Shown one piece after another: positions 1 to 64,000 of a stretch of 64,000 bases of DNA (positions within the stretch are counted from its first letter, which is position 1; the number at the start of each line of letters is the position of its first letter). The stretch is from an uncultured Actinomycetes bacterium (GTDB lineage: Bacteria > Actinomycetota > Coriobacteriia > Anaerosomatales > PHET01). The notes below the pieces were generated by a model, which was not told the origin of the DNA, searched no databases, and saw only the letters and a program-made list of their open reading frames with translations. The position numbers were made by a program, and so were the translations under genes. The stretch covers positions 144,404 through 208,403 of the forward strand of contig CAVYQS010000012.1 in the NCBI GenBank assembly GCA_963770765.1. Direction: 5' to 3'.

Positions 1-139
1 CCAGCACGATGATGGGCAGCATCACGAACGAGACGGTGCCCCCATTGGGCATTCTCCAGATCTTGAGGGTGTTGAGCACTGCGGCCAGCGCTATGGCCAG
101 AGCGATCTCGACCAGGATCGCGACTCGCTGTTCACGCAT
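1..139 (-). CDS. thiT: ECF-type thiamine transporter S component ThiT (5' part only, runs off the window)
   Basis: Manual translation from ATG 139: MREQRVAILVEIALAIALAAVLNTLKIWRMPNGGTVSFVMLPIIVL. The 'MP.GG.VS..MLPI' motif matches ThiT/YuaJ. RBS GAGGAG and a TPP-like element lie upstream. Confidence 0.85.
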   Translation of the reverse strand, partial: MREQRVAILVEIALAIALAAVLNTLKIWRMPNGGTVSFVMLPIIVL

Positions 140-222
140 GGTTCTCCTCGCTTCCCGAGCGAACCGGTCGCCCATTGGGTGCGGGGATGCTAGAGGGGAG
201 GCGTCTCGCCTTCGAGACGAAC

Positions 223-314
223 CCGTGGGTGCGTGTCCCGCATTACCGGGACCGTCCTTTCGGTCGCGACGTCGATCCGTCGCCTCTCAGCCACTTTCGC
301 AGCTCCCGACACGG
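223..314 (-). ncRNA. TPP riboswitch-like aptamer, variant with a non-canonical P4/P5 arm
   Basis: Minus strand reads CCGUG-UCGGGAGCU-GCGAAAGU-GGCUGAGAG-GCGACG/CGUCGC-GACCGA...GUCCCG-GUAAUG-CGGGAC...CACGG. The UGAGA pyrimidine-sensor motif and the UAAUG L5 loop are present, directly upstream of thiT. Confidence 0.8.
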
Positions 315-370
315 TATTGAGAGTACGTTCGGATAGTGTCACACCGCCCGCCCCCACGGCAAGAAGCCGC

Positions 371-1378
371 CTATTCCATCCTGCGCAGATACGGGTACGG
401 GTTCGTGGGGGCGCCTCCTCCGCGATGCATCTGGAAGTGCAGATGCGGAGCACCACCGGACGCGTTGCCGGTCGAGCCGACAGTCCCGATGACCTGCCCG
501 GCCTTGACCGACCCTGAGCGCACCACATACCGATCGAGGTGAGCGTAGTAGTACAGCCACCCGTTGTTGCCTCGCAGCCAGATGGTGCGGCCTCCCAGGC
601 CATTGGATCCTACTCGCACCGTGCCCGAGGTGCTCGCAACGACCGGGGTCCCCCGTCGCGCCATGATGTCCGTTCCCTGATGGCGCCGACGACCACCCGA
701 GCGCGACGCACCCCAGGTGTTCGAGTAGTAGTTGGATCCCCGCACGGGAAACACCATCCCGTTAGGTCCGGCCGCGCCAGCGATCCCCGAAGGCAGGCTG
801 CCGCCGGAACGCGACGCGTCCAGTTGGCGCTGCACCTTCCTGAACTCCGCCTCGGTCGACGCCAGCCGCTTCTGCAGCGCGGTGCGCTGCCGCTTGAGTC
901 TGGCGGCCTCCTTCGACCGCACCTTCCGCTCGGCGACGAGCTTCTTCTTCTCGGCGAGAAGGGCTGCTCGCACCGCTTTGACCTCCGCGACCGCGTCCGC
1001 ATCTGCCTCGCCGATGCGCGACAGGTAGTCCATGCGAGTCGTGAACTCCTCGAAGCTCTGAGCCCCCACGAGGAAGCCGACGAGGTCCAGTCCTTCCCTT
1101 CGGTAGATGCTGTTCGCGCGGGAGTTCAACTGCTCGGTAGCCGCAACCAGCCGCTTCTTGGCCTTCGCGATCCTCTTGTTCGTCTTGTTGAGCCGGACTT
1201 CGGTCTCGTCGAGTGCCCAGTGTGCCTTCATGTACTCGCGGCCGGCTCGTGCGCTCTGCGCCTTCAGCTCCTGCAGCCGGGCCCTGAGTGCGGCTTCGCT
1301 GGCACCGTGCGCGACGACGGGGATAAGCATGCCCGCAGCCAAGACGACAACGACCGCTATGTTACGGAGCGACCTCAC
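371..1378 (-). CDS. Secreted coiled-coil plus M23 peptidoglycan endopeptidase (PcsB/CwlO-like N-terminus)
   Basis: Signal peptide, long coiled coil and intact M23 motifs HQGTD, YYAHL and HLHF. GTG start overlaps the upstream stop (GTGA). Confidence 0.9.
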   Translation of the reverse strand: MRSLRNIAVVVVLAAGMLIPVVAHGASEAALRARLQELKAQSARAGREYMKAHWALDETEVRLNKTNKRIAKAKKRLVAATEQLNSRANSIYRREGLDLVGFLVGAQSFEEFTTRMDYLSRIGEADADAVAEVKAVRAALLAEKKKLVAERKVRSKEAARLKRQRTALQKRLASTEAEFRKVQRQLDASRSGGSLPSGIAGAAGPNGMVFPVRGSNYYSNTWGASRSGGRRRHQGTDIMARRGTPVVASTSGTVRVGSNGLGGRTIWLRGNNGWLYYYAHLDRYVVRSGSVKAGQVIGTVGSTGNASGGAPHLHFQMHRGGGAPTNPYPYLRRME

Positions 1379-2601
1379 GGCGACGTGGGTGTCCCATACA
1401 CCTTGCCGATCGCCGCGTAGACTGCGCGAGCGACGCTGTCTGACCACTGGGGGTCCTCGAAGTGATTCTCGTCCACCCGGGCTGACGCCGAGCCGAGTCT
1501 GACCCGCGCCCATGGAGCCCTCGTCGCCTGCAACACCGTGTCCGAAGTGCCACTCACGCTCTCCACCGGCGGAGCCGCTGTCGAAAGCTCACGCGTGATC
1601 TGCGCAGCGATCGCAGCAGACGGTGAGGGAAGTCCCGTCGTCGACGTGCCCTCGGTCGAAACGACTCGACCCGGGTCGCCGGTGGCGGTCACGACGAATC
1701 CGACGGCGACGGTCACGCTGGTCTCAGAGGCGAGCTTGGCCCTGTCGGCGTCCACGGTGCTGCTCGCGCCCGCGGCGCGTAGCATCGTGACCTCGGCACC
1801 GGAGGCCTCCAGCAGTGCGCGCAGGCGACGAGCAACCTCCATCGGAACATCAGGCGCACCGGTGGCCGGAGGAGCGGCGTCGATGACGACGCCTATGCCC
1901 TTGAGACGGTAGGGCTGGAGCGCCACGCCGGGCGAGCTCGATGTGGCGACCTGGACACGAACGCTGTCGCCGGTCCGGACGATGGCGCCCGCGGCGGGAG
2001 TGGTCGACAGGACGGTGTCGCTCGCGGTGTCGGAGACGACCTGTTCCACGATGACCACGAGACCGCGCGCCTCGAGAGTGCCCCTCGCCAAAGTGAGGCC
2101 GTCACCCACGACATCGGGCATCGGGAACTCCTCGCTTCCTCCGGAGATCACCAGACTGACGGTGTCTCCACGCTGGAGCTGGGTCGCCGGAGCGGGGTCC
2201 TGCGCGAGCACCTGGTCGCGCGGCTCCGTCGAGAATCGCCTCTCGGCGACCTCGACCTGCAGCCCCACCTGTTCCAAGCGAGCGCGTGCGACACCCAGGC
2301 TCTCACCGGTCACATCAGGAACGGCTACTCGAGCAAGTGACGCCGCGGTGACGACCCCGGCCACCACGAGTGCAAGCACCGTCGCCGCGATGCCGACACC
2401 GAACCACACGCTCGTCGGCACGAGCGGCGGCCGTGTGGGCCGGACACGCGAAACGGCGGGCAGCTCGGGGAAGTGAGTGGTCTCGTCGGCGGGACGATCG
2501 ACCGGACCGGGCACGGGGACAGCGGCGTCAGAGAGGTCGGCCAGCCATGAGCCGCTCTCTTCGCCTTGGTCGTCTTCGATCGGTTTCTTGTCTTCAGTCA
2601 T
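1375..2601 (-). CDS. Membrane protein with 2 PASTA domains and a degenerate Amidase_3-like C-terminal domain
   Basis: One TM helix, PASTA repeats (VPDVTG, MPDVVG), then 'GVVIDA...VARRLRALLEASGAEVTMLR...DRAKLA', an amidase-fold signature without Zn ligands. Confidence 0.75.
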   Translation of the reverse strand: MTEDKKPIEDDQGEESGSWLADLSDAAVPVPGPVDRPADETTHFPELPAVSRVRPTRPPLVPTSVWFGVGIAATVLALVVAGVVTAASLARVAVPDVTGESLGVARARLEQVGLQVEVAERRFSTEPRDQVLAQDPAPATQLQRGDTVSLVISGGSEEFPMPDVVGDGLTLARGTLEARGLVVIVEQVVSDTASDTVLSTTPAAGAIVRTGDSVRVQVATSSSPGVALQPYRLKGIGVVIDAAPPATGAPDVPMEVARRLRALLEASGAEVTMLRAAGASSTVDADRAKLASETSVTVAVGFVVTATGDPGRVVSTEGTSTTGLPSPSAAIAAQITRELSTAAPPVESVSGTSDTVLQATRAPWARVRLGSASARVDENHFEDPQWSDSVARAVYAAIGKVYGTPTSP

Positions 2602-2723
2602 CAGCTCATCATTATAGCGCGCGACCCGTACCGCGGCGGTTGCGACTACCGAAGTTGGCAGGTATCGTGCTTGTTCGCCGACTCACCATCCAGACGAAAC
2701 ACCCACGAGAGGAGTCCCGGGCC

Positions 2724-2984
2724 ATGCCGACCTACGACTACCGATGTACCGCATGCGACGAGCTCTTCGAGGTGTCGCGATCCATGCGCTCGAGCGAACC
2801 CGAGAACTGCCCTTCCTGCGACGCGCTTGCCAAACGGGTCTTCACCCCCGTAGGAGTCGCCTTCAAGGGCAGCGGTTTCCACAACACCGACTACAAGCAG
2901 CGGCCCACAGACGATGCGCCCACCTGCCCGTCTGCCCAGAAGGGCGATTCGGCCTGTGCCGGCTGCCCGGCTTCCGAGGCCTGA
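2724..2984 (+). CDS. FmdB-family zinc-ribbon protein
   Basis: MPTYDYRCTAC...CPSC...FKGSGFHNTDY; RBS GAGGAG. Confidence 0.9.
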   Translation: MPTYDYRCTACDELFEVSRSMRSSEPENCPSCDALAKRVFTPVGVAFKGSGFHNTDYKQRPTDDAPTCPSAQKGDSACAGCPASEA

Positions 2985-3020
2985 GCGGGCGCCGACGCGG
3001 ACTCCTCCCTGACCTGAAGC

Positions 3021-3048
3021 GAAAGCCCCGCACATACGCGGGGCTTTC
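3021..3048. terminator. Hairpin between convergent genes (probably bidirectional terminator)
   Basis: GAAAGCCCCGC-acatac-GCGGGGCTTTC inverted repeat. Confidence 0.75.
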
Positions 3049-3116
3049 CTGTCTCACGCGAACGAGCGCGCCAGCGTCGAAACGATCAAAGACCGAGCGC
3101 GCACACGGCGAAGACG

Positions 3117-4082
3117 TCAGTCCATGCGGACCCAGAACTTCTCGTCGCCGGTCCGATAGATGGTGTCGATGAAGCGGACCGTCTTCGACTTCGCGTCCAT
3201 GGCCACCGAGTTCGTGCGCGCGCCGGAGCCGAAGTACTTGACGCCGCGCAGCATCTCACCGTCGGTCACGCCGGTGGCGATGAACGCCGCCTCATCGGTG
3301 TTGACGAGACAGTCCATCGTGAGGACGTCGTCGATGTTGCAGGTGCCCATATCGACGGCGCGCGCCTTCTCCTCGTCGCTGCGCCATTCGAAGCGGCCCA
3401 TGAAGCATCCGCCGATGCACTTCATGGCTGCGCACGCGAGAACGCCTTCAGGCGCCGCTCCGATGCCGAGATAGAGGTGTATACCCGTGCCCTCGATCGC
3501 GGTGGCGACCGCCCCGAACACGTCACCATCGGTTATCAGACGGATGCGGGCGCCCGCGGCTCGTACCTCGGAGATCAGGTCGACGTGACGCTCTCGTTCG
3601 AGGATGCATACCACCATATCCTCGACGTCGCGCTTCAGCGCCTTGGCGACGTTGCGGATGTTCTCCGTGGGGCTCGCGTCGATGTGCACGGCAGTGGCGG
3701 CGTCGGGGCCCACCGCGATCTTGTTCATGTACGTGTCCGGCGCGTGCAGCAGCGAGCCGTGAGGACCGAAGGCGAGAACCGCAAGCGAGTTCGACTGACC
3801 ATAGGCGGTCAGGTTGGTGCCTTCAAGAGGATCGACGGCGATATCGATCTGCTCACCGCCGGCCCCTACCTTCTCGCCGATGAAGAGCATGGGTGCTTCG
3901 TCTCGCTCACCCTCGCCGATGACGATGGTGCCGTCGATCTCGACCTCGTTGAAGGCGGAGCGCATGCCTTCAACCGCTGCGTCGTCGGCAGCGTGCTTGT
4001 CGCCCTTACCCATCCAGCGTCCAGCCGCCAAGGCGGCAGCTTCGGTGACCTCGAGCATCTCGACGATTCTTGTGCTGCGCAC
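3117..4082 (-). CDS. glpX: Class II fructose-1,6-bisphosphatase
   Basis: VIGEGERDEAPML, DIAVDPLEGT and ATGVTDG motifs; GTG start after GGGGAG. Confidence 0.95.
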   Translation of the reverse strand: MRSTRIVEMLEVTEAAALAAGRWMGKGDKHAADDAAVEGMRSAFNEVEIDGTIVIGEGERDEAPMLFIGEKVGAGGEQIDIAVDPLEGTNLTAYGQSNSLAVLAFGPHGSLLHAPDTYMNKIAVGPDAATAVHIDASPTENIRNVAKALKRDVEDMVVCILERERHVDLISEVRAAGARIRLITDGDVFGAVATAIEGTGIHLYLGIGAAPEGVLACAAMKCIGGCFMGRFEWRSDEEKARAVDMGTCNIDDVLTMDCLVNTDEAAFIATGVTDGEMLRGVKYFGSGARTNSVAMDAKSKTVRFIDTIYRTGDEKFWVRMD

Positions 4083-4119
4083 GCTCTCCCCTTCCCTCAT
4101 GGCGGACCCTCGGTCCGCG

Positions 4120-5481
4120 TCAGCTGACACGCTTCAGGCGGGCGATGAAGTGGCCGTCCGGACCTCCGATTCGAGGCACGGACTGGAAGAACCCCTCGGC
4201 ACTCACGAACCCGCTCCACCCCTCAGGCACATCATCGACAAGGGGATCGATCGCGAAGCGGTCGCCGTCAGGCGACGACAGGAATGCCTCGATGACCCCC
4301 GTGTTCTCCGCGCGCGCGACGGTGCACGTCGAGTACACCACGAAACCGCCGGGCTTCACAAGCAGAGCCGCCGTGCTCAACAGGGATGAGCCAAGGGATG
4401 CGAGCGCCTCGATCTGCTGGGGTCGCGCCCTCCAACGACGGTCGGGATGGCGCCTCAAGGTGCCGAGCCCGGAACAGGGTGCATCGACGAGCACCGAGTC
4501 CACGGAACCAGCGGCCGGGAGCCCCTCTGAATCGGCTCGCGTCGCATCGGCCACGACGGTGGTGATTCCGGTGGCTCCGGACTGCTCGGCTGCCTCGCGG
4601 AGCACTCTGAGTTTGAAGTCGTGAAGGTCGGCCGCGATGACTTCGACGGCTCCTCCGGCACGATGGACGATACCCGAGATGATCAGGCTCTTGGTGCCGC
4701 GACCCGCACCCAGCTCCACGATGCGCTGACCGGCAAGGGGTCGCAGGGCATGCGCCGCAAGCTGAGCTCCGGCGTCGGCCACGACGACACTTCGCTTCGC
4801 AACGGCCTGCGAGCGCACCGCCGCCGAAGGCGACCCGGCGACGAGACACCCGGGTAGCTCGCATGCGGTCGGATCAGCACCCAGACCCTGAAGCTCCTCG
4901 AACACCGCCGCCTCATCCGTCACGAACGGCAGGTGTGCCAGGAACAGCGGGGCGGGCTCGTTGTTGGCGGCCATGAGGTCGGATGCCGCATCCCGGCCGA
5001 GCTCGTCGATCCACAACCGGGCCATCCAAAGCGGGTGACCGTGAAGCCGAGCGAGCGCGGCATCGTCGTTCGCGGGGTCGCCCCAAGGGAAGTCGCCGGC
5101 AGCCGCAGCCAGCTTGCGCAGCACGGCGTTCGCCAGTCCCGCCGCTCGAGGCTGCACCGAACGCACGAGCTCGACTCCCTCGTTGACCGCGGCCCGAGAC
5201 GGTGTCCGCGCGAACAGGATCTCGTAGGCCGCGACCGCAAGGGCGTCGCCGACGCGAGGCTCGAGCCTCCCCGGGTTGTCGAGAAAGCGTCCCACCGCCT
5301 CGTCGAGCGTTCCTCTGCATGCGACCGTCCCGTAGGCGAGACGCGTGGCGAACGCAGAATCACGGTCATCGAGGGCAGCGCCCTCCAGCACGGTATCCAG
5401 GGTCTCGTGAGCGTAGGCGTTCCGTTCACGAACGCGGCTCACCACAGTGAGGACGCACTTGCGGGCGGCGCTTGCGCCCAT
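4120..5481 (-). CDS. rsmB: 16S rRNA m5C967 methyltransferase (NusB-like domain plus MTase)
   Basis: NusB-like N-terminus, LVDAPCSGLG and YSTCT motifs; follows fmt. Confidence 0.9.
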   Translation of the reverse strand: MGASAARKCVLTVVSRVRERNAYAHETLDTVLEGAALDDRDSAFATRLAYGTVACRGTLDEAVGRFLDNPGRLEPRVGDALAVAAYEILFARTPSRAAVNEGVELVRSVQPRAAGLANAVLRKLAAAAGDFPWGDPANDDAALARLHGHPLWMARLWIDELGRDAASDLMAANNEPAPLFLAHLPFVTDEAAVFEELQGLGADPTACELPGCLVAGSPSAAVRSQAVAKRSVVVADAGAQLAAHALRPLAGQRIVELGAGRGTKSLIISGIVHRAGGAVEVIAADLHDFKLRVLREAAEQSGATGITTVVADATRADSEGLPAAGSVDSVLVDAPCSGLGTLRRHPDRRWRARPQQIEALASLGSSLLSTAALLVKPGGFVVYSTCTVARAENTGVIEAFLSSPDGDRFAIDPLVDDVPEGWSGFVSAEGFFQSVPRIGGPDGHFIARLKRVS

Positions 5482-6400
5482 CAGGCCCTCGCCCACTGAG
5501 AACCGGCTTCGAGCTGCAGCCCGCGAGCCCAGTCGCGCGCGACCATATCACGCTTACCGTCGGGTCTCAGGCTTTGGACCAGCAACGCGCCGTCGGTCAG
5601 ACCCAGAACGATCCCCTCGGTGATCGCCGCGATCCTTCCTTGGTCCACCATCAGTTCGGATCCGCGGGCTCCAAGAATCGTGACCCCCTTGCCGGCGATG
5701 GTCGCGCGCGCCGGCGCCTGCGCGCTCGATGCGCGAACCCTTCTCAGAGACTCTTGGACGGTGAGTTCTGGTGACAATGCGACCTCCGGTTTGGTGAGTT
5801 TCGCGGCGTAGGTGACCGACGCCTCGTCTTGCTCCTGCCACTGACACGTGCCCGATTCGATCATGCACAGCGCGCGCGCAAGCGCATGGGCCCCCGCGTG
5901 GCGAGCTCCCGAGTGACCTCATCGGCGTTCTTCTCGCCTACTTCGACGGTCTCGACCACGCAGTACGGGCCGCTGTCGAGGCCCTCCTCCATGCGCATGA
6001 TCGAGACACCGGTCACCGCGTCCCCGGCAAGGATGGCCCGCTGCACCGGGGCAGCTCCGCGCCAGCGTGGCAGGAGGGAGGCGTGGACGTTCACGCAACC
6101 CTGATGCGGTATGGCAAGAACGTCGGGTGGCAGTATGAGTCCGTAGGCCGCCACGACGCACACGTCGGGCGCGTAGGCGGCCAAGGCGCGCTGTGTCGCG
6201 GGGTCTCGGAGGGATGCCGGCTGCTCGACCGTGAGGCCGAGCTCCGTGGCTGCGCGTTTCACCGGCGACGGCCGAGTGATCGTTCCGCGACCGGAGACAG
6301 CGTCAGGCCGCGTGTAGACGGCGACCACGTCGTGATCGTCGAACAGCGTCCGCAGCGATGGTAGGGCGAAGTCGGGGGTCCCCATGAAGACGACTCGCAC
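5481..6400 (-). CDS. fmt: Methionyl-tRNA formyltransferase (one frameshift at ~5891-5895, probably a sequencing error)
   Basis: [11 protein letters not shown] and [15 protein letters not shown] in ORF 5861-6400. The C-terminus (TYAAKLTK) is in ORF 5481-5864. One extra G in the G5 run restores the frame. Confidence 0.9.
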
Positions 6401-6429
6401 GCATGCTCCCCCCGCGCCTGTGTCAGGCG

Positions 6430-6951
6430 CTAGATGCTGGTCTGACCGGGCTTGGCGCCGGCCTCGAGTGCTTCGCGGTAGCGGCGCAGCGCGGCGAGAC
6501 GCTCGTCGGGAGTCGCCCGGTCGATGATGAGCCTACCGTCGAGGTGGTCGATCTCGTGCTGGATGAGGCGCGCGTGCAGCCCCTCGGCATCGATACGTAC
6601 CGGCGCCCCGTCGAGGCTGAGCGCTTCACAGGTCACGCGACAGGCTCGCTCGACAGGAACCGTGATGCCCGGCAGGGACAGACATCCCTCATCGTCGGTC
6701 TCGCAGTCTTCACTGCGCTCGATGATGGTGGGGTTGCAGAGCGCCACGGGGCTGCGGCCCTCGTCGTCGAGGTCGTACACGATGACGCGCTTGAGCACGC
6801 CGACCTGCGTGGCGGCGAGACCGATACCGGGCGCCTCGTACATCACTCTGGCCATGCGCGCAGCCAGAGCGCGCAGGCTCTTGTCGGAGGCGGGGTCTAC
6901 CTCGCTCGCCGGCTGAGCCAGCGCGGGGTTGGGGTGTGCGATCACGTCCAT
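6430..6951 (-). CDS. def: Peptide deformylase
   Basis: [13 protein letters not shown] and QHEIDHLDG motifs. Confidence 0.97.
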
Positions 6952-7071
6952 GGTGGAGACGGTTCTCTTCTCTTCGGGAAGCGGTCACTCGATCACTACC
7001 GACCGCTCAAGGTGCGTACCCCTGCATACATCATACCAGCCGCTCGTGAGCTCCTCGGTCACGTCACCATC

Positions 7072-9318
7072 TCAGAGAAGGTCCACCGGATCGATATCTG
7101 CGCTCACCGAGACACCAGCGTGCCTCTTCACCGTCCTGAGGGCCTCGGCCACGACTGACGGCAGTGCCGCGTCCTCAGGAGCCTTCACGAGCACATGCCA
7201 CCGCCAGACGCCCTTGATCCGTGAGAGCGGTGACGGGCTGGGGCCGAGCAGCTGCCACGTGCCGGGAGCGTGCGCCCGCAGCGCATCGGCCGCAGCCGCG
7301 GCCACCGACGCGACCTCGGTGCGGTCCTTGCCGCGGACAAGCACGTTCGCGAGCCGGCCGAAGGGCGGGTAGCCGAGCTCGGAGCGGTCACGGCGCTCGG
7401 GGTCGTAGAAGAGCGCCGGATCATGTGCGGCGGCCGCGCGGATCGCCGGATGATCGGGCCAGTACGTCTGGATCACGACCTCTCCCGCCTTCGTTCCACG
7501 GCCCGCCCTTCCGGCGACCTGTTCGAGAAGCTGATAGGTGCGCTCCCCAGCCCTGAAGTCCGGGAGATTGAGCGTGACGTCCGCGGCGATCACGCCCACG
7601 AGAGTGACATCCGGGTAGTCGAGCCCCTTCGCGATCATCTGCGTGCCCAGCAGGACTCCCGAGGGCAGCGCCTCGAACTCGAGGAGCAGTCGCTCGTGCG
7701 CCCCCTTACCCTTGGTCGTATCCGCGTCCATCCTCACGACCGGCCACTCGCCGAGCAATCCGAGCAGCTCCGCCTCGACACGTTGCGTACCTGCACCGAA
7801 CTGCCGGAGGTAGGGGCTCGAGCAACGCGGACACACGGCTGGCACCGGACGTTTCGCCCCGCAATGGTGGCAGACGAGACGGCTACCCACATCGTGGTAG
7901 GTCAGCGATGTCGTACAGCTGTCGCAGCTCGGAACGAAACCGCACTCACGACACAGCAGAAACGACGCGAAGCCGCGCCGGTTCAGGAACAGAACCGCCT
8001 TCTGACCGGCATCGCGTACGCGCACGAGCGCCTCGGTCAGCGGGCGAGAGAACATCGAACGGTGCCCGGCCGAGAACTCGGCCGCCATGTCGACGACGGC
8101 GATCTTCGGCATGCTCGCGCCGCCCACCCGCTGCGGCATCTCGACGCGACGCCAGCGGCCGATATCGCACCGATGCCGCGACTCCATGCTGGGACTGGCA
8201 CTGCCCAACACGAGCGTCGCGCCGTGTGCAGATGCGAGCTTCTCGGCCACGTCACGCGCGTGGTAGCGTGGCGAGCCTCCCTGCTTGTACGACGATTCGT
8301 GCTCTTCGTCGATCACGATCAGCCGGAGATCCGACAGTGGCGCGAACAGCGCGGACCGCGCACCGACCACGATCCGGGCGTCGCCCCGTGCGACAAGGTC
8401 CCACTGGTCGAAACGCTCGCCTGCTGACAGGCGGGAGTGCAGGACCGCGACATCAGCGCCGAAGCGGGCGCGGAACCGCCCCACCGTCTGAGGGGTGAGC
8501 GATATCTCGGGTACCAGTACGCAGGCGGTCCCTCCCCGCTCGAGCGCACTCTCGATGGCGCGGAGGTAGACCTCTGTCTTGCCGGAGCCGGTCACGCCAT
8601 CGAGCACGATCACCCCGCCACCCCGATCGAGCGACACCGCGATGGCGTGGAGCGCATCGCGCTGGCCGTCGCTCAGCCGGTCAGGTCGGGGCGCCATGCG
8701 CTCGCCCACCGCCGCTTCACGCAGTCGCCTTCGGTGCTCGATCACCACAGCGCCGGCCTTCTCCAGCGCACGCAGCGCTGCACTGACCGACCCGAGATCG
8801 GCGGCGAGCTCGGCGGCCCGCACCGGGCCGGCTGCGACAGCCTCCAGAACAGCTCGCTGCGTCGTGGCAGATGCCCGCGGGGTGAACGAATCACCGGCGG
8901 TCCCGAGGCTGACCCAACGATCGTCGACCGGTCCGACTCCCGGACGCCTCAGACCCCACGACACCATGCCGTCCTCGGCTTCGACTCTGACCGCACGAGG
9001 CGTGCCGCCCGGAGGTGTGAACAACCGGAGCGACTCGGAGAGCGGACACACATACTCCTGCGCGAGCCAGGCCGCTACCGAGGCGCCCTGCGGAGTGAAG
9101 TACGGGCCGCCCACAAGGGCCTTCACCTCGTTCAGAGTCCCCTCGTAGTCAGTCGCATCGGCGAGGCCGACCACGTAGCCGACGACCTGCCGGCGCGCGA
9201 AATCCACGAGGACGCATGAGCCGACTTCGACCTCGTCGAGTCCCTCGGGTACGAGGTAGTCGAAGGGCTTCTCGATCTCCGTGGCGGGTACGTCGACCAC
9301 GACGTGCGCGACGCGCAC
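7072..9318 (-). CDS. priA: Primosomal protein N' (replication restart helicase)
   Basis: GVTGSGKT, DEEH and two CxxC pairs; GTG 9318 follows AGGAG. Confidence 0.95.
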   Translation of the reverse strand: MRVAHVVVDVPATEIEKPFDYLVPEGLDEVEVGSCVLVDFARRQVVGYVVGLADATDYEGTLNEVKALVGGPYFTPQGASVAAWLAQEYVCPLSESLRLFTPPGGTPRAVRVEAEDGMVSWGLRRPGVGPVDDRWVSLGTAGDSFTPRASATTQRAVLEAVAAGPVRAAELAADLGSVSAALRALEKAGAVVIEHRRRLREAAVGERMAPRPDRLSDGQRDALHAIAVSLDRGGGVIVLDGVTGSGKTEVYLRAIESALERGGTACVLVPEISLTPQTVGRFRARFGADVAVLHSRLSAGERFDQWDLVARGDARIVVGARSALFAPLSDLRLIVIDEEHESSYKQGGSPRYHARDVAEKLASAHGATLVLGSASPSMESRHRCDIGRWRRVEMPQRVGGASMPKIAVVDMAAEFSAGHRSMFSRPLTEALVRVRDAGQKAVLFLNRRGFASFLLCRECGFVPSCDSCTTSLTYHDVGSRLVCHHCGAKRPVPAVCPRCSSPYLRQFGAGTQRVEAELLGLLGEWPVVRMDADTTKGKGAHERLLLEFEALPSGVLLGTQMIAKGLDYPDVTLVGVIAADVTLNLPDFRAGERTYQLLEQVAGRAGRGTKAGEVVIQTYWPDHPAIRAAAAHDPALFYDPERRDRSELGYPPFGRLANVLVRGKDRTEVASVAAAAADALRAHAPGTWQLLGPSPSPLSRIKGVWRWHVLVKAPEDAALPSVVAEALRTVKRHAGVSVSADIDPVDLL

Positions 9319-9435
9319 CGGCACTCCTCTCATCACGGGCTCGGGCAACGGTCACAGCATAGCGAAGGCCGCCGACATCGATATCCGACGCCGGCGGCCA
9401 GTGGGTCCTGTCGCAGATCAGCGCTTCGGTGCGCC

Positions 9436-10668
9436 TCAGTCGTTGAGGCCGGCCGCCTCCGCGAGGGCTTCGGCGCGGTCGGTGCGCTCCCACGTGAAGT
9501 CCTTGTCGGCACGGCCGAAATGACCGTAGGCAGCGGTCTTGCGGTAGATCGGCCGGCGAAGGTCGAGATCACGGATGATCGCGCCCGGCCTGAGGTCGAA
9601 GGTCTCGAAAACGGCCTTCTCGATCGCGCCGACCGGGACCTTCTCGGTGCCGAATGTCTCGATGAGCACCGAGAGGGGGTGCGCCACGCCGATGGCGTAG
9701 GCGAGCTGGATCTCACAGCGGTCGGCGAGTCCGGCCGCGACGACGTTCTTGGCGACCCAGCGCGCCGCATACGCGGCCGAGCGGTCGACTTTGGTGCAGT
9801 CCTTGCCGCTGAAGGCGCCGCCGCCGTGACGGCCCATGCCGCCGTAGGTGTCCACGATGATCTTGCGGCCCGTGAGACCGGTGTCGCCCATGGGACCACC
9901 GATCACGAATCGCCCGGTGGGGTTCGTATAGATCTCGGCCCCGTCGTAGGCGATGCCCTCGAGGTCGAAGACGGGCTTGATCACATGCTCGATGAGGTCG
10001 GGCCGCAGCTGGATCTCGATGTCGACGTTGTCGGCGTGCTGCGTCGAGATGAGGATCTTCTCCACCGAGACCGGCTTGTCGTCGACGTAGCGGACAGAGA
10101 CCTGTGTCTTGCCGTCCGGGCGCAGGTAGGAGAGAACACCGGACTTGCGGACCGCCGTGAGGCGCTCGGCCAACCGGTGGGCGAGGTAGATGGGCATCGG
10201 CATCAGCGTCGAGGTGTCGGTACAGGCGTAACCGAACATCATGCCCTGGTCACCGGCGCCCACCAGATCGATGGGATCGACACCCGCGCCGTGCTGTACC
10301 TCGAAACTCTCGTCGACGCCCTGTGCGATGTCGGCGCTCTGCTCGTGGATGGTGCTCATGACGCCGCATGTGTGAGAGTCGAAGCCGTACTTGGCGCGGT
10401 CGTAGCCGATGTCGGTGATGACATCGCGAACGACCTTCTGCACGTCGACGTAGGCCTTCGTGCGGATCTCGCCCCCGACGACCACAAGACCGGTGGTGAT
10501 GAACGTCTCGCAGGCGACGCGGGCGCGGTCCACATCACCCGCGCTGCCCAGCTCGATCTCTCGAGCGAGAATGGCGTCAAGGATGGCGTCCGAGATCTGG
10601 TCGCACATCTTGTCGGGGTGACCCTCGGTCACCGACTCGGACGTGAACAGGTACTCGCGCTCTGGCAT
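9436..10668 (-). CDS. metK: S-adenosylmethionine synthetase
   Basis: [19 protein letters not shown] and GGGAFSGKD motifs. Confidence 0.98.
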
Positions 10669-10720
10669 TCGTCCTCCTTCGTCGCGGCTCCTTTGTGGGA
10701 GACGCTCGTTTCGAGCGGGG

Positions 10721-10758
10721 CAACAAAAAGACCCCCGCCTGGTTCAGACAGGGGCTTC
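10721..10758 (-). terminator. Intrinsic terminator in the metK leader (riboswitch expression platform)
   Basis: Minus strand GCCCCUGUCUG-aac-CAGGCGGGGGU followed by CUUUUGUUG; boundaries approximate. Confidence 0.75.
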
Positions 10759-10794
10759 GCCTCCACACGCAGCAACGGCGCGCGACGCTGTTCC

Positions 10795-10922
10795 CTCATC
10801 TTCCAGGCCGTTTCGCCTGCCGAGATGTGGCACCGTACGTCGTTTTGGACGCCGGTTGCCGGGGTGTCTACGGGCTCGGTCCCTCGACCCTCTGCAGTCG
10901 CTCGCGACTGCCTCTTGATGAG
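10795..10922 (-). ncRNA. SAM-I (S-box) riboswitch with an extra hairpin
   Basis: CUCAUCAAGAG...GAGGGA-CCGAG-CCC...GGCAACC...GGUGCC...CUCGG-CAG...GAAGAUGAG. L2/J3-4 pseudoknot CCGAG/CUCGG. Upstream of metK. Confidence 0.92.
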
Positions 10923-11019
10923 CCCGACGAGTGTACCGCACCGGCGTGCCGCTCGCCAAGTGGCATCGCGACTTCTCGGGTACCATGTCCTACAGACACG
11001 ATCGGCGGTGGGGAGAACC

Positions 11020-11439
11020 ATGCGACGCTTCTTGCACTGGCTGAACTACGCGATCCTCGGCATCGAGGTCGTCGTCGCGATCGCACTGGTCGCCGTCGCC
11101 GTCGGTGCTCTGATCGCCTTGGGCGCTGAGATGTATCAGCTGGCGGTGAGCGGCTACACCCTCACGCGCACTCAGTTCAACGCGATCATAGGAACCATCC
11201 TCGAGATCTTCATCCTCGTGGAGCTGTTCCGGATCGCCATCGCCTACATGAACCACGAGAACGTCATCCCCACCGTGCTCGAGGCGGCGCTCGTCGCAAT
11301 CGCCCGGAAGTTCGTGGTGTTCGAAGGCAAAGAGGACTATCTGCAGACCGCTTTGGGAATGTCGGCGCTGCTACTCGCGGTCGCGGTGTCGTGGTGGCTG
11401 CTCGCGCGTTCGAACGCGTGCGAACTCAAGGAACGATAG
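11020..11439 (+). CDS. PsiE-family (phosphate-starvation-inducible) membrane protein
   Basis: Four hydrophobic segments and the 'LVELFR...Y...V..VLEAALVAIARK' signature; RBS GGGGAG. Confidence 0.75.
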   Translation: MRRFLHWLNYAILGIEVVVAIALVAVAVGALIALGAEMYQLAVSGYTLTRTQFNAIIGTILEIFILVELFRIAIAYMNHENVIPTVLEAALVAIARKFVVFEGKEDYLQTALGMSALLLAVAVSWWLLARSNACELKER

Positions 11440-11500
11440 CGCCGCGCCCTACCATCTGTGACCGATCGCCCCGCCCACATCCAGCAAGGAGCTCCCTCCG

Positions 11501-12955
11501 ATGACGACAAGCGTTCGCGTCCGCTTCGCCCCCTCGCCCACCGGCACGCTTCACGTGGGCGGAGCGCGCACCGCGATCTACAACTGGGCATTCGCCCGCA
11601 GGATGGGCGGCACGTTCGTGCTCCGTATCGACGACACCGACCCCGAGCGTTCGACCGCCGAGAACACCGCCCAGATCCTTCGTTCGATGCGCTGGCTGGG
11701 CCTCGACTGGGACGAAGGGCCGGAGGTGGGAGGCGAGCACGGCCCCTACTTCCAGACCCAGCGGACCGAGCGCTACGCAAAGGCTCTTGCGCACATGAAA
11801 GCGAATGGTGCCGCGTACCCATGTTTCTGCAGCGCCGAGATGCTGGCGTCCAAGCGGGAGGTCGCGCGCTCCGCGGGCGGCTTCTCCGGCTACGACCGCA
11901 CATGCCGCTCGATCGCCGGCGACGAGGCTTCAGCACGCATCGCCGCCGGCGAGACGTGTGTGTGGAGACTCCGCGTTCCGCTTGACCGCGGTCCGGTCGT
12001 CTTCGACGACGCGGTGCGTGGAGTGACCGAGTTCCCCATCGACGCCATGGACGACTTCGTCCTCGCCCGAACGGACGGGTCCCCCACCTACAACTTCGCC
12101 ACAGTGGTCGATGACGCGGAGATGGAGATCAGCCACATCATCCGTGGCGACGACCATCTGGCGAACACCCCGCGGCAGATTCTCGTGTTCGAGGCTCTGG
12201 GTAGGCCCGTTCCCGCGTTCGCCCACCTCTCGATGATCTGGGGTCCCGACGGCAAGAAGCTGTCCAAACGTCACGGGGCGACCTCGCTTGAAGCCTACGA
12301 CGAGCTCGGCTATCTGCCGGAGGCGCTCCTCAACTACCTGGCACTACTCGGCTGGTCTCTCGACGGTGAGACCACGATCGTCTCGGCGGACACCCTCAAG
12401 GCCAGCTTCTCGCTCGACCGCATCTCGAAGAACCCCGCGATATTCGACGCCGAGAAGCTCGAGTGGATGAACGGCATGTACATCCGGGAGATGAGCCCCG
12501 ACGAGTTCGTGGCTCGCATACTGCCGTGGCTCGAGCGCGCAGGCCTCGCGAGCGCTGCCGACGTCGCCGCGCGCCCGGAGTGGTTCCGCGCACTGGCGCC
12601 GCTCGTCTCGGAGCGCGTCAAGCACCTCGACGAGGTCGCCTCGAAGGTGACGTTCCTGTTCAGGGAACCGACGATCGAGGACGCGGCACGAGAAAAGGTG
12701 CTCGCCAAGGAGGGCGCCGACGCGGCACTCGAGGCCGCTGCCGAGGTGCTCGCGGCATGCGAGTGGGCCGCGGCAGAGATCGAAGTGGCGATGCGCGCCG
12801 TTCCCGAGAAGGCCGGAGTGAAGCCGAAGCTCGCCTTCCAAGCCGTCCGCGTGGCGATCAGTGGGACCACGGTATCGCCTCCACTGTTCGAGTCGCTCGA
12901 ACTGCTCGGAAGGGACACCGTCCTGGCGCGAATCGCTGCGGCTCAGAAGCTCTAG
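11501..12955 (+). CDS. gltX: Glutamate--tRNA ligase
   Basis: RFAPSPTG-LHVGG and KLSKR motifs. Confidence 0.97.
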   Translation: MTTSVRVRFAPSPTGTLHVGGARTAIYNWAFARRMGGTFVLRIDDTDPERSTAENTAQILRSMRWLGLDWDEGPEVGGEHGPYFQTQRTERYAKALAHMKANGAAYPCFCSAEMLASKREVARSAGGFSGYDRTCRSIAGDEASARIAAGETCVWRLRVPLDRGPVVFDDAVRGVTEFPIDAMDDFVLARTDGSPTYNFATVVDDAEMEISHIIRGDDHLANTPRQILVFEALGRPVPAFAHLSMIWGPDGKKLSKRHGATSLEAYDELGYLPEALLNYLALLGWSLDGETTIVSADTLKASFSLDRISKNPAIFDAEKLEWMNGMYIREMSPDEFVARILPWLERAGLASAADVAARPEWFRALAPLVSERVKHLDEVASKVTFLFREPTIEDAAREKVLAKEGADAALEAAAEVLAACEWAAAEIEVAMRAVPEKAGVKPKLAFQAVRVAISGTTVSPPLFESLELLGRDTVLARIAAAQKL

Positions 12956-12974
12956 AATCGAAGCACCGCGGCGG

Positions 12975-13003
12975 TTGACACCGCCCGAAGCCCTCGGTAG
13001 GAT
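12975..13003 (+). promoter_or_regulatory. Sigma70-type promoter of the tRNA pair
   Basis: TTGACA-17 bp-TAGGAT. Confidence 0.8.
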
Positions 13004-13037
13004 ACCGTCTCGCGCCTAGAGCGGCGCGCAGAGGTAC

Positions 13038-13113
13038 AGGGGTATGGTGTAACTGGCAACACGCCGGATTCTGGTTCCGGAGAGTCTAGGTTCGAGCCCT
13101 AGTACCCCTGCCA
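13038..13113 (+). tRNA. tRNA-Gln(CTG)
   Basis: Cloverleaf with acceptor AGGGGTA/TACCCCT, anticodon loop TT-CTG-GT, T-loop TTCGAGC and encoded CCA. Confidence 0.97.
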
Positions 13114-13117
13114 GCAT

Positions 13118-13194
13118 GGCCCGTTCGTCTAGCGGTTTAGGACACCGCCCTCTCAAGGCGGAGATCACGGGTTCGAATCCCGTACGGGCTACCA
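13118..13194 (+). tRNA. tRNA-Glu(CTC)
   Basis: Acceptor GGCCCGT/ACGGGCT, anticodon loop CT-CTC-AA, T-loop TTCGAAT and encoded CCA. Confidence 0.97.
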
Positions 13195-13332
13195 ACATAC
13201 TCGCAGGTCAGAGGGTCCAATCCTCTGGCCTGTTCGCGTTTCTGGAGCGACCTGGACGGCGGTCGCCGGGTACCGAAGAGCGGGTCTCGGGACAAGCCGC
13301 CAGCTGCCCATCCTGTGCTATCCTCTGCCCTC

Positions 13333-15035
13333 ATGGACACACAGACGCCATCCTCACCAGAGCGTTCGGACTTCATCCGCGAGATCGTCGCTGCAGACCT
13401 GCGCGACGGCCGCCATACGTCCGTCGTCACACGCTTTCCCCCCGAGCCCAACGGCTACCTCCACATCGGTCACGCAAAGTCGATCTGCCTCAACTTCGGT
13501 ATAGCCGAGGAGTTTGGCGGCCGCTGCCACCTGAGGTTCGACGACACGAACCCGGTCAAGGAGGAGCAGGAGTACATCGACGCCATCAAGACGGATGTGC
13601 GGTGGCTCGGATTCGACTGGGGCGAGTACCTCTACCACGCGTCTGACTACTTCGAACAGCTCTACGAGTGGGCGATACACCTCATCGAGACCGGCAAGGC
13701 GTACGTCGATGACCTGACCGCGGATCAGATCCGCGAGCACCGCGGGACACTGACGGAGCCGGGAACGGAAAGCCCGTGGCGCGACCGGCCGGCCGAGGAA
13801 AGCCTCGACCTGTTCGCTCGCATGCGCGCCGGCGAGTTTCCCAACGGGTCGCGTGTGCTGCGAGCCAAGATCGACATGGCCGCACCCAACATCAACCTGC
13901 GTGACCCGGTGATCTATCGCATCGTGCATACAACCCATCCCCGAACGGGAGATGCATGGTGCGTCTACCCGAACTACGACTTCGCGCACGGGCAGTCAGA
14001 CGCGATCGAGGGGATCACACACTCCGTCTGCACGTTGGAGTTCCAGGACCATCGGCCCCTCTACGACTGGTTCATCGATAATCTGCCGGTTCCCTCGCGG
14101 CCGCACCAGTACGAGTTCGCGCGGCTCAATCTCACGCACACGGTGCTCTCCAAGCGCGTGCTCTTGCGCCTCGTCAATGAAGGCCACGTCCGCGGTTGGG
14201 ACGACCCCCGCATGCCGACATTGTCGGGCCTGCGCAGGCGCGGCTTCCCCGCACAGGGGCTTCGTGACTTCGCGGCGATGATCGGAGTGGCACGAGCCGA
14301 CAGCGTGGTCGAGATCGAGATGCTCGAGCACGCCGTCCGCAACGTACTCAACACGACGATGCCTGCGCCGTTTCGGAGTGCTCGATCCGCTCAAGGTCGT
14401 GATCGAGAACTACCCGGAGGGGCAGGCCGAGGAGATCGAGGCGACCAACAACCCGGAGGACCCGGAGGCCGGCACACGGAAGGTGCCGTTCACGCGTGAG
14501 CTGTGGATCGAGCGCGACGACTTCATGGAGGACCCTCCCAAGAAGTTCTTCCGGCTCGCTCCCGGGCGCGAGGTGCGTCTTCGCTCGGCGTACTTCGTGA
14601 CCTGCACCGAGGTCATCAAGGACGCCGACGGCGAGATCGTCGAACTCAGGTGCACGTACGACCCCGACACGCGGGGTGGCAGCGCACCCGACGGGCGTCG
14701 CCCCAAGGCGACGCTTCACTGGGTATCGGCCTCGCACGCGGTGGCCGCCGAGGTGAGGCTGTTCGGCCACCTGTTCAGCAGCCCCTACCCGGGATCCGAT
14801 GGTCGCGACCTGTTCGACGACCTGAACCCCGAGTCCGAGGCAAGTCCTGCACAACTGCTTCGTCGAACCGACGCTCGCGCAGGCACATCCCGGTGAGACC
14901 GTGCAGTTCGAGCGGCTCGGCTACTTCTGCGTCGATCCGGACTCGGCGGCCGACGCTCTCGTGTTCAACAGAACACTCACCCTCAAGGACACCTGGGCCA
15001 AGCTGCAGGCCCAAGGACGTCACGACTCGGCCTAG
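13333..15035 (+). CDS. glnS: Glutamine--tRNA ligase (two frameshifts, ~14360 and ~14840, probably errors)
   Basis: [27 protein letters not shown] and WDDPRMPT, then [11 protein letters not shown] in a second frame and VQFERLGYF...[11 protein letters not shown] in a third segment. Confidence 0.9.
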
Positions 15036-15074
15036 CCGGCCTGACCGGCCTCTCAACCTGCTAGAATCGGAGGC

Positions 15075-15416
15075 GGAGTGGGCCAGACGGCCGCGTGCCT
15101 TCAGGGGCATGAGGAAAGTCGGGGCTCCACTGGGCAGAGTGCCTGCTAACGGCAGGGCGCGGCGACGCGACGGAAAGTGCCACAGAAAAGAAGACTCCCC
15201 CGCCTCTTGGCGGGAGAAAAGCTGAAACGGTGCGGTAAGAGCGCACCAGCGTCACGGTAACGTGGCGGCTTGGCAAACCCCACTCGGAGCAAGGGCAAAT
15301 AGGTGCGGTCAAGGCTGGCCCGGCCGGCGCACGGGTATGCCCGCTTGAGGCGCACGGCGACGTGCGTCCCAGATAGATGGTCGTCCACGACAGAACCCCG
15401 CTTACCGGCCCACTCC
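15075..15416 (+). ncRNA. rnpB: RNase P RNA (type A)
   Basis: GAGGAAAGTC, GAAAGTGCCACAGAAA, GGTAAGAG, GGCAAACCCC..GGAGCAAG and ACAGAACCCCGCTTA. P1 is GGAGTGGGCC/GGCCCACTCC. P4 carries a compensatory pair swap (GTCGGGG/CCCCGC). Confidence 0.97.
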
Positions 15417-15426
15417 CTCGCAAGCG

Positions 15427-15458
15427 AACGGCCGGCCCCGATTACCGGGGCCGGCCGT
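15427..15458. terminator. Hairpin after rnpB, shared with the convergent gene
   Basis: ACGGCCGGCCCCG-attac-CGGGGCCGGCCGT. Confidence 0.75.
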
Positions 15459-15485
15459 CGTTCGTCTATCGTCAGTCGCTCTCGT

Positions 15486-17140
15486 CTAGCGCTCGATGAC
15501 CTTCACTCTGCCTTTGCCCGTCTTGACGAGCTCGTAGAACTTGGTCGAGACCTTGCGAGCCGACGTCGAGCGCGCGTTACCTGCGCGTCGGTCATCGTCA
15601 ACTTGTAGGTGAACTTGCCCGACTTGACCGAACCGCTCGTGTACTTACCGTTCCACGTGATCGAGTTCGAGCCTGCAGCGACGTTCTTGGTGACGGTCCT
15701 GACCACGGTCCCCTTGGAGTTCTTGATCGTCAGCTTCGCGGTGCCTGCCTCGCTGGTCTTGAACTTCACCTTGAAGTCGTCCTTGTAGCCATCGCGCTTG
15801 CGGGGGAAGAACGGGCTGGGTGCCCCGGATACCGATGAGATCGCGGGAGTGCTCTTGTCGAGTCGGAACGTACGTCTGCAGTCGCCGTGTGGGGCACCTT
15901 CCATGAGCCCGCACTGGGTGCCGCGCTGCCGATCTGGTCGTACGCCACGACCTTCAGGGTATGGCTTGACCGTTGGCGAAGCCACTGAGGTTCGCAGCCG
16001 AGCTGATCGGGAGACGCTTGTGTCGATCACCTACGAAGACACCGTCAACGTAGTAGCGTGACGTGCTGGATGCCAGCCGCGTCGCTGGCGGTGACCTCGA
16101 ACGTGGGCTTCAGCACCTGTGGCGGCACCAGATGCGGGGCTGGTCACGGAGATCGCATGCGGGCATGTCGTAGTCGATCAGAATCTTCGCGGGCTCCGAC
16201 AGCGGGCGGTTGGTTGCGCGGTCGACAACGGCCCGGACCGGAGTGCTGAGGCACCCGCCGGCAGATCCTCGATCGTGACGCGGTCCGCTGGCCCTTCGGG
16301 TCGGTGTCGCCCGAATTCGGGGCAGCGCAGCTACGGCTCGTAGACCATTCGTCGGCGCGCGGATTCTGCCAGCGAAGATCTTCTCGTCGCCGGATTGGGC
16401 CGACCATCGAGGCAGATCTCGAAGTCGCCGTGCCGAAGCCGTCGTAGCGCTTGACCCGTCCCACTTCAGGTTGCGCCTACGCGCCTGCTTGAGCCAGCCG
16501 CTTGCGGTAGGAGGCACGCCCAGCCGGTCAGCACGGTCAAGACCGATGACCAGGGCGTGGGTTGGTGAAGTCGAGTCCGCGAAATCGCACATTGAGACTC
16601 GTGGCGGTCTTCGAGTCTGAACTGGTTGCAGAACACGGAACGAGACAGCGTAGTACGGCCCTCTCCCGGCTTTGTCGCGCCTGGACGCTGCGTCCAACCC
16701 GCGGGTCCGCTCACGTGCGACTTGATGTCGAAGACATCGTGGAGAGTGGACTCGCCTGTCCGAGATCGAGCGCTGAGAAGTGCCACGTCGTCCATGTGGG
16801 AACGGGCGAGTCCAAGCATGATGACGTCCCAGTCGAGCGACGGATCGTCCGCGGAGTTGATTGACGTTGTAGATGGAAGCCAAGGTAGTCGTAGCCCGCC
16901 GACGACCGGGCCATCTGAGGGCTCGGCTCGGATCACGATCTGATGCTCGGGCAAGCAGGTCGTTGCCCCAGTTCTCCGCCACACACCTCGTATTCATCCC
17001 GAGCGCGCCGGATGCGTGAACTCGTCATCCAGTCACCGGATCGATCTTCAAGATCGGCCATAGCCCATGCTCGGAATCGCGAGCGCTACCACCAACATGA
17101 GCGTGAGTGCGATGAGACTGCTTCTACTCTTGTGGCGCAT
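15486..17140 (-). pseudogene. Secreted protein with C-terminal FlgD-like Ig domain, broken by many frameshifts (pseudogene or poor consensus)
   Basis: ATG 17140 gives the signal peptide MRHKSRSSLIALTLMLVVALAIPSMG. A C-terminal fragment 'FFPRKRDGYKD...LTIKNSKGTVVRT...ITWNGK...GKFTYKLT' is FlgD_Ig-like. The frame switches repeatedly in between. Confidence 0.6.
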
Positions 17141-17229
17141 CAGTTACCCCCTGCGTATGGCGAACCAGACGTACGCTTCATAGTATCGGCAACACACGTC
17201 CTTTGCATGACGCCTTCTGGCGAACCGAC

Positions 17230-19206
17230 TCACGCACCTTCTATGCGTTGAGCCACCGAGGCGACGATTCCGCTTCCGTTGATGACCGGCAGACGCACGT
17301 AATCGCACCGGGCGGCCGTTGCTATCGCGATCGCAGCGCCGCTCTTTCCGGTCGTGTCCGTGTCGATCACGATGGCGTGAACGCCAGACGAAGCGACTTG
17401 GCGTGCCGCTTTCAGGGCGTCGTCGCTGCCGGGAGTGCCGGTGCGTCCGACGTTCGCTCGTCCGTCCGTGATCAACACGATCCAGCTCACGGTGGTGGGA
17501 TCGCGTCGCTTCTCGGCAGCCGCGACACCCAAGGCTGCCTGAAGGCCGGCTGCGAGCGGAGTCGATCCACCCACCGGCAGCTCGCCGAGCTTGCGTCTCG
17601 CGAGCTCCACACTCGCTGTGGGAGGCAAGACGACGTCGGCCGAGTCACCGCGAAACGACACGAGTGCCACGCGGTCCCGACGCACGTACGCTTCAGCGAG
17701 AAGCTCCATGGCGGCGGCCTTGGCCGCGTCGATTCGACGGCTTGCCCCCATCGAACCGCTGGCGTCGACGCATAGGATGACGCTCGTCCCCGTCTTACGG
17801 GTCCTCACCTTGGTGCGCAGGTCATCGGGGGTCACACGCACCGCGCCTTCCCGGGCGCCCTCCTCGCCGGCTCGTCGCGCGGCCGCGGCGCGAATCGTCG
17901 CGTCGATCGCGACGTCGCGCGTCTTGGCCGAGCCTTGCGGGACCTCGGAGCGTGTGTAGCGTCCTCGCCCATCAGCCGAGACGGTACGCTGGCGCCGGCC
18001 GTTGCTTTCCCGGCGAGAACGATCGAGCTCCGCTGACAGGTTCGCGGCCGCCGCGGCGTAGTCGGCGGGTTCACCTGCAGTGGGCATCGTCTCAAAGATG
18101 GTCGACTGTCCCGCGCCGGGGCCGACGGGGGGCTCCTCGTCCACGCTGTCCGACTCCACGGGCTGCTGCGGTGCCAGCGCGTGGCGCAGCGCGCTGCGAA
18201 GCGACTCGGCATCGGAGCCGACCTGATCGAACGGGGTGCGTCGCAGGCGGTGTATGAGCACCAGCTCAGCCACCCGCTCGATGTCAGCGAGTGTCACGCT
18301 CACCCGCCCTTCGAGCGCCGCGTTCGCGGCCGCAGCCCGGGCCATCACCGAGTCAGCTCGGTGCCCGTCGACCCGTGCGCGGATAGACAGGTCAGCGATC
18401 GCGTAGAGGATCTCATCGGAGACTTCGACGGTATCGACGATCGACCGGGCCCGCGCGATCGCTTCTCGCACGGCGTCTTCGGCAGGGCGCCACCGCTCGA
18501 CGAAGCCGGTGACATCGTGTTCGTACGCCTGCCGGCGGCGCACGATCTCCACGCGTGATCCCGGGTCGCGCACCGCCTGCACCTCGACACACAGTCCGAA
18601 CCGGTCGAGCAGCTGAGGGCGTAGCTCGCCCTCCTCGGGGTTCATCGTCCCGACCAGGATGAAGCGGGCCGGGTGGCTTACCGAGATGCCCTCACGCTCG
18701 ACCATGTTGACGCCCATCGCCGCAGCGTCGAGCAGGGTATCGACGAGGTGATCGTCGAGCAGGTTGACCTCATCGACGTAGAGGATCCCTCGGTTTGCCG
18801 CAGCGAGCAGGCCCGGGTGGAACGCACGAGCCCCTTCCTTGAGGGCCGCCTCGAAGTCCAAGGTACCCACGACACGGTCCTCGGTGGCCGAGACCGGAAG
18901 CTCGACTATCCTGGGCTGCGTCTCCACGCTGGACAAGGACCCTTCCAGCGCCGCGGCGCGGCACTGGTCACAGAGGTCCGCGGCATCGTCGGGATCACAC
19001 CCGAACGGGCATCCTTCGCTCACCGACACGGGCGGCATCACCGCGCCCAGCGCGCGCACCGCGGTGGACTTGGCGGTTCCCTTCTCACCTCGAATCAAGA
19101 CGCCACCGACCCTGGGGTCGACGGCGTTGAGGAGCAGCGCGAGCTTGAGAGTCTCCTGACCCACGATCGCGGAGATCGGGAAGCTGACCCGAGGACGCGA
19201 GGCCAT
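17230..19206 (-). CDS. Chelatase subunit ChlI/ChlD-like AAA+ ATPase fused to a VWA domain
   Basis: FPISAIVGQ, Walker [24 protein letters not shown] and MIDAS DASGS. Confidence 0.9.
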
Positions 19207-19220
19207 CCGGCCTTCCGCCC

Positions 19221-20426
19221 CTACTTCCACTGAAACGAGCCGCAGCTCGAGGGATCACGCTCGTCCTTGTTCGGGCAGGTGCCCACGTACACACAGTCCT
19301 CGCAGCTCATCGTCGATATCTCAGCGCTCGCCTCGCTTACCTCGTATCCCGGAGGGACCTCAACGGGAGCCACGGGGTCGAGGTCGAGGATGAAGTCCGA
19401 TTCAGGCTCAGAGGTCGGCTCGGGTGCCTCCTCGGCGGTGGGAGGAAGCGGGGCCTCCGTCTCGGATTCGGTCGTCTCCGGCGACCCCGGGGCCGGCTCG
19501 ACGAGCGAGGCTTCCGACTCAGACTCCGCTGAGCTGTCAGCCGCATCATCGGCCACCGAAGGTTCGACGGATGAATCGCTGTACGCTCCCAAGATGACCG
19601 GCCTCGCGGCGGCCATGGTCTCATCGTCCCCGGCAGCCCTCACGAGACCGCCGTCATCGTCTTGCAGACCGGTCTCTTCGAGGGCATCCAGACTCACGAT
19701 GGGAGGTGCCGGCGGCTCCACCATGGCGTCCCAGGGCCACGCGGGCGCTACTGACTGTGACATCGGCTCGGCAGGCTCAGGGTGCTGATCCGGCTCCGGC
19801 CCAAGCTCGGGCTCGGGCTGTGGTTCCGGCTCAGGCTCAAGCTCGGGCTCCGGTTCTGGTTCCGGCTCAGGCTCAGACTCCGGTTCTGGTTCGGGCTGAG
19901 GCTCCGGTTCTGGCTCGGGCTGAGGCTCGGGCTCGGGCTCGGGCTCCGATTCTGGTTCCGGCTCGAGCTCGAGTGCCGCAAGGATCGGCTCGATCTCCTG
20001 CGCGGGACCCTCGACAGACGCCGGTGCGCTCACCCCCTCGGCCTCCATCTGAGCAGCGGTCCTGGCCAGCGCCGCCTTCAGAGCAGCCTCCTCGTCGGCT
20101 GACGTGTCAACGACGGCGGCTGCCCAAGCGGCATCCACCTCGACCACCGGGACCTCGTCGGCCACGGCCACGAAGGTGTCGTCCTCGGCCATATCGGGCT
20201 CCGTGGGCGGGGCGTCGGCCGCCAGCTCCTCGGACGGCCTGACGAGCAGCACAGGCGTCGCGATATCGATGTCGGCGACGAGCACTTCGGCATCCCACGC
20301 CGAGAAGCTGGGTGAAGACGTGATCGCCGACAGCTCCTTGAGCGCATCCTGCCGCGTGGGGAACAGCACTGATGACAGCAGCTCAAGCCGGTCGTCCGGG
20401 TGCTTGCCCAGCAAGAAGAACGACAT
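19221..20426 (-). CDS. Hypothetical acidic Pro/Glu-rich protein with a C-terminal 4-Cys motif
   Basis: 401-aa ORF with RBS GAGGT, an (EP)n tract and C-terminal [21 protein letters not shown]. Confidence 0.8.
19790..19975 (-). repeat. Degenerate 6-bp coding repeat (GAGCCN) encoding (Glu-Pro)n
   Basis: About 25-30 units of ggctcg/ggctca/ggttct on the + strand. Confidence 0.85.
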
Positions 20427-20547
20427 CGTGGACTACCTCACAGGTCGTCGGCGAAACGTATCGTTGACAGCTCAAGCCGTCTCATCGTAGAGCGGCGCGC
20501 GCCCGTGGGCAACAGCCAATAGGGCACTGGTTCGCTTCGCCTATTCG

Positions 20548-21418
20548 TCACTGTGATTGCGCGCACGCCTCGCGCAGCGCGGCCAGACGCTGCACGTTCA
20601 CAGCATCTTTGTCGGGAATCTCGCCCGGCATCTCAGTGACGACGGGCACAGAGGCCAGCTCCGGAACGCAGACCATCGCCGCGAAGCCCTCGGTTCCGAT
20701 GAACCCGTCACCGATCCACTCGTGCCGATCGCGGTTCGTGCCCGCCTCGTACTTGCAGTCGTTGGCGTGAATCAGCCCCAGCCGGTCGACCCCCACCTCG
20801 ACAGCGATGCTATCGACGGTCTCGCGCCAGCCTTGCTCGGTGTCGACCCGGTAGCCGTACGCCCACCCGTGGCAGGTGTCGAAGCACATCCCCAGTTTGT
20901 CCGAGCCTGAGGCCCGATGCTGCGATGCTCGCGCCGATCTCGGCGAACGTCGAGCCGTATGTCGATCCGGCGCCCGCTGTGTTCTCGAGCAGCAGCCGGG
21001 TGGCACACGCCTCCCCGCCGGCGAGTTCGAACGCGTCGACGATGGCCGCCCCCACCCGAGCTGCCGCCGCCACGCGATCACCGTCGGGCACGTTGCCGAT
21101 GTGGGTCACCACCCCCGCCGCCCCCAATGCCGAACCGCGCGCGAGTTCGTCAGCGAGTGCGGCCACCGACTTCTTGCGAAGCTCCTCGTTGGTGGTCGAG
21201 AGATTGATCAGGTACGCGGTGTGAGTGAAGACCGGCCCGAATCCTCGTTCCTCTCGGAGGGCGCGAAAGGCGGCCATCGCGCCGAGGTTCGGGGCGGCTC
21301 CCCGCCACTGACGCGGGCTCTTGGCGAAGACCTGGATGCACTCACACCCGACGCTGAGGGCGTAGTCGAGCGCCTTGTCATAACCGCCGGCCACCGACAC
21401 GTGGGCGCCAATGAGCAT
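20548..21418 (-). CDS. nfo: Endonuclease IV (frameshift at ~20910, probably an error)
   Basis: IGAHVS, HTAYLINL and LLENTAG, then CFDTCH, IHAND, DRHEWIG and VTE in a second frame. Confidence 0.9.
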
Positions 21419-21490
21419 CGAGGTCCTCTCCCTATCCGTCCGCCGATCTCCGGAGCCATTGTACCTGCGGAAGCGCGCTACACTCGTGCC

Positions 21491-22750
21491 ATGTCGACCG
21501 ATCCCACACATGCATGCGAGAGCGCTCCTTGGACCGGGCGGGCGATCCTGCACGTGGATCTGGACGCCTTCTTCGCGGCAGTCGAACAGCTCGACCACCC
21601 GGAGTACCGCGGCAGGCCTGTCATCGTGGGTGGCGACCCTGCTCGGCGGGGCGTCGTATCGACCTGCAGCTACGAAGCACGGGAGTTCGGTGTGCGCTCG
21701 GCGATGCCGTCAGCGCGCGCCGCACAGCTGTGCCCGCACGCGATCTGGGCCGCTCCCCATTTCGGCCGGTACCGCGAGATGTCGCAGGCGGTCTTCGCGA
21801 TCTTCCGCGATCACACCCCTCACGTGCAGCCGGTCTCGGTCGATGAGGCGTTCCTCGACGTGACCCAGGGGTCGTTCGCCGCCGAGCATCCGGTGGCGAT
21901 CGCTCGGCACATCCGTTCGAAAGTCGCCGAGCTGGGCCTCACTGCTTCGGTTGGCGTGGCGACGTCCAAGACCGTCGCGAAGATCGCCTCGGATCACGAC
22001 AAACCCGACGGGCTGACGATCGTATGCCCCGGAAACGAGGCCGAGTTCCTCGCTCCGTTGCCGGTGCGCGATATGAGCGGTATCGGCCCCAAGACCGCCG
22101 AGAGGCTCTCGACGTTGGGGGTCCGCACCCTCGGTGCGCTCGCCGCGTTGGACGAATCGACCGCGCGCGAGATCCTGGGGAGCCACGGGCCCGGCCTCGT
22201 GCTCCGCGCACGCGGCATCGACGAGCGGTCGGTGCGCGACAACGACCCGGTGAAGTCTGTGTCGAACGAGAGAACGTTCGCAACCGATGTCCGCCTCCCG
22301 AAAGAGGTCCACGGCGCACTCGACACGCTCGCCGCGAAGGTCGGCCGACGGCTGCGTCGCAAGGAGCTGGCGGGAAGGACGGTCACCGTCAAACTGCGCT
22401 TCTCGGACTTCACCACCAAGACCGTCCGCCGGACGCTTGAGTGCGCGACCGACGACGAACTGGTCTTCGGGGCGGTCGCTCGCCAGCTGCTCGGTGAGGC
22501 CTGGTCTCCCGGAATCGGACTGCGGCTGCTCGGCGTGGGTGTCTCCGGGTTCGAGGAGCGCGCCATCCAGCTCGGCTTGCTCGGCTCGGCCGAAGATGAT
22601 CCGGAGTCGGAGTCCACGGGCTCCCCACGCTCTCGTGAGGGACTTGTTCGTGGAATCGACGCCGTTCGCGAGCGCTTCGGAGACGACGCGGTCACCTTCG
22701 GTCGCGACCTTCGGGCCCGGCGCGACACCGGCACGCCCAAGCGAGACTAG
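21491..22750 (+). CDS. dinB: DNA polymerase IV (Y family), catalytic motifs intact
   Basis: HVDLDAFFAAVEQ, SYEAR, SVDEAFLD and AKIASD..KPDG. Confidence 0.95.
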   Translation: MSTDPTHACESAPWTGRAILHVDLDAFFAAVEQLDHPEYRGRPVIVGGDPARRGVVSTCSYEAREFGVRSAMPSARAAQLCPHAIWAAPHFGRYREMSQAVFAIFRDHTPHVQPVSVDEAFLDVTQGSFAAEHPVAIARHIRSKVAELGLTASVGVATSKTVAKIASDHDKPDGLTIVCPGNEAEFLAPLPVRDMSGIGPKTAERLSTLGVRTLGALAALDESTAREILGSHGPGLVLRARGIDERSVRDNDPVKSVSNERTFATDVRLPKEVHGALDTLAAKVGRRLRRKELAGRTVTVKLRFSDFTTKTVRRTLECATDDELVFGAVARQLLGEAWSPGIGLRLLGVGVSGFEERAIQLGLLGSAEDDPESESTGSPRSREGLVRGIDAVRERFGDDAVTFGRDLRARRDTGTPKRD

Positions 22751-25700
22751 CCTCCCCTTGTCCCCCAGCTCGCACGTTCCTCGGCGGCATAGGCCTGTGC
22801 AGCCGCCCAGCTCTCCTCTTCGGGTGCCCCCGCCCCGCCAAGCATCGGTCCCATCGGCCCGCTCGGAACACCCCGCCGCAACCTCACCGGAACACCCGAG
22901 GTGGTTCGCACGACATACGGCTGTACGTCATTGGCGACGATCGCAAGCCCTCGTTCACAGTTGTTCTGCAGCGTGCCATCGATGAGATAGGAGCGGTGCT
23001 TCACGATCACGTCACCCACCCGTGAGAGCGTGTCCGAGAAGACCACCACGTCGAGCAGGCCGGTGGGATCTTCGAGGGTGAGAAAGCACGTTCGCTTCCC
23101 CGAGCGGGTCCTCGGTGTCTGGGCGCGCTCGCGAACCCCGCACACACGCACCTTCGCGCGGTCCGGAAGCTCACGCAGATCACGGGCCCACGTGACCCCC
23201 CGGGCCTCGAGGTCGCCGGCGGCAAGAGCGAGCGGGTGGTCGGTGAGCGACAGCCCCACCAGCTCGAGCTCCGCGGAGAGCCGTCGCGCGGGCCCCCAAC
23301 CGCTGACATGACCGGGGTCCTCGGCCGGGCGTACCGGTGCGGGCGCCAGGCAGAGCACATCATCACCGGCGCTTCCCTCGCGAGCAAGGACCGCCTTGAC
23401 CTCGGGAAGCAACGCGAGAAGCTCGTCGCGTGTGGGGGGGCGCCCGGCCTCGGTGATTCCGAGCCCGTCGAGCGCACCGATGCGGATGAGGGACTCGGCG
23501 GCCGACAGTTCCGCCCTCGTTCGACGCAGGAAATCGGTGAGATCGCGAAAAGGCCTCACCGCGCGTTCGCGCGGCACCATATCGAGCAGGCGCGACGTCA
23601 TCTCGTGAACATCCTTCAGGCCCACCCTGATCGCGGCACCTTGCTGCTCGACGGTATACCGCGCCTCGCTCGCATTGATGTGCGGCGGGAGGATGCCGAT
23701 ACCGTGGCGACGGGCGTCGTTGACGATGAGACGTGGCGTATAGAACCCCATGGGCTCGTTGTTGAGGATCGCCGTCGCGAACTCAGCCGGATAGTACGTG
23801 CGCAACCACGCGCTCGCATAACTCACCACCGCGAAACAAGCAGCATGGGCCTTGTTGAAACCGTAGGCCGCAAAACCCTCGAGCTGCCGGAAGACCTCGG
23901 CCGCGACCTCGGAGTCGACTCCCCTGGCAAGTGCCCGCTCCAAGAAGTGGCCACGGATGCGCTCCATCTCCTCCCGGCTGCGCCCTTTGGTCATCGCCCG
24001 CCTGAGCGAGTCCGCCTCGGCAAGATCGAAACCGGCAACGGCGCGCGCGACCAACAAGACCTGCTCCTGGTAGACGATCACGCCATAGGAATCCGCAAGG
24101 CACTCGCGCATAGCTTCGTGCGGCACGGTGACCGGCTCGAGACCGTGGCGACGCCTGATGAAGGGGGTGATCATCTCGGCTTCGAGCGGACCGGGACGGA
24201 AGAGTGATATCTGGGCGATGATGTCTTCGAACCGGTTTGACTTAAGGCGCGTGGAGAGGTTGCGCTGGCCGCTGCTCTCGAGCTGGAACATCCCCACGGT
24301 GTCCGCCGCCGAGATCTGCTCGTAGACCCGCGGGTCGTCCGGGGAAAGTCCGAACGGTTCGGGTACTGCAGCCTCGCCGACCCGCGCTCGTGCGAGATCG
24401 ACGGCCTCGCTGATCGCCGAGTGCATCCTGAGCCCCAAGATGTCCATCTTCACCAGTCCGAGGGCCTCGATATCGTCTTTGTCGTACTGGGAGACGACCG
24501 TACCCTTGGCCGCCCACTGCAGCGGCGTCCAGCTTGCGACCGGTTCGCGGGTGATGATGAATCCACCGAGGTGTGTCCCGAGATGGGTGGGCGTGTGATC
24601 GAACTGCTCGGCGATCTCAAGGACACCCGCGTAGCGCGGGTCGTGCAGCGGGTGGTCCCGGCATTCGGGGTACTCGGAAAGCACCTCGCGGATCTTATGC
24701 GCGCTCACCCACGGCAGGTGGCGCGAAAGGGAGTTGACCTCTGCGATCGGCAGCCCGAAGGCGCGTGCGGCGATGCGCACCGCATTTCGGGCGGTGGTGG
24801 TCTGGATGGTGGCGACCATCGCGACGTGTTCGTGGCCGAACCGGCCGTAGATGAAGTCGATGATCTCGTCTCGGCGAGCCGAGTCGAAGTCCACGTCGAT
24901 GTCGGGCATCTGGCGGCGCTCGGGATTGAGGAACCGCTCGAACAGCAGATCGTGGCGGACCGGATCCGCATCGGTGATGCCCAGCGCGTAGCTCACGATG
25001 CTGTCGCCGGCACTACCCCGACCCGAACAGCGGATGCCCTGACTCTTGGCGAAGTCAACGATCTCCTTGACCACCAGGAAATATTCGGGAAAACCCATCT
25101 GCTCGATGAGTGCCAGCTCATGCTGCAGACGACGGATCGCCTCGGGTGTCATGGGGGCATAGCGCCGCTCGAGCCCCCGCCACGACTCCTTGGCAAGCGC
25201 CGAGTAGGACGTCTCGCCCGCCGGGATATCGGCGCCCGGGAAGTGGAACTGCCCGAGCGGGAGTTCGAACTCCGCACAGCGAGCTGCGATCTCGAGCGTC
25301 GCATCGCAGGCGCGCTCGACACCACAGAACAACTGCCGCATCGCTGCACCGGGCTTGAGCCACAGTTCCGCATTGGGCCGGTCGTGGGGCCCGGGCAACG
25401 TCATGCACGCACCGGTCGATGCAAGCACGTCGTGGATGCGGTGATCTTTGGCGCGCAGGTAATGGACGTTGTTGGTGGCGACGACCGGCAGATGCAGGTC
25501 CTGAGCTGCCGAGACGAGCCCACTGACCAACCGCGGCGCCTCAACGGTCATGGGATGCACAAGCTCGACGTAGAAGGCCTCCTGCTCGAAACAGCGCGCA
25601 AGCCGCCTCAGCGCCGAGCGGGCACGACCCGGTTTGGCGGACCCGACCGCCCGGGCAGCTTCGCCGTTGCCGCACCCTGAAAGTCCGATCAGCCCCTGTG

Positions 25701-26139
25701 AGAACTGCTCCAGGTCGCGAAGCCGGACGATGCTGGGTAGGTCGGGACCACGCAGATGGGTGCGGGACAGCAGCCGGCACAGGTTGCGGTAGCCTTCGAA
25801 ATCTCGAGCGAGCAACGTGAGGTGGAACCCCGCACCCGATGCCCGCCCGAAACCCGCGGCAGGCGGCAGCTCCAAGCGGGCATCGACCGGGAGGTCGGTT
25901 TCCTCACCGCACAGCCCGGCGGTCTCGACCACCACCTCGCAACCGATGATGGGGGCTATCCCCTCTTTGCGGCAGGCCTTGTAGAACCGGATCGCGCCCG
26001 AAAGCCCTTGGTGATCAGTGAGTGCGATAGCGGGCATCTCGAGTTCTGCCGCTCGCGTCACAAGCGCGTCGAGCGGGCAGGCCCCGTCCATGAAGCTGAA
26101 GTTCGAGTGGGTATGCAGATGCACGAATCCGGCTGACAT
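22747..26139 (-). CDS. dnaE2: Error-prone DNA polymerase III alpha subunit (DnaE2/ImuC)
   Basis: PHP HLHTHS, RGSAGDS, MPDIDVDF, THLGGF, QYDKDDIEALGLVKMDILGLRM, short OB-fold C-terminus; LexA box upstream. Confidence 0.88.
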   Translation of the reverse strand: MSAGFVHLHTHSNFSFMDGACPLDALVTRAAELEMPAIALTDHQGLSGAIRFYKACRKEGIAPIIGCEVVVETAGLCGEETDLPVDARLELPPAAGFGRASGAGFHLTLLARDFEGYRNLCRLLSRTHLRGPDLPSIVRLRDLEQFSQGLIGLSGCGNGEAARAVGSAKPGRARSALRRLARCFEQEAFYVELVHPMTVEAPRLVSGLVSAAQDLHLPVVATNNVHYLRAKDHRIHDVLASTGACMTLPGPHDRPNAELWLKPGAAMRQLFCGVERACDATLEIAARCAEFELPLGQFHFPGADIPAGETSYSALAKESWRGLERRYAPMTPEAIRRLQHELALIEQMGFPEYFLVVKEIVDFAKSQGIRCSGRGSAGDSIVSYALGITDADPVRHDLLFERFLNPERRQMPDIDVDFDSARRDEIIDFIYGRFGHEHVAMVATIQTTTARNAVRIAARAFGLPIAEVNSLSRHLPWVSAHKIREVLSEYPECRDHPLHDPRYAGVLEIAEQFDHTPTHLGTHLGGFIITREPVASWTPLQWAAKGTVVSQYDKDDIEALGLVKMDILGLRMHSAISEAVDLARARVGEAAVPEPFGLSPDDPRVYEQISAADTVGMFQLESSGQRNLSTRLKSNRFEDIIAQISLFRPGPLEAEMITPFIRRRHGLEPVTVPHEAMRECLADSYGVIVYQEQVLLVARAVAGFDLAEADSLRRAMTKGRSREEMERIRGHFLERALARGVDSEVAAEVFRQLEGFAAYGFNKAHAACFAVVSYASAWLRTYYPAEFATAILNNEPMGFYTPRLIVNDARRHGIGILPPHINASEARYTVEQQGAAIRVGLKDVHEMTSRLLDMVPRERAVRPFRDLTDFLRRTRAELSAAESLIRIGALDGLGITEAGRPPTRDELLALLPEVKAVLAREGSAGDDVLCLAPAPVRPAEDPGHVSGWGPARRLSAELELVGLSLTDHPLALAAGDLEARGVTWARDLRELPDRAKVRVCGVRERAQTPRTRSGKRTCFLTLEDPTGLLDVVVFSDTLSRVGDVIVKHRSYLIDGTLQNNCERGLAIVANDVQPYVVRTTSGVPVRLRRGVPSGPMGPMLGGAGAPEEESWAAAQAYAAEERASWGTRGG

Positions 26140-26152
26140 GATCTGCTCGCGC

Positions 26153-26569
26153 CTAGTCTTGGATGCCGACGAGCAGCCACACGCCGTCGGCGCGATCGAA
26201 AGCGAGATCGTAGATTCCCCCACGCGCGAGCACGCGGAAGAATCGGCGAGCTATGCGTGTGCGCGGGTCCCACCAGCTCTTCTCGGTGGCCCAGACCTGG
26301 ATGATGGCGTCCACCCGGTAGCGTTTGGGGCCCCTCACGAACGCCGAGGGGCACTGACGCCGCGCGTCCCACTCCACCGCTACCGGCTCGTTGGTGCGCC
26401 GCGCGACGGAAGCGCCGTCCTTGCGCAGGATCTCGGAAGCCCGGACGATCCAGGGGCTCTTGAGCAGCTCGATGATGACCGGAAGCCGCGCCCGCCTGGT
26501 CTCGAAAAGCTCCATGGGCTGCCCTGTCGGAGTCGAGTCATAGTGCTTTATCGCCGAGTTGCGGCCCAC
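26153..26569 (-). CDS. DUF6504-like small protein co-transcribed with dnaE2
   Basis: 'P.AF...RYRV..I...W.....WW......R.FFRV.....YDL.FD.....W.L....D' pattern; GGGAGG RBS before GTG 26569. Family assignment from memory. Confidence 0.7.
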   Translation of the reverse strand: MGRNSAIKHYDSTPTGQPMELFETRRARLPVIIELLKSPWIVRASEILRKDGASVARRTNEPVAVEWDARRQCPSAFVRGPKRYRVDAIIQVWATEKSWWDPRTRIARRFFRVLARGGIYDLAFDRADGVWLLVGIQD

Positions 26570-26634
26570 GGTCACCTCCCACATCCTGTGCGTCTTCCTG
26601 CCACCTTGCGCGACCCGATGGGCGCGCTTCTACT

Positions 26635-26654
26635 ATACGAACATATGTTCGTAT
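26635..26654. promoter_or_regulatory. LexA (Cheo/SOS) box within the DUF6504-dnaE2 promoter
   Basis: Perfect palindrome ATACGAACATATGTTCGTAT (CGAAC-N4-GTTCG) filling the spacer of a minus-strand TTGCCG-17-TATAGT promoter. Confidence 0.92.
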
Positions 26655-26715
26655 CGGCAAGCAGACTCATCGTAGTGAGGGGGTCTGACAAACGGGAGGA
26701 GCGCGGTTCTACGCG

Positions 26716-27369
26716 CTACGCAGGACGAACGTCACCCACGGTCACGAATCGCGCGACATCGCGTCCGAGCGCTCGCGTCGCTCCGGCGACCTCCACGGTC
26801 AGCGGCCCGTCGAACGGCTCCGCTGCAGCAACGCGCACGACCGCGCCGGGCTTGAGCCCGATGGTGCCCAGGTAACCGAGCACCTCCTCGTCCTCGGCGA
26901 CACGCAGGACCCGTGCCGAGAAGCCCGGCTCGACGCTGTCGAGCGACTCCCCGATCGCCACAGAGACCGAACCGTCCGCTGCGGGGATGGGGTGACCATG
27001 CGGACACACGGTGGGATCACCGAGATAGCGCTCGAGGGCCTCGAGCACCCGCGGGGACATCGCGTGCTCGAGCAGACAGGCATCTTCGTGAGCGGCTTCC
27101 CAATCCAAGCCCAACACATCGACCAAGAAGCGCTCGGCGATCCGGTGCTTTCGCACGACCTCCACGGAGCGCGCCTCCCCCTCGGCGGTCAGGACGACCC
27201 CGGTGCCATCGCGGCTGATCAGGCCGTGGGACTCGAGGCGCTTGAGCGTCGCTGTGACGGTGGGACCCGAAACGCCCATGAAATCGGCGATCTGGGTGGG
27301 TCGAACGACGCCCGCGCCGGAGAGCTTGTAGATGGTCTCGAGGTACTCCTCGAGGGTGGTCGTGGGCAT
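26716..27369 (-). CDS. DtxR/MntR-family metal-dependent repressor with FeoA domain
   Basis: EEYLETIY, wHTH, RKHRIAERFL, HEDACLLEH, CPHGHPIP and C-terminal FeoA domain. Confidence 0.93.
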   Translation of the reverse strand: MPTTTLEEYLETIYKLSGAGVVRPTQIADFMGVSGPTVTATLKRLESHGLISRDGTGVVLTAEGEARSVEVVRKHRIAERFLVDVLGLDWEAAHEDACLLEHAMSPRVLEALERYLGDPTVCPHGHPIPAADGSVSVAIGESLDSVEPGFSARVLRVAEDEEVLGYLGTIGLKPGAVVRVAAAEPFDGPLTVEVAGATRALGRDVARFVTVGDVRPA

Positions 27370-27478
27370 CCGCCATATCCTTCTCGCAGGGGGAAGTCAG
27401 GGTGCACCGCACACGATAACACTGCAACGAACCCGCCACGGAACCAGCCCCGACCGCTTGGTAGCATAGAATCCGCTC

Positions 27479-27498
27479 AACGGTAGTCAACTACCGTT
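27479..27498. promoter_or_regulatory. 9-2-9 perfect inverted repeat over the -35 of the regulator's promoter (putative operator)
   Basis: AACGGTAGT-CA-ACTACCGTT; minus strand TTGACT-16-TATGCT. Confidence 0.6.
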
Positions 27499-27552
27499 CA
27501 AAAACCCAGAGCTACCTTTCAGCAGGAATCCGCGCAATTCCTCCAAAACGCG

Positions 27553-27581
27553 TTGACACACCGATACGTGAAGGGTAGATT
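27553..27581 (+). promoter_or_regulatory. Sigma70-type promoter of an orphan ncRNA
   Basis: TTGACA-17 bp-TAGATT. Confidence 0.8.
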
Positions 27582-27587
27582 CCTTTT

Positions 27588-27788
27588 GTCCCCAGAAGTC
27601 GGACGCAGCGAGACTCCGGAAAGACGGTCACCAGTAGCCGCCGGAGAGGGTACCGAGAAGCGAAGCAGGCCGCGAGGTGGCTAAGCGATCCGGGAGCCTC
27701 GAAGGAGGGAAACCCGAAAGGGACGCCGCGCAAGTGGCGAGGGAGCCGGTTGTTTATGGAGAGCCTTGCGGGCGAGGTTTCTGGGGAC
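27588..27788 (+). ncRNA. Unidentified ~200-nt structured non-coding RNA
   Basis: 5' GUCCCCAGAAG pairs with 3' UUUCUGGGGAC; several internal tetraloop hairpins; own promoter and terminator; no credible ORF. Confidence 0.75.
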
Positions 27789-27794
27789 ACCTCT

Positions 27795-27827
27795 ATGCCC
27801 AGACAGATGACGTCTGGGCATCTTCGT
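27795..27827 (+). terminator. Terminator hairpin after the ncRNA, convergent with queD
   Basis: ATGCCCAGAC-agatgac-GTCTGGGCAT then CTTCGT. Confidence 0.7.
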
Positions 27828-27860
27828 GTCGTGGCCTCCTGAACCCGTTCCCGCCGAAAC

Positions 27861-28232
27861 CTACGGCCGGTACGCCAGCTTCGCGATCGGCGACTCCCAC
27901 ACGACGACCTCACTGACCCGGACGCGCGGATCGACGATCTGCTGCAACCGGTCACAGATCACCCGCGCGAGGTTCTCGGCGGTGGGGCTCACAGAGTCGA
28001 ACGGCTCGACCTCGTTGATGAGCACGTGGTCGTAGCGCTCCAAGACCGCGGCCAGGTCCGCCTTGAGCGCCTTGAAGTCGTAGACGATCCCGATCTCGTC
28101 GAGGTGGCTCCCCGCGACAGTCACCTCGACGTCCCACGTGTGCCCGTGCAGGTTGCGGCATTCACCCGGATAGCCGTACAGGTGATGCGCAGCGTCGAAG
28201 TGACCCTTGACGGTGAGTTCGTAGGTTCCCAT
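27861..28232 (-). CDS. queD: 6-carboxy-5,6,7,8-tetrahydropterin synthase
   Basis: FDAAH, CRNLHGH, DH..IN, PTAENLA and WES motifs. Confidence 0.93.
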   Translation of the reverse strand: MGTYELTVKGHFDAAHHLYGYPGECRNLHGHTWDVEVTVAGSHLDEIGIVYDFKALKADLAAVLERYDHVLINEVEPFDSVSPTAENLARVICDRLQQIVDPRVRVSEVVVWESPIAKLAYRP

Positions 28233-28244
28233 CGGTGACGCCTC

Positions 28245-28703
28245 CTAGAACAACGAGTCTTGGGTGAGTCCGCCACCGGGACCGCAGGCCGGGTCTCCCA
28301 CCGTCGCGCATTCGTCCATGGCAGCGTTGGCCATCGCGTCGGCGGCCTTGTTGAGTTCGCGGCGTACGTGGCCCACATCGAAGGAGTTGAAGCCGCGCAG
28401 GAGTGCCAGCGTGCGTGCGAAGAGCGGTTTGAGTCCCGCGTTCTTGACCTTGTAGACGCCATTGATCTGCTTTACCAGCAGCTCGGAATCGGCGAACACC
28501 GACACCTGCGTGTATCCCAGGGCACGCACGTTCTCAAGGCCCCAGATCAAGGCCTCATACTCTGCGACGTTGTTGGTGGTCTCACCAAGGTAACGCCCAC
28601 CCGAACACACGACCTGACCGTCGACCTCGATCACGAATCCCGCACCGGCCGGGCCGGGGTTGCCGCGTGCCCCTCCGTCGGAGCGAAGGATGGCTCGGGT
28701 CAC
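28245..28703 (-). CDS. rnhA: Ribonuclease HI (archaeal/actinobacterial type)
   Basis: DGGARGNPG, TNNVAEY, DSEL and N..AD.MAN motifs. Confidence 0.92.
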   Translation of the reverse strand: MTRAILRSDGGARGNPGPAGAGFVIEVDGQVVCSGGRYLGETTNNVAEYEALIWGLENVRALGYTQVSVFADSELLVKQINGVYKVKNAGLKPLFARTLALLRGFNSFDVGHVRRELNKAADAMANAAMDECATVGDPACGPGGGLTQDSLF

Positions 28704-29416
28704 TGAACGCCATCCCTGACCACGATCAGGCGGCGGCACTGCGGGCACTGCGCGATGTCCGGACCCGTGTGAAGCTCGTGCAGCCTCTCGGCCGGCAGGT
28801 CCATCCGGCACGCGGAGCATCGCGATTCCTCGAGTCTGCCCACTCCCACGCCGGACTTGCTGGCCCGCACCTTCTCGTAGCGCTCCACCAGTTCGGCCGG
28901 TAGCTTCTTCGCGAGCTTCTTGCGCTTGGCCTCGAGTGAGGCGATCTCGGACTGCACTCCCCCGCCGACCTTCTTGAAGCGCTCGATGAGCTGCTTCTCC
29001 TTCTCGGCGAGGTTCGTCACGTGCTCCTCGATCGCGGCGACTTGACCCTTGGCCTTGTCGGCTCGCTCCATGAACTGGAGCTCCTCCATCTCGATCTTGT
29101 CGCAGCGGCGCCTCAGGCCGTCCATCTCGCGGCTGATCGACTGAACCGCCCGGTGGTCGGTCGTCGCCATGACCTTCGTCTGCTCTTCGCCGATCTTCGC
29201 CTTGAGCATCGTGGCCTCGTCCTGGCGCGACTTGATCTCCCCGTCGAGCTTGCGAACGAGCATGCCGGCCTTGGCGGCAAGGGCGTGGATCTCGCGCTGC
29301 TTGGCTCGTATCTCCAGGATCGCCCGCTTCTCAGGCAGCTCCTCGAGCCTCTTCGTCGCGCGGACGATCTCGACATCGACGGATTGCAGTTCGAGCAGGT
29401 CGGCGGCCTCACTCAC
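28700..29416 (-). CDS. Coiled-coil protein with C4-type zinc ribbon (DUF164 family)
   Basis: LLELQSVD, coiled coil, CSAC...CPQCRR; usual neighbour of nif3 and rnhA. Confidence 0.88.
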   Translation of the reverse strand: MSEAADLLELQSVDVEIVRATKRLEELPEKRAILEIRAKQREIHALAAKAGMLVRKLDGEIKSRQDEATMLKAKIGEEQTKVMATTDHRAVQSISREMDGLRRRCDKIEMEELQFMERADKAKGQVAAIEEHVTNLAEKEKQLIERFKKVGGGVQSEIASLEAKRKKLAKKLPAELVERYEKVRASKSGVGVGRLEESRCSACRMDLPAERLHELHTGPDIAQCPQCRRLIVVRDGVQ

Positions 29417-30542
29417 GGGCGTTCCTCACTCCCTCGGGGGTCCACCATCCCGGTTTCGCGGGAAGGGCGTGCACGGCGTGCTGATCGATGCCCTGAACGG
29501 ACCTCACAGCCTTCTCAAGAAGGCTCACGAGCGGCCACTCGGTGACGTCGTGCCCGAGCTCCACGACCGCGAGTCCGGCCTCAGCCGCATCCAGAGCGTC
29601 ATGATAGCGCACCTCACCCGCGACGAGCGCATGTGCTCCCGCGGCCAGTGCGTCGCCGATGAGCGATCCGGCCGACCCCGTCCCGGTCGCCACGCGGGTT
29701 ATCGGCATGTCGGCGTCGCCCCACACACGCGGCGTCACCGCGTAGACTGACGCGGCATGCGCGACGAGCGCCCCCAGGGTCGTGGGCTCCTTGTCCGGGG
29801 TCTCGCACACCATGCCGAGACGTGACTCGTTACGGGCGATGCGTACCTCGCCGACCGTGACCAGCGGCTCCTCGTAGGGATGGGCCGCCACGGCCGCCGC
29901 GACGACGCCCCGGACCCGGCGTGCAGGCGCAACCATCTCGACACGCCGCTCGGGCGCGGTCGACGGCGACCCCGGAGTGCCGACACAGGGTGCCGAATCG
30001 GCCGGCGGAATGAAGGCGCCGATCCCCTCGGCGGAGAACGAGCACCGTTCGTACGCTCCGATCCTACCTGCGCCAGCACCGGCCATGGCACCCACGACAC
30101 GATCCACGGCCTTCTCGGGCACGAACACCGTGACGACCGCCATGGGTTGCAAGGAGCGCTCGACCGGCTTGACGGGGGTCAGCCCGAGCGCCGCCGGCAG
30201 CAGTGTCTGGGCCTCGACGTCGCGGTCGAGATTGGTATGGGCGTTGACAAGCGCCACCCCCGCCGAGAGCGCGGCGAACACGACGCCTGCGGAGCCTCGC
30301 CCGGGCGTCAGCGACTGCGGCGGCGTCAAGAACGCAGGGTGATGGGTCACCAGCACGTTGGCGCCCCGATCGGCGGCGGCGCTGATGGCTCCGCGCGTCG
30401 GATCGAGCGCAAGGACCACGCCGGTCACCGGCGCGTCGGGGTCGCCCGCCAGCAGACCGCAGCGGTCCCACTCCTCCGCGCGCTCCACCGGAAACCGCAC
30501 CGCGATCGCGCGCTCGATGTCGGAGACTCTCAGGGGACTCAT
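29409..30542 (-). CDS. Nif3/DUF34 dinuclear metal-centre protein with PII-like insertion
   Basis: AEEWDRCGL, VTHHP, HTNLD, HPYEEP and GHDVTE. Confidence 0.92.
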   Translation of the reverse strand: MSPLRVSDIERAIAVRFPVERAEEWDRCGLLAGDPDAPVTGVVLALDPTRGAISAAADRGANVLVTHHPAFLTPPQSLTPGRGSAGVVFAALSAGVALVNAHTNLDRDVEAQTLLPAALGLTPVKPVERSLQPMAVVTVFVPEKAVDRVVGAMAGAGAGRIGAYERCSFSAEGIGAFIPPADSAPCVGTPGSPSTAPERRVEMVAPARRVRGVVAAAVAAHPYEEPLVTVGEVRIARNESRLGMVCETPDKEPTTLGALVAHAASVYAVTPRVWGDADMPITRVATGTGSAGSLIGDALAAGAHALVAGEVRYHDALDAAEAGLAVVELGHDVTEWPLVSLLEKAVRSVQGIDQHAVHALPAKPGWWTPEGVRNARE

Positions 30543-31354
30543 AGCGGGATCGACCTCGATTCATGGCGGCTGACAGGGAGACAGACGTCGGAGTATCCGG
30601 CGGCCACCAACGCGGCGTAGGCGACCTCGATGTCGAGACCGACCTCATCGGCCGCGTGAGCGTCCGACCCGGCCGTTGCCCCCACACCCGCCGACCGGAA
30701 CGCGACGAGCAGGTCATGGGCCGGGTAGATCTCGGCCACCGGCTTTCGCATGCCGGCCGTCGAGACCTCGATGAGCACCCCGCCATCGGCCGCCGCGCGC
30801 GCGGCTTCTTCGTAGAGTCCGCGCGGGTCGAACGACGGGCGGTGCCCGAACTTCTTGACCAGATCCGGATGGGCCATCACGTCGAACAGACCGCTGCGAG
30901 CCGCGTGGCACCAGTGCGCGAAGTAGCTGACGTAGACCTCGTCGACGTCCCGGTCATCCCACTCTTCGAGATGGTGGGGGTCATCGAACGCCCACTCGCC
31001 GAGGAAGTGCACGCTGCCGAGAAGAACCTGTACCCCGGCGTGCGCGGCGACCTCGCGGATCGCGGCCGTCTCGTCTTCTCGGCCGGGGATCCAGTCCGCT
31101 TCGGCGCCCAGCACGACCTGCAGCCCCTTGGCGCGCTCCGCCCACAGACGGACGTCGTCGGCGTAGGCACCGAGCTTCTCGGCGGGCATCGAGATGTGGT
31201 TGTGGGGGTCCATACCGTCGGGCAGAGGCAGATGCTCGGTGAGTACGATGCCACCCAGGCCCTTGAAGATCGCCGCGCTGATCATCTGGCCCACCGAACC
31301 GCTGCCATGGCCGGACAGCTCGGTGTGAACGTGGCAGTCGATCAGCTCGCGCAC
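30539..31354 (-). CDS. PHP-family histidinol-phosphatase (HisJ/HisK-like)
   Basis: DCHVHT, TEH, GSVH, AHPD and GSDAH. Confidence 0.88.
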   Translation of the reverse strand: MRELIDCHVHTELSGHGSGSVGQMISAAIFKGLGGIVLTEHLPLPDGMDPHNHISMPAEKLGAYADDVRLWAERAKGLQVVLGAEADWIPGREDETAAIREVAAHAGVQVLLGSVHFLGEWAFDDPHHLEEWDDRDVDEVYVSYFAHWCHAARSGLFDVMAHPDLVKKFGHRPSFDPRGLYEEAARAAADGGVLIEVSTAGMRKPVAEIYPAHDLLVAFRSAGVGATAGSDAHAADEVGLDIEVAYAALVAAGYSDVCLPVSRHESRSIPL

Positions 31355-32394
31355 GAGATCACCCCTCCACCAAGAACCCTGTCGCCCTCATAGCATACGA
31401 CGCTTTGACCCGGTGCGACTCCGAAGAGCGGTTCGGTGAAGTCCACGATGAGCTCGTCTCCTTCGACCTGTGCGAGCGCATCGCGTGCGGCCATCCGGTA
31501 GCGAACCGCCGCGCCCACCCGAACGCGCTGGGTAGCGTGCCACACCACGTCCCGCGCCTCGATGCGACTGACCGCAAGCGCGTCGCGAGGACCCACGACC
31601 ACGCGGTTCGGCTCCGGCTCGACCCTGAGCACGAACAGCGGGTCCCCCGTGCCGCCGATGCCGATCCCCCTGCGCTGGCCGACCGTGTAGTGAGCGATTC
31701 CCTCGTGCCGACCGAGCACCCTGCCGTCCGCGTCGACGATGTCACCCGGCGCGACCGCGGTCGGCGCGCGTTCGCCGACGACCGCCGCGTAGTCGCCGTC
31801 TGTGGCGAAGCAGGTCTCCTGGCTTTCGGGCTTGCGGGCGGTCGGCAGGCCGAACCGCTCCGCCATCGCCCTCACGTCGGCCTTGTGCAGCTCACCCACC
31901 GGGAAGAGCACATGCTCCATCTGCTCCGGAGTCAAGCGGTAGAGGAAGTAGCTCTGGTCCTTTCCCGGGTCCATTCCGCGCGCGAGCCACGGCACACCCG
32001 ACTCATCGCGTTCGATGCGCGCGTAGTGTCCCGTGGCCAGGAACTCAGCGCCTTGGGCGGAGACCTTCGCGAGGAGGTCCGCGAACTTCACCCGGTCGTT
32101 GCACGCGATGCACGGGTTCGGGGTCTTGCCGGCGGCGTACTGCTCGGCGAACGGGGTCACCACATCGCGTTCGAAGATGTCTCGGTAGTTGAGCTGGTAG
32201 TGCGCGATTCCGAGCAGATCGCACACGCGCCGAGCATCACGCACCGCCGAGACAGAACAGCAGCCGCCCTCGGTGTCCGAGGACGGCCACAGCTGCATGG
32301 TGACTCCGGTGACGTCGTGTCCTTGCTCGAGCAGGAGTGCAGCAGCCACACTCGAGTCGACACCGCCACTCATCGCGACGAAGACGCGCGCCAT
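31342..32394 (-). CDS. mnmA: tRNA 2-thiouridine(34) synthase
   Basis: AMSGGVDSS, TPNPCIACN, ATGHY, KDQSYFL and TVGQRRG. Confidence 0.97.
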   Translation of the reverse strand: MARVFVAMSGGVDSSVAAALLLEQGHDVTGVTMQLWPSSDTEGGCCSVSAVRDARRVCDLLGIAHYQLNYRDIFERDVVTPFAEQYAAGKTPNPCIACNDRVKFADLLAKVSAQGAEFLATGHYARIERDESGVPWLARGMDPGKDQSYFLYRLTPEQMEHVLFPVGELHKADVRAMAERFGLPTARKPESQETCFATDGDYAAVVGERAPTAVAPGDIVDADGRVLGRHEGIAHYTVGQRRGIGIGGTGDPLFVLRVEPEPNRVVVGPRDALAVSRIEARDVVWHATQRVRVGAAVRYRMAARDALAQVEGDELIVDFTEPLFGVAPGQSVVCYEGDRVLGGGVISCAS

Positions 32395-32427
32395 CAGGAG
32401 GTCACCGACGGTGCCACACGTCGAACC

Positions 32428-32943
32428 CTAGCGCTGGCAGCAGACACTACACTCGCCGCCGGCACCCGAGGTGTCGTGGACGTGGTCCTCGTCGTGATCG
32501 TGATCGTCCTCATCGGAGTGCGGGTCGAAGTTGGGGTCGGCGCTCTTGACCTCGCCGGCGATGGGCTCGCGGCCGTGCTTCTTGAGGTAGTCGTCGACAG
32601 CCACCTTCAGGCCGTCGGTCGCAAGCACGCTGCAGTGCATCTTCGCCGGCGGAAGGCCTCCGAGCTCATCGGCGACCTGCTTCTTCGAGATCGCCACCGC
32701 CTGATCGAGGCTCAGACCCTTGGCCATCTCGGTGACGATCGACGACGTGGCGATCGCCGCGCCGCAGCCCAGTGTCTGGAACTTCACATCGTTGATGTGA
32801 TCGGTCTCGTCGACCTTGATGGTGATCTTCATCATGTCGCCGCAGACCGGGTTACCCACCTCGCCCACACCGTCGGCATCCTCGATGACGCCCACGTTGC
32901 GCGGGTTGTTGAAGTGGTCCATGACCTTATCGGAGTAGAGCAC
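32428..32943 (-). CDS. iscU: Fe-S scaffold IscU/NifU with a His/Asp/Cys-rich tail
   Basis: YSDKVMDHFNNPRN, GNPVCGD, GCGAAIA and KMHCS. Confidence 0.95.
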   Translation of the reverse strand: MLYSDKVMDHFNNPRNVGVIEDADGVGEVGNPVCGDMMKITIKVDETDHINDVKFQTLGCGAAIATSSIVTEMAKGLSLDQAVAISKKQVADELGGLPPAKMHCSVLATDGLKVAVDDYLKKHGREPIAGEVKSADPNFDPHSDEDDHDHDEDHVHDTSGAGGECSVCCQR

Positions 32944-32973
32944 GGGAGTTCCCTTCTCGGAGCGTGGATCTTC

Positions 32974-34161
32974 CTAGCCGGCGGTGGCGCCGAACATCTT
33001 CGCGTACACGGGCGACATCGAACGGAGGCGCTCGACGATCGGGGGGAAGACCTCGAGGAAGTACTCGACGTCTTCGGCCGTCGTGAAGCGTCCGAGCGAC
33101 AGCCGGAGGCTGCCGTGGGCGATCTCGGCCGGGCAACCTATCGAGAGCAGCACGTGGCTGGGCTCGAGCGAACCCGACGAGCACGCCGAGCCGGTCGACA
33201 CCGCGATCCCCTTGTTGTCGAGCTGGAGCAGCATCGCCTCGCCCTCGACGCCCTTGATGAGCAGTGGCGCGATGTTGGGAAGGCGCTCGCCGGTGCTCGC
33301 AGACGGCTCGGTGTTCTCGAGAGAACCCGTGATCCCGGATATCAGGCGATCACGCAGTCCCGCGAGGCGAACCATCTCATCGGGCTGCTCGGCGAGCATG
33401 ATCTCGAGGGCGACGGTCATGCCCACGACGCCGGGGGTGTTCTGGGTACCGGAGCGCTTCTTGAACTCCTGGCCGCCGCCGCGCGCCTGGGTCTCGAACG
33501 GAGTGCGCCTCTTGAGGTACAGGGCGCCCACGCCCTTGGGTCCGTAGATCTTGTGGCTCGAGAACGAGGCGGCGTCGACACCGAGCTCCACCACATTGAA
33601 CGGGATCTTCCCCAGCGTCTGGCAGGCGTCCGTGTGGAACAGCGCGCCGTGCTCGTGGGCGATGGCGGCGAGCGCCTTGATGTCGTTGACAGTACCGATC
33701 TCGTTGTTGCCGTGCATGATCGACACGAGCTTGGTGTTCGGCCGGAGCGCCTCGCGCAGGTCGTCGGCGTGGATGTGCCCGTCGGCACGAGGAGCGAGGT
33801 AGCTGACCTCGTAGCCGTGCTTCTCGAGCCACTCCGCGGGGTGCAGCACGGCGTGGTGCTCGAACGCCGAGACGATCAGGTGCGCCCCGCCCTGCGGCGA
33901 CACCTTCGACAGGATGCCGACAAGCGCGGTGTTGTCCGACTCGGTACCCCCGCTGGTGAAGATGACCTCATTGGGGCTCTCGGCGCCGATGGAAGCGGCG
34001 AAACGCTCCCGCGCATCCTCGACGCCGCGATACGCGTCGCGGCCCAGCGCATAGAGCGAGTTCGCGTTGCCGTACCGTTCGGAGAAGAACGGCATCATGG
34101 CATCGAGCACCCGCTGATCGACCGGCGTTGTCGCCGCGTAGTCGAAGTACCTGGTCTCCAT
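32974..34161 (-). CDS. iscS: Cysteine desulfurase
   Basis: YFDYAATTP, FTSGGTE, SSHKIYGPKG and STGSACSS. Confidence 0.96.
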   Translation of the reverse strand: METRYFDYAATTPVDQRVLDAMMPFFSERYGNANSLYALGRDAYRGVEDARERFAASIGAESPNEVIFTSGGTESDNTALVGILSKVSPQGGAHLIVSAFEHHAVLHPAEWLEKHGYEVSYLAPRADGHIHADDLREALRPNTKLVSIMHGNNEIGTVNDIKALAAIAHEHGALFHTDACQTLGKIPFNVVELGVDAASFSSHKIYGPKGVGALYLKRRTPFETQARGGGQEFKKRSGTQNTPGVVGMTVALEIMLAEQPDEMVRLAGLRDRLISGITGSLENTEPSASTGERLPNIAPLLIKGVEGEAMLLQLDNKGIAVSTGSACSSGSLEPSHVLLSIGCPAEIAHGSLRLSLGRFTTAEDVEYFLEVFPPIVERLRSMSPVYAKMFGATAG

Positions 34162-34173
34162 AGCCGCTCTCCC

Positions 34174-34617
34174 CTATCCGCTGACAGTCTGCGTGTGTGA
34201 GTCCATGAGTTGCTGATTCCCCGCGAGTTCGGCCAGCGACGTGGTCGCGAAGACCTCCCGCAGCGCCCGCGTGGCTTTCGCCCACACCGGAGCCGCTGCA
34301 CAGGCACCGCTTCGGGTGCACCCCGTCTCTCGCTCGGAGTCGCACACACTCGTCTCCAGCGGTCCCTCGAGTGCCTCGACGATCTCGAGTACGGTGATCT
34401 GAGAGGGATCACGCGTGAGAACGAAGCCGCCCTTGGCACCACGAACCGCGGAGACGATCCCGCCTCGGCGCAACGCGACGAAGAGCTGCTCGAGGAAGCG
34501 GGGTGGTATCTCCCTGCGCTCGGCGATCTCCCGCGCGCTCACGGGCCCGGAGCCATACGTGCAGGCGAGGTCGATCATCGCCAACACTCCGTACTCGCTC
34601 TTGGCCGTCAATCGCAT
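34174..34617 (-). CDS. Rrf2-family regulator (IscR-like, 3 Cys)
   Basis: MRLTAKSEYG, FLEQLF, RGAKGGF and C-x7-C-x5-C. Confidence 0.92.
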   Translation of the reverse strand: MRLTAKSEYGVLAMIDLACTYGSGPVSAREIAERREIPPRFLEQLFVALRRGGIVSAVRGAKGGFVLTRDPSQITVLEIVEALEGPLETSVCDSERETGCTRSGACAAAPVWAKATRALREVFATTSLAELAGNQQLMDSHTQTVSG

Positions 34618-34639
34618 CGAGGCGCCGCCTTCGGGGTGC

Positions 34640-34694
34640 AATCCCTACAGAATCAGTAATGATTGCATCTTACCCCGAAGGGCGACCGTGTCAA
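34640..34694 (-). promoter_or_regulatory. Promoter of the rrf2-isc operon plus a 25-bp imperfect palindrome (putative Rrf2 operator)
   Basis: TTGACA-16-TAAGAT (34694-34667). AATCCCTAC-AGAATCA-GTAATGATT at 34640-34664 has IscR type-1-like geometry. Confidence 0.65.
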
Positions 34695-34794
34695 CCTGCA
34701 GCCGCCCGTACTCGGACAGGCGGCCTCGTCGGTGCGAAGCGTCCGATGGTCGCGCCCTCCAGACCGTTCGGAGGCACGCCGGGGCTTCTCGGCA

Positions 34795-34841
34795 AATCGA
34801 ACACGTGTCCGATTGTCTCCGCGACAACGCACGGCTACTAT
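34795..34841 (+). promoter_or_regulatory. Second LexA-type box abutting a sigma70 promoter
   Basis: AATCGAACACGTGTCCGATT (1 mismatch from a perfect palindrome) followed by TTGTCT-17-TACTAT. Confidence 0.6.
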
Positions 34842-34997
34842 GGGCATCCGCCTCTCACTGCGGGAGGCGCACTGACTGGGGATCAGAATCGATGGTTGAC
34901 AGCCACCAGGGTGGCGAGAACCCGCTGGATCTGCCCAGCCATACGCGAGGCCTCGGATGACCCCAACAGGCGCCGGGGCCTCGGTTCGTCTCCGGCC

Positions 34998-35462
34998 CTA
35001 TTCGAGCGACTTCATGAGGCTCGCCATCTCGATGGCGCCGTTGGCGGCCTCCCAGCCCTTGTTGCCGGCCTTCGTGCCACTGCGCTCGACGGCCTGTTCG
35101 ATCGTATCGGCCGTGATGATGCCGAACATGACCGGTACCCCCGCGTCGAGCGAGACCTTGGCGATCCCTTTCGAGACCTCGCCGGCGACGTATTCGAAGT
35201 GCGGGGTGCCACCGCGAATCACGACGCCCAGCGCGATCACGGCATCGTAGCGGCCGCTCTTCGCGAGCTTGTCGGCGACGAGCGGGATCTCGAAGGCACC
35301 CGGGACCCACGCCACGTCGATGTCGTCTGCCGCGACGCCGTGACGAACCAGAGCGTCTTGAGCGCCGGAGAGCAGGCGGCTGCCGAGCAACTCGTTGAAG
35401 CGCGAGACGACGATCCCGAGCTTCAGGCCGGTCCCGATCAGATGTCCCTCAAACGTTGCCAT
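34998..35462 (-). CDS. ribH: 6,7-dimethyl-8-ribityllumazine synthase
   Basis: [24 protein letters not shown] and KAGNKG. Confidence 0.97.
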
Positions 35463-36718
35463 CAGGTGGTCCCTTCTTCCAAGGGCGCCGATCCGCTCAG
35501 GGTGAGCGTGTGCGCCAGCTTCTCCTTCTTGGTGCGCAGGTACTCGTAGTTCGCCGGACACGACTCGACCTCGAGTCCGACCTGCTCCGTTATGGTGAGT
35601 CCGTAGCCTTCGAGCCCCACGATCTTGCGCGGGTTGTTGGTGAGAAGGCGGATCGACTTGAGCCCCAGATCGCACAGGATCTGCGCACCGATGCCGTAAT
35701 CGCGCAGGTCCGCCGGGAAGCCGAGTGCCTCGTTCGCCTCGACGGTGTCGGCACCCTGCTCTTGGAGCTCGTATGCCTTGAGCTTGTTACCGAGCCCGAT
35801 GCCGCGACCCTCGTGACCCACGATGTAGAGGATCACGCCCCGGCCCTCCTGCTGCACACGCCGCATCGCCTCTTCAAGCTGGGCGCCGCAGTCGCACCTC
35901 AGTGAGTGGAAGACGTCACCGGTGAGACACTCGGAGTGAACGCGCACCAACACGTCCTCGGCACCGTCGACGTCACCGACGACGAGCGCCATGTGCGTGC
36001 GCCCGTCGGTCGTGGAGGTGAAGCCGTAACCGGTGAACTCGCCGAAACGCGTGGGCAAGATGACCTTGGACGACCGATCGACGAGGCGCTCGCTGCGGCG
36101 ACGGTAGCGTATGAGGTCGGCGACGGTGATCATCTTCAGCCCATGCTGAGCAGCGAACGTCTCGAGTTGCGGCCTGCGAGCCATCGAGCCGTCAGGACTG
36201 ATGATCTCGCAGATCAGGCCCGCCGGCGTGAGCCCCGCGAGCCGTGCGAGGTCCACGGCGGCCTCGGTATGGCCGGCACGTTCCAGGACGCCGCCGGGCC
36301 GCGCTCGCAGGGGAAACACGTGTCCGGGCATCGAGATGTCTTCGGGCCGCGTCGCGGGATCGATCGCAGCGAGCACGGTGCTGCATCGGTCCGCCGGCGA
36401 GATGCCGGTGGTGATCTTGCCCTTCGCGCCGATCGACACGTGGAACGCGGTGCCCTGCTCGGAGGTGTTCGTCTCGGTCATGGGAGGGATTCCGAGCCGC
36501 TCGAGACGCTCGCCGGTGAGCGGCAGACAGACAAGCCCCCGACCGTGGGTGATCATGAAGTTGACCGCCTCGGGCGTGGCCTTGTCTGCGGCCATGACGA
36601 GGTCGCCCTCGTTCTCTCGGTCCTCGTCATCGACGACCACAAGCATCCTGCCTGCGGCGATCTCTTCGATCGCCTCGTCGATGGTGGAGAAGGGCGCGTG
36701 TGGAGACATGTGGGCCAC
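35462..36718 (-). CDS. ribBA: Bifunctional DHBP synthase / GTP cyclohydrolase II
   Basis: [33 protein letters not shown] and EGRGIG. Confidence 0.97.
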
Positions 36719-37383
36719 TACTTCCCTTCGGTGAAGTCGCGAAGCATGTCACCCAGACCGCGGCGCGCTGCCGCCGGCTCATCGTCGTCGTAGGCGTAGA
36801 CGTCCACGAAGCGCTTCACGTACTTGGCCATCATGTCCACCTCGACATTCACCGCCGAACCGATCGCCTTCTCCTTCAACGTCGTGACCTGCTCGGTGTG
36901 CGGTACCACGGCCGCGGCGATGGAGTCACCTTTGATCTGCGCGACCGTCAGCGAGATACCATCGATCGCGACGGAGCCTTTGGGGATCAGGTACTCCAGC
37001 AGGTCGCGGGGCACCTGGAACTGGTAGATGGTGCTGTTGCCGGCGGCATGCCGAAGCAGCAGCTTACCCATGCTGTCGACGTGCCCGGTCACCAAGTGCC
37101 CGCCGAGCCTGTCGGAGAGCCTCACTGCGCGCTCCAAGTTGACCTTCCCACCCTGGCGAAGCATCCCGAGGGTCGTCTTGTCGAGCGTCTCGGCGGAGAC
37201 GTCGGCGATGAACGCCCCGCGGATGAACTTGACCACGGTGAGGCATACCCCGTCCACGGCGATGGAGTCTCCGATCGCCATGTCACGGCCGAAGTCGGGT
37301 GCGTAGACCTCTATCTGCGCCCCACCTGACACCCTGTCGGCACGCGTGATGATGCCCTGGGTTTCGATGAGTCCTGTGAACAC
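36718..37383 (-). CDS. ribE: Riboflavin synthase alpha chain
   Basis: MFTGLIE, GVCLTV, GGHLVTGHVD and VNVEVD. Confidence 0.96.
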   Translation of the reverse strand: MFTGLIETQGIITRADRVSGGAQIEVYAPDFGRDMAIGDSIAVDGVCLTVVKFIRGAFIADVSAETLDKTTLGMLRQGGKVNLERAVRLSDRLGGHLVTGHVDSMGKLLLRHAAGNSTIYQFQVPRDLLEYLIPKGSVAIDGISLTVAQIKGDSIAAAVVPHTEQVTTLKEKAIGSAVNVEVDMMAKYVKRFVDVYAYDDDEPAAARRGLGDMLRDFTEGK

Positions 37384-37402
37384 GAGGGCTCCTCTCCTCT
37401 CG

Positions 37403-38533
37403 CTACGGCACGTCGGCGCCCAGTGGGCGCCAAACGGTGACTGACACGTCCTGAACGATACCCGCTTCGACCGGTACGAAGCGGTGTACGAGCTTGCGGG
37501 AGTCCCTGTCGGCGGCCCCGTCGTAGAGCGAGGGAGCGCCGGGTCCGGCCATGCCTCCGGCGGTCACGGTCACCAGCCGGTCCATGCACCCGGGTGTGCG
37601 CCACAGGCTTGTGAGGAGGCGGGGGCCCGGCTCGACGAGCACCTCGCCCACGCCTCGGTCGCCCAGGACAGCGAACGCCCCGGCCAAGCCCCGCGACGCA
37701 TCGTAGCGCGACACAAGCACGGAGTCCGGAAGCGCTTCCACCGTGGTCGGGTCGTCGAGGTCGTCGGAGATGAGCAGCAGCGTCGGAGCGCGGCCGTCCG
37801 AGAAGACACGGCTCCCTTGCGCAGGGATCGTGCGATGCGCCAACACGACCCGCAGCGGCTGGTGCTCCGCACGTCCGCCCGCATCGTCCCTGACCGTGAG
37901 CTCGGGGTCGTCGGCGATCACCGTCGCCGCGCCCACGAGCACCGCGTCCGAGTGACTCCGCAGCAGACGGGTGACGCTCGCTCCGGAAGCGCCGGTGACA
38001 ACAGCGGGCTCGCCGGGATCGAGCGCCACTCGGGCGTCGAGCGACAGCGCGACCTTCGCGGTGACAAGAGGCAGGCCCGTGGACACGCGCTTCAGCCAGC
38101 CCTCGTTGAGAGCAGCGAACGGGGTGGGGTCGTCAGCGAAGCCGATGGCCACGCCCGCGTCCCGGAGCCTCTCGGCCCCGCTGCCGGCACGTGGGTTCGG
38201 GTCGGGCATGCCGATGACGACCCGGGTGATCCCCGCAGCGATGAGCGCATCGGTGCAAGGAGGCGTCTTGCCGTGGTGAGCGCACGGCTCGAGGGTGACG
38301 TAGGCCGTCGCCCCGCGGGCAGCATCGCCCGCGTGTGCGAGCGCGAACACCTCCGCGTGAGGCTCACCGGCACGAGGATGGTAGCCCTCGCCCACGATGC
38401 GTCCATCGGAGACGATGACGCAGCCGACGCAGGGATTGGGCCACGTCGCCCCGCGGCCGCGGAGGGCCAGCTCGAGCGCGCGGCGCAGGTGCGGGTCATC
38501 GACCCGAGATGCGACATCGTCAAAGAGCCGCAT
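37403..38533 (-). CDS. ribD: Riboflavin deaminase/reductase
   Basis: PNPCVG, HAE and TLEPCAHHGKTPPC. Confidence 0.95.
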   Translation of the reverse strand: MRLFDDVASRVDDPHLRRALELALRGRGATWPNPCVGCVIVSDGRIVGEGYHPRAGEPHAEVFALAHAGDAARGATAYVTLEPCAHHGKTPPCTDALIAAGITRVVIGMPDPNPRAGSGAERLRDAGVAIGFADDPTPFAALNEGWLKRVSTGLPLVTAKVALSLDARVALDPGEPAVVTGASGASVTRLLRSHSDAVLVGAATVIADDPELTVRDDAGGRAEHQPLRVVLAHRTIPAQGSRVFSDGRAPTLLLISDDLDDPTTVEALPDSVLVSRYDASRGLAGAFAVLGDRGVGEVLVEPGPRLLTSLWRTPGCMDRLVTVTAGGMAGPGAPSLYDGAADRDSRKLVHRFVPVEAGIVQDVSVTVWRPLGADVP

Positions 38534-38543
38534 GAAGCGACCT

Positions 38544-38657
38544 TCCTTCTCCCATCCGGACTATGACCGTCGGCTCCGGAGTCTCACCGGATCGGCCCCT
38601 TTCGGGGTTCGCGGGCTGTAACCGCCGGTGGGGAATCTCACCCCGCCCTGAAGAAAG
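38544..38657 (-). ncRNA. FMN riboswitch (translational; P1 overlaps the SD of ribD)
   Basis: UUCAGGGCGGGGUGAGAUUCCCCACCGGCGGU...AGCCCGCGA...GAUCCGGUGAGACUCCGGAGCCGACGGUCAUAGUCCGGAUGGGAGAAG. Confidence 0.97.
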
Positions 38658-38749
38658 CGATTCGGAGTTTACCACACAGAGCACCTGCGCAGCCGCGCCG
38701 CGGGACGCGTTCGAGCCAGCGTGCAGCGCGGTCGCGGTTCTCCCTCGAG

Positions 38750-39421
38750 CTAGGTGACTGCCTCAGCCGCCGCCCTGATCGCGGCCATGGCGGCGATCGG
38801 ATCCGCTTCACCGAACACCGCGTTGCCCGCTACGAGACAGCGCGCACCGACCTCGGTGACCAGAGGCGCGGTCGTCGTGTTGATACCGCCGTCGACCTGG
38901 ATCATCGGCTGCAGACCGAGCTCACCGCACATCCAGGAGAGCTCGCTCACCTTCTCCACACTGCGCTCGATGAAGCTCTGGCCGCCGAATCCGGGGTTCA
39001 CGCTCATGATCAGGATCATGTCGACTATCCCGAGTACCTCCACGAGTTGGTCGACCGAGGTCCCCGGATTGACGCTCACCGCAGGCGACGCGCCCGCTTC
39101 ACGGATGCGGGTGAGTGTGCGATGAAGATGCGGGCATGACTCGACGTGCACCGTGATGCTGTCGGCGCCCGCATCGAGATACCACTCGATCGTCGAATCC
39201 GCGTTGTCGATCATGAGGTGCACGTCGAGGGGCTTGGTGGCCACTCGCTTGAGTGCCTTGATCACCGGCGGGCCGATCGTGAGGTTCGGGACGAAGTGTC
39301 CGTCCATGACATCGACGTGGATGAAGTCCGCGCCGCCTGACTCGACGATCTCGACCGCTTCGGCAAGGCGCGTGAAGTCCGCCGAAAGGATCGACGGCGC
39401 AATCAGGACCCGCTCGCTCAT
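38750..39421 (-). CDS. rpe: Ribulose-phosphate 3-epimerase
   Basis: IAPSILSADF, HVDVMDGHFVPN and MSVNPGFGGQ. Confidence 0.97.
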   Translation of the reverse strand: MSERVLIAPSILSADFTRLAEAVEIVESGGADFIHVDVMDGHFVPNLTIGPPVIKALKRVATKPLDVHLMIDNADSTIEWYLDAGADSITVHVESCPHLHRTLTRIREAGASPAVSVNPGTSVDQLVEVLGIVDMILIMSVNPGFGGQSFIERSVEKVSELSWMCGELGLQPMIQVDGGINTTTAPLVTEVGARCLVAGNAVFGEADPIAAMAAIRAAAEAVT

Positions 39422-39479
39422 AGCTGGTATGCCCCTCTCGAAAGCATCGTGGCGCCGGCGAACCGACCGGGACTGCGTG

Positions 39480-40496
39480 CTAGTCGATCACGAGCCCCAT
39501 ACCGTGGAGCTCGTCGCGGGCCTCTCGGCCCATCAGCAGCGTCCCGGCCTCGCGCGGATCGAGCCCCTCATAGAGGACCGCACGCACCAGCTCGGTCAAG
39601 GGCATCTCCACGCCCTCGCGCTTTCCGAGCTCATCGACCGAGATACAGGCGACAGCGCCCTCGGCCACCATGTGCGTCTTGTCGTAGAAGTCCTGCATCG
39701 TGCCGCCCTCGGCGACCAGCTGGCCCAGACCTCTGTTGCGGGAGTGGCGGCTCGTGCATGTGACGATGAGATCACCCATCCCCGCCAGTCCCATGTAGGT
39801 GAGCGGGTTGGCGCCGAGCGCCGCACCGAGCCGGCTCATCTCCGCGAGTCCGCGCGTCATCAGAGTCGCCTTGGTGTTGTCGCCGTAGCCCAGTCCGTCG
39901 CACATACCGGCAGCGATCGCGACGATGTTCTTGCTCGCGCCGCACAGCTCCACGCCCACGACATCGGGATTCGTGTAGACGCGGAAGAACGATGTCATGA
40001 AGGCGTCTTGGAAGAGTCGTCGGACGTCCTCCGAGTAGCTCGCCACGACGGTGGCCGACGGCACGCCCTTGCTGACCTCCTCGGCATGGTTGGGACCCGA
40101 GAGCCCGGCTATGCGCTCGCCGTTGCCGAACACGTCTGCGAGCACTTCCGTCATGAGCATCAGCGTGTCCTGCTCGACACCCTTGGACAGGATGCAGACG
40201 GGAGTGTCGGAGCTCAGGTGCGGCTTCATCGCCTCAGCGGTCGTTCGGACACCCATACTCGGCGTGACCATCACGACAGCCTCGGCGCCCTCGAGCGCGG
40301 CAGCGACGTCGTCCGAAGCACGCACGGTCGCGGGAAGAACGACGTCCGGCAGGTAGAGCGGGTTGCGGTGACGCGCGTTGACGCCCTCGGCGATCTCGGT
40401 CTCGCGCGCCCACAGCGAGACCTCGTGACCTTTGCCGCCCAGAAGCCAGCTCACCGCGGTGCCCCACGAACCCGCACCAATGACAGAGATACGCAC
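39480..40496 (-). CDS. gpsA: NAD(P)H-dependent glycerol-3-phosphate dehydrogenase
   Basis: GAGSWGTA, SGPNHAEE and GDLIVTC.S.HSRN. Confidence 0.96.
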   Translation of the reverse strand: MRISVIGAGSWGTAVSWLLGGKGHEVSLWARETEIAEGVNARHRNPLYLPDVVLPATVRASDDVAAALEGAEAVVMVTPSMGVRTTAEAMKPHLSSDTPVCILSKGVEQDTLMLMTEVLADVFGNGERIAGLSGPNHAEEVSKGVPSATVVASYSEDVRRLFQDAFMTSFFRVYTNPDVVGVELCGASKNIVAIAAGMCDGLGYGDNTKATLMTRGLAEMSRLGAALGANPLTYMGLAGMGDLIVTCTSRHSRNRGLGQLVAEGGTMQDFYDKTHMVAEGAVACISVDELGKREGVEMPLTELVRAVLYEGLDPREAGTLLMGREARDELHGMGLVID

Positions 40497-41158
40497 TAGT
40501 CCTCCTCGGTCTTCGACATAGCCTCGCCCCGACGGCTCAACGATATCTTACTCTCCTCGCCGCGTGCGATTCTGCCGATGTTCGCCCAGTGCCGGGCGAT
40601 GACCAGCGTCGCCGCAACGAGCGAGAACACCATGAGTGCGGGCCGGTCGCCGTAGAGCACCCACGTGAGTATCGGAAACTCGATGGCGATGACGATCGAC
40701 CCGAGAGAGACCATCCGCCATGCGGCGACGACGACGATGAAGCTCACGAACAGGATCGGCCACGCCATCGGCATCATCACGGCGATGGTCCCCGCACCCG
40801 TCGCGACACCCTTGCCACCGCGGAAGCGGATATAGGGCGAGAACGAATGGCCGAGGATGGCCGACATGGCCACCGAGACGAGCACCCAATCCCGTGCGTT
40901 CCCGGTGATCTCCGGCGGGCACAGGAGCATGGCGACCGCCACGGCTGCCGCACCCTTCGCGATGTCGAGCACGAACACGGCCAGTCCTGCTCGAAAGCCC
41001 AGAACGCGAAAGACGTTCGTGGCTCCCAGGTTCCCCGAGCCGTGATCGCGCGGATCGACTCCGTAGAACCCCCTGCCCACGATGAGCGCCCACGGAATCC
41101 CACCCACGAGGTAGCCCACCGCGAGCGGGGCGGCTATGCGTGCGATCGTCTCCAGCAA
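40496..41158 (-). CDS. plsY: Acyl-phosphate:glycerol-3-phosphate acyltransferase
   Basis: GSGNLGATN, GH.FSP...FRGGKGVAT and H..NI.R. Confidence 0.95.
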   Translation of the reverse strand: MLETIARIAAPLAVGYLVGGIPWALIVGRGFYGVDPRDHGSGNLGATNVFRVLGFRAGLAVFVLDIAKGAAAVAVAMLLCPPEITGNARDWVLVSVAMSAILGHSFSPYIRFRGGKGVATGAGTIAVMMPMAWPILFVSFIVVVAAWRMVSLGSIVIAIEFPILTWVLYGDRPALMVFSLVAATLVIARHWANIGRIARGEESKISLSRRGEAMSKTEED

Positions 41159-41163
41159 GACAC

Positions 41164-42471
41164 TCAGTCCTTCTTGCGGAACTTCATCAGAATCGGTGTC
41201 CCGGTGAAGTCGAAGCGCTCCCGCATACGGTTCTCGATATAGCGGCGATAGTTGTCGTCAACCAAGGTGGGGTGATTCGCGAAGAACGTGAATCCGGGAG
41301 GCGCGATGCGCGTCTGCGTCACGTAATGCATCCGCAGCGTCTTGCCGCCCTGATTGCGCGTGTGGCCGAAGTCGCGCATCTCGGTGAGAAGCTTGTTGAG
41401 CTGGCTCGTCGAGATCTCACGCGTGTAGTTGCCGTACGCCTTGGAGATCGCGGACCATATCTTGTGCACGCCGCGGCCGGTGAGGGCGCTGATGCGCAGC
41501 ACCGGAGCGAATCCCACGAATCCCATCCGCTCCTCGACTCGCGTCTCGAGGTACTCCTTCTCAACATCGTCCTCGAGCGTATCCCACTTGTTGAGAAGCA
41601 GGATCATCGCGCACCCGCGCTCCTCGGCGAAGCGTGCGATGCGCTGGTCCTGATCGGTGAGTCCGATGGTCGAGTCGATGACGAGCAGCGCCACGTGGGC
41701 ACGGTCGATCGCGCGCATCGCGCGCACGAAACCGTAGTACTCGACGTCTTCGTCGATGAGCGACTTGCGCCGTATGCCCGCGGTGTCCACCAGACGGAAG
41801 GTCGTGCCATCCTTCTCGAAGGTCATGTCGATCGCGTCACGCGTCGTCCCGGCGACGTCACTGACGATCGAGCGCTCCTTGCCCACCAGCTGATTGAGCA
41901 GAGAGGACTTGCCGGCGTTGGGCCGCCCGATGATCGCGACGTTGATGACGCCCTCGTCGGTCTCAGGCTCACTCGACGGCAGGACCTTCACGATCTCGTC
42001 GAGCAGGTCGCCGGTTCCGTTGCCGTGAGTCGCACTCACAGGCCAGGGTGTGTCGAGGCCCAGCGACCAGAAGTCGTAGGTCTCTTCCGTGCTGCCGGGG
42101 TTATCGACCTTGTTCACCACGAGGAAGACCGGTTTGCGCGTCCGCTTGAGGATGCGCGCGACCTCTTCGTCGTCGGGGGCGAGTCCCGTCTTGCCGTCAA
42201 CGAGGAAGATGATGGCTTCCGCCTCGTCGGTCGCCATGAGTGCCTGCGTGCGGATGGAGGTCTGGAACGCATCGGTGTTCCCGGCCTCGATCCCGCCGGT
42301 GTCGATGAGCATGAAGTCGACCCCGTTCCAGTCGGCACGGTGGTAACTGCGATCACGCGTCACACCGCGCGCCTCGTGGACGATGGCGTCGGATCCTTGG
42401 GCGAGTCGGTTCACGAAGGTGGACTTGCCCACGTTGGGGCGTCCGACGACTGCGACGATGGGAAGCGGCAT
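41164..42471 (-). CDS. der: Ribosome biogenesis GTPase Der
   Basis: Two G domains, GRPNVGKS and GRPNAGKS. Confidence 0.97.
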   Translation of the reverse strand: MPLPIVAVVGRPNVGKSTFVNRLAQGSDAIVHEARGVTRDRSYHRADWNGVDFMLIDTGGIEAGNTDAFQTSIRTQALMATDEAEAIIFLVDGKTGLAPDDEEVARILKRTRKPVFLVVNKVDNPGSTEETYDFWSLGLDTPWPVSATHGNGTGDLLDEIVKVLPSSEPETDEGVINVAIIGRPNAGKSSLLNQLVGKERSIVSDVAGTTRDAIDMTFEKDGTTFRLVDTAGIRRKSLIDEDVEYYGFVRAMRAIDRAHVALLVIDSTIGLTDQDQRIARFAEERGCAMILLLNKWDTLEDDVEKEYLETRVEERMGFVGFAPVLRISALTGRGVHKIWSAISKAYGNYTREISTSQLNKLLTEMRDFGHTRNQGGKTLRMHYVTQTRIAPPGFTFFANHPTLVDDNYRRYIENRMRERFDFTGTPILMKFRKKD

Positions 42472-42485
42472 GGCCGCGTCACTCC

Positions 42486-43868
42486 TTATGCTTGTGCGGG
42501 CGGGTTCCGGGCCACACCGATGAGGCCGTCCAGCAGTCCCGCGGCGTCGCAGGATACCACACGGAGGTCGGCGCCGCTTGCACGGCGGAGGTCCTCGACA
42601 CTCATGTCATCGAGCGTGAGCCCGTCGGCGTTGAGTATCACGTCGGGCACGATGTAGGCGCTCGGTCGGCGTGAAGAACCGCGGTCCGCGGTGACGGCGG
42701 AGACCAGGTCGGCACCGGTGAGCAGACCGGTGACCCCGACGTTCCCGCCGAAGAACCGGTTGGGCACGGCGAGCAACCTGACGCGTCCGGCGGCATCGCA
42801 GGCGTTGAGCGCTCCGGCGATCGTGGTCGCGGCCATGACGCCCGTCACGATGGTGACCGCCTCGGACTCGGCGGGCAGCGCACGCACGGCTTCCGTCAGC
42901 GGCTCACGGAGAGCGCCGACCTCATCGGCGAGACTGCGCACGAGTCCGATCCCGTTCTCGTACTGCGGGTAGTCGTCGTACCACTCGGCGGTCGGGAACG
43001 GGGCCTTGGCGTTGAGGTAGAACTCGTCGGCCAGGTGCACCCACGTGACGCCATCGCGCTCCCGCGACCCGAACTGCCACCTCTGCACCTGCTGGATGAC
43101 CATCGCCGCGCTGACCGGGTCGTTGTAGCTCGCCGAGAAGCGCTCCTGGTGTCTCGTGTAGCCGAGCGGCACGATGCCGACCGACACGATGCCTTCCCGT
43201 TCGGCCAGCCACGTGAGGCTGCGGTCGAGATGCTCGGCGTCGTTGACTCCGGGCACGAGCACGATCTGCGCGTGCAGGTCGATCCCCTCGTCGAGAAGCT
43301 GGTCGATACGTTCGAGCGCCCGGTCCTCTCTGGCGCACACGAGGCTCCCGCGCACGTCAGGCTCGACCGCGTGCACGGACACGTAGAGCGGCGACAGGTG
43401 CTGTTCGGAGATCCGCACGACGTCTGCGTCGCTGAGGTTCGTGAGCGTCACGAAGTTGCCTTGCAGGAAGGAGAGCCTGAAGTCGTCATCGCGCAGGTAG
43501 AGGGCCTTGCGCATACCCCCGGGCAGTTGCGTCATGAAGCAGAACACGCAGGTGTTGCCGCACGTGCGGATGCCGTCGAACACAGCGTCGGCGAAGTCGA
43601 TCCCCCACGGCGTTCCCGGCTCTCGCTGCAGGTTCACGCTGCGGGCGTCGCCGGAGCTCGATACCACCGAGAGCGTGACCGCATCCGAATCGGTGTACCA
43701 CTGCCAGTCCACGACATCGTCGACAGCCGAGCCGTCGACGGCGACCACCCGGTCCCCCGCGAGGAGACCCGCTCGATCCGCGGGAGATGACGGCACGACG
43801 GCGGCGATGAGGCCGCCCCTCGACTCGGGGTGCTCGGTGGGAGCGTACTGTGCCCGGGCAGCGGTCAC
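42486..43868 (-). CDS. PDZ plus radical-SAM-like DUF512 protein
   Basis: CGNTCVFC, DDDFRLSFLQGNFVTLTN, YPQYENGIG and FFGGNV.VTGLL. Confidence 0.9.
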   Translation of the reverse strand: MTAARAQYAPTEHPESRGGLIAAVVPSSPADRAGLLAGDRVVAVDGSAVDDVVDWQWYTDSDAVTLSVVSSSGDARSVNLQREPGTPWGIDFADAVFDGIRTCGNTCVFCFMTQLPGGMRKALYLRDDDFRLSFLQGNFVTLTNLSDADVVRISEQHLSPLYVSVHAVEPDVRGSLVCAREDRALERIDQLLDEGIDLHAQIVLVPGVNDAEHLDRSLTWLAEREGIVSVGIVPLGYTRHQERFSASYNDPVSAAMVIQQVQRWQFGSRERDGVTWVHLADEFYLNAKAPFPTAEWYDDYPQYENGIGLVRSLADEVGALREPLTEAVRALPAESEAVTIVTGVMAATTIAGALNACDAAGRVRLLAVPNRFFGGNVGVTGLLTGADLVSAVTADRGSSRRPSAYIVPDVILNADGLTLDDMSVEDLRRASGADLRVVSCDAAGLLDGLIGVARNPPAQA

Positions 43869-44698
43869 TTCATCGCCTCGATGGCGCTGATGACCCCCCG
43901 CATCTGCCTGTCGGGGGTCGACGCTCCCGCAGCGACACCGGCGATCTGAGCCCCCTCGAACCATGCGGGGTCGAGGTCGTCGGCGGTCTCGACGTGGTGG
44001 GTCCTCGTGTTGGCTTCTCGGCAGATCTCGACGAGGCGGGTCGTGTTGCCGGAGTTGTGCCCCCCGACCACCACCACGACATCGACGCTCTCGGCCAGCT
44101 CGGCTGCGGAGCGCTGCCTCTTGGCCGTCGCCGAGCAGATCGTGTTGTACACCCTGAGCTCGGTCACCCGCGGCATGAGGGCGTCGACGACCTCGTTGAG
44201 CAACTCTTGAGACTGCGTGGTCTGAACGACGACGCCGACGCGGCGCGACCCCAAACGCTCGGGCAGCTCGGAGGCGTTCTCGACCACGATCGCCTCCCCG
44301 CCTGCATGCGCCATGATGCCCTCCACCTCAGGGTGGTCGGCCTCCCCCACGATGACGACGGTATACCCGTCGCGCCGCAGCTCACCAGCGGCGTCATGGG
44401 CCTTGCTGACATGCGGGCAGGTCGCATCCACGACGTCGAGGCCCTTGTCTTCGGCTGCGGCGATGATAGCCGGATCCACTCCGTGACTGCGGATCACCAG
44501 GGTGCCCGAATCGACCTCGTCCAGGCAGCCGGCGACCTCGACGCCACGTGCGCGCAGCGCCTCGACCGCCTGGGGGTTGTGGATCAGAGGGCCGAGTGTG
44601 TGTACCGCCGTGCCCTTCCCAGCCGCCTCATCGGCGAGCTTGAGCGCCCGTTCGACCCCATAACACACGCCTGCATAGCGAGCGACTTCGACCTTCAT
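43865..44698 (-). CDS. ispH: 4-hydroxy-3-methylbut-2-enyl diphosphate reductase
   Basis: GVCYGV, DATCP, TICSAT and AGASTP. Confidence 0.96.
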   Translation of the reverse strand: MKVEVARYAGVCYGVERALKLADEAAGKGTAVHTLGPLIHNPQAVEALRARGVEVAGCLDEVDSGTLVIRSHGVDPAIIAAAEDKGLDVVDATCPHVSKAHDAAGELRRDGYTVVIVGEADHPEVEGIMAHAGGEAIVVENASELPERLGSRRVGVVVQTTQSQELLNEVVDALMPRVTELRVYNTICSATAKRQRSAAELAESVDVVVVVGGHNSGNTTRLVEICREANTRTHHVETADDLDPAWFEGAQIAGVAAGASTPDRQMRGVISAIEAMK

Positions 44699-45376
44699 CT
44701 AGCGCGCTCCTCTCGCCATGTCGCGCTCATGTGCGATACGGACCATCAGCTCGGCGGTCAGTGACTCCATACGCTCCTTGCGCCCACCTACGAAGCTCTC
44801 GGGCTGAAGCGGTTCCCCGAATCGGATGGTCACTTTCGGGAATCGTGGCAGCCTGGCCCCTCGAGGAAGCGCTCTGTCAGTGCCGGCGATCCCCACGGGA
44901 ACGACCGGGACCGATGCTCTGAGTGCGATGAACGATACGCCTTGGTGTGCCTCACCCAGCTCATCCGAAGCACGGTGCCCGCGTGTCCCTTCAGGAAACA
45001 TACCCACGAGCTCCCCACCGGCCAGCAGTATCGTGGCGTTGGAGATCATGGCGCGGTCGGCCGTACCCCTCTCGACGGGGAGCGCCCAGAAGTGGTCGAG
45101 CGCCCAGCCCAGCCAACCGGTCTGCCACAGCTCTGCCTTCGCGACGAAGTGCACGGGGCGAGGTGATGCACACCACAGCAGGGCGGGATCGAGGTAGCTC
45201 ACGTGGTTGCCGGCGAGCAACGCACCGCCAGCGGGAATGTTCTCCAGGCCCTCGATTCGAGTGCGGTAGACCGCGAGCAGCACCTTGCCGACGGTCGCGC
45301 GCAAGAAGCGCGCGAGTGCCCACCCGGGTGAGTCGGGACCGGAAGCGGGCTTGCCACGCAGGTCGGCCGAGCTCAC
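44699..45376 (-). CDS. plsC: 1-acyl-glycerol-3-phosphate acyltransferase
   Basis: NHVSYLD and FPEGTR. Confidence 0.9.
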   Translation of the reverse strand: MSSADLRGKPASGPDSPGWALARFLRATVGKVLLAVYRTRIEGLENIPAGGALLAGNHVSYLDPALLWCASPRPVHFVAKAELWQTGWLGWALDHFWALPVERGTADRAMISNATILLAGGELVGMFPEGTRGHRASDELGEAHQGVSFIALRASVPVVPVGIAGTDRALPRGARLPRFPKVTIRFGEPLQPESFVGGRKERMESLTAELMVRIAHERDMARGAR

Positions 45377-46044
45377 GTGCGCGCCTGGTGCGCCAGCAGC
45401 GCGATACGCTCGATGACCTGCTCGACCGAGAGCCCGGTGGTATCGAGGATCACGGCGTCGTCCGCGGCGGCGAGTGGAGCGACGGGCCGCGACGAGTCGG
45501 CCTCGTCTCGGCGCATGATCGAGTCATGCACCTCCTGCGCGTCGACCTCGAGTCCGTTCTGCGCTTGCTGCAACGCGCGTCTGCGGGCCCGCTCCTCGGG
45601 CGTGGCGGTCAGGTACACCTTGACCTCGGCGTCCGGAAAGACCACCGTCCCTATGTCGCGGCCCTCGACCACGATGTCTTCTCCCTCGCTCAGATGACGC
45701 TGCTGCGCCACCATCGCGATCCTCACTCTGGGAAGCCGAGCCACCGAGCTCACGGCGTCATCGACTTCAGGACTCCGAATAGCGCCGGTCACGTCGTGCT
45801 CGGCGATGAACACCCGCGAGGGAAGCGACTCGCCCGGCTCGTGGGCGAAGCGCACGACATCTGACTCGGCGATCGCCACCACGGCGTCTTCGTCTGCCGG
45901 GGAGACTCCCCGCGTCAGCGCCCTCCACGCCACCGCGCGATACATCGCACCGGTGTCCAGGTAGTGGAAGCCCATCGCCTCTGCGACGAGTTTGGCAACG
46001 GTCGACTTCCCGGAGCCGGCGGGCCCGTCTATCGCGATGATCAT
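45373..46044 (-). CDS. cmk: Cytidylate kinase
   Basis: IDGPAGSGKST, DTGAMYR and EGRDIG. Confidence 0.96.
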   Translation of the reverse strand: MIIAIDGPAGSGKSTVAKLVAEAMGFHYLDTGAMYRAVAWRALTRGVSPADEDAVVAIAESDVVRFAHEPGESLPSRVFIAEHDVTGAIRSPEVDDAVSSVARLPRVRIAMVAQQRHLSEGEDIVVEGRDIGTVVFPDAEVKVYLTATPEERARRRALQQAQNGLEVDAQEVHDSIMRRDEADSSRPVAPLAAADDAVILDTTGLSVEQVIERIALLAHQART

Positions 46045-46095
46045 GTCCGCTGGTCCGCTTCCGTCCGAGGGTGCGTTTCGACGACCGAGATTGTA

Positions 46096-47406
46096 CTACG
46101 CGAGCAAGGACTCCACGTCCGCCGAGAAACCCGGATAGCTCACCTCGACGGCATCGAAACGGGCGATCTCGACCGGTCCGCACGCGACCATCCCGGCGAG
46201 CGCCCACGTCATCGCGAGCCGATGGTCGCCCAGCGAATCGAGCTGCGCGGCGGTCAGATCGGAGGGCCCGTCCACCTCAAGCCAGTCCGGCCCGCTTCGC
46301 GCGCGAACACCGAGCGCCTTCAGGCCGAGGCAGACCGCGTCCAACCGGTCGCTCTCCTTGACTCGCAGCTCCCCCACGCCCTCGAAGCGCGTCGTGCCGT
46401 GAGCGGTTGCAGCGACCAGAGCGAGTACCGGCACCTCGTCGACCATCGACGGAACCTCGGAAGCTGCGACCGCGCAGCCGCGCAAGTCAGGCGAGTAGCT
46501 CACCCTGATCGTTCCCACGGGTTCAGCACCCGCTTCCTCATCGATCGTGGCAACGAGGTCCGCGCCCATGCGCTGGAGCACCCGCGCGAATCCGACACGC
46601 GTTTCGTTGAGCGACACGCCGGGGATCTCGACGGAGCTGCCGGGCACCATGGCTGCAGCAGCCGCGATGAACGCCGCCGATGAGGGATCGCCCGGCACCG
46701 CCACCGTGGTGGCCGCCAGCAGTTGCGGTCCGCACAGCGATGCCGACCGGTTCTCCGGGTCGGACTTGAGCGATATCCCGAACGCCGGGAGCAGCCTCTC
46801 GGTGTGATCGCGGCTGCGCGCCGGCTCCACCACCCTCACTCCTCCGCCCGCGCGGAGCCCCGCGAGCAGTACGGCCGTCTTGACCTGCGCCGACGCTACC
46901 GGCGACGAGAAAGAGTACGGCTTGAGCGTTGCGCTCCCGTGCACGGTGACCGGCAGTGTGCCCCCGGGACCCGTCTCGAAGCGCGCCCCCATCGCTGTGA
47001 GCGGTTCGGTCACGCGACTCATAGGCCTGCGCGAGAGTGACGCGTCCCCCACCAACGTGGCCGTGATGGGCCAACCCGCAAGCACGCCCATGAGCAGGCG
47101 CGCGGTGGTTCCCGAGTTGCCGCAGTCGACCGGCGCGGTCGGCTGTCGCGGGCCACTCGCACCCCAGCCTGTGATGGTCCCCGCCAACGAGCCGTCCGGC
47201 TGTGCGGTGAGCTCGACGGCAGCGCCGAGCGCCCCGACCGCACCGACCGTGGAGCGGACGTCGGCGGAGTCCAGGACGCCGCTGAGCGTCGATACGCCTT
47301 CGGCCATGGCTGCGAACAACACCGCGCGATGGGAAAGCGACTTGTCGCCCGGCACGCGAACGGTGCCGCGCAACGGCGCGGAGCCGGGGCCGTACGTTCG
47401 GTTCAC
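46096..47406 (-). CDS. aroA: EPSP synthase
   Basis: PGDKSLSHR, GNSGTT, SAQVK, RVKESDR and DHRLAM. Confidence 0.97.
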   Translation of the reverse strand: MNRTYGPGSAPLRGTVRVPGDKSLSHRAVLFAAMAEGVSTLSGVLDSADVRSTVGAVGALGAAVELTAQPDGSLAGTITGWGASGPRQPTAPVDCGNSGTTARLLMGVLAGWPITATLVGDASLSRRPMSRVTEPLTAMGARFETGPGGTLPVTVHGSATLKPYSFSSPVASAQVKTAVLLAGLRAGGGVRVVEPARSRDHTERLLPAFGISLKSDPENRSASLCGPQLLAATTVAVPGDPSSAAFIAAAAAMVPGSSVEIPGVSLNETRVGFARVLQRMGADLVATIDEEAGAEPVGTIRVSYSPDLRGCAVAASEVPSMVDEVPVLALVAATAHGTTRFEGVGELRVKESDRLDAVCLGLKALGVRARSGPDWLEVDGPSDLTAAQLDSLGDHRLAMTWALAGMVACGPVEIARFDAVEVSYPGFSADVESLLA

Positions 47407-48554
47407 AGTTCCTCCTCCGCCTGTGCGAGTGGTGTGAACCGTGGTTCGTAGCCCAGCGCGTCAAGGTCGGCCGCCAGACGAGTCAGATCGCCCTCATCGG
47501 TGAGAACGAGTACGAGGAGCGCCCGATCCTCAGTCTCGTGATCGATGTCGATGCCCTCGATGTTGCATCCCGCCCTGGAGACCGCACCGGTGATCTCGGC
47601 GACCACGCCGGGGCTGTCTCCCATCGGCACGACGAGTTCCGTGAGCGCGGCGGTCGCCGGTACCCACTGAGCGGGCAGCGAACGCCGGACCTCGGCGGCA
47701 CCCGACAGCCACGCGGTGATCGCCGCGGCGTCGCGGGCGCGCACTCGAACCTCGAACTCCCGCAGCACCTCGCGCAGCTCCGAGAGGCCCGCAGCGAGCG
47801 CATCGGCGTTGTCCAGGCAGATGCCGGTCCAGAGGTCCGGCGATCCCGCGGCGATGCGGGTCGTGTCCTTGAAACCGCCTGCCGCAAGCCGCATCAGCTC
47901 TCCGCCCTCGCCGGCGTGCGCGGCGGCGAGGTCGACGAGCGCGGCCGCGGCGACATGGGGGACATGGCTCACGATGGCGACAGACTCATCGTGGGCCTTC
48001 GCGTCGACAGAGATCACCCGAGCGCCTACAGCGCTCACAAGCGCGTGCACCTGACGGTATGCCTCAGGATCGGTGTCGTCGGCGGGTGTGAGCAGCCAGT
48101 AGACTCCACCGAACAGGTCGGCCTTCGACGCGGTGACTCCACTTCGCTCGCTTCCCGCCATGGGGTGGCCGCCCACGAACCGCTCGGGGCGCGCGAGAAG
48201 TGACTTCGCCGCCGCAAGCACCGCGCTCTTCGTGGAGGCGACGTCGGTGACGACCCCATCGAAGCCGGCTGAGCCAAGCCGCGCGAGCCACTCGATCGCG
48301 AAGCGCGCGGGTGTCGCGACGACCACAAGGTCGGCACCACCGGACGCCAGCCACGAGCATGCTCCCGCCTCATCGGGCCCCGAGATCTCATCGGCGACGC
48401 CGTTCTCAAGCGCCCACGCCAGCGCATCGGGGTCTGTGTCGATGGCGAGCACGCGGGGCGGATCGGGGAGAACCTTGAGCGCACGGGCGAAAGAACCGCC
48501 GATGAGCCCGATCCCGATCACTGCGACGCGCTCGAACGCGCCCGGCGAAACCAT
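47403..48554 (-). CDS. tyrA: Prephenate dehydrogenase with ACT domain
   Basis: GIGLIGGS, GGHPMAGSE, SHVPH, GGFKDTTRIA and C-terminal ACT. Confidence 0.93.
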   Translation of the reverse strand: MVSPGAFERVAVIGIGLIGGSFARALKVLPDPPRVLAIDTDPDALAWALENGVADEISGPDEAGACSWLASGGADLVVVATPARFAIEWLARLGSAGFDGVVTDVASTKSAVLAAAKSLLARPERFVGGHPMAGSERSGVTASKADLFGGVYWLLTPADDTDPEAYRQVHALVSAVGARVISVDAKAHDESVAIVSHVPHVAAAALVDLAAAHAGEGGELMRLAAGGFKDTTRIAAGSPDLWTGICLDNADALAAGLSELREVLREFEVRVRARDAAAITAWLSGAAEVRRSLPAQWVPATAALTELVVPMGDSPGVVAEITGAVSRAGCNIEGIDIDHETEDRALLVLVLTDEGDLTRLAADLDALGYEPRFTPLAQAEEEL

Positions 48555-48737
48555 CTACGACACCTCCAAGTGCTTGATCTCGGTACCGAAGAAGCGCGCG
48601 GTCGAGTCCATCGGGCCGGCGACCACCGCCGGCGAGAGCGAGTGCGACAGCCGCGCTTCGACTCCCGCATCCTGCAACAGTGCGACAACGTGGTCGATAT
48701 CGGGCCGGGACGTGTGGTCCCGCATGACTCCCAACAT
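48555..48737 (-). pseudogene. 60-aa remnant resembling the N-terminal regulatory domain of type I-beta DAHP synthase
   Basis: Strong RBS GAGGAG. MLGVMRDHTSRPDIDHVVALLQDAGVEARLSH resembles the 'MIIVM......I..V...L...G...H.S' start of AroF. Sits between hisC and tyrA. Confidence 0.55.
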
Positions 48738-48810
48738 GGTCGCTCTCTCCTCGCGTATGCAGCGTCGCGACTGCGGACCGATCGGCCGCGGCGCGGCCGC
48801 CTCGCGCTGG

Positions 48811-49912
48811 CTACAGCGAGCCGAGTGAAGCGACGGCCGCCTCGAACGCAGCGATCGTCGCCCTCGTGTCCTCAGGAGTACCGATACCCACCCGCAACGC
48901 CGGCGCAGTGCCGAAGTCCCGGACGATTATCCCGTGAGACAGCAGGGTCTCGAAGACTTCGACCGGCTTCTCCGTCAGCATGTAGACGAAGTTCGTCTCT
49001 GACGGCACGTATGAGATGCCGAGCCGGTCGAAGCACTCGTACAGATACGCCTTCTGTTCCTGGTTCTTGCGGCGGCGACGCTCAACCTCGGCCTCGTTCG
49101 ACCAAGGAGTAGTACGCACCGACCTGGGCGACGGTATTGACGTTGAACGGTTCGCGGACCTTGTTGATCGCGGCGACCATCGCAGGCGGGAAGACACCGT
49201 AGCCGACACGAAGCCCGGCCAGCGAGTAGATCTTCGAGAAGGTTCGCAGCACGCCAAGCGGCCTCGCACCGTCGAACCATTCGAGCGCGTCGGGGTAGAG
49301 CCCGCTCGTGACGTATTCGAAGTACGCTTCGTCGACGACCACGAGCACGTGTTCAGGAACGGCGCTCATGAACCGCGCGAATGCCTCGCGCTCGTAGATG
49401 GTGCCGGTCGGATTGTTGGGGTTGCACAGGAATACGATGCGCGTGCGCTCCGTGATGGCCGCCAACATCGCATCGAGGTCGTGCACGTGGCCGGGGGCCA
49501 AAGGCACCTTCACTGCAGTGGCGCCGGTGAGTTGCGCCACCATGGGGTAGACCACGAAGCTGGGCCAGGCGAACACGACCTCATCACCCGGGCGCAGAAC
49601 CGCCTGCGCGACGAGACGGATGAGCTCGTTACTGCCGTTGCCGACGACCACGTTCTCGGCCGAGACCCCAAGCGACGCCGCGAGCCGGTCCTTGAGCACA
49701 CGAGCGGCTCCGTCGGGATAGACGTTGAGGCGAGACAGAACCGCGTGCATCGCCTCAAGGGCCTCGGGGAACGGCCCGTACGGATTCTCGTTGCTGGAGA
49801 GCTTGCGGATGACGTCGTGTCCGCTGCGCTCGCGGACCTCAGACGCACGCAGACCCGGTGCGTACGGCACCATCGGCGCGACTTCTTCTCGGATGAGGGT
49901 GTCCCAGTCCAA
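48811..49912 (-). CDS. hisC: Histidinol-phosphate/aromatic aminotransferase (frameshift at ~49097, probably an error)
   Basis: KLSSNENP, NPNNPTG, DEAY and RTFSKIYSLAGLRVG; the C-terminus (SETNF...LRVGIG) is in a second frame. Confidence 0.9.
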
Positions 49913-50036
49913 CGTAGGCCTTTCGCATAGATCGCGTCACATGAGTCTGTGGTCGACTCCTGGTGTGCCGACGATTGTGGCTCATGAGAACGGGACGTAC
50001 AAGGGGCGGCGCGGCCGAGCGGCCGGGAGCGTACGG

Positions 50037-50315
50037 CTAGAAGAGAGAGTCGTCGGGCGCCCCGAACACCGCTGCGACAGCGGCGTCCTCGACGCCTTCG
50101 ATCTCGACGGTCTTGACCCGTGCCGAGTGACCCCTGACCACGCGCACTCGGGACTTGGGAACGCCGAGAGCGGCCGCGAGGGTCCGCTCCACCGACGCGT
50201 TCGCCTTACCCCCCTCGGGCGCGGCGGTCACCTTCACTCGGAGCTCGGAGCCACGCCAGCCGGCAACCTCGTCCTTGCCCGACTTCGGCGTGACATGCAC
50301 GACGATACGGGCCAC
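50037..50315 (-). CDS. DUF167/YggU-family protein
   Basis: VHVTP...VKVTAAPEGGKAN...G.SARVK. Confidence 0.9.
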   Translation of the reverse strand: MARIVVHVTPKSGKDEVAGWRGSELRVKVTAAPEGGKANASVERTLAAALGVPKSRVRVVRGHSARVKTVEIEGVEDAAVAAVFGAPDDSLF

Positions 50316-50320
50316 CTGCG

Positions 50321-51133
50321 TCAGTCGATCTCCTCGATGTCCATGTCGTCCTCACGCTCTCCCAGATGACGCAGTCCCGGTAGCGTGAACTCCGACGGTT
50401 CCACGAGCTTGACATCTTCAGGGATGTCCGGTGAATCGACCTCTCCGAGCGTGACCGACTGAACGAAGCCGGCAGCGGGCGGCTCGTTCTCGTAGGCAGC
50501 CACTATCGGTGCCGCCGGGGTCTCGTGCTCGATGCGGGCCGCCGGTTCTGGAGCGGTGACCGGTTCAACCGGCACGAACGGTTCCGGGGACACGAACATG
50601 GGCGCCACGGGCGGCTCTGTCGCGCGTACGACGACATCTCCCTCGACGCCCTCACCGGTCTCGCCCAAGAGGACCTGCACGTCGTCGGGCAAGGCCACCT
50701 CGGAGATCGAACGCTGGTGCTCGTCGAGAACGGCCTTGAACCTGGCGCGGAACTCCTCTTCGGCCTGCTTGATGCGCACGAGTTCTGAAGTCACTTGCTG
50801 CTTGCGCGCGAGCGCGTTGTGGATGATCTCCTTGGCCTTGATCTCGGCATCTCGCACAACGGAGTCAGCCTCGGCGCGCGCCTTGTTGCGCATGTCCTCG
50901 CCGGCCGTCTGAGCGGAGATTATCGCGTTGTTGACCGCGCTCTCCTTGATCTCGAAGTCGCGGATGCGCGTAGTGGCCGTCTGAAGCTGCTCGCTCAGAT
51001 CGATGTTCTCCTTCAGAAGCCGCTCGAACTCATCAGCGACCTCATCGAGGAACTTGTCGACCTCTTCTTCGGCGTATCCGCGCAGGGAGTGCCTGAACTC
51101 CTTGTGGTGGATGTCGAGTGAGGTGAGCTTCAT
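50321..51133 (-). CDS. divIVA: DivIVA-domain protein
   Basis: LTSLDIHHKEF..SLRGY...EVD.FLD followed by a coiled coil. Confidence 0.92.
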   Translation of the reverse strand: MKLTSLDIHHKEFRHSLRGYAEEEVDKFLDEVADEFERLLKENIDLSEQLQTATTRIRDFEIKESAVNNAIISAQTAGEDMRNKARAEADSVVRDAEIKAKEIIHNALARKQQVTSELVRIKQAEEEFRARFKAVLDEHQRSISEVALPDDVQVLLGETGEGVEGDVVVRATEPPVAPMFVSPEPFVPVEPVTAPEPAARIEHETPAAPIVAAYENEPPAAGFVQSVTLGEVDSPDIPEDVKLVEPSEFTLPGLRHLGEREDDMDIEEID

Positions 51134-51165
51134 CGGGAATTCCTTCTTTCAGCAGCGGCGACGTT

Positions 51166-51411
51166 TCAGAGCACACTGAACAGCAGACGACTGAGTACGT
51201 TCAGCACCAGTATCGCCACGATCGGCGAGATATCAAGCGCCCCCATCGGTGGGATGATGCGCCTGAACAGGCTGAGATAGGGCTCGCAGATCGATCCGAG
51301 AACCCCATGGAGGTCGGCGAACACACCCTTCATGGGGAACCAGGACAGAAGAACGTAGGCGATTATCAGGAACACATAGAACTGGATGATCGTGTTGAGG
51401 ATCCCGGCCAT
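51166..51411 (-). CDS. yggT: YggT-family membrane protein
   Basis: LLSWFP...EPYL..FRRIIP..G.LDISPIVA. Confidence 0.92.
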   Translation of the reverse strand: MAGILNTIIQFYVFLIIAYVLLSWFPMKGVFADLHGVLGSICEPYLSLFRRIIPPMGALDISPIVAILVLNVLSRLLFSVL

Positions 51412-51413
51412 AC

Positions 51414-52235
51414 CTAGGCCCCCAGCTCTCGCGCGCGATGAACCGCTTTCGATACAGCTTTGGCGAACGCCGCTCTGACACCTTTGGCCTCAAGCGCGTT
51501 GATGGCGGCGATCGTAGTGCCTCCGGGACTCGCGACACCGTCGATGAGCTCCTCGGGGTGCATCCCCGTCTGCTCGAGCATGCGGGCGGTACCGAGCATC
51601 GTCTGGACGGCCAGCTCCTGCGCGGTATCGCGCGCAAGCCCTTCAGCCACGCCGGCGCGCGCGAGCGCATCGATCACCAGCGCGAAGTACGCCGGTCCCG
51701 AACCCGAGATCGCCGTGCCGGCATCTTGGTGGCGCTCCTCGATCACGATGGACCGCCCGATCGCCGAGAACAGATCCGCGGCGCTGCCCACATCTTCCTG
51801 TGAAGCCTCCGAACCGCCGCTCACGAGTGCCATTCCCTCCCCGACGAGCGCCGGCGTGTTGGGCATGACGCGTACGACTCGGGAACCCTCGGGCAGCAGC
51901 GATTCGATACGGGCACACGTGATTCCCGCGGCGATCGATATCACCACTGCATCGCCCACGTGATCGGACAGCTCCCGGACGACCGAATCCATGACCTGGG
52001 GCTTGACCGCGAGCAACACGGCGGTCGCCCCGGCGAGCGCCTCGACCCCCGAGGGGACCGCGCTCACGCCAAGCGCGCCGGCAAGCTCGGCCCTCCGCTG
52101 CGCGACGGGCTCAGCCACGACCACCTGGTCGGCGGTGAGAGCACCGGCGCCCAAGAGGCCGGCGACGATCGCCTCACCCATCCGGCCGCCGCCGATCACC
52201 GCCAGCGTGCCGTCGAAGCGGTACGTGCCACTCAT
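51414..52235 (-). CDS. proC: Pyrroline-5-carboxylate reductase
   Basis: IGGGRMG, AVKPQ, RVMPNTP, SGSGPAY and SPGGTT. Confidence 0.96.
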   Translation of the reverse strand: MSGTYRFDGTLAVIGGGRMGEAIVAGLLGAGALTADQVVVAEPVAQRRAELAGALGVSAVPSGVEALAGATAVLLAVKPQVMDSVVRELSDHVGDAVVISIAAGITCARIESLLPEGSRVVRVMPNTPALVGEGMALVSGGSEASQEDVGSAADLFSAIGRSIVIEERHQDAGTAISGSGPAYFALVIDALARAGVAEGLARDTAQELAVQTMLGTARMLEQTGMHPEELIDGVASPGGTTIAAINALEAKGVRAAFAKAVSKAVHRARELGA

Positions 52236-52263
52236 CGAGATCTCCTTGGCCGGCGCATGAACG

Positions 52264-52837
52264 TCAGTCACCGTAGAACATGCTGCCGCCCTGGAGCCGG
52301 CGCCTGTCGGCATCTGAGACCTCAACGTTGTGCGGCGTGAGCATGAAGACCTTCTCGGAGACCTTCTGCAGCCCGCCATCGAGCCCGTAGGTGAGTCCCG
52401 AGGCGAAGTCCAAGAGACGTTTGGCCAGATCGGGCTTGGTGAGCGTCAGATTCAAGATCACCGGCGTGCCTTGTTTGAACTTGTCGCCGATGGACTGCGC
52501 CTCGGCGTAGCTCTTGGGCTCGACGATGTGCATCTTGACCTGAGGAGACACCGATGAGACCGACGCTGCGCCCGTGGGGACGCTGTGGAGCGGCGCGTTG
52601 TGCGACGCACTGCGCACACGGCTCATGTCCGGACCGCGGTCGACCCTGCGGACCGCGTTGGCGTTGGCGCCGGAGTCGTACGGAGAGTGATCGGCTCGGA
52701 CGCCGCGAAGACGGAGCATAGTCGTCCTCGAACTCGTCGGGCTCGTCGGCGAGGTACTCCTCGTCCTCGTAGTAGCCCTCTTCATCCCACTCGTCTTCGA
52801 GTCCCAAGCGGACCTTCACGCGATGCCAGAGTCCCAC
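52264..52837 (-). CDS. sepF: Cell division protein SepF (frameshift at ~52690, probably an error)
   Basis: Amphipathic and acidic N-terminus in ORF 52322-52837; 'EPKSY.EAQ.IG...VILNL...RLLDFASG' core in ORF 52264-52785. Confidence 0.9.
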
Positions 52838-52861
52838 CGACGTCTCTCCCTCTCGATGGCG

Positions 52862-53539
52862 TCACCTGCCGAAGATCGCCCCACCCACCCGCACGATGGT
52901 GGCACCCTCTTCGACGGCCACGCGGTAGTCGTTCGACATGCCCATTGAGAGCTCGTTCAACTCTACACCATTGAGCGGCATCTCCTTGAGGGAGTCGCGC
53001 AGTTCTTTCAGTTCGCGAAACACCCACCGAGCGTCCTGCGGACGCCCCAGCGGGGCCATCGTCATCAAACCCCGCACCAGCACGTTTCCGGCCGCCGACG
53101 ACTCGATGAGGGCCTCTCGCACCTCATGCGGCGCGAACCCGTGCTTCGACTCCTCGCCACTCACGTTGACCTGAAGAAGGACGGGCTGTACGACACCGGC
53201 CGCAGCCGACCGTTTGGATATCTCCTCTATCAGACGACACGAGTCGACGCTGTGGATCAGACGCGCCCGTCCCACGACGTCTTTGACCTTGTTGGTCTGG
53301 AGCGTGCCGATGAAGTGCCAGTGAGCCGTCGGGAACAACCCATACTTGCCCAAGAACTCCTGGACACGGTTCTCCCCGAAGTCGTCGATGCCGGCGGCAA
53401 GCGCCTGACGGATCTCCTCGATCCCGACGGTCTTGGTCACCGCCACGATCGTGACGTCGGCAGGATCCCTCCCTGCCACGTCCGCTGCGTCGACCACATG
53501 CCGCCGGACCGCTTCATAGCGGGCGGCGACTGCAGCCAT
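52862..53539 (-). CDS. yggS: PLP homeostasis protein YggS
   Basis: VAVTKT, FGENRVQE, WHFIG.LQTNK and LSMGMS.D. Confidence 0.96.
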   Translation of the reverse strand: MAAVAARYEAVRRHVVDAADVAGRDPADVTIVAVTKTVGIEEIRQALAAGIDDFGENRVQEFLGKYGLFPTAHWHFIGTLQTNKVKDVVGRARLIHSVDSCRLIEEISKRSAAAGVVQPVLLQVNVSGEESKHGFAPHEVREALIESSAAGNVLVRGLMTMAPLGRPQDARWVFRELKELRDSLKEMPLNGVELNELSMGMSNDYRVAVEEGATIVRVGGAIFGR

Positions 53540-53543
53540 ATCC

Positions 53544-54218
53544 TCAAGCCTCCTTGGTCGCGGTCGGGTTGTCCCCCGGCCAGTCCCGCTCCCCTGTGAT
53601 CAGGTAGGCGATGCGCTCGCCGATATCGACCGCATTGTCGGCGATCCTCTCGAGATAGCGACTGGCCATCACCATGGACGATGCCCACTCGATCTCCTCC
53701 TCTTCCTGCAAGCGAGCGAGCTCGCGGAAGAACTGCTTGTAGAGGTGATCGATCGGCTCATCGAGTTCGGGCAACTTGCGAGCGAGTTCGAGATCGCGCT
53801 TCTCCAGAGCCTCACGGGTCGCATCGAGCACACGATAGACGAGGTTGCCTTGAGCCTGGATCAGATCGTAGAGCGTCTGCGGACCTCGTCGGCCAGCGGT
53901 GCGGCGAGTGGCCTTGGCGATGTTGACCGAGAGGTCGGCCATCCGCTCGAGATGCATGACGATGAAGACCAGTGACTGGAGCAGCCTCAGGTCGCGGGCC
54001 ACGGGAAACTGGGTCGCGATGGTCTCGAGGACGCGCTCCTCTACACCCACGCAGCGCGTGTCGATCATGTCGTCCCCGGCGATCACTTCGTTGGCGAGGT
54101 CGACGTCGCCCGTGATGAGCGACGTGACCGCCGAGCGAGTGGTGGCACTCACCGCGGCGGCGATGTCGACGACCTCGGCATGAAGGTCCGAGAGTTCCTT
54201 GTTGAACTGTTCACGCAT
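53544..54218 (-). CDS. phoU: Phosphate signalling protein PhoU
   Basis: PVARDLR, LERMAD and LERIAD repeats. Confidence 0.95.
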   Translation of the reverse strand: MREQFNKELSDLHAEVVDIAAAVSATTRSAVTSLITGDVDLANEVIAGDDMIDTRCVGVEERVLETIATQFPVARDLRLLQSLVFIVMHLERMADLSVNIAKATRRTAGRRGPQTLYDLIQAQGNLVYRVLDATREALEKRDLELARKLPELDEPIDHLYKQFFRELARLQEEEEIEWASSMVMASRYLERIADNAVDIGERIAYLITGERDWPGDNPTATKEA

Positions 54219-54331
54219 GACTACTCCTCGGCGCCGAGAGCGTGTGCGGGTATCGCATCCAGTATAGCGCTGAGCCTCGCTGCGGTTGCGTCCTGTTTGT
54301 TACATATCGGACGACCAGACGCGCATCGTTG

Positions 54332-55159
54332 CTAGCCGAACCGCCCGGTGATGTAGTCCTCCGTGCGTTTGTCGCACGGACTGGTGAATATCTCGCTCGT
54401 TCGCCCGAACTCGACGAGCACCGCGGGCTCACCGGCGACCTCTTGCAGGAAGAACGCCGTGAACTCGCTCACGCGCGCCGCTTGCTGCATGTTGTGGGTG
54501 ACGATCACGATGGTGACCGTGTCCTTGAGCTCGGCCATCAGGTCCTCGATCTTCTGGACCGAGGTGGGGTCGATCGCGGAGCAGGGCTCATCCATCAGCA
54601 GCACCTCAGGCTGGACCGCGAGCACGCGTGCGATGCACAGACGCTGCTGCTGGCCACCCGAGAGCGTGAGTCCTCCGCGGCCCAGGATGTCCTTGACTTC
54701 CTTCCAGAGGTTGGCGCGCTTGAGCGACTCTTCGACGAGGTCGTCGAGGTCACCCTTCTTCTTCACTCCCTGGAGCCTGGGCCCGTAGGCGACGTTGTCG
54801 TAGATCGACTGCGGGAACGGGTTGGGCTGTTGGAAGATCATCCCGACTCGTCTGCGAAGATCGACCGGGTCGACTCCGGGGCCGTAGATGTCGGCGCCGT
54901 CGATGAGCATGGTGCCCTCGACGCGCGTGCCAGGGATCAGGTCGTTCATCCGGTTGATGCACCGAAGGAACGTCGACTTGCCGCAGCCCGACGGTCCGAT
55001 GAAGGCCGTGACGGCCTTGCTTGCGATATCGACCGAGATACCCGTGAGCGCGTTGAAGTCGCCGTACCAGAAGCTCAGATTCTGCACGTGGACCTTCACG
55101 CCTCCGGAAGACGGGTGCACGTGGTGGTGATGGGCGACTGGGGGCTGGACGGGGGTCAT
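54332..55159 (-). CDS. pstB: Phosphate ABC transporter ATPase
   Basis: [22 protein letters not shown] and [10 protein letters not shown]. Confidence 0.96.
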
Positions 55160-55166
55160 GGGATGT

Positions 55167-55991
55167 CTACACCTTCCGGTATCGCTTGAGGATCCAGCGA
55201 GCGCTCAGGTTGAACGCCAGGATCATGATCATGAGCAGGAGCGCGGTGCCGTAGGCGGCCGGGATGTTGATTCCCTCTACCGCGAGCAGGTACAGGTGGA
55301 TGGTCATCGGCCGGCCCGAGTCCAGAGGCGAAGTCGGGATGTTGATCGCCTGACCCATCGTGTAGAAGACCACCGCCGTCTCGCCCACCGCGCGTCCGGT
55401 GGCGAGCACGATGCCCGTTATTATGCGCGGCGCGGCGGCCGGGAGAACGACTCGGCTGACCGTCTGCCACTTGGTAGCACCCATCCCATAGCTGCCCCAA
55501 CGGATGTAGCGGGGCACCGCTCGAATCGCCTCTTCGGTGGCTCGCATGACGATAGGAAGCATCAGCAGGGACAGTGCAAGGGATGCCGAGAGCATCGACA
55601 GGCCGATCCCCATCGCCTCAACGAACAACGCGAAACCGAACAGGCCCATGACGATCGACGGTACGCTGGCCAGTGAGTCGGCCGCGAAGCGGATGGTCGC
55701 TACCGTCTTGCCCTGATGCGCGTACTCCGCCAGGTAGACGGCGGCGAGCACCGCGATCGGCGTGCAGATCAGCATCGAGAGCGCGGTCACGTAGAGGGTC
55801 GCGACGATCGTGGGACCGATGCCCCCCTCAGCGTTCACTCCGTGCGGCGCCGTGAAGATGAACTCGGGCGAGAGCACCCTGATGCCGTTGACGAAGACGT
55901 ACAGGATGATCGCGCTCAGGACTGCGACGGTGATTCCGGCGGCGATCCACAGAACGCCAACGGCGATGTTGTTTGTCACCCGCTTGTCCAT
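55167..55991 (-). CDS. pstA: Phosphate ABC permease
   Basis: [17 protein letters not shown] and GRAVGETA. Confidence 0.94.
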
Positions 55992-55994
55992 CGC

Positions 55995-56900
55995 CTAGTC
56001 CCTCAGCCTTGAGAGCAAGCGGACGGACAGGACGAGCGCCATCGAGATCAGGAACAGTATGGCCGCCATACCGAACAGCGCCGTGCGGTGCACGCCGGTC
56101 GAATAGCCCATGTCCATGACGATCTGGCTGGTGAGAGTCGCCATCGGCTCACCGACTCCGGCGAAGAACTGCGGCGCTCCGCCAACAAGCATCAGCACCG
56201 CCATGGTTTCGCCCACCGCACGCCCCATGCCCAGGATCACCGCGTCGACGATGCCGATCTTGGCGGCAGGCACGACGACCTTGTAGATCGTCTGCCACTG
56301 GGTGGCCCCCATCGCGAAACTGGCCTCCCTGATACCCATGGGAATCGACTGCAGCGCATCCTCGGACAGCGCAGCGATCGTCGGCACGATCATGATCGCC
56401 AGGATGATCCACGTGGTGAGCGGACCGAAACCGATACCCCCCGTGAGTTCACCGATGATCGGTCGAAGCATCACGACGCCGAAGAACCCGTAGACGACCG
56501 AAGGAATCCCGGCGAGCAACTCGACCGCGGGACGTACGACCGACCTGATGCGCGGCGAGGCTATCTCTGAAAGGAACACCGCGGTCCCAACCGCGAGCGG
56601 AGTCCCGATCGCCAGCGCGCCCAAGGTGATGATGAACGACCCTTGGATGAGCGTGCGAATCCCGTACTCACCGTCGGATGGCGCCCACACGGTGCCGGTC
56701 AGGAACGCGCCGAGCCCCACTTCATACGTGATCGGCCACGCCTTCCAGCCGACGAAACCGAAGATGAGAGCCACCGCGAGGACCGCGACGAAAGCACACG
56801 CGAAGAAGATGGCCGCAAGAAGCCACTCTCGTATCTGAGTCTCGCGGGAGACGAGGGTGAGCTCGCCTGCGGCAGGCCTGGCGCCATCGGGGGGCGTCAC
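55995..56900 (-). CDS. pstC: Phosphate ABC permease
   Basis: ELLAGIPSVVYG and GRAVGETMAV. Confidence 0.94.
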   Translation of the reverse strand: MTPPDGARPAAGELTLVSRETQIREWLLAAIFFACAFVAVLAVALIFGFVGWKAWPITYEVGLGAFLTGTVWAPSDGEYGIRTLIQGSFIITLGALAIGTPLAVGTAVFLSEIASPRIRSVVRPAVELLAGIPSVVYGFFGVVMLRPIIGELTGGIGFGPLTTWIILAIMIVPTIAALSEDALQSIPMGIREASFAMGATQWQTIYKVVVPAAKIGIVDAVILGMGRAVGETMAVLMLVGGAPQFFAGVGEPMATLTSQIVMDMGYSTGVHRTALFGMAAILFLISMALVLSVRLLSRLRD

Positions 56901-57841
56901 TGGCCGTTCCTCTCACTCACGGGGACGAAGCCGGCGTCGACGACGACTCCATTCTGAACGTCGTCGGACAGCACGTACTCGATGTATCGGGCGGACAGCC
57001 CGCCGGCGGCCCCTTTCGTGAAGAAATGCAGTGTGCGCGCGATGGGGTACTCCTGAGACGCCACTGTCTGTTCCGTCGCCGCCACTCCATCGACCGTGAC
57101 CGACTTGACCGTCCTCGCGTCGAAACGGGGCTCGACGAAGCCGACACTGATGTAGCCGATGGCTCCCTCAGACCGCGACACGACGTCACGGACCTGTCCG
57201 GTGCCCGGCAGAACGACCGCCGAACGGTCGAACTTCGCATCGTCGCCCATGACGATCTTCTTGAACGCCTCGCGTGTGCCCGAGGCCTCATCACGGTTCA
57301 CCAGATCGATCTCACGATCCTCGCCGCCGACTTCGCGCCAGTTCGTGATCTCCCCCGCGTAGATCGCCCGCAGCTGATCGCTGGTGAGTCCGTCGACGGG
57401 GTTGCCGGGGTTCACGATCACCGCGATGCCGTCGAACGCGACCGGGATGTCGACCAGCTCGAGGCTCTCCTCTTCGTCTTTGAGGTCGCGTGACGAAGTC
57501 CCGATGTCACTCGTGCCGGCGGCCACAGCCTCGATTCCGGCAGACGACCCCAACCCTGAGACGAGGACGCTTGTGCCCGGGTTGTCCTCTTGGAAGCTCT
57601 CGGCGGCTTGCTCGGCGATCGGGAGAATGGTGGTGGAACCGGTCACGATCACCTGCGTTTCGCTCCCCTGGTCCCGCTCGCATCCCGATACCGCGAACAT
57701 GCTCAAGCCGAGCAGCGCGATCGCTACGAGGGAATGCAGACGAGCGCGCCGTGGCGGCCCGTGAGGCCGGCCTCGGCGCGATACGAGAAGAACCGATCGG
57801 TCGTCTCGGCTGTGCAGGTTCCGAGACTGGCGATATTGCAC
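56897..57841 (-). CDS. pstS: Phosphate-binding lipoprotein
   Basis: Lipobox VSGC, GSTT, GSSAG, SSR and SGTR. GTG 57841 has AGGAG 7 nt upstream and overlaps the pgeF 3' end. Confidence 0.9.
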   Translation of the reverse strand: MQYRQSRNLHSRDDRSVLLVSRRGRPHGPPRRARLHSLVAIALLGLSMFAVSGCERDQGSETQVIVTGSTTILPIAEQAAESFQEDNPGTSVLVSGLGSSAGIEAVAAGTSDIGTSSRDLKDEEESLELVDIPVAFDGIAVIVNPGNPVDGLTSDQLRAIYAGEITNWREVGGEDREIDLVNRDEASGTREAFKKIVMGDDAKFDRSAVVLPGTGQVRDVVSRSEGAIGYISVGFVEPRFDARTVKSVTVDGVAATEQTVASQEYPIARTLHFFTKGAAGGLSARYIEYVLSDDVQNGVVVDAGFVPVSERNGQ

Positions 57842-58536
57842 GGGTCGACTCCTGCGTGGGTGAGCGATGCGGCCACGACATGACCGAGATCGAGTCCACC
57901 CGATTCGGCCCGCGCAAGAGTATCAAACGTGTTAACGAAATGCGACAAGATTTCGTCGGAGACCGCGTAGTGGCATGGTTGGACATGAGGGCCCACGTAG
58001 GCCGTCAGTTCCCCTGGGTCGCACGCGCCGACTTCTGCGACCGTGCGTGCCGTGGTACCGGCGATGCCCGCGAGCGCGCCACGCCACCCCGCGTGTGCGA
58101 CGCCCACGACGGGCCCGGGTGCCACGAGGATCACCGGCACACAGTCGGCGAAACACAGCAACAGAGGCAGGTCCGTGTCCGCGGTGACGAGTGCGTCGGC
58201 CGAGCGAACACGCGGCCTGCCACCCGCTGCATGCGCCCCGCGCCCGGCGTCGTCGTCGGTCACGACGGCCACGCGATCACCGTGGACCTGCTCGGCGGTC
58301 ACCAACCGGGCCCTGAGCGCACCGAGGCCGCACGCCGCGAGCAGCCGAGTCCGGTTCTCGTCGACACAGGCCGGGTCATCACCGACGTGGTCACCCAGGT
58401 TGAGGCTCTCGTACGGGATGCAGCTCACCCCGCCGACGCGTTCCGAGAAGACGACCGTCGCGCCGTGATTGGCAGGACCGAAGTCGGTCCAGTAGCGCAC
58501 GCCGGCAGCTTCAGCACACACGAGGGACGGACTCAT
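57724..58536 (-). CDS. pgeF: PgeF/YfiH (laccase-domain/purine nucleoside phosphorylase) protein
   Basis: SLNLG.HVGD, QVHG, ADC.P, HAGWRG and FFSYR. Confidence 0.93.
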   Translation of the reverse strand: MSPSLVCAEAAGVRYWTDFGPANHGATVVFSERVGGVSCIPYESLNLGDHVGDDPACVDENRTRLLAACGLGALRARLVTAEQVHGDRVAVVTDDDAGRGAHAAGGRPRVRSADALVTADTDLPLLLCFADCVPVILVAPGPVVGVAHAGWRGALAGIAGTTARTVAEVGACDPGELTAYVGPHVQPCHYAVSDEILSHFVNTFDTLARAESGGLDLGHVVAASLTHAGVDPCNIASLGTCTAETTDRFFSYRAEAGLTGRHGALVCIPS

Positions 58537-58651
58537 CTGTGGACTCTTCTCCCGACATCTGGTGCGTGCCGAAGCGTCGGTGACTGGCAGGAAAAGGGTA
58601 ACGAAGTCATGGGTGGCCGTCACGGACACTTCTACTCAGGAGGGATCTCGG

Positions 58652-59638
58652 ATGGACAGCATAGACATCGGACGAGCCGTCAAGGCACCGTTCAACGACC
58701 AGAACTGGATCAGCAAGACCCTGCTCGGCTTCTTGTGGCTCCTTCTCGGCGTCACCGCTCCTGCGGTCTACGGCGCTCAGATCGAGTATGTCAGGAGTGT
58801 CGCCGAGGGGCGCGAGGACCTCCCGACATGGGACGACTTCGGCGGCAAGTGGATCAAGGGCTTCCTGCTCGCCGTCGCGTACTTCATCTACCTCCTGCCG
58901 ATCTGGATCCTCGCGTTCGTGCTCCTGCTCCCCGGCATCGTAGCGGCCGCTTCGAGCGGTGGAGACTACGGGGCAGGTCTGTTTGGTGGGGGTCTTTGCC
59001 TCTTCTCGGTCATCGCGATCGTCTACGGCGTCGCCATCGCGATCCTCATGTACGGGGCAACCGTCAACTATGCGATGAAGGGCGGCTTCGGCTCGCTCTT
59101 CGAGATATCGGAGATCCTGGGGCACGTTCGGGATGGCTCAGGGTACTTCGCGGCGTGGGTATGGGCCCTCGTGATCGGTCTCGGCGCGTCTGTCGTCGTG
59201 AGCGTTCTGAGCGCCACGTTCATCGGCTACATCGTCGTGCCTGCGGTGATCTACCTGGAGTTCATGATGATGGGTCACGTCTTCGGACAGTGGGCGGCTC
59301 GCTCCTATGGAGTCGTCGCTCCCAGCGCGGTTGCACCGACCTACACGCCGCCGACTCCTCCGGCAGCCCCCATCGGCGCCGCGCCGACCGCCACCGCTCC
59401 GGTCGCCCCCCCGGCTCCGGCCGCTCCTGCAGCTCCTGCAGCTCCTGCAGCTCCTGTCGCGCCGCCGGCGCAACCCGCACCACCGGTTGAGACAGCTCCA
59501 CCCGCCGCTCCGGAAGCGCCTCCCGTCGCACCCGCCGCTCCTGCGGCGCCCGTCGCGCCGCCGGCACCAGCCGCTCCATCCATCGATACTCCCCCTGCAC
59601 CTGAAGCTCCCGTGCAGGGCGATGACAGTCCGGTCTGA
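58652..59638 (+). CDS. DUF4013-like membrane protein with a Pro/Ala-rich C-terminal tail
   Basis: 'A.K.PF.D..W..K', LPTWDDFG..W.KG, multiple TM helices, then (PAA)n; RBS GGAGG. Family assignment from memory. Confidence 0.75.
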   Translation: MDSIDIGRAVKAPFNDQNWISKTLLGFLWLLLGVTAPAVYGAQIEYVRSVAEGREDLPTWDDFGGKWIKGFLLAVAYFIYLLPIWILAFVLLLPGIVAAASSGGDYGAGLFGGGLCLFSVIAIVYGVAIAILMYGATVNYAMKGGFGSLFEISEILGHVRDGSGYFAAWVWALVIGLGASVVVSVLSATFIGYIVVPAVIYLEFMMMGHVFGQWAARSYGVVAPSAVAPTYTPPTPPAAPIGAAPTATAPVAPPAPAAPAAPAAPAAPVAPPAQPAPPVETAPPAAPEAPPVAPAAPAAPVAPPAPAAPSIDTPPAPEAPVQGDDSPV

Positions 59639-59683
59639 CGTCGGGCATCGGTGATCGGGGCCGATCCGATCCACGAGACACAG

Positions 59684-59781
59684 AGCGGGCCGGTCCGTCG
59701 TGGACCGGCCCGCTTCATGTCTATGAACCGCATGCACGGACCCGGTGGCGACGAGGTCCCGCCGTCGTCGCCACCGGGTCC
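59684..59781. terminator. Two GC-rich hairpins between convergent DUF4013 and ftsZ
   Basis: AGCGGGCCGGTCC/GGACCGGCCCGCT (59684-59714) and GGACCCGGTGGCGACGA/TCGTCGCCACCGGGTCC (59738-59781). Confidence 0.7.
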
Positions 59782-59800
59782 AAGAAGCCGAGAAGCCCTC

Positions 59801-60883
59801 CTAGAAGGAGCGCTTCTTGAGGAACGCGGGAATGTCCAGATCGTCATCGCTGATCGGCTCGAGCGTGGGCACGCTCAGCGATGCGGAGTCCTCTTCGGAC
59901 AGCGATGAGAATGACATCGTCTCTTGCTTGCGCACTCCGTCGAATCCGGTGGCGATCACCGTGACTCTGATCTGGTCCATCATCGAGTCATCGATCACGG
60001 CACCGAAGATGATGTTGGCTTCAGGAGATGCCGCAGCCGCGACGACCTCTGCGGCCTCGTTGACCTCGAACAGACCGAGGTCACTGCCACCCGAGATCGA
60101 GAGCAAGACGCCCTCGGCCCCCATGATCGACGATTCGAGCAGAGGGCTGGATATGGCAGCCTTGGCGGCATCGTGAGCTCGTCCGTCACCGGTGGCGATG
60201 CCGATACCCATGAGCGCGGAACCGGCGTCGGCCATGATCGTGCGTACGTCGGCGAAGTCGAGGTTGATGAGGCCGGGGACGGTGATCAGGTCTGTGATCC
60301 CCTGGGTGCCTTGACGCAGGATGTCGTCGGCGATGCGGAACGCGTCGAGTATCGACGTCTTCTTCTCCGCGACCTGAAGCAGGCGGTCGTTGGGGATGAC
60401 GATGAGGGTGTCCACGGACTCGCGGAGGCGCTTGATGCCTTCCTCGGCCTGAAGCGCCCTCTTCCGGCCCTCGAAGGCGAACGGACGTGTGACGACGCCG
60501 ACAGTGAGTGCGCCGATCTCCTCCTTGGCGATCTGAGCGATCACCGGAGCCGCGCCTGTGCCGGTCCCCCCGCCTTCGCCCGCGGTGATGAAGACCATGT
60601 CGGCCCCTTGCAGCGCCTCCTTGATCTCTCCTCGGTTCTCTTCGGCGGCCTGGAACCCGACGTCGGGATCAGCTCCCGCCCCGAGACCCTTCGTCAAGTT
60701 GACGCCCACATGGACCTTGTAGTCCGCGTCGGACATCAGGAGCGCCTGGGCATCCGTGTTCACCGCAATGAACTCGACGCCCTTGACGCCGGCCTCGACC
60801 ATCCGGTTGACGGCGTTGGTGCCGCCACCACCGATACCCACGACCTTGATGACTGCCAGGTAGTTCGCACCTGTGTCGAGCAT
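59801..60883 (-). CDS. ftsZ: Cell division GTPase FtsZ
   Basis: [23 protein letters not shown] and C-terminal DIPAFL. Confidence 0.98.
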
Positions 60884-61079
60884 GAGAGATGCCTCCCCCG
60901 TGAGAGCGGTCAGAGCTGCTACTCTAAACCTCAAGTTGACCGTTACATGTCGGGTAGAACGCTCAATCTTCGCATAAAGGTTACCCATTGTGCAAGGGGT
61001 AAGCAAGAAAGACATGACAACGCCGTGACAGTCGGAAGAAACCGCAGCTCAGCGAGGTGGGATGCGTATCAGGACCCGG

Positions 61080-62060
61080 CTATTCCAGACCGCGCCATGT
61101 GGGACGGTCCACGACCCTGACATTGATGTAGACGACCTTGCCCTCCTCGCGCGCGAGAATCTCGCGAGCGATTCGATCCTTCTCGGCGATCTGACCGGCA
61201 TCGCCGACGAAGATCTCCACATCATCGACCGTCAGGATGGCCGTCTTGTCGACGGTCGGTGCGGTGATAGCGCGAGTAACCGCCTTGAGCTCGGGGCTCA
61301 GACCTCGCGCGACGAGGATGGCGTTTGCAAGCTCCTTCGAGCCTGACTTCTGCCCCGGAACGGGTCGCAACCCCGCGATGTCGCGGACGACGACCGTCTC
61401 GGACTCTGCCTCAGTCCTCTCGCTGAGCCACACTCCGTCACCGGCGACCACCCACAGGTTGGTCCCGCCCGTGTCGACCACCGCGGCCGGCGCACGCTCA
61501 GTGATGGCGATCCTCAGCGTCGAGGGGAAGTCGCGATCCAGTTCAGCGCTGGCCACCCACGCCTCGGATTCCAGGCGCCGCTCTATCTGGCTCGCCGGCA
61601 GTCTCAGCAGTGTCGCGTCACCGGGAACGGCAGCGAGTGCGACCACCTGCTCCCTCGTGAGATGCTTGGATCCTGTCACGACGACGCTTCGCACCCTGAA
61701 GATCGGAGCACGCGATAGTTCCGCGATGCCCCATACGACGAAGGCCGCGGCGGCGAGCGCCGCGACGATGATCCCGGCTCGCTTGAGCCTCAGGAGCCGC
61801 TGTCGCCGCTCTCGCTCGTCGCGTTTGGCGGCTGAGATCCGCTTGCCATGCCCCGAAGCAGACCGAGAAGGCCCGCCGACCCCTGAACGCTTCGAAGCGA
61901 TCTTCGCGGTCTGACGAGTCGTGGAGCGGCGCTCAGCCTCAACTTGAGGTTGATTCTTGTTGTATCGCACCCGAACAGTCTCCTCGGCACCGATCACAAC
62001 CCGCTTACGCGGATTCGAACGACCCGAGGAACCTGATCTCCGGCTTGAGTTCGATGCCAT
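61080..62060 (-). CDS. ftsQ: FtsQ/DivIB (POTRA) cell division protein
   Basis: Basic N-terminus, TM helix and POTRA 'V.VTG..HLT...WV.SA...R.FP..L.I.ITER'; between murB and ftsZ. Confidence 0.88.
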   Translation of the reverse strand: MASNSSRRSGSSGRSNPRKRVVIGAEETVRVRYNKNQPQVEAERRSTTRQTAKIASKRSGVGGPSRSASGHGKRISAAKRDERERRQRLLRLKRAGIIVAALAAAAFVVWGIAELSRAPIFRVRSVVVTGSKHLTREQVVALAAVPGDATLLRLPASQIERRLESEAWVASAELDRDFPSTLRIAITERAPAAVVDTGGTNLWVVAGDGVWLSERTEAESETVVVRDIAGLRPVPGQKSGSKELANAILVARGLSPELKAVTRAITAPTVDKTAILTVDDVEIFVGDAGQIAEKDRIAREILAREEGKVVYINVRVVDRPTWRGLE

Positions 62061-62922
62061 ATGCATCCTCGACTGACTCACGAACCTGGCGGACGAGTTC
62101 AAGCACGTCTGATGCCGTCGCCGTCCCTGTGTTGACGATGAAGTTCGCGTGAACCTCGGATATCTCAGCACCGCCTACCCTACGCCCCTTGAGCCCCAGT
62201 GACTCGATCAGGCGTCCGGCGGACTCACCTTCCGGATTGACGAACACGCTCCCGGCGTTCGGTGACCCCTGCGGCTGGTCGCGTCGACGACGCCTGAGGC
62301 TCGCCTCCATCACACGCCGGATCTGGTCGGTGTCTCCTTGTCGGAGCCGCAAAGAGGCCTCGACGATGACTCCGCGGCTCGGAAGGTCGGTTCGTCGGTA
62401 GCCCCATGCGACCTCCGGTCCCCGCAAAGACACCAGGCCGAGACCGGGCTCGAAGAGGGTGACCGTCTCGACGATGTCGCCGATCCACGCATCGCGCGAA
62501 CCGGCGTTCATGGCAAGCGCACCACCGAGCGTCCCCGGGATGCCGACCGCGAACTCCAGACCGGTGAGCCCCAGACGAAAGGCATCTTGTACGAGCGCCG
62601 CCAGGATCACGCCCGACCCTGCCAGGAGTCTCTCATCGGTGCACTGGTGGCGCTTGAAGGCGCGACCCAGCACCAGCACGGCGCCCTCGTACCCCTCGTC
62701 GGCGGCGAGGACGTTGCTGCCCTTGCCGAGCACGGTCCATTCGACGCCCTCCTCGGTGCAGACCTCGGTCGCAAGCGTGAGATCGGCAGTCGAGGCACAT
62801 TCCACGAAGAGCGAGGCCGGACCGCCGATCCGGAAGGTCGTGTGCCGGGCAAGCGGCTCGTCGCATTTCACGACGCCGTCGACAGCACCGCGCAGGCGCT
62901 CGTATGCCCGCCTCAGGGGCAT
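62005..62922 (-). CDS. murB: UDP-N-acetylenolpyruvoylglucosamine reductase
   Basis: HTTFRIGG, G.GSN, GIPGT.GG...MNAG and HANFIVN. Confidence 0.96.
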   Translation of the reverse strand: MPLRRAYERLRGAVDGVVKCDEPLARHTTFRIGGPASLFVECASTADLTLATEVCTEEGVEWTVLGKGSNVLAADEGYEGAVLVLGRAFKRHQCTDERLLAGSGVILAALVQDAFRLGLTGLEFAVGIPGTLGGALAMNAGSRDAWIGDIVETVTLFEPGLGLVSLRGPEVAWGYRRTDLPSRGVIVEASLRLRQGDTDQIRRVMEASLRRRRRDQPQGSPNAGSVFVNPEGESAGRLIESLGLKGRRVGGAEISEVHANFIVNTGTATASDVLELVRQVRESVEDAYGIELKPEIRFLGSFESA

Positions 62923-64000
62923 GACACGGCTTCCGCGCCGGATCGCTCGCCGAGCGCGGCCACCAACAGCGGTCCGATCGCTGTGACGTCCCCCGCCCCC
63001 AGAGTCATGACGAGGTCGCCCGGTGCGACCCTGTCGGCGAGGTAGGGCACGATGTCGGAGCGGTGCGGCAAGTAGGCGGCGCGCGTCCGAGGATGGCTCA
63101 CGAGCAGGGACTCGAGGATCGTGCGCCCCCCGACACCAGGCACGGGTGCCTCGCCCGCCGAGTAGACATCCATCAACACCACCCGGTCGGCATCAGCGAA
63201 CGCGTCTCCGAACTCGCGCGCGAAGGCGTGTGTCCGGCTGTAACGATGCGGTTGGAAGAGCGCCCACACCCTGCGGTAGCCGAGGTCCTTCGCGGCGCCC
63301 AAGGTCGCCGCCAGCTCGGTCGGGTGATGCGCGTAGTCGTCTACGACCGTCACGCCGCCGACCTCTCCCACGCAGTCGAACCGGCGTCTGACACCCGAGA
63401 ACGTCGAGAGCGCGGCGGCGGCGGCACGGGGGTCGAGCTCCAACGCGAAGGCGGTGGCGATGGCGGCGGTGGCGTTGCTGACCATGTGTAGTCCGGGCAC
63501 GCACGTCGTGCACCTGATGCTGTCCCCACCGGGCAGCATCACATCGAACGCGTAGCCGAAGCCCACCTTCTCGCTCACGACACACCGCACGTCGCAGTCC
63601 GGATCGAACCCGTAGGTGAGAACGGCTCGGTCGCACGCCCGAACGAGCGCGGTCGCTCGAGAATCGTCACCGCACACGACTACCCGTCCGTTTTCGGCGG
63701 TGCGGCACACGAACTCACGGAACACCGCCTCGATGTCCGCGAGCGAATCGTAGTGGTCCATGTGGTCGGCTTCGATATTGGTGATCACCGAGATGAACGG
63801 GTCGAGATACACGAAGGACCCGTCGCTCTCGTCGGCCTCGACCACATAGTGGGGGCCCGATCCGTGTGCGGCGTTGGTGTCGAACCCATCCACCTCGCCG
63901 CCGATGAGGAACGTCGGCTCCATGCCCATCCTTGCAAGCATCGTGGCGATCATCGACGACGTGGATGTCTTTCCATGCGTTCCCGCGACCGCGACCGTCT
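62913..64000 (-). CDS. murC: UDP-N-acetylmuramate--L-alanine ligase (3' part only)
   Basis: AGTHGKT, EADESDGSF, DDYAHHPTE and FQPHRYSRT. Confidence 0.96.
   Translation of the reverse strand, partial: TVAVAGTHGKTSTSSMIATMLARMGMEPTFLIGGEVDGFDTNAAHGSGPHYVVEADESDGSFVYLDPFISVITNIEADHMDHYDSLADIEAVFREFVCRTAENGRVVVCGDDSRATALVRACDRAVLTYGFDPDCDVRCVVSEKVGFGYAFDVMLPGGDSIRCTTCVPGLHMVSNATAAIATAFALELDPRAAAAALSTFSGVRRRFDCVGEVGGVTVVDDYAHHPTELAATLGAAKDLGYRRVWALFQPHRYSRTHAFAREFGDAFADADRVVLMDVYSAGEAPVPGVGGRTILESLLVSHPRTRAAYLPHRSDIVPYLADRVAPGDLVMTLGAGDVTAIGPLLVAALGERSGAEAVSCP

Follow-up and report, generated by a model that had tools for sequence, protein, structure and literature searches.

A TPP-aptamer variant with a continuous P4/P5 helix precedes thiamine transport and salvage genes in Actinomycetota

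No riboswitch class is more widespread than that of thiamin pyrophosphate (TPP), which is also a drug target and whose selectivity for pyrophosphate is textbook knowledge. Solved structures of TPP aptamers place the Mg2+-pyrophosphate in the internal loop of the P4-P5 arm. Natural variants with a mutated pyrophosphate-binding core were reported to bind thiamin, thiamin monophosphate (TMP) and TPP about equally (McCown et al., 2017, RNA 23:995). These P4-P5 variants are stated to be spread over many bacteria and at times to share a genome with further TPP riboswitches, and the underlying work was cited as in preparation by Roth, McCown, Zhang, Lee and Breaker (McCown et al., 2017). The passages concerned give the variants without sequences or taxa, and the variants may not include the form described here. 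A 2022 review from the same laboratory names, in its relevant passages, only TPP and HMP-PP, and full-text literature searches found no later, fuller account of TPP variants altered in the pyrophosphate core. As far as these sources go, the documentation consists of a remark in one review: the kind is already in print as a brief mention, and the class is essentially undescribed. A ligand other than TPP is known in thiamine metabolism from the HMP-PP riboswitch, or thiS motif (Atilho et al., 2019, eLife 8:e45210). A THI element was reported before pnuC-like (PnuT) genes in acI Actinobacteria, thiamine auxotrophs described as outnumbering every other group of freshwater bacteria (Kang et al., 2017, Sci Rep 7:42252).

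The stretch of DNA analysed here (the window, 64,000 nt) comes from an uncultured member of the Coriobacteriia. Its first positions carry, on the minus strand, the start and leader of thiT. A TPP-like aptamer was found in this leader at window positions 314-223, with intact P1, P2, P3, CUGAGA, P3a and L5 and an altered P4/P5 arm. Its parts, in the order in which they would be transcribed, are:
310-314, minus strand: 5' strand of P1, CCGUG, pairing with CACGG at 227-223 (sequence, cmscan)
306-309, minus strand: 5' strand of P2, UCGG, pairing with CCGA at 263-260 (cmscan, alignment)
305 and 304, minus strand: J2/3, G305 and A304, after the 5' strand of P2
290-303, minus strand: P3 hairpin GCUGC-GAAA-GUGGC with its GAAA cap (cmscan, alignment)
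284-290, minus strand: CUGAGAG, the pyrimidine-sensor junction J3/2, in agreement with the Rfam consensus CUGAGA (290-285)
266-283, minus strand: P3a hairpin GCGACG-GAUCGA-CGUCGC (cmscan, alignment)
260-263, minus strand: 3' strand of P2, CCGA (cmscan, alignment)
255-259, minus strand: J2/4, AAGGA, with the final GA invariant
232-254, minus strand: altered arm, 5' CGGUCCCG (254-247), L5 (246-241) and 3' CGGGAC-A-CG (240-232)
246-241, minus strand: L5 loop GUAAUG (sequence)
228-231, minus strand: CACC between the arm and P1 (alignment)
223-227, minus strand: 3' strand of P1, CACGG (sequence, cmscan, leader folds)

The Rfam TPP model (RF00059) matched window positions 319-211 with 30.7 bits (E 0.0021, cmscan), below its gathering score of 54.3 bits. 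A whole-genome search with the same model returned the leader aptamer (E 4e-4) as the sole TPP-like match in this 2.39-Mb, 97.7%-complete genome. No other Rfam family matched window positions 1-3000 at E <= 1 (cmscan, Rfam 15), and the same scan revealed no separate Rfam 15 family for the variant.

The pyrimidine-sensor side of the aptamer was strongly conserved. P1 had at least three of its five pairs in all 61 thiT leaders examined and four or five in 60 of them. An alignment of 115 non-redundant copies (MAFFT) showed the three inner pairs of P2 to be invariant, the outer pair to vary (UA 51, AU 31, GC 12), the CUGAGAG junction to be the same in 115/115 sequences, and CUGAGAGG to be invariant; the pyrimidine-sensor arm of P2, P3 and CUGAGA is present. 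The GAC that spans the end of J2/4 and the first base of the altered arm (columns G62, A63 and C64 of the first sequence) was likewise constant in 115/115. L5 was of the xUAAUx type, with A74, A75, U76 and G77 invariant in the same alignment, and its docking on P3 is predicted. One variant copy (L207:1507-1600, genome G032) has GUAAUU in place of GUAAUG, a change of the last loop base that is invariant in the 115-sequence alignment. An alignment of 100 copies fitted to a model of the variant had two-sided changes in three of the five pairs of P3 (helix 2) and five of the six pairs of P3a (helix 3). By our reading, the CA that opens CACC (228-231) corresponds to the GA found after AGG in the Rfam consensus.

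The other arm departs from the TPP consensus. It forms a continuous 8-bp helix with A234 bulged (G247-C240, C248-G239, C249-G238, C250-G237, U251-A236, G252-C235, G253-C233 and C254-G232), which replaces P4, the 2x2 internal loop and P5. The window reads C GGUCCCG ... CGGGAC A C G where the Rfam consensus reads CCUgAU-P5-CGuAGGGA; the consensus arm has four P4 pairs, the AU/CG two-by-two internal loop, four P5 pairs and then GA, whereas the window has eight unbroken pairs, one bulge and then CA. In the cmscan alignment the P4 pairs were flagged as non-standard and the junction columns were deleted. The arm was not split into P4 and P5 by a conserved internal loop, as a pyrophosphate-sensor arm would be.

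The same arm shape recurred in relatives. A 30-sequence alignment had GAC, seven paired bases, GUAAUG, the complementary strand and a bulge of 0-1 nt, followed by GCA in 28 sequences and GGA in two. The six loop-proximal pairs were formed in 108-115 of the 115 sequences, with base pairs that changed freely: GC 54, AU 36, CG 16 and GU 5 at one position, and GU 39, CG 25, UG 17, GC 16, AU 8 and UA 7 at the next. G-U or U-G wobbles filled one position in 56 of the 115 sequences. In the model-fitted alignment six of the eight arm pairs (helix 4) had changed on both sides and 93.6% of cells were paired. The covariation score for the whole structure was 0.578 versus 0.178 for shuffled alignments (0 of 500 reached 0.578) and at most 0.108 when partners were slid; these values come from an alignment that leans toward the structure used for fitting and so favours pairing. 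The MAFFT alignment gave the same picture for six of the eight arm pairs, the two basal pairs being mis-registered. Sequence conservation in the arm was limited to the loop-closing pairs and the basal C-G. No base identity was conserved at the site of the former pocket, wobbles occurred in both orientations and the bulge was sometimes absent; we therefore saw no replacement pocket.

These results agree in most respects with a preliminary description of the leader. The P2, P3/GAAA, CUGAGA, P3a and L5 elements that it listed were all present on the minus-strand reading and by cmscan, and the RF00059 score was as low as it had anticipated. Its continuous helix lacking J4/5 and J5/4 was recovered, although the helix has 8 bp and the A234 bulge instead of 6 bp. 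Its view that the changes keep pairing, unlike random decay, was borne out by the conservation and covariation of the arm among relatives (six of eight pairs).

The variant is widespread. With the leader as query, blastn matched its aptamer part in 45 of the 61 genomes examined from this order, the window's own included. An arm-specific pattern matched at least 120 contigs among species-representative genomes, which by their record titles belong to Coriobacteriia and to freshwater acI Actinobacteria (Candidatus Planktophila/Nanopelagicus). Some titles look taxonomically mislabelled (among L069, L071, L093, L106 and L060): MAGs titled 'Bifidobacterium breve' have acI-type sequence (40-46% GC), a contig from an 'Alistipes onderdonkii' bin hardly differs, in the compared stretch, from the Coriobacteriaceae loci L068 and L080, and an 'Eubacteriales' MAG has a Coriobacteriia-type leader. 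All 100 loci searched with the variant model (R1) scored 60.3-92.3 bits, and canonical-junction aptamers of the same order scored 36.9-41.9 bits. The score alone is a poor classifier; inspection of the arm, or a score well above about 62 bits, is needed. Scores well above this level occurred in 72 of 151 class-level genomes, a count that was taken from R1 scores alone. Matches of 48-61 bits in other Actinomycetota, a tally that includes three unpublished genomes (G227, G264 and G320), were rejected as variants on the basis of their interrupted, canonical-like arms. An independent metagenome contig (run X2, 220 nt, window positions 189-408) had five differences from the window and an identical arm; its single difference within the aptamer was at position 276, in the P3a loop.

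The gene content downstream links the variant to thiamine transport and salvage. The start of thiT is placed as follows:
1-139, minus strand: start and first 46 codons of thiT (ATG 139-137), the gene running off the window

The 189-aa product belongs to the Thia_YuaJ/ThiT family (PF09515, E 6e-49), in agreement with the preliminary description, and the next ORF, beyond the window, encodes a thiamin pyrophosphokinase (TPK; PF04263, E 6.5e-24; PF04265, E 1.2e-5). The order thiT then TPK was found downstream of the variant in all 31 loci of the order (L002-L031 and L040, L002 being the window's own). Outside the order, 78 downstream ORFs were scanned for families:
56 of 78 ORFs: Pnu-family transporter, all in low-GC, acI-type loci
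11 of 78 ORFs: ThiT
5 of 78 ORFs: ThiD (L048, L056, L059, L061, L067)
2 of 78 ORFs: ThiM (L068, L080)
2 of 78 ORFs: CytX-like permease, PF02133 (L097, L099)
2 of 78 ORFs: no family, at least one an ORF-calling miss (L120 has ThiT and TPK by tblastn)

A salvage kinase or a CytX-like permease, in place of thiT, follows the variant in Coriobacteriaceae-type and other loci. Because ThiD, ThiM and a CytX-like permease also occur downstream, the variant is not confined to one transporter family. The ORF at L073:244-1503 (minus strand) encodes 420 aa with the N-terminal half of ThiT and both pyrophosphokinase domains; a gene fusion, a frameshift and faulty ORF calling are all possible origins. Upstream of the riboswitch, the window has a gene (371-1513, minus strand) for a 380-aa protein that combines a PcsB-type coiled coil with an M23 peptidase domain at its C terminus (PF01551, E 3.5e-24; PF24568, E 1.6e-8), likely a cell-wall hydrolase with no tie to thiamine.

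Eight genomes of the order (G033, G051, G041, G032, G040, G035, G027 and G052) contained a second aptamer type (L032-L039), in which the canonical GAACCUGAU ... GCG.AGGGA junctions are kept and P5 carries a 22-34-nt insertion. These aptamers scored 33.0-43.2 bits with RF00059, also below 54.3, and standard Rfam annotation would miss them too. They were followed by genes for ThiS-like/ThiF and ThiG, for ThiM and ThiE, or for ThiE and ThiC. Both aptamer types were verified in G032 and G035, with the variant before thiT-TPK in each; G052 probably has both as well, its contig ending just past the variant aptamer. The window's own genome had no canonical-type copy beside the variant in the 2.39 Mb searched. 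This census of genes by arm type places the variant before uptake and salvage genes and the canonical pocket before de novo synthesis genes. Retention of the canonical pocket at biosynthesis genes in this lineage indicates selection for it wherever it is required.

No ThiC, ThiE or ThiM was found in the window's genome (97.7% complete), and the ThiD and ThiG families gave weak partial matches of 30.7 and 34.3 bits, compared with 270-355 bits for genuine family members. From the lack of ThiC, ThiE and ThiM the host appears to depend on imported thiamine.

The leader outside the aptamer contains the following features, some of them predicted from platform-only folds:
320-325, minus strand: -10-like hexamer TACTCT, about 6 nt before P1 (tentative, from the sequence alone)
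202-219, minus strand: GC-rich hairpin CGUCUCG-AAGG-CGAGACG, directly 3' of P1 and without a U tract
193-201, minus strand: pyrimidine tract CCUCCCCUC, unpaired in the platform-only fold
181-190, minus strand: GCAUCCCCGC, the likely anti-Shine-Dalgarno and anti-start strand (platform-only fold)
154-179, minus strand: inner hairpin inside the anti-Shine-Dalgarno/Shine-Dalgarno helix (platform-only folds)
144-149, minus strand: Shine-Dalgarno sequence GAGGAG, ending 4 nt before the ATG at 139

A consensus scan of positions 100-420 found no sigma-70-type promoter, and a scan for terminator-like sites after the aptamer found none. Transcription attenuation was not adopted, since the 219-202 hairpin has no U tract, although a terminator without a U tract is possible. 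In the platform-only fold, the Shine-Dalgarno sequence (149-144) and the start codon are both paired to GCAUCCCCGC (190-181), a stretch that recurs in L003, L005 and L007. The anti-Shine-Dalgarno proposed in the preliminary description, CCUCCCCUC (201-193), is present but was unpaired in this fold and not conserved in L003, L005 and L007, and was set aside. Most of the 61 thiT leaders have, after P1, a GC-rich hairpin at the same place, a C-rich strand bound to the Shine-Dalgarno region, and an inner hairpin between the two.

When the aptamer was held closed, base pairing took up most of the Shine-Dalgarno window in the 61 leaders (platform-only folds; mean probability of being unpaired, 0.31). 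Its accessibility with the aptamer closed was lower than without constraint in 26 of the 61 leaders and higher in nine, a weak trend. In many leaders the C-rich strand is complementary to the P1-P2-GGGAGC segment of the aptamer. Of 59 leaders, 15 (about three expected) had a duplex between the aptamer 5' part and the platform that beat 95% of shuffles, and in 41 the duplex shared 3 nt or more with the anti-Shine-Dalgarno strand. In the window's own leader, GCAUCCCCGC lies within the stretch that is best complementary to the aptamer 5' part, with a duplex no better than shuffles (z-score +0.72, not significant). The unpaired probability of its own Shine-Dalgarno sequence was 0.36 with the aptamer closed and 0.46 unconstrained, and the minimum free energy fold of the whole leader was not better than shuffles (z -0.58). 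Because the numbers for the window's own leader are not significant, the OFF step proposed below is drawn from the family and not from this copy.

The reading that we favour, as a probable one, is that this RNA is a translational OFF riboswitch derived from a TPP aptamer that binds the thiamine moiety at any phosphorylation state and senses the total B1 pool. The RNA would retain L5, the three-way junction and the pocket that takes the aminopyrimidine ring, and the pyrophosphate internal loop would have been turned into Watson-Crick pairs. Thiamine, TMP and TPP would be bound alike, and the riboswitch would report the total vitamin B1 pool in a host that seems unable to synthesise the vitamin. 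Without ligand, the 5' part of the aptamer would hold the anti-Shine-Dalgarno strand. At a high B1 pool P1 and P2 would fold and free the C-rich strand 190-181, which would then bind the thiT start codon and the Shine-Dalgarno sequence ahead of it; the thiT ribosome-binding site would be closed, and ThiT uptake and the activation step of thiamin pyrophosphokinase would be turned down. The anatomy, conservation, covariation, gene context and auxotrophy on which this reading draws were computed here, and the relaxed specificity comes from print; we infer that this RNA itself shows relaxed specificity and the OFF mechanism. Several points speak against it: canonical TPP riboswitches control thiT elsewhere, so that the gene context demands no new ligand; repression of the pyrophosphokinase by free thiamine looks counter-productive; the platform results for the window's own leader are weak; and its genome offers no canonical copy as a contrast. 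The loss of the internal loop with pairing kept, the conservation and covariation of the arm, ThiT downstream and the canonical junctions before biosynthesis operons form a pattern that a variant of altered specificity would show. The preliminary description had suggested a changed ligand, which is half right: the pattern fits altered specificity, and the print record is one of lost discrimination with TPP still bound, not of a switch to free thiamine or TMP.

Three other readings were weighed against relaxed specificity. The RNA could still select TPP, with the pyrophosphate recognised in another way, such as by hydrated Mg2+ on the backbone or in a groove widened by the bulge, and with the arm tuning affinity. 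Thiamine uptake and salvage genes are typical TPP-riboswitch targets elsewhere, an operon with a pyrophosphokinase would logically answer to its end product TPP, the 0-1-nt basal bulge and the G-U/U-G pairs (56/115 at one position) could in principle bind metal ions, and the acI element was named a THI element in the account of Kang et al. (2017). The arm, however, offers no candidate pocket, only its loop-closing pairs and basal C-G being conserved; the P4-P5 variants in print cannot substantially discriminate thiamin, TMP and TPP, according to the passages of McCown et al. (2017); and the canonical pocket is kept before biosynthesis genes in the same lineage. We regard continued TPP selectivity as unlikely. 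A new class with a preference for unphosphorylated thiamine (or for another compound with a pyrimidine) that excludes TPP, with TPP governing biosynthesis in the relatives, appears still less probable. In its favour, the pocket for an anionic ligand has been wholly removed and the genes split cleanly from those of canonical aptamers within the order, and within G032 and G035. ThiT and Pnu-type transporters deliver unphosphorylated thiamine, which would suit such a class. Yet a continuous helix offers no evident way to reject a phosphate tail, and the only printed data, in the passages concerned, are similar affinities for all three forms (McCown et al., 2017). An HMP-type precursor, which the preliminary description had also considered as the signal, makes no physiological sense in hosts without ThiE, ThiC and ThiM and is judged unlikely for the window's genome from its lack of ThiC, ThiE and ThiM and its weak partial ThiD and ThiG matches at 97.7% completeness; the acI bacteria are described as lacking nearly all thiamine enzymes (Kang et al., 2017).

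A score of 30.7 bits, under the gathering score of 54.3, might suggest a TPP riboswitch that has decayed and lost its function, or an error of assembly; either is extremely improbable. A look for RNA runs covering window positions 1-700 returned none, a result that favours neither side. At least 120 contigs from two actinobacterial classes share this architecture, the changes in the arm are compensatory, the element has a fixed position before thiamine genes, and an independent contig has an identical arm. The preliminary description had raised assembly error as a concern; relatives and the independent contig showed the same arm. On the strength of the contigs, the arm covariation and the identical independent contig, assembly error and decay were ruled out, and the element is a functional, widespread variant of the TPP aptamer as judged from sequence.

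The acI/Nanopelagicales copies (low-GC loci among L043-L162, such as L046, L093 and L102) seemingly lack P1. The bases before P2 had no more potential to pair with the 3' flank than shuffled ones (3.86 versus 3.93 of 5), and RNAalifold recovered only P2, P3, P3a and P5 as conserved helices in 56 acI leaders. Boxes of the same form as the window's hexamer (TAnnnT) stood just before the aptamer, 11-19 and mostly 13-14 nt ahead of P2, in 86 of 87 low-GC (acI-type) loci versus 1 of 30 high-GC loci. The start codon lay 19-23 nt past L5 in 44 of the 56 leaders, and a purine-rich Shine-Dalgarno run began at the last pairs of the arm, in its 3' strand. This suggests that the acI form is a two-arm aptamer with a transcript starting at P2.

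A broader proposal, which we put forward tentatively, is that the continuous-helix form, instead of being a collection of scattered point mutants, is a structurally uniform Actinomycetota subclass that reads the thiamine moiety alone, with an acI form that has two arms and no P1, a transcript from P2 and a Shine-Dalgarno sequence at the last arm pairs. If this is true, thiamine-dependent lineages would use it to regulate uptake and salvage independently of the de novo pathway, which is under TPP control. The variant is predicted to govern B1 uptake in thiamine-dependent Coriobacteriia and acI Actinobacteria, and it would be a conserved natural form without the pyrophosphate pocket, an aptamer re-tuned by closing its internal loop. 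RF00059 gave no match over its cut-off in any of the 61 genomes of the order or in five further host genomes, so B1 regulons are under-annotated in these groups; the variant model or the arm-specific pattern would recover the elements that Rfam misses.

Compared with the RF00059 TPP riboswitch (THI element), the variant has the same P1-P2-P3(-P3a) and P4/5 arms at a three-way junction, the same CUGAGA junction, GGGAGC segment and GUAAUG L5, the same place in leaders of thiamine transport and salvage genes and, as modelled, a platform acting on the Shine-Dalgarno sequence. It differs in that the P4-P5 internal loop (CCUgAU ... CGuAGGGA) is base-paired and TPP selectivity is doubtful. The HMP-PP riboswitch, in the published passages, has an unrelated fold embedded in a terminator, is an ON switch and is associated with thiS, and bears no resemblance to the element described here (Atilho et al., 2019). 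The THI element of Kang et al. (2017) is the same element as L102 (strain IMCC26103), with a Pnu-family gene downstream, but was filed as an ordinary TPP riboswitch, its arm passing without remark in the relevant passages. RF00059 found nothing at E <= 0.1 in the complete acI genome of L102 (G065), and L093, nearly identical to the L102 element, scored 92.3 bits with the variant model R1. The closest likeness is to the variants of McCown et al. (2017), in which mutations are likewise confined to the P4-P5 core with the rest of the aptamer kept, which likewise occur in many bacteria (here at least 120 contigs) and which likewise sometimes share genomes with the other type, as in G032 and G035. 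The passages on those variants come without sequences, consensus, taxa or genes, and the comparison is one of descriptions, by which the continuous-helix form and the P1-less acI version are possible members of that group. To those descriptions this study adds that the continuous-helix form is uniform, where it occurs in Actinomycetota, how genes divide between the arm types, and a version in acI that apparently has no P1.

Follow-up and report, generated by a model that had tools for sequence, protein, structure and literature searches.

6S RNA (ssrS, RF00013) is a stand-alone RNA of rod-like shape, whose ends are paired in a long closing stem, and some bacteria have two 6S RNAs. Bacterial Y RNA, the partner of Ro (Rsr), combines a long end-to-end stem with a conserved sequence and a stand-alone gene. 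At the level of single loops, the sarcin-ricin/loop E motif (bulged-G, S-turn) of 23S and 5S rRNA, with its signature AGUA/GAA, is a common protein-binding platform. Finally, the raiA motif RNA of Actinomycetota is described in PMC10861870 as an orphan, conserved RNA of about 200 nt, usually made as its own transcript, whose mechanism is unsolved.

The RNA described here resembles each of these systems in some respects. It is encoded in a 64,000-nucleotide stretch of DNA (the window, meaning the whole stretch that was analysed) from an uncultured actinobacterium, probably of the order Anaerosomatales (OPB41) in Coriobacteriia. As judged from the sequence, positions 27588-27790 of the plus strand are a real gene that stands alone, under its own promoter, and encodes a folded non-coding RNA of about 200 bases. 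The family to which it belongs is described in no database; the core proposal of the first-pass annotation, that of a free-standing structured RNA outside the described classes, holds. With the raiA motif RNA it shares the length of about 200 nt and the status of an orphan, highly conserved structured RNA, but the sequence and the fold are different. It has the end-to-end stem, the sequence conservation and the stand-alone gene of Y RNA, but no Rfam match and no tRNA-like module, and no Ro gene was found in the genome. The likeness to sarcin-ricin/loop E is at the motif level only, AGUA opposite GAA(A); the difference is that this family has three such loops in tandem within a small rod, and that the third one is of 5x4 nt. 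The comparison with 6S RNA is given below, together with other possible functions.

Gene and transcription signals

The signals, the structural elements and the flanking genes are listed in Table 1. The near-consensus promoter proposed in the first-pass annotation was recovered by a promoter scan of the region, which produced two sites against 0.2 expected. The distance from the -10 box to the closing helix is 6-7 nt, and this helix indeed lies at the predicted transcription start; it has 13 base pairs and an additional pair U27587-A27789. All 36 aligned copies from the order (including extra copies from family f19) keep TTG in the -35 box and TA...T in the -10 box without exception, both at a fixed distance from helix P1, and a further conserved stretch is seen upstream of the promoter. 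TTGAC is invariant in 11 out of 11 copies from both classes in which the family occurs. In the second, low-G+C class the promoter consists of TTGACA, a 17-18-nt spacer and a TAnAAT-like box, and is preceded by an A/T-rich element.

The plus strand of 27588-27790 (203 nt) folds with a free energy of -92.7 kcal/mol (z-score -4.22; none of 200 shuffled sequences folds as well), compared to a z-score of only -1.80 for the minus strand. Within P1, G-U and U-G pairs that never vary also fix the strand.

The 3' end is less uniform. A terminator had been predicted immediately behind the 3' strand of the closing helix. The hairpin is present (10 bp, -17.5 kcal/mol, z-score -2.1), but a terminator scan found no terminators in the region and did not call this hairpin, since its T-run is too weak. 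The pyrimidine-rich tail is retained in the G+C-rich order, with the consensus ACACCUCUAUUCUC, and in many copies it is followed by a separate further hairpin, as in the window. In the low-G+C class a U-rich run directly follows P1, and thus P1 together with this tract looks like an intrinsic terminator; the tails there are long and strongly terminator-like. A likeness of the tail to the 3' end of 16S rRNA was dropped, as copies from the other class have nothing but a run of U residues at this place. The next gene downstream is queD on the minus strand, so no gene follows the RNA on its own strand, as had been noted.

Table 1. Features of the RNA gene and its flanks (window coordinates)
Feature	Position	Strand	Comment
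DtxR/FeoA-type repressor gene	26716-27369	-	divergent from the RNA, on one side of the gap
Sigma-70-type promoter TTGACA-17-TAGATT	27553-27581	+	promoter scan, 10/12 matches
P1, 5' strand GUCCCCAGAAGUC	27588-27600	+	partner strand 27776-27788; 61 distinct sequences have 99.9% of cells paired
P2 and P3, 5' strands CGC, GC, AG, then CUCC	27604-27617	+	pair with 27758-27774
Internal loop 1, 5' side GGAAAGA (family consensus GAAAG)	27618-27624	+	opposite 27749-27757
P4 (CGG), loop 2 5' side (UCA; consensus GUA), P5 (CC)	27625-27632	+	P4 pairs with 27746-27748
Internal loop 3, 5' side AGUAG	27633-27637	+	best-conserved unpaired element
Apical arm: P6 (CC.CC/GG..GG), P7 (GAGG/CCUC), variable purine-rich region, P9, P10	27638-27709	+	
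GCGA tetraloop capping P10	27672-27675	+	
Loop 3, 3' side (AAA ... A), split by an insertion of two GNRA hairpins	27710-27740	+	
3' strands of P5, loop 2 (GAG), P4, loop 1 (GUUGUUUAU), P3, P2, P1	27741-27788	+	
3' tail ACCUCUAU, 10-bp hairpin 27795-27821, then CUUCGUGU	27789-27827	+	likely transcript end
queD/PTPS	27861-28232	-	convergent with the RNA, on the other side of the gap

A coding function was rejected. Three diverse members have no shared reading frame over the RNA: the frames do not exceed 64 aa and differ in strand and frame, so the conserved translated frame that would speak against a non-coding RNA is not seen there. A 147-aa frame overlapping the RNA in the window has no match in Pfam. 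Close relatives of the window RNA differ from it by gaps of one and two nucleotides. A mobile element was rejected as well, as searches of phage and plasmid collections gave no match to the RNA. A scan of viral contigs with the core motif produced 17 pattern matches; none of the 17 matches covariance model R2 (see below), and the nine that were aligned resemble a phage protein gene, so they are not members of the family. The locus thus has what is generally expected of a stand-alone non-coding RNA: a promoter, a 3' end and a conserved, covarying structure without a conserved reading frame.

Secondary structure

The core of the family is an unbranched rod with three conserved purine-rich internal loops. 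It consists of approximately 165-175 nt and is capped by a GNRA tetraloop, and model R2 has no branch points. From the base upwards, the order of elements is P1 (13-14 bp), P2, P3, loop 1, P4 (4-5 bp), loop 2, P5 (CC/GG), loop 3, P6, P7, a variable region and the terminal hairpin with the GNRA loop. The conserved pairings, besides this terminal hairpin, include ACGG with CCG(G), GCCGCC with GGAGGG, and GAGG with CCUC.

This structure is supported by covariation in homologues. In an alignment of 61 distinct sequences (A3), 91.6% of cells are paired, compared with 34.8-50.7% in controls where the partners were slid by 1-3 columns. Changes on both sides are observed in 34 of 53 pairs and in 300 cells, versus 24-55 cells in the slid controls, and none of 500 shuffles reaches any of these measures. 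As A3 was fitted to the structure of the covariance model, MAFFT and RNAalifold were also applied to a diverse set of 25 sequences (12 of the order, 13 of the second class), in an alignment that was not fitted to the model (A10). The result is a matching rod of 37 pairs, and compensatory changes are seen in 24 of these. One P6 pair in this alignment reads GC 12, UA 8, CG 2, AU 1, and all four Watson-Crick pair types occur at 54/126 in the apical arm.

In P1, pair 8/219 is GC in 54 sequences, AU in 4 and CG in 3, and pair 12/215 is AU in 37, GC in 13 and GU in 10. Ten of the eleven pairs in helices 2-4, which make up P2 and P3, change on both sides, e.g. 32/193 (CG 29, UA 22). In P4, pair 44/178 is GC in 30 sequences, AU in 23, CG in 3 and UA in 2. 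P5 is invariant in all 61 sequences. Covarying pairs of the apical arm are 61/131 (CG 52, UA 9), 58/135 (UA 23, CG 21) and 92/99 (CG 24, GC 24, AU 6, GU 5). A home-made search for further covariation beyond this structure, pseudoknots included, produced only noise.

The residues that are invariant or nearly so in both classes are confined to the three central loops, the tetraloop and P1. The consensus of the central loops is GAAAG opposite AGUA (loop 1), GUA opposite GAA (loop 2) and AGUAG opposite GAAA (loop 3); they are stacked, being separated by helices of 4 bp and 2 bp. G31, A32 and A34 of loop 1 are nearly invariant across both classes, and the motif ACCAG.AG around loop 3 is invariant or nearly so in the family alignments. 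The window RNA departs from the consensus in loop 1 (GUUGUUUAU instead of ..GAGUA) and in loop 2 (UCA/GAG instead of GUA/GAA), which means that these two loops tolerate change.

The branched interior proposed in the first-pass annotation is not supported. The outer part of that model is correct: the closing stem does continue by CGC/GCG, GC/GC, AG/CU and CUCC/GGAG. However, for four interior helices, CCG-GAAAGA-CGG, UAGCCGCC/GGUGGCUA, CCUC-GAAG-GAGG and the CCGG/CCGG closure, only 57.3% of cells pair in the 61 distinct homologues, and 457 of 500 shuffles are as good; the alignment used in this test was fitted to the rival rod structure and thus favours it. Two of the three tetraloop hairpins, CCC-GAAA-GGG and CGCCGC-GCAA-GUGGCG, do exist; the third, CCUC-GAAG-GAGG, is among the four unsupported helices. 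The two existing hairpins (27713-27722 and 27724-27739) form an insertion found in 13 of the 61 distinct sequences and absent from the rest of the family. Three of the six pairs in the second one change on both sides. The branch of the compact fold suggested at first pass is this insertion, while the core of the family is an unbranched rod, so that this suggestion does not hold.

Distribution

The RNA family is common to two deep groups of mostly uncultured actinobacteria. BLASTN identified one copy in each of 30 out of 41 related genomes, and a covariance model (R1) built from 20 sequences extended this to 67 of 151 genomes of the class, counting the window's own. All 67 belong to the order of the window, where 66 of the 67 other genomes sampled match and only one (G019) does not, whereas no match was found in any of the 83 genomes from the other orders of the class (families f24-f30). 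The search among relatives suggested at first pass returned homologues in almost all sampled genomes of the order.

A pattern scan of named genomes yielded at least 120 stretches; among the matches listed, the labels are Coriobacteriia, Anaerosomatales, unclassified Actinomycetota or Actinobacteria metagenome-assembled genomes and a few Eubacteriales. A broader model (R2) was built from 62 copies. In a 150-genome sample of the phylum it detected full-length matches in seven further genomes, all from one other class, and one weak partial match (28.8 bits). In this second class, with the G+C content of 41-57%, R2 matches 27 of 48 genomes and 22 of the 31 high-quality ones; these counts should be read with the understanding that covariance-model E-values are rough and that the sampled genomes are not mutually independent.

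Family f19 of the order has two or three copies of the RNA per genome, some of them in tandem at distances of about 590 or 1600 nt. One example is locus L055 with copies at 2501-2672 and 3094-3265, and tandem copies are also seen in L056, L058 and L059. In the aligned tandem pairs, the stretches upstream of the two copies are identical or differ by one or two bases, which indicates recent duplication. A second, degenerate copy with altered central loops was observed in locus L209 (1501-1660, plus strand, 45.3 bits), approximately 500 nt upstream of a T-box leader (2159-2419, plus strand) and an anthranilate synthase gene.

Comparison with known RNA families

No Rfam 15 family matches the 27588-27790 RNA at the gathering threshold. 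When the threshold was relaxed to E<=10, the only match within 27400-27900 was a chance one, archaeal sRNA41 over the promoter region. The copies from the low-G+C class do not match any Rfam family either. Literature searches did not reveal a description of this RNA, and a term search in PMC11109978 found no mention; the motif lists in the supplements of the discovery papers from the Breaker laboratory and Weinberg could in principle include it.

Several particular families were rejected, and most of them have genuine representatives elsewhere in the same genome. SRP RNA (RF00169, RF01854) does not match here and is found on another contig (68.1 and 63.4 bits); tmRNA (RF00023) is absent here and is found elsewhere with 144 bits. 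This agrees with the absence of SRP and tmRNA hallmarks noted before. A true raiA RNA (RF03072) also resides elsewhere in the genome (158.7 bits), with no match at this locus. RNase P RNA, reported to start at 15075, was confirmed at 15075-15420. The window also contains an FMN riboswitch at 38540-38659 on the minus strand (114.1 bits, well over the cut-off) and two adjoining tRNA genes at 13038-13110 and 13118-13191 on the plus strand.

For other types of RNA the protein partner was sought in the genome, which is 97.7% complete. The abundance of GGA had suggested a protein sponge. This suggestion was abandoned: no CsrA gene (PF02599), as required for a CsrB-type sponge, was found, and the GGA-rich, purine-rich stretch belongs to the variable part of the family. 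No TROVE/Ro gene (PF05731) was found, which speaks against a Y RNA. No Hfq gene was found either, so that an Hfq-dependent small RNA loses support.

Genomic context

Among 30 loci of the order, the RNA gene has a divergently transcribed dtxR-type gene upstream of it in 28 and a convergent queD gene downstream in 29. The distance between the 3' end of the RNA and the stop codon of queD is 28-117 nt in these loci. Behind queD there are genes for an RNase H-like protein (RVT_3), a CT398-like zinc-ribbon protein and NIF3. On the other flank in the window, upstream of dtxR, a DUF6504 gene (26153-26584, minus strand) adjoins a frame of 1158 aa (22747-26223, minus strand).

In family f19, nine of 20 loci have this dtxR/queD setting, seven are downstream of gatB, two are beside a gene for a PEP-utilising enzyme and two are elsewhere. 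In the other class, the genes RVT_3, queD and cobA are convergent with the RNA in all three loci of family f35, and queD is convergent with it in family f82. In family f54, the order UbiD, RNA, cation-efflux gene, RVT_3 is seen in three of four loci, and the layouts in the remaining families of this class are different. In locus L202 an RNase P RNA gene (1970-2427, plus strand, 282 bits) is located 300 nt from an RNA gene of the f35 type and is divergent from it.

Thus the position of the RNA near the end of the RNase H/queD operon is old, and no single downstream gene on the same strand has been kept. This speaks against a riboswitch or another cis-regulatory leader, in agreement with the first-pass annotation: all but one of the 30 loci of the order are followed by queD on the opposite strand, and the other copies have varied neighbours.

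The gap contains a perfect palindrome of 9+9 nt (AACGGTAGT..ACTACCGTT, 27479-27498). It covers the -35 box of the promoter on the dtxR side, and this position makes it a candidate operator for autoregulation by the DtxR-type repressor. Only three of 235 loci show the pattern GGTAG-4-CTACC, and two of these are from the window genome itself. A DtxR-type operator on the promoter of the RNA is not supported, as the only palindrome is this one, on the dtxR side.

Possible functions

For a gene whose strand, promoter, structure and conservation are established, and for which the known families are excluded, our best guess at the function is a stable protein-docking RNA. In its full form, this reading is that of a stable RNA from a new family, transcribed on its own and acting in trans, which presents a predicted docking platform; we assign it a probability of about 0.5. 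Transcription would start at approximately 27588 from the strong sigma-70-type promoter, and the two ends would pair in the 13-14-bp clamp of P1. P1 and the pyrimidine- or U-rich tract, here with an extra hairpin, probably end the transcript, so that P1 would serve both as the clamp and as the stem of the terminator. The result may be a stable, abundant RNA presenting a rigid docking surface.

The surface would be formed by the three central loops, which we take to be sarcin-ricin/loop E-like (S-turn) by the AGUA/GAA signature. This signature is present in the consensus of loops 1 and 3, and loop 2 has GUA/GAA, with the window's own loops 1 and 2 deviating; the register of loop 3 is 5x4 nt, compared with 4x3 in the classic motif. 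Loops 1 and 3 have the same sequence pair in opposite orientation around loop 2, hence the arrangement has a rough two-fold symmetry. We infer docking from the invariance of P1, the tetraloop and the central loops, from the protein-binding role of the motif and from this symmetry. The partner might be a protein, possibly a dimer, or alternatively a component of the machinery for transcription or translation. The variable apical arm and the two inserted hairpins would then be spacers or decorations. A more far-reaching version, in which the RNA is a subunit of a new ribonucleoprotein ancestral to deep-branching anaerobic Actinomycetota, with the triple S-turn read by a dimer or by such machinery, is tentative.

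Several observations weigh against docking: the 5x4 register of loop 3, the departure of the window's own loops 1 and 2 from the consensus, and the convergent position relative to queD in both classes, which could indicate a role in antisense transcription or termination rather than in trans. According to the latter explanation the RNA is a conditional terminator or an antisense regulator, whose fold responds to a ligand or macromolecule. Without a properly formed P1, transcription would continue into the convergent operon queD-RNase H-CT398-NIF3 in the antisense direction or, at other copies, into the downstream genes in the sense direction. The U-rich tract directly behind P1, the proximity of the 3' end to the stop codon of queD and the convergent layout in two classes are consistent with it, and so are transporter genes downstream on the same strand, encoding a cation-efflux protein in the f54 loci mentioned above and an MFS/ATG22-like protein in three of 20 f19 loci. 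However, the downstream gene family is inconsistent, the extra f19 copies reside in unrelated contexts such as those near gatB and the PEP-utilising enzyme gene, and no alternative, anti-terminator pairing is seen. Moreover, the strongly terminator-like tails of the low-G+C class and the further hairpin of many copies in the order argue against conditional termination, which we consider rather unlikely.

It had also been proposed that the RNA could be an analogue of 6S RNA or Ms1. A second, highly divergent RNA of this type, binding RNA polymerase, would explain the length of about 170-205 nt, the rod with paired ends and the strong promoter of the kind seen at stable RNA genes, and the existence of bacteria with two 6S RNAs makes it conceivable. 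But RF00013 has no match in 27400-27900 even at E<=10, and canonical 6S RNA coexists with the family: of 41 genomes from the order, 37 have a match, 21 of these over the cut-off (best score 87.5 bits), and in the window genome it is found in full length elsewhere on the window's own contig 12 (285538-285713 of the contig, minus strand, outside the window) with 45.9 bits versus the cut-off of 46.4. The centre of the rod does not fit either. Instead of a large open bubble, with 12-15 nt per strand, the largest internal loop of the core has 5-9 nt per side and is flanked by the covarying P4 and the invariant P5. Hence we regard a 6S-like function as unlikely, and the original proposal is not retained. 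As a separate observation, 16 of the 37 matches to 6S RNA in the relatives score under the Rfam cut-off, and thus standard annotation would miss 6S RNA in many genomes of the order.

The divergent DtxR/FeoA-type repressor gene, present in almost all loci of the order, suggests another role, that of a base-pairing small RNA, perhaps linked to metal homeostasis by way of the divergent dtxR-feoB genes, with mRNAs as the targets of its single-stranded tail or loops. Divergent pairs of a regulator gene and a small RNA gene are a known layout, and the pyrimidine-rich tail is kept in the order. Nevertheless, the conserved unpaired residues belong to short purine-rich internal loops and do not form an accessible seed; the other class has a simple run of U residues in place of this tail, and dtxR is not among the neighbours examined there. 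The only palindrome of the gap sits on the dtxR-side promoter, some 100 nt upstream of where the RNA begins, and no Hfq gene was found, as noted above. We find it quite improbable.

A protein-free RNA, that is, a self-assembling multimer or a ribozyme, could account for the GNRA tetraloops on the rod and the inserted hairpins and for the very high conservation of helices and loops alike, but it is very unlikely, since the scan of column pairs found no covarying tetraloop receptor or pseudoknot and the inserted hairpins are lineage-specific.

Implications

Nearly all members of one order of subsurface Coriobacteriia have the RNA, and in a second class it is common. To our knowledge, there are few classes of large structured RNA that are kept across whole bacterial orders, and each one that has been solved opened a field. 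Were the ribonucleoprotein reading true, this would be a new housekeeping-type class, comparable in rank to 6S or Y RNA, with one to three copies per genome. The near-universal occurrence, the strong promoters of the stable-RNA type and the near-invariant core make it very likely that the RNA plays an important role in its lineages. The lineages that carry it are almost entirely uncultured. According to PMC9686372, the order now has cultivated isolates, and therefore the function of the RNA can be tested directly.
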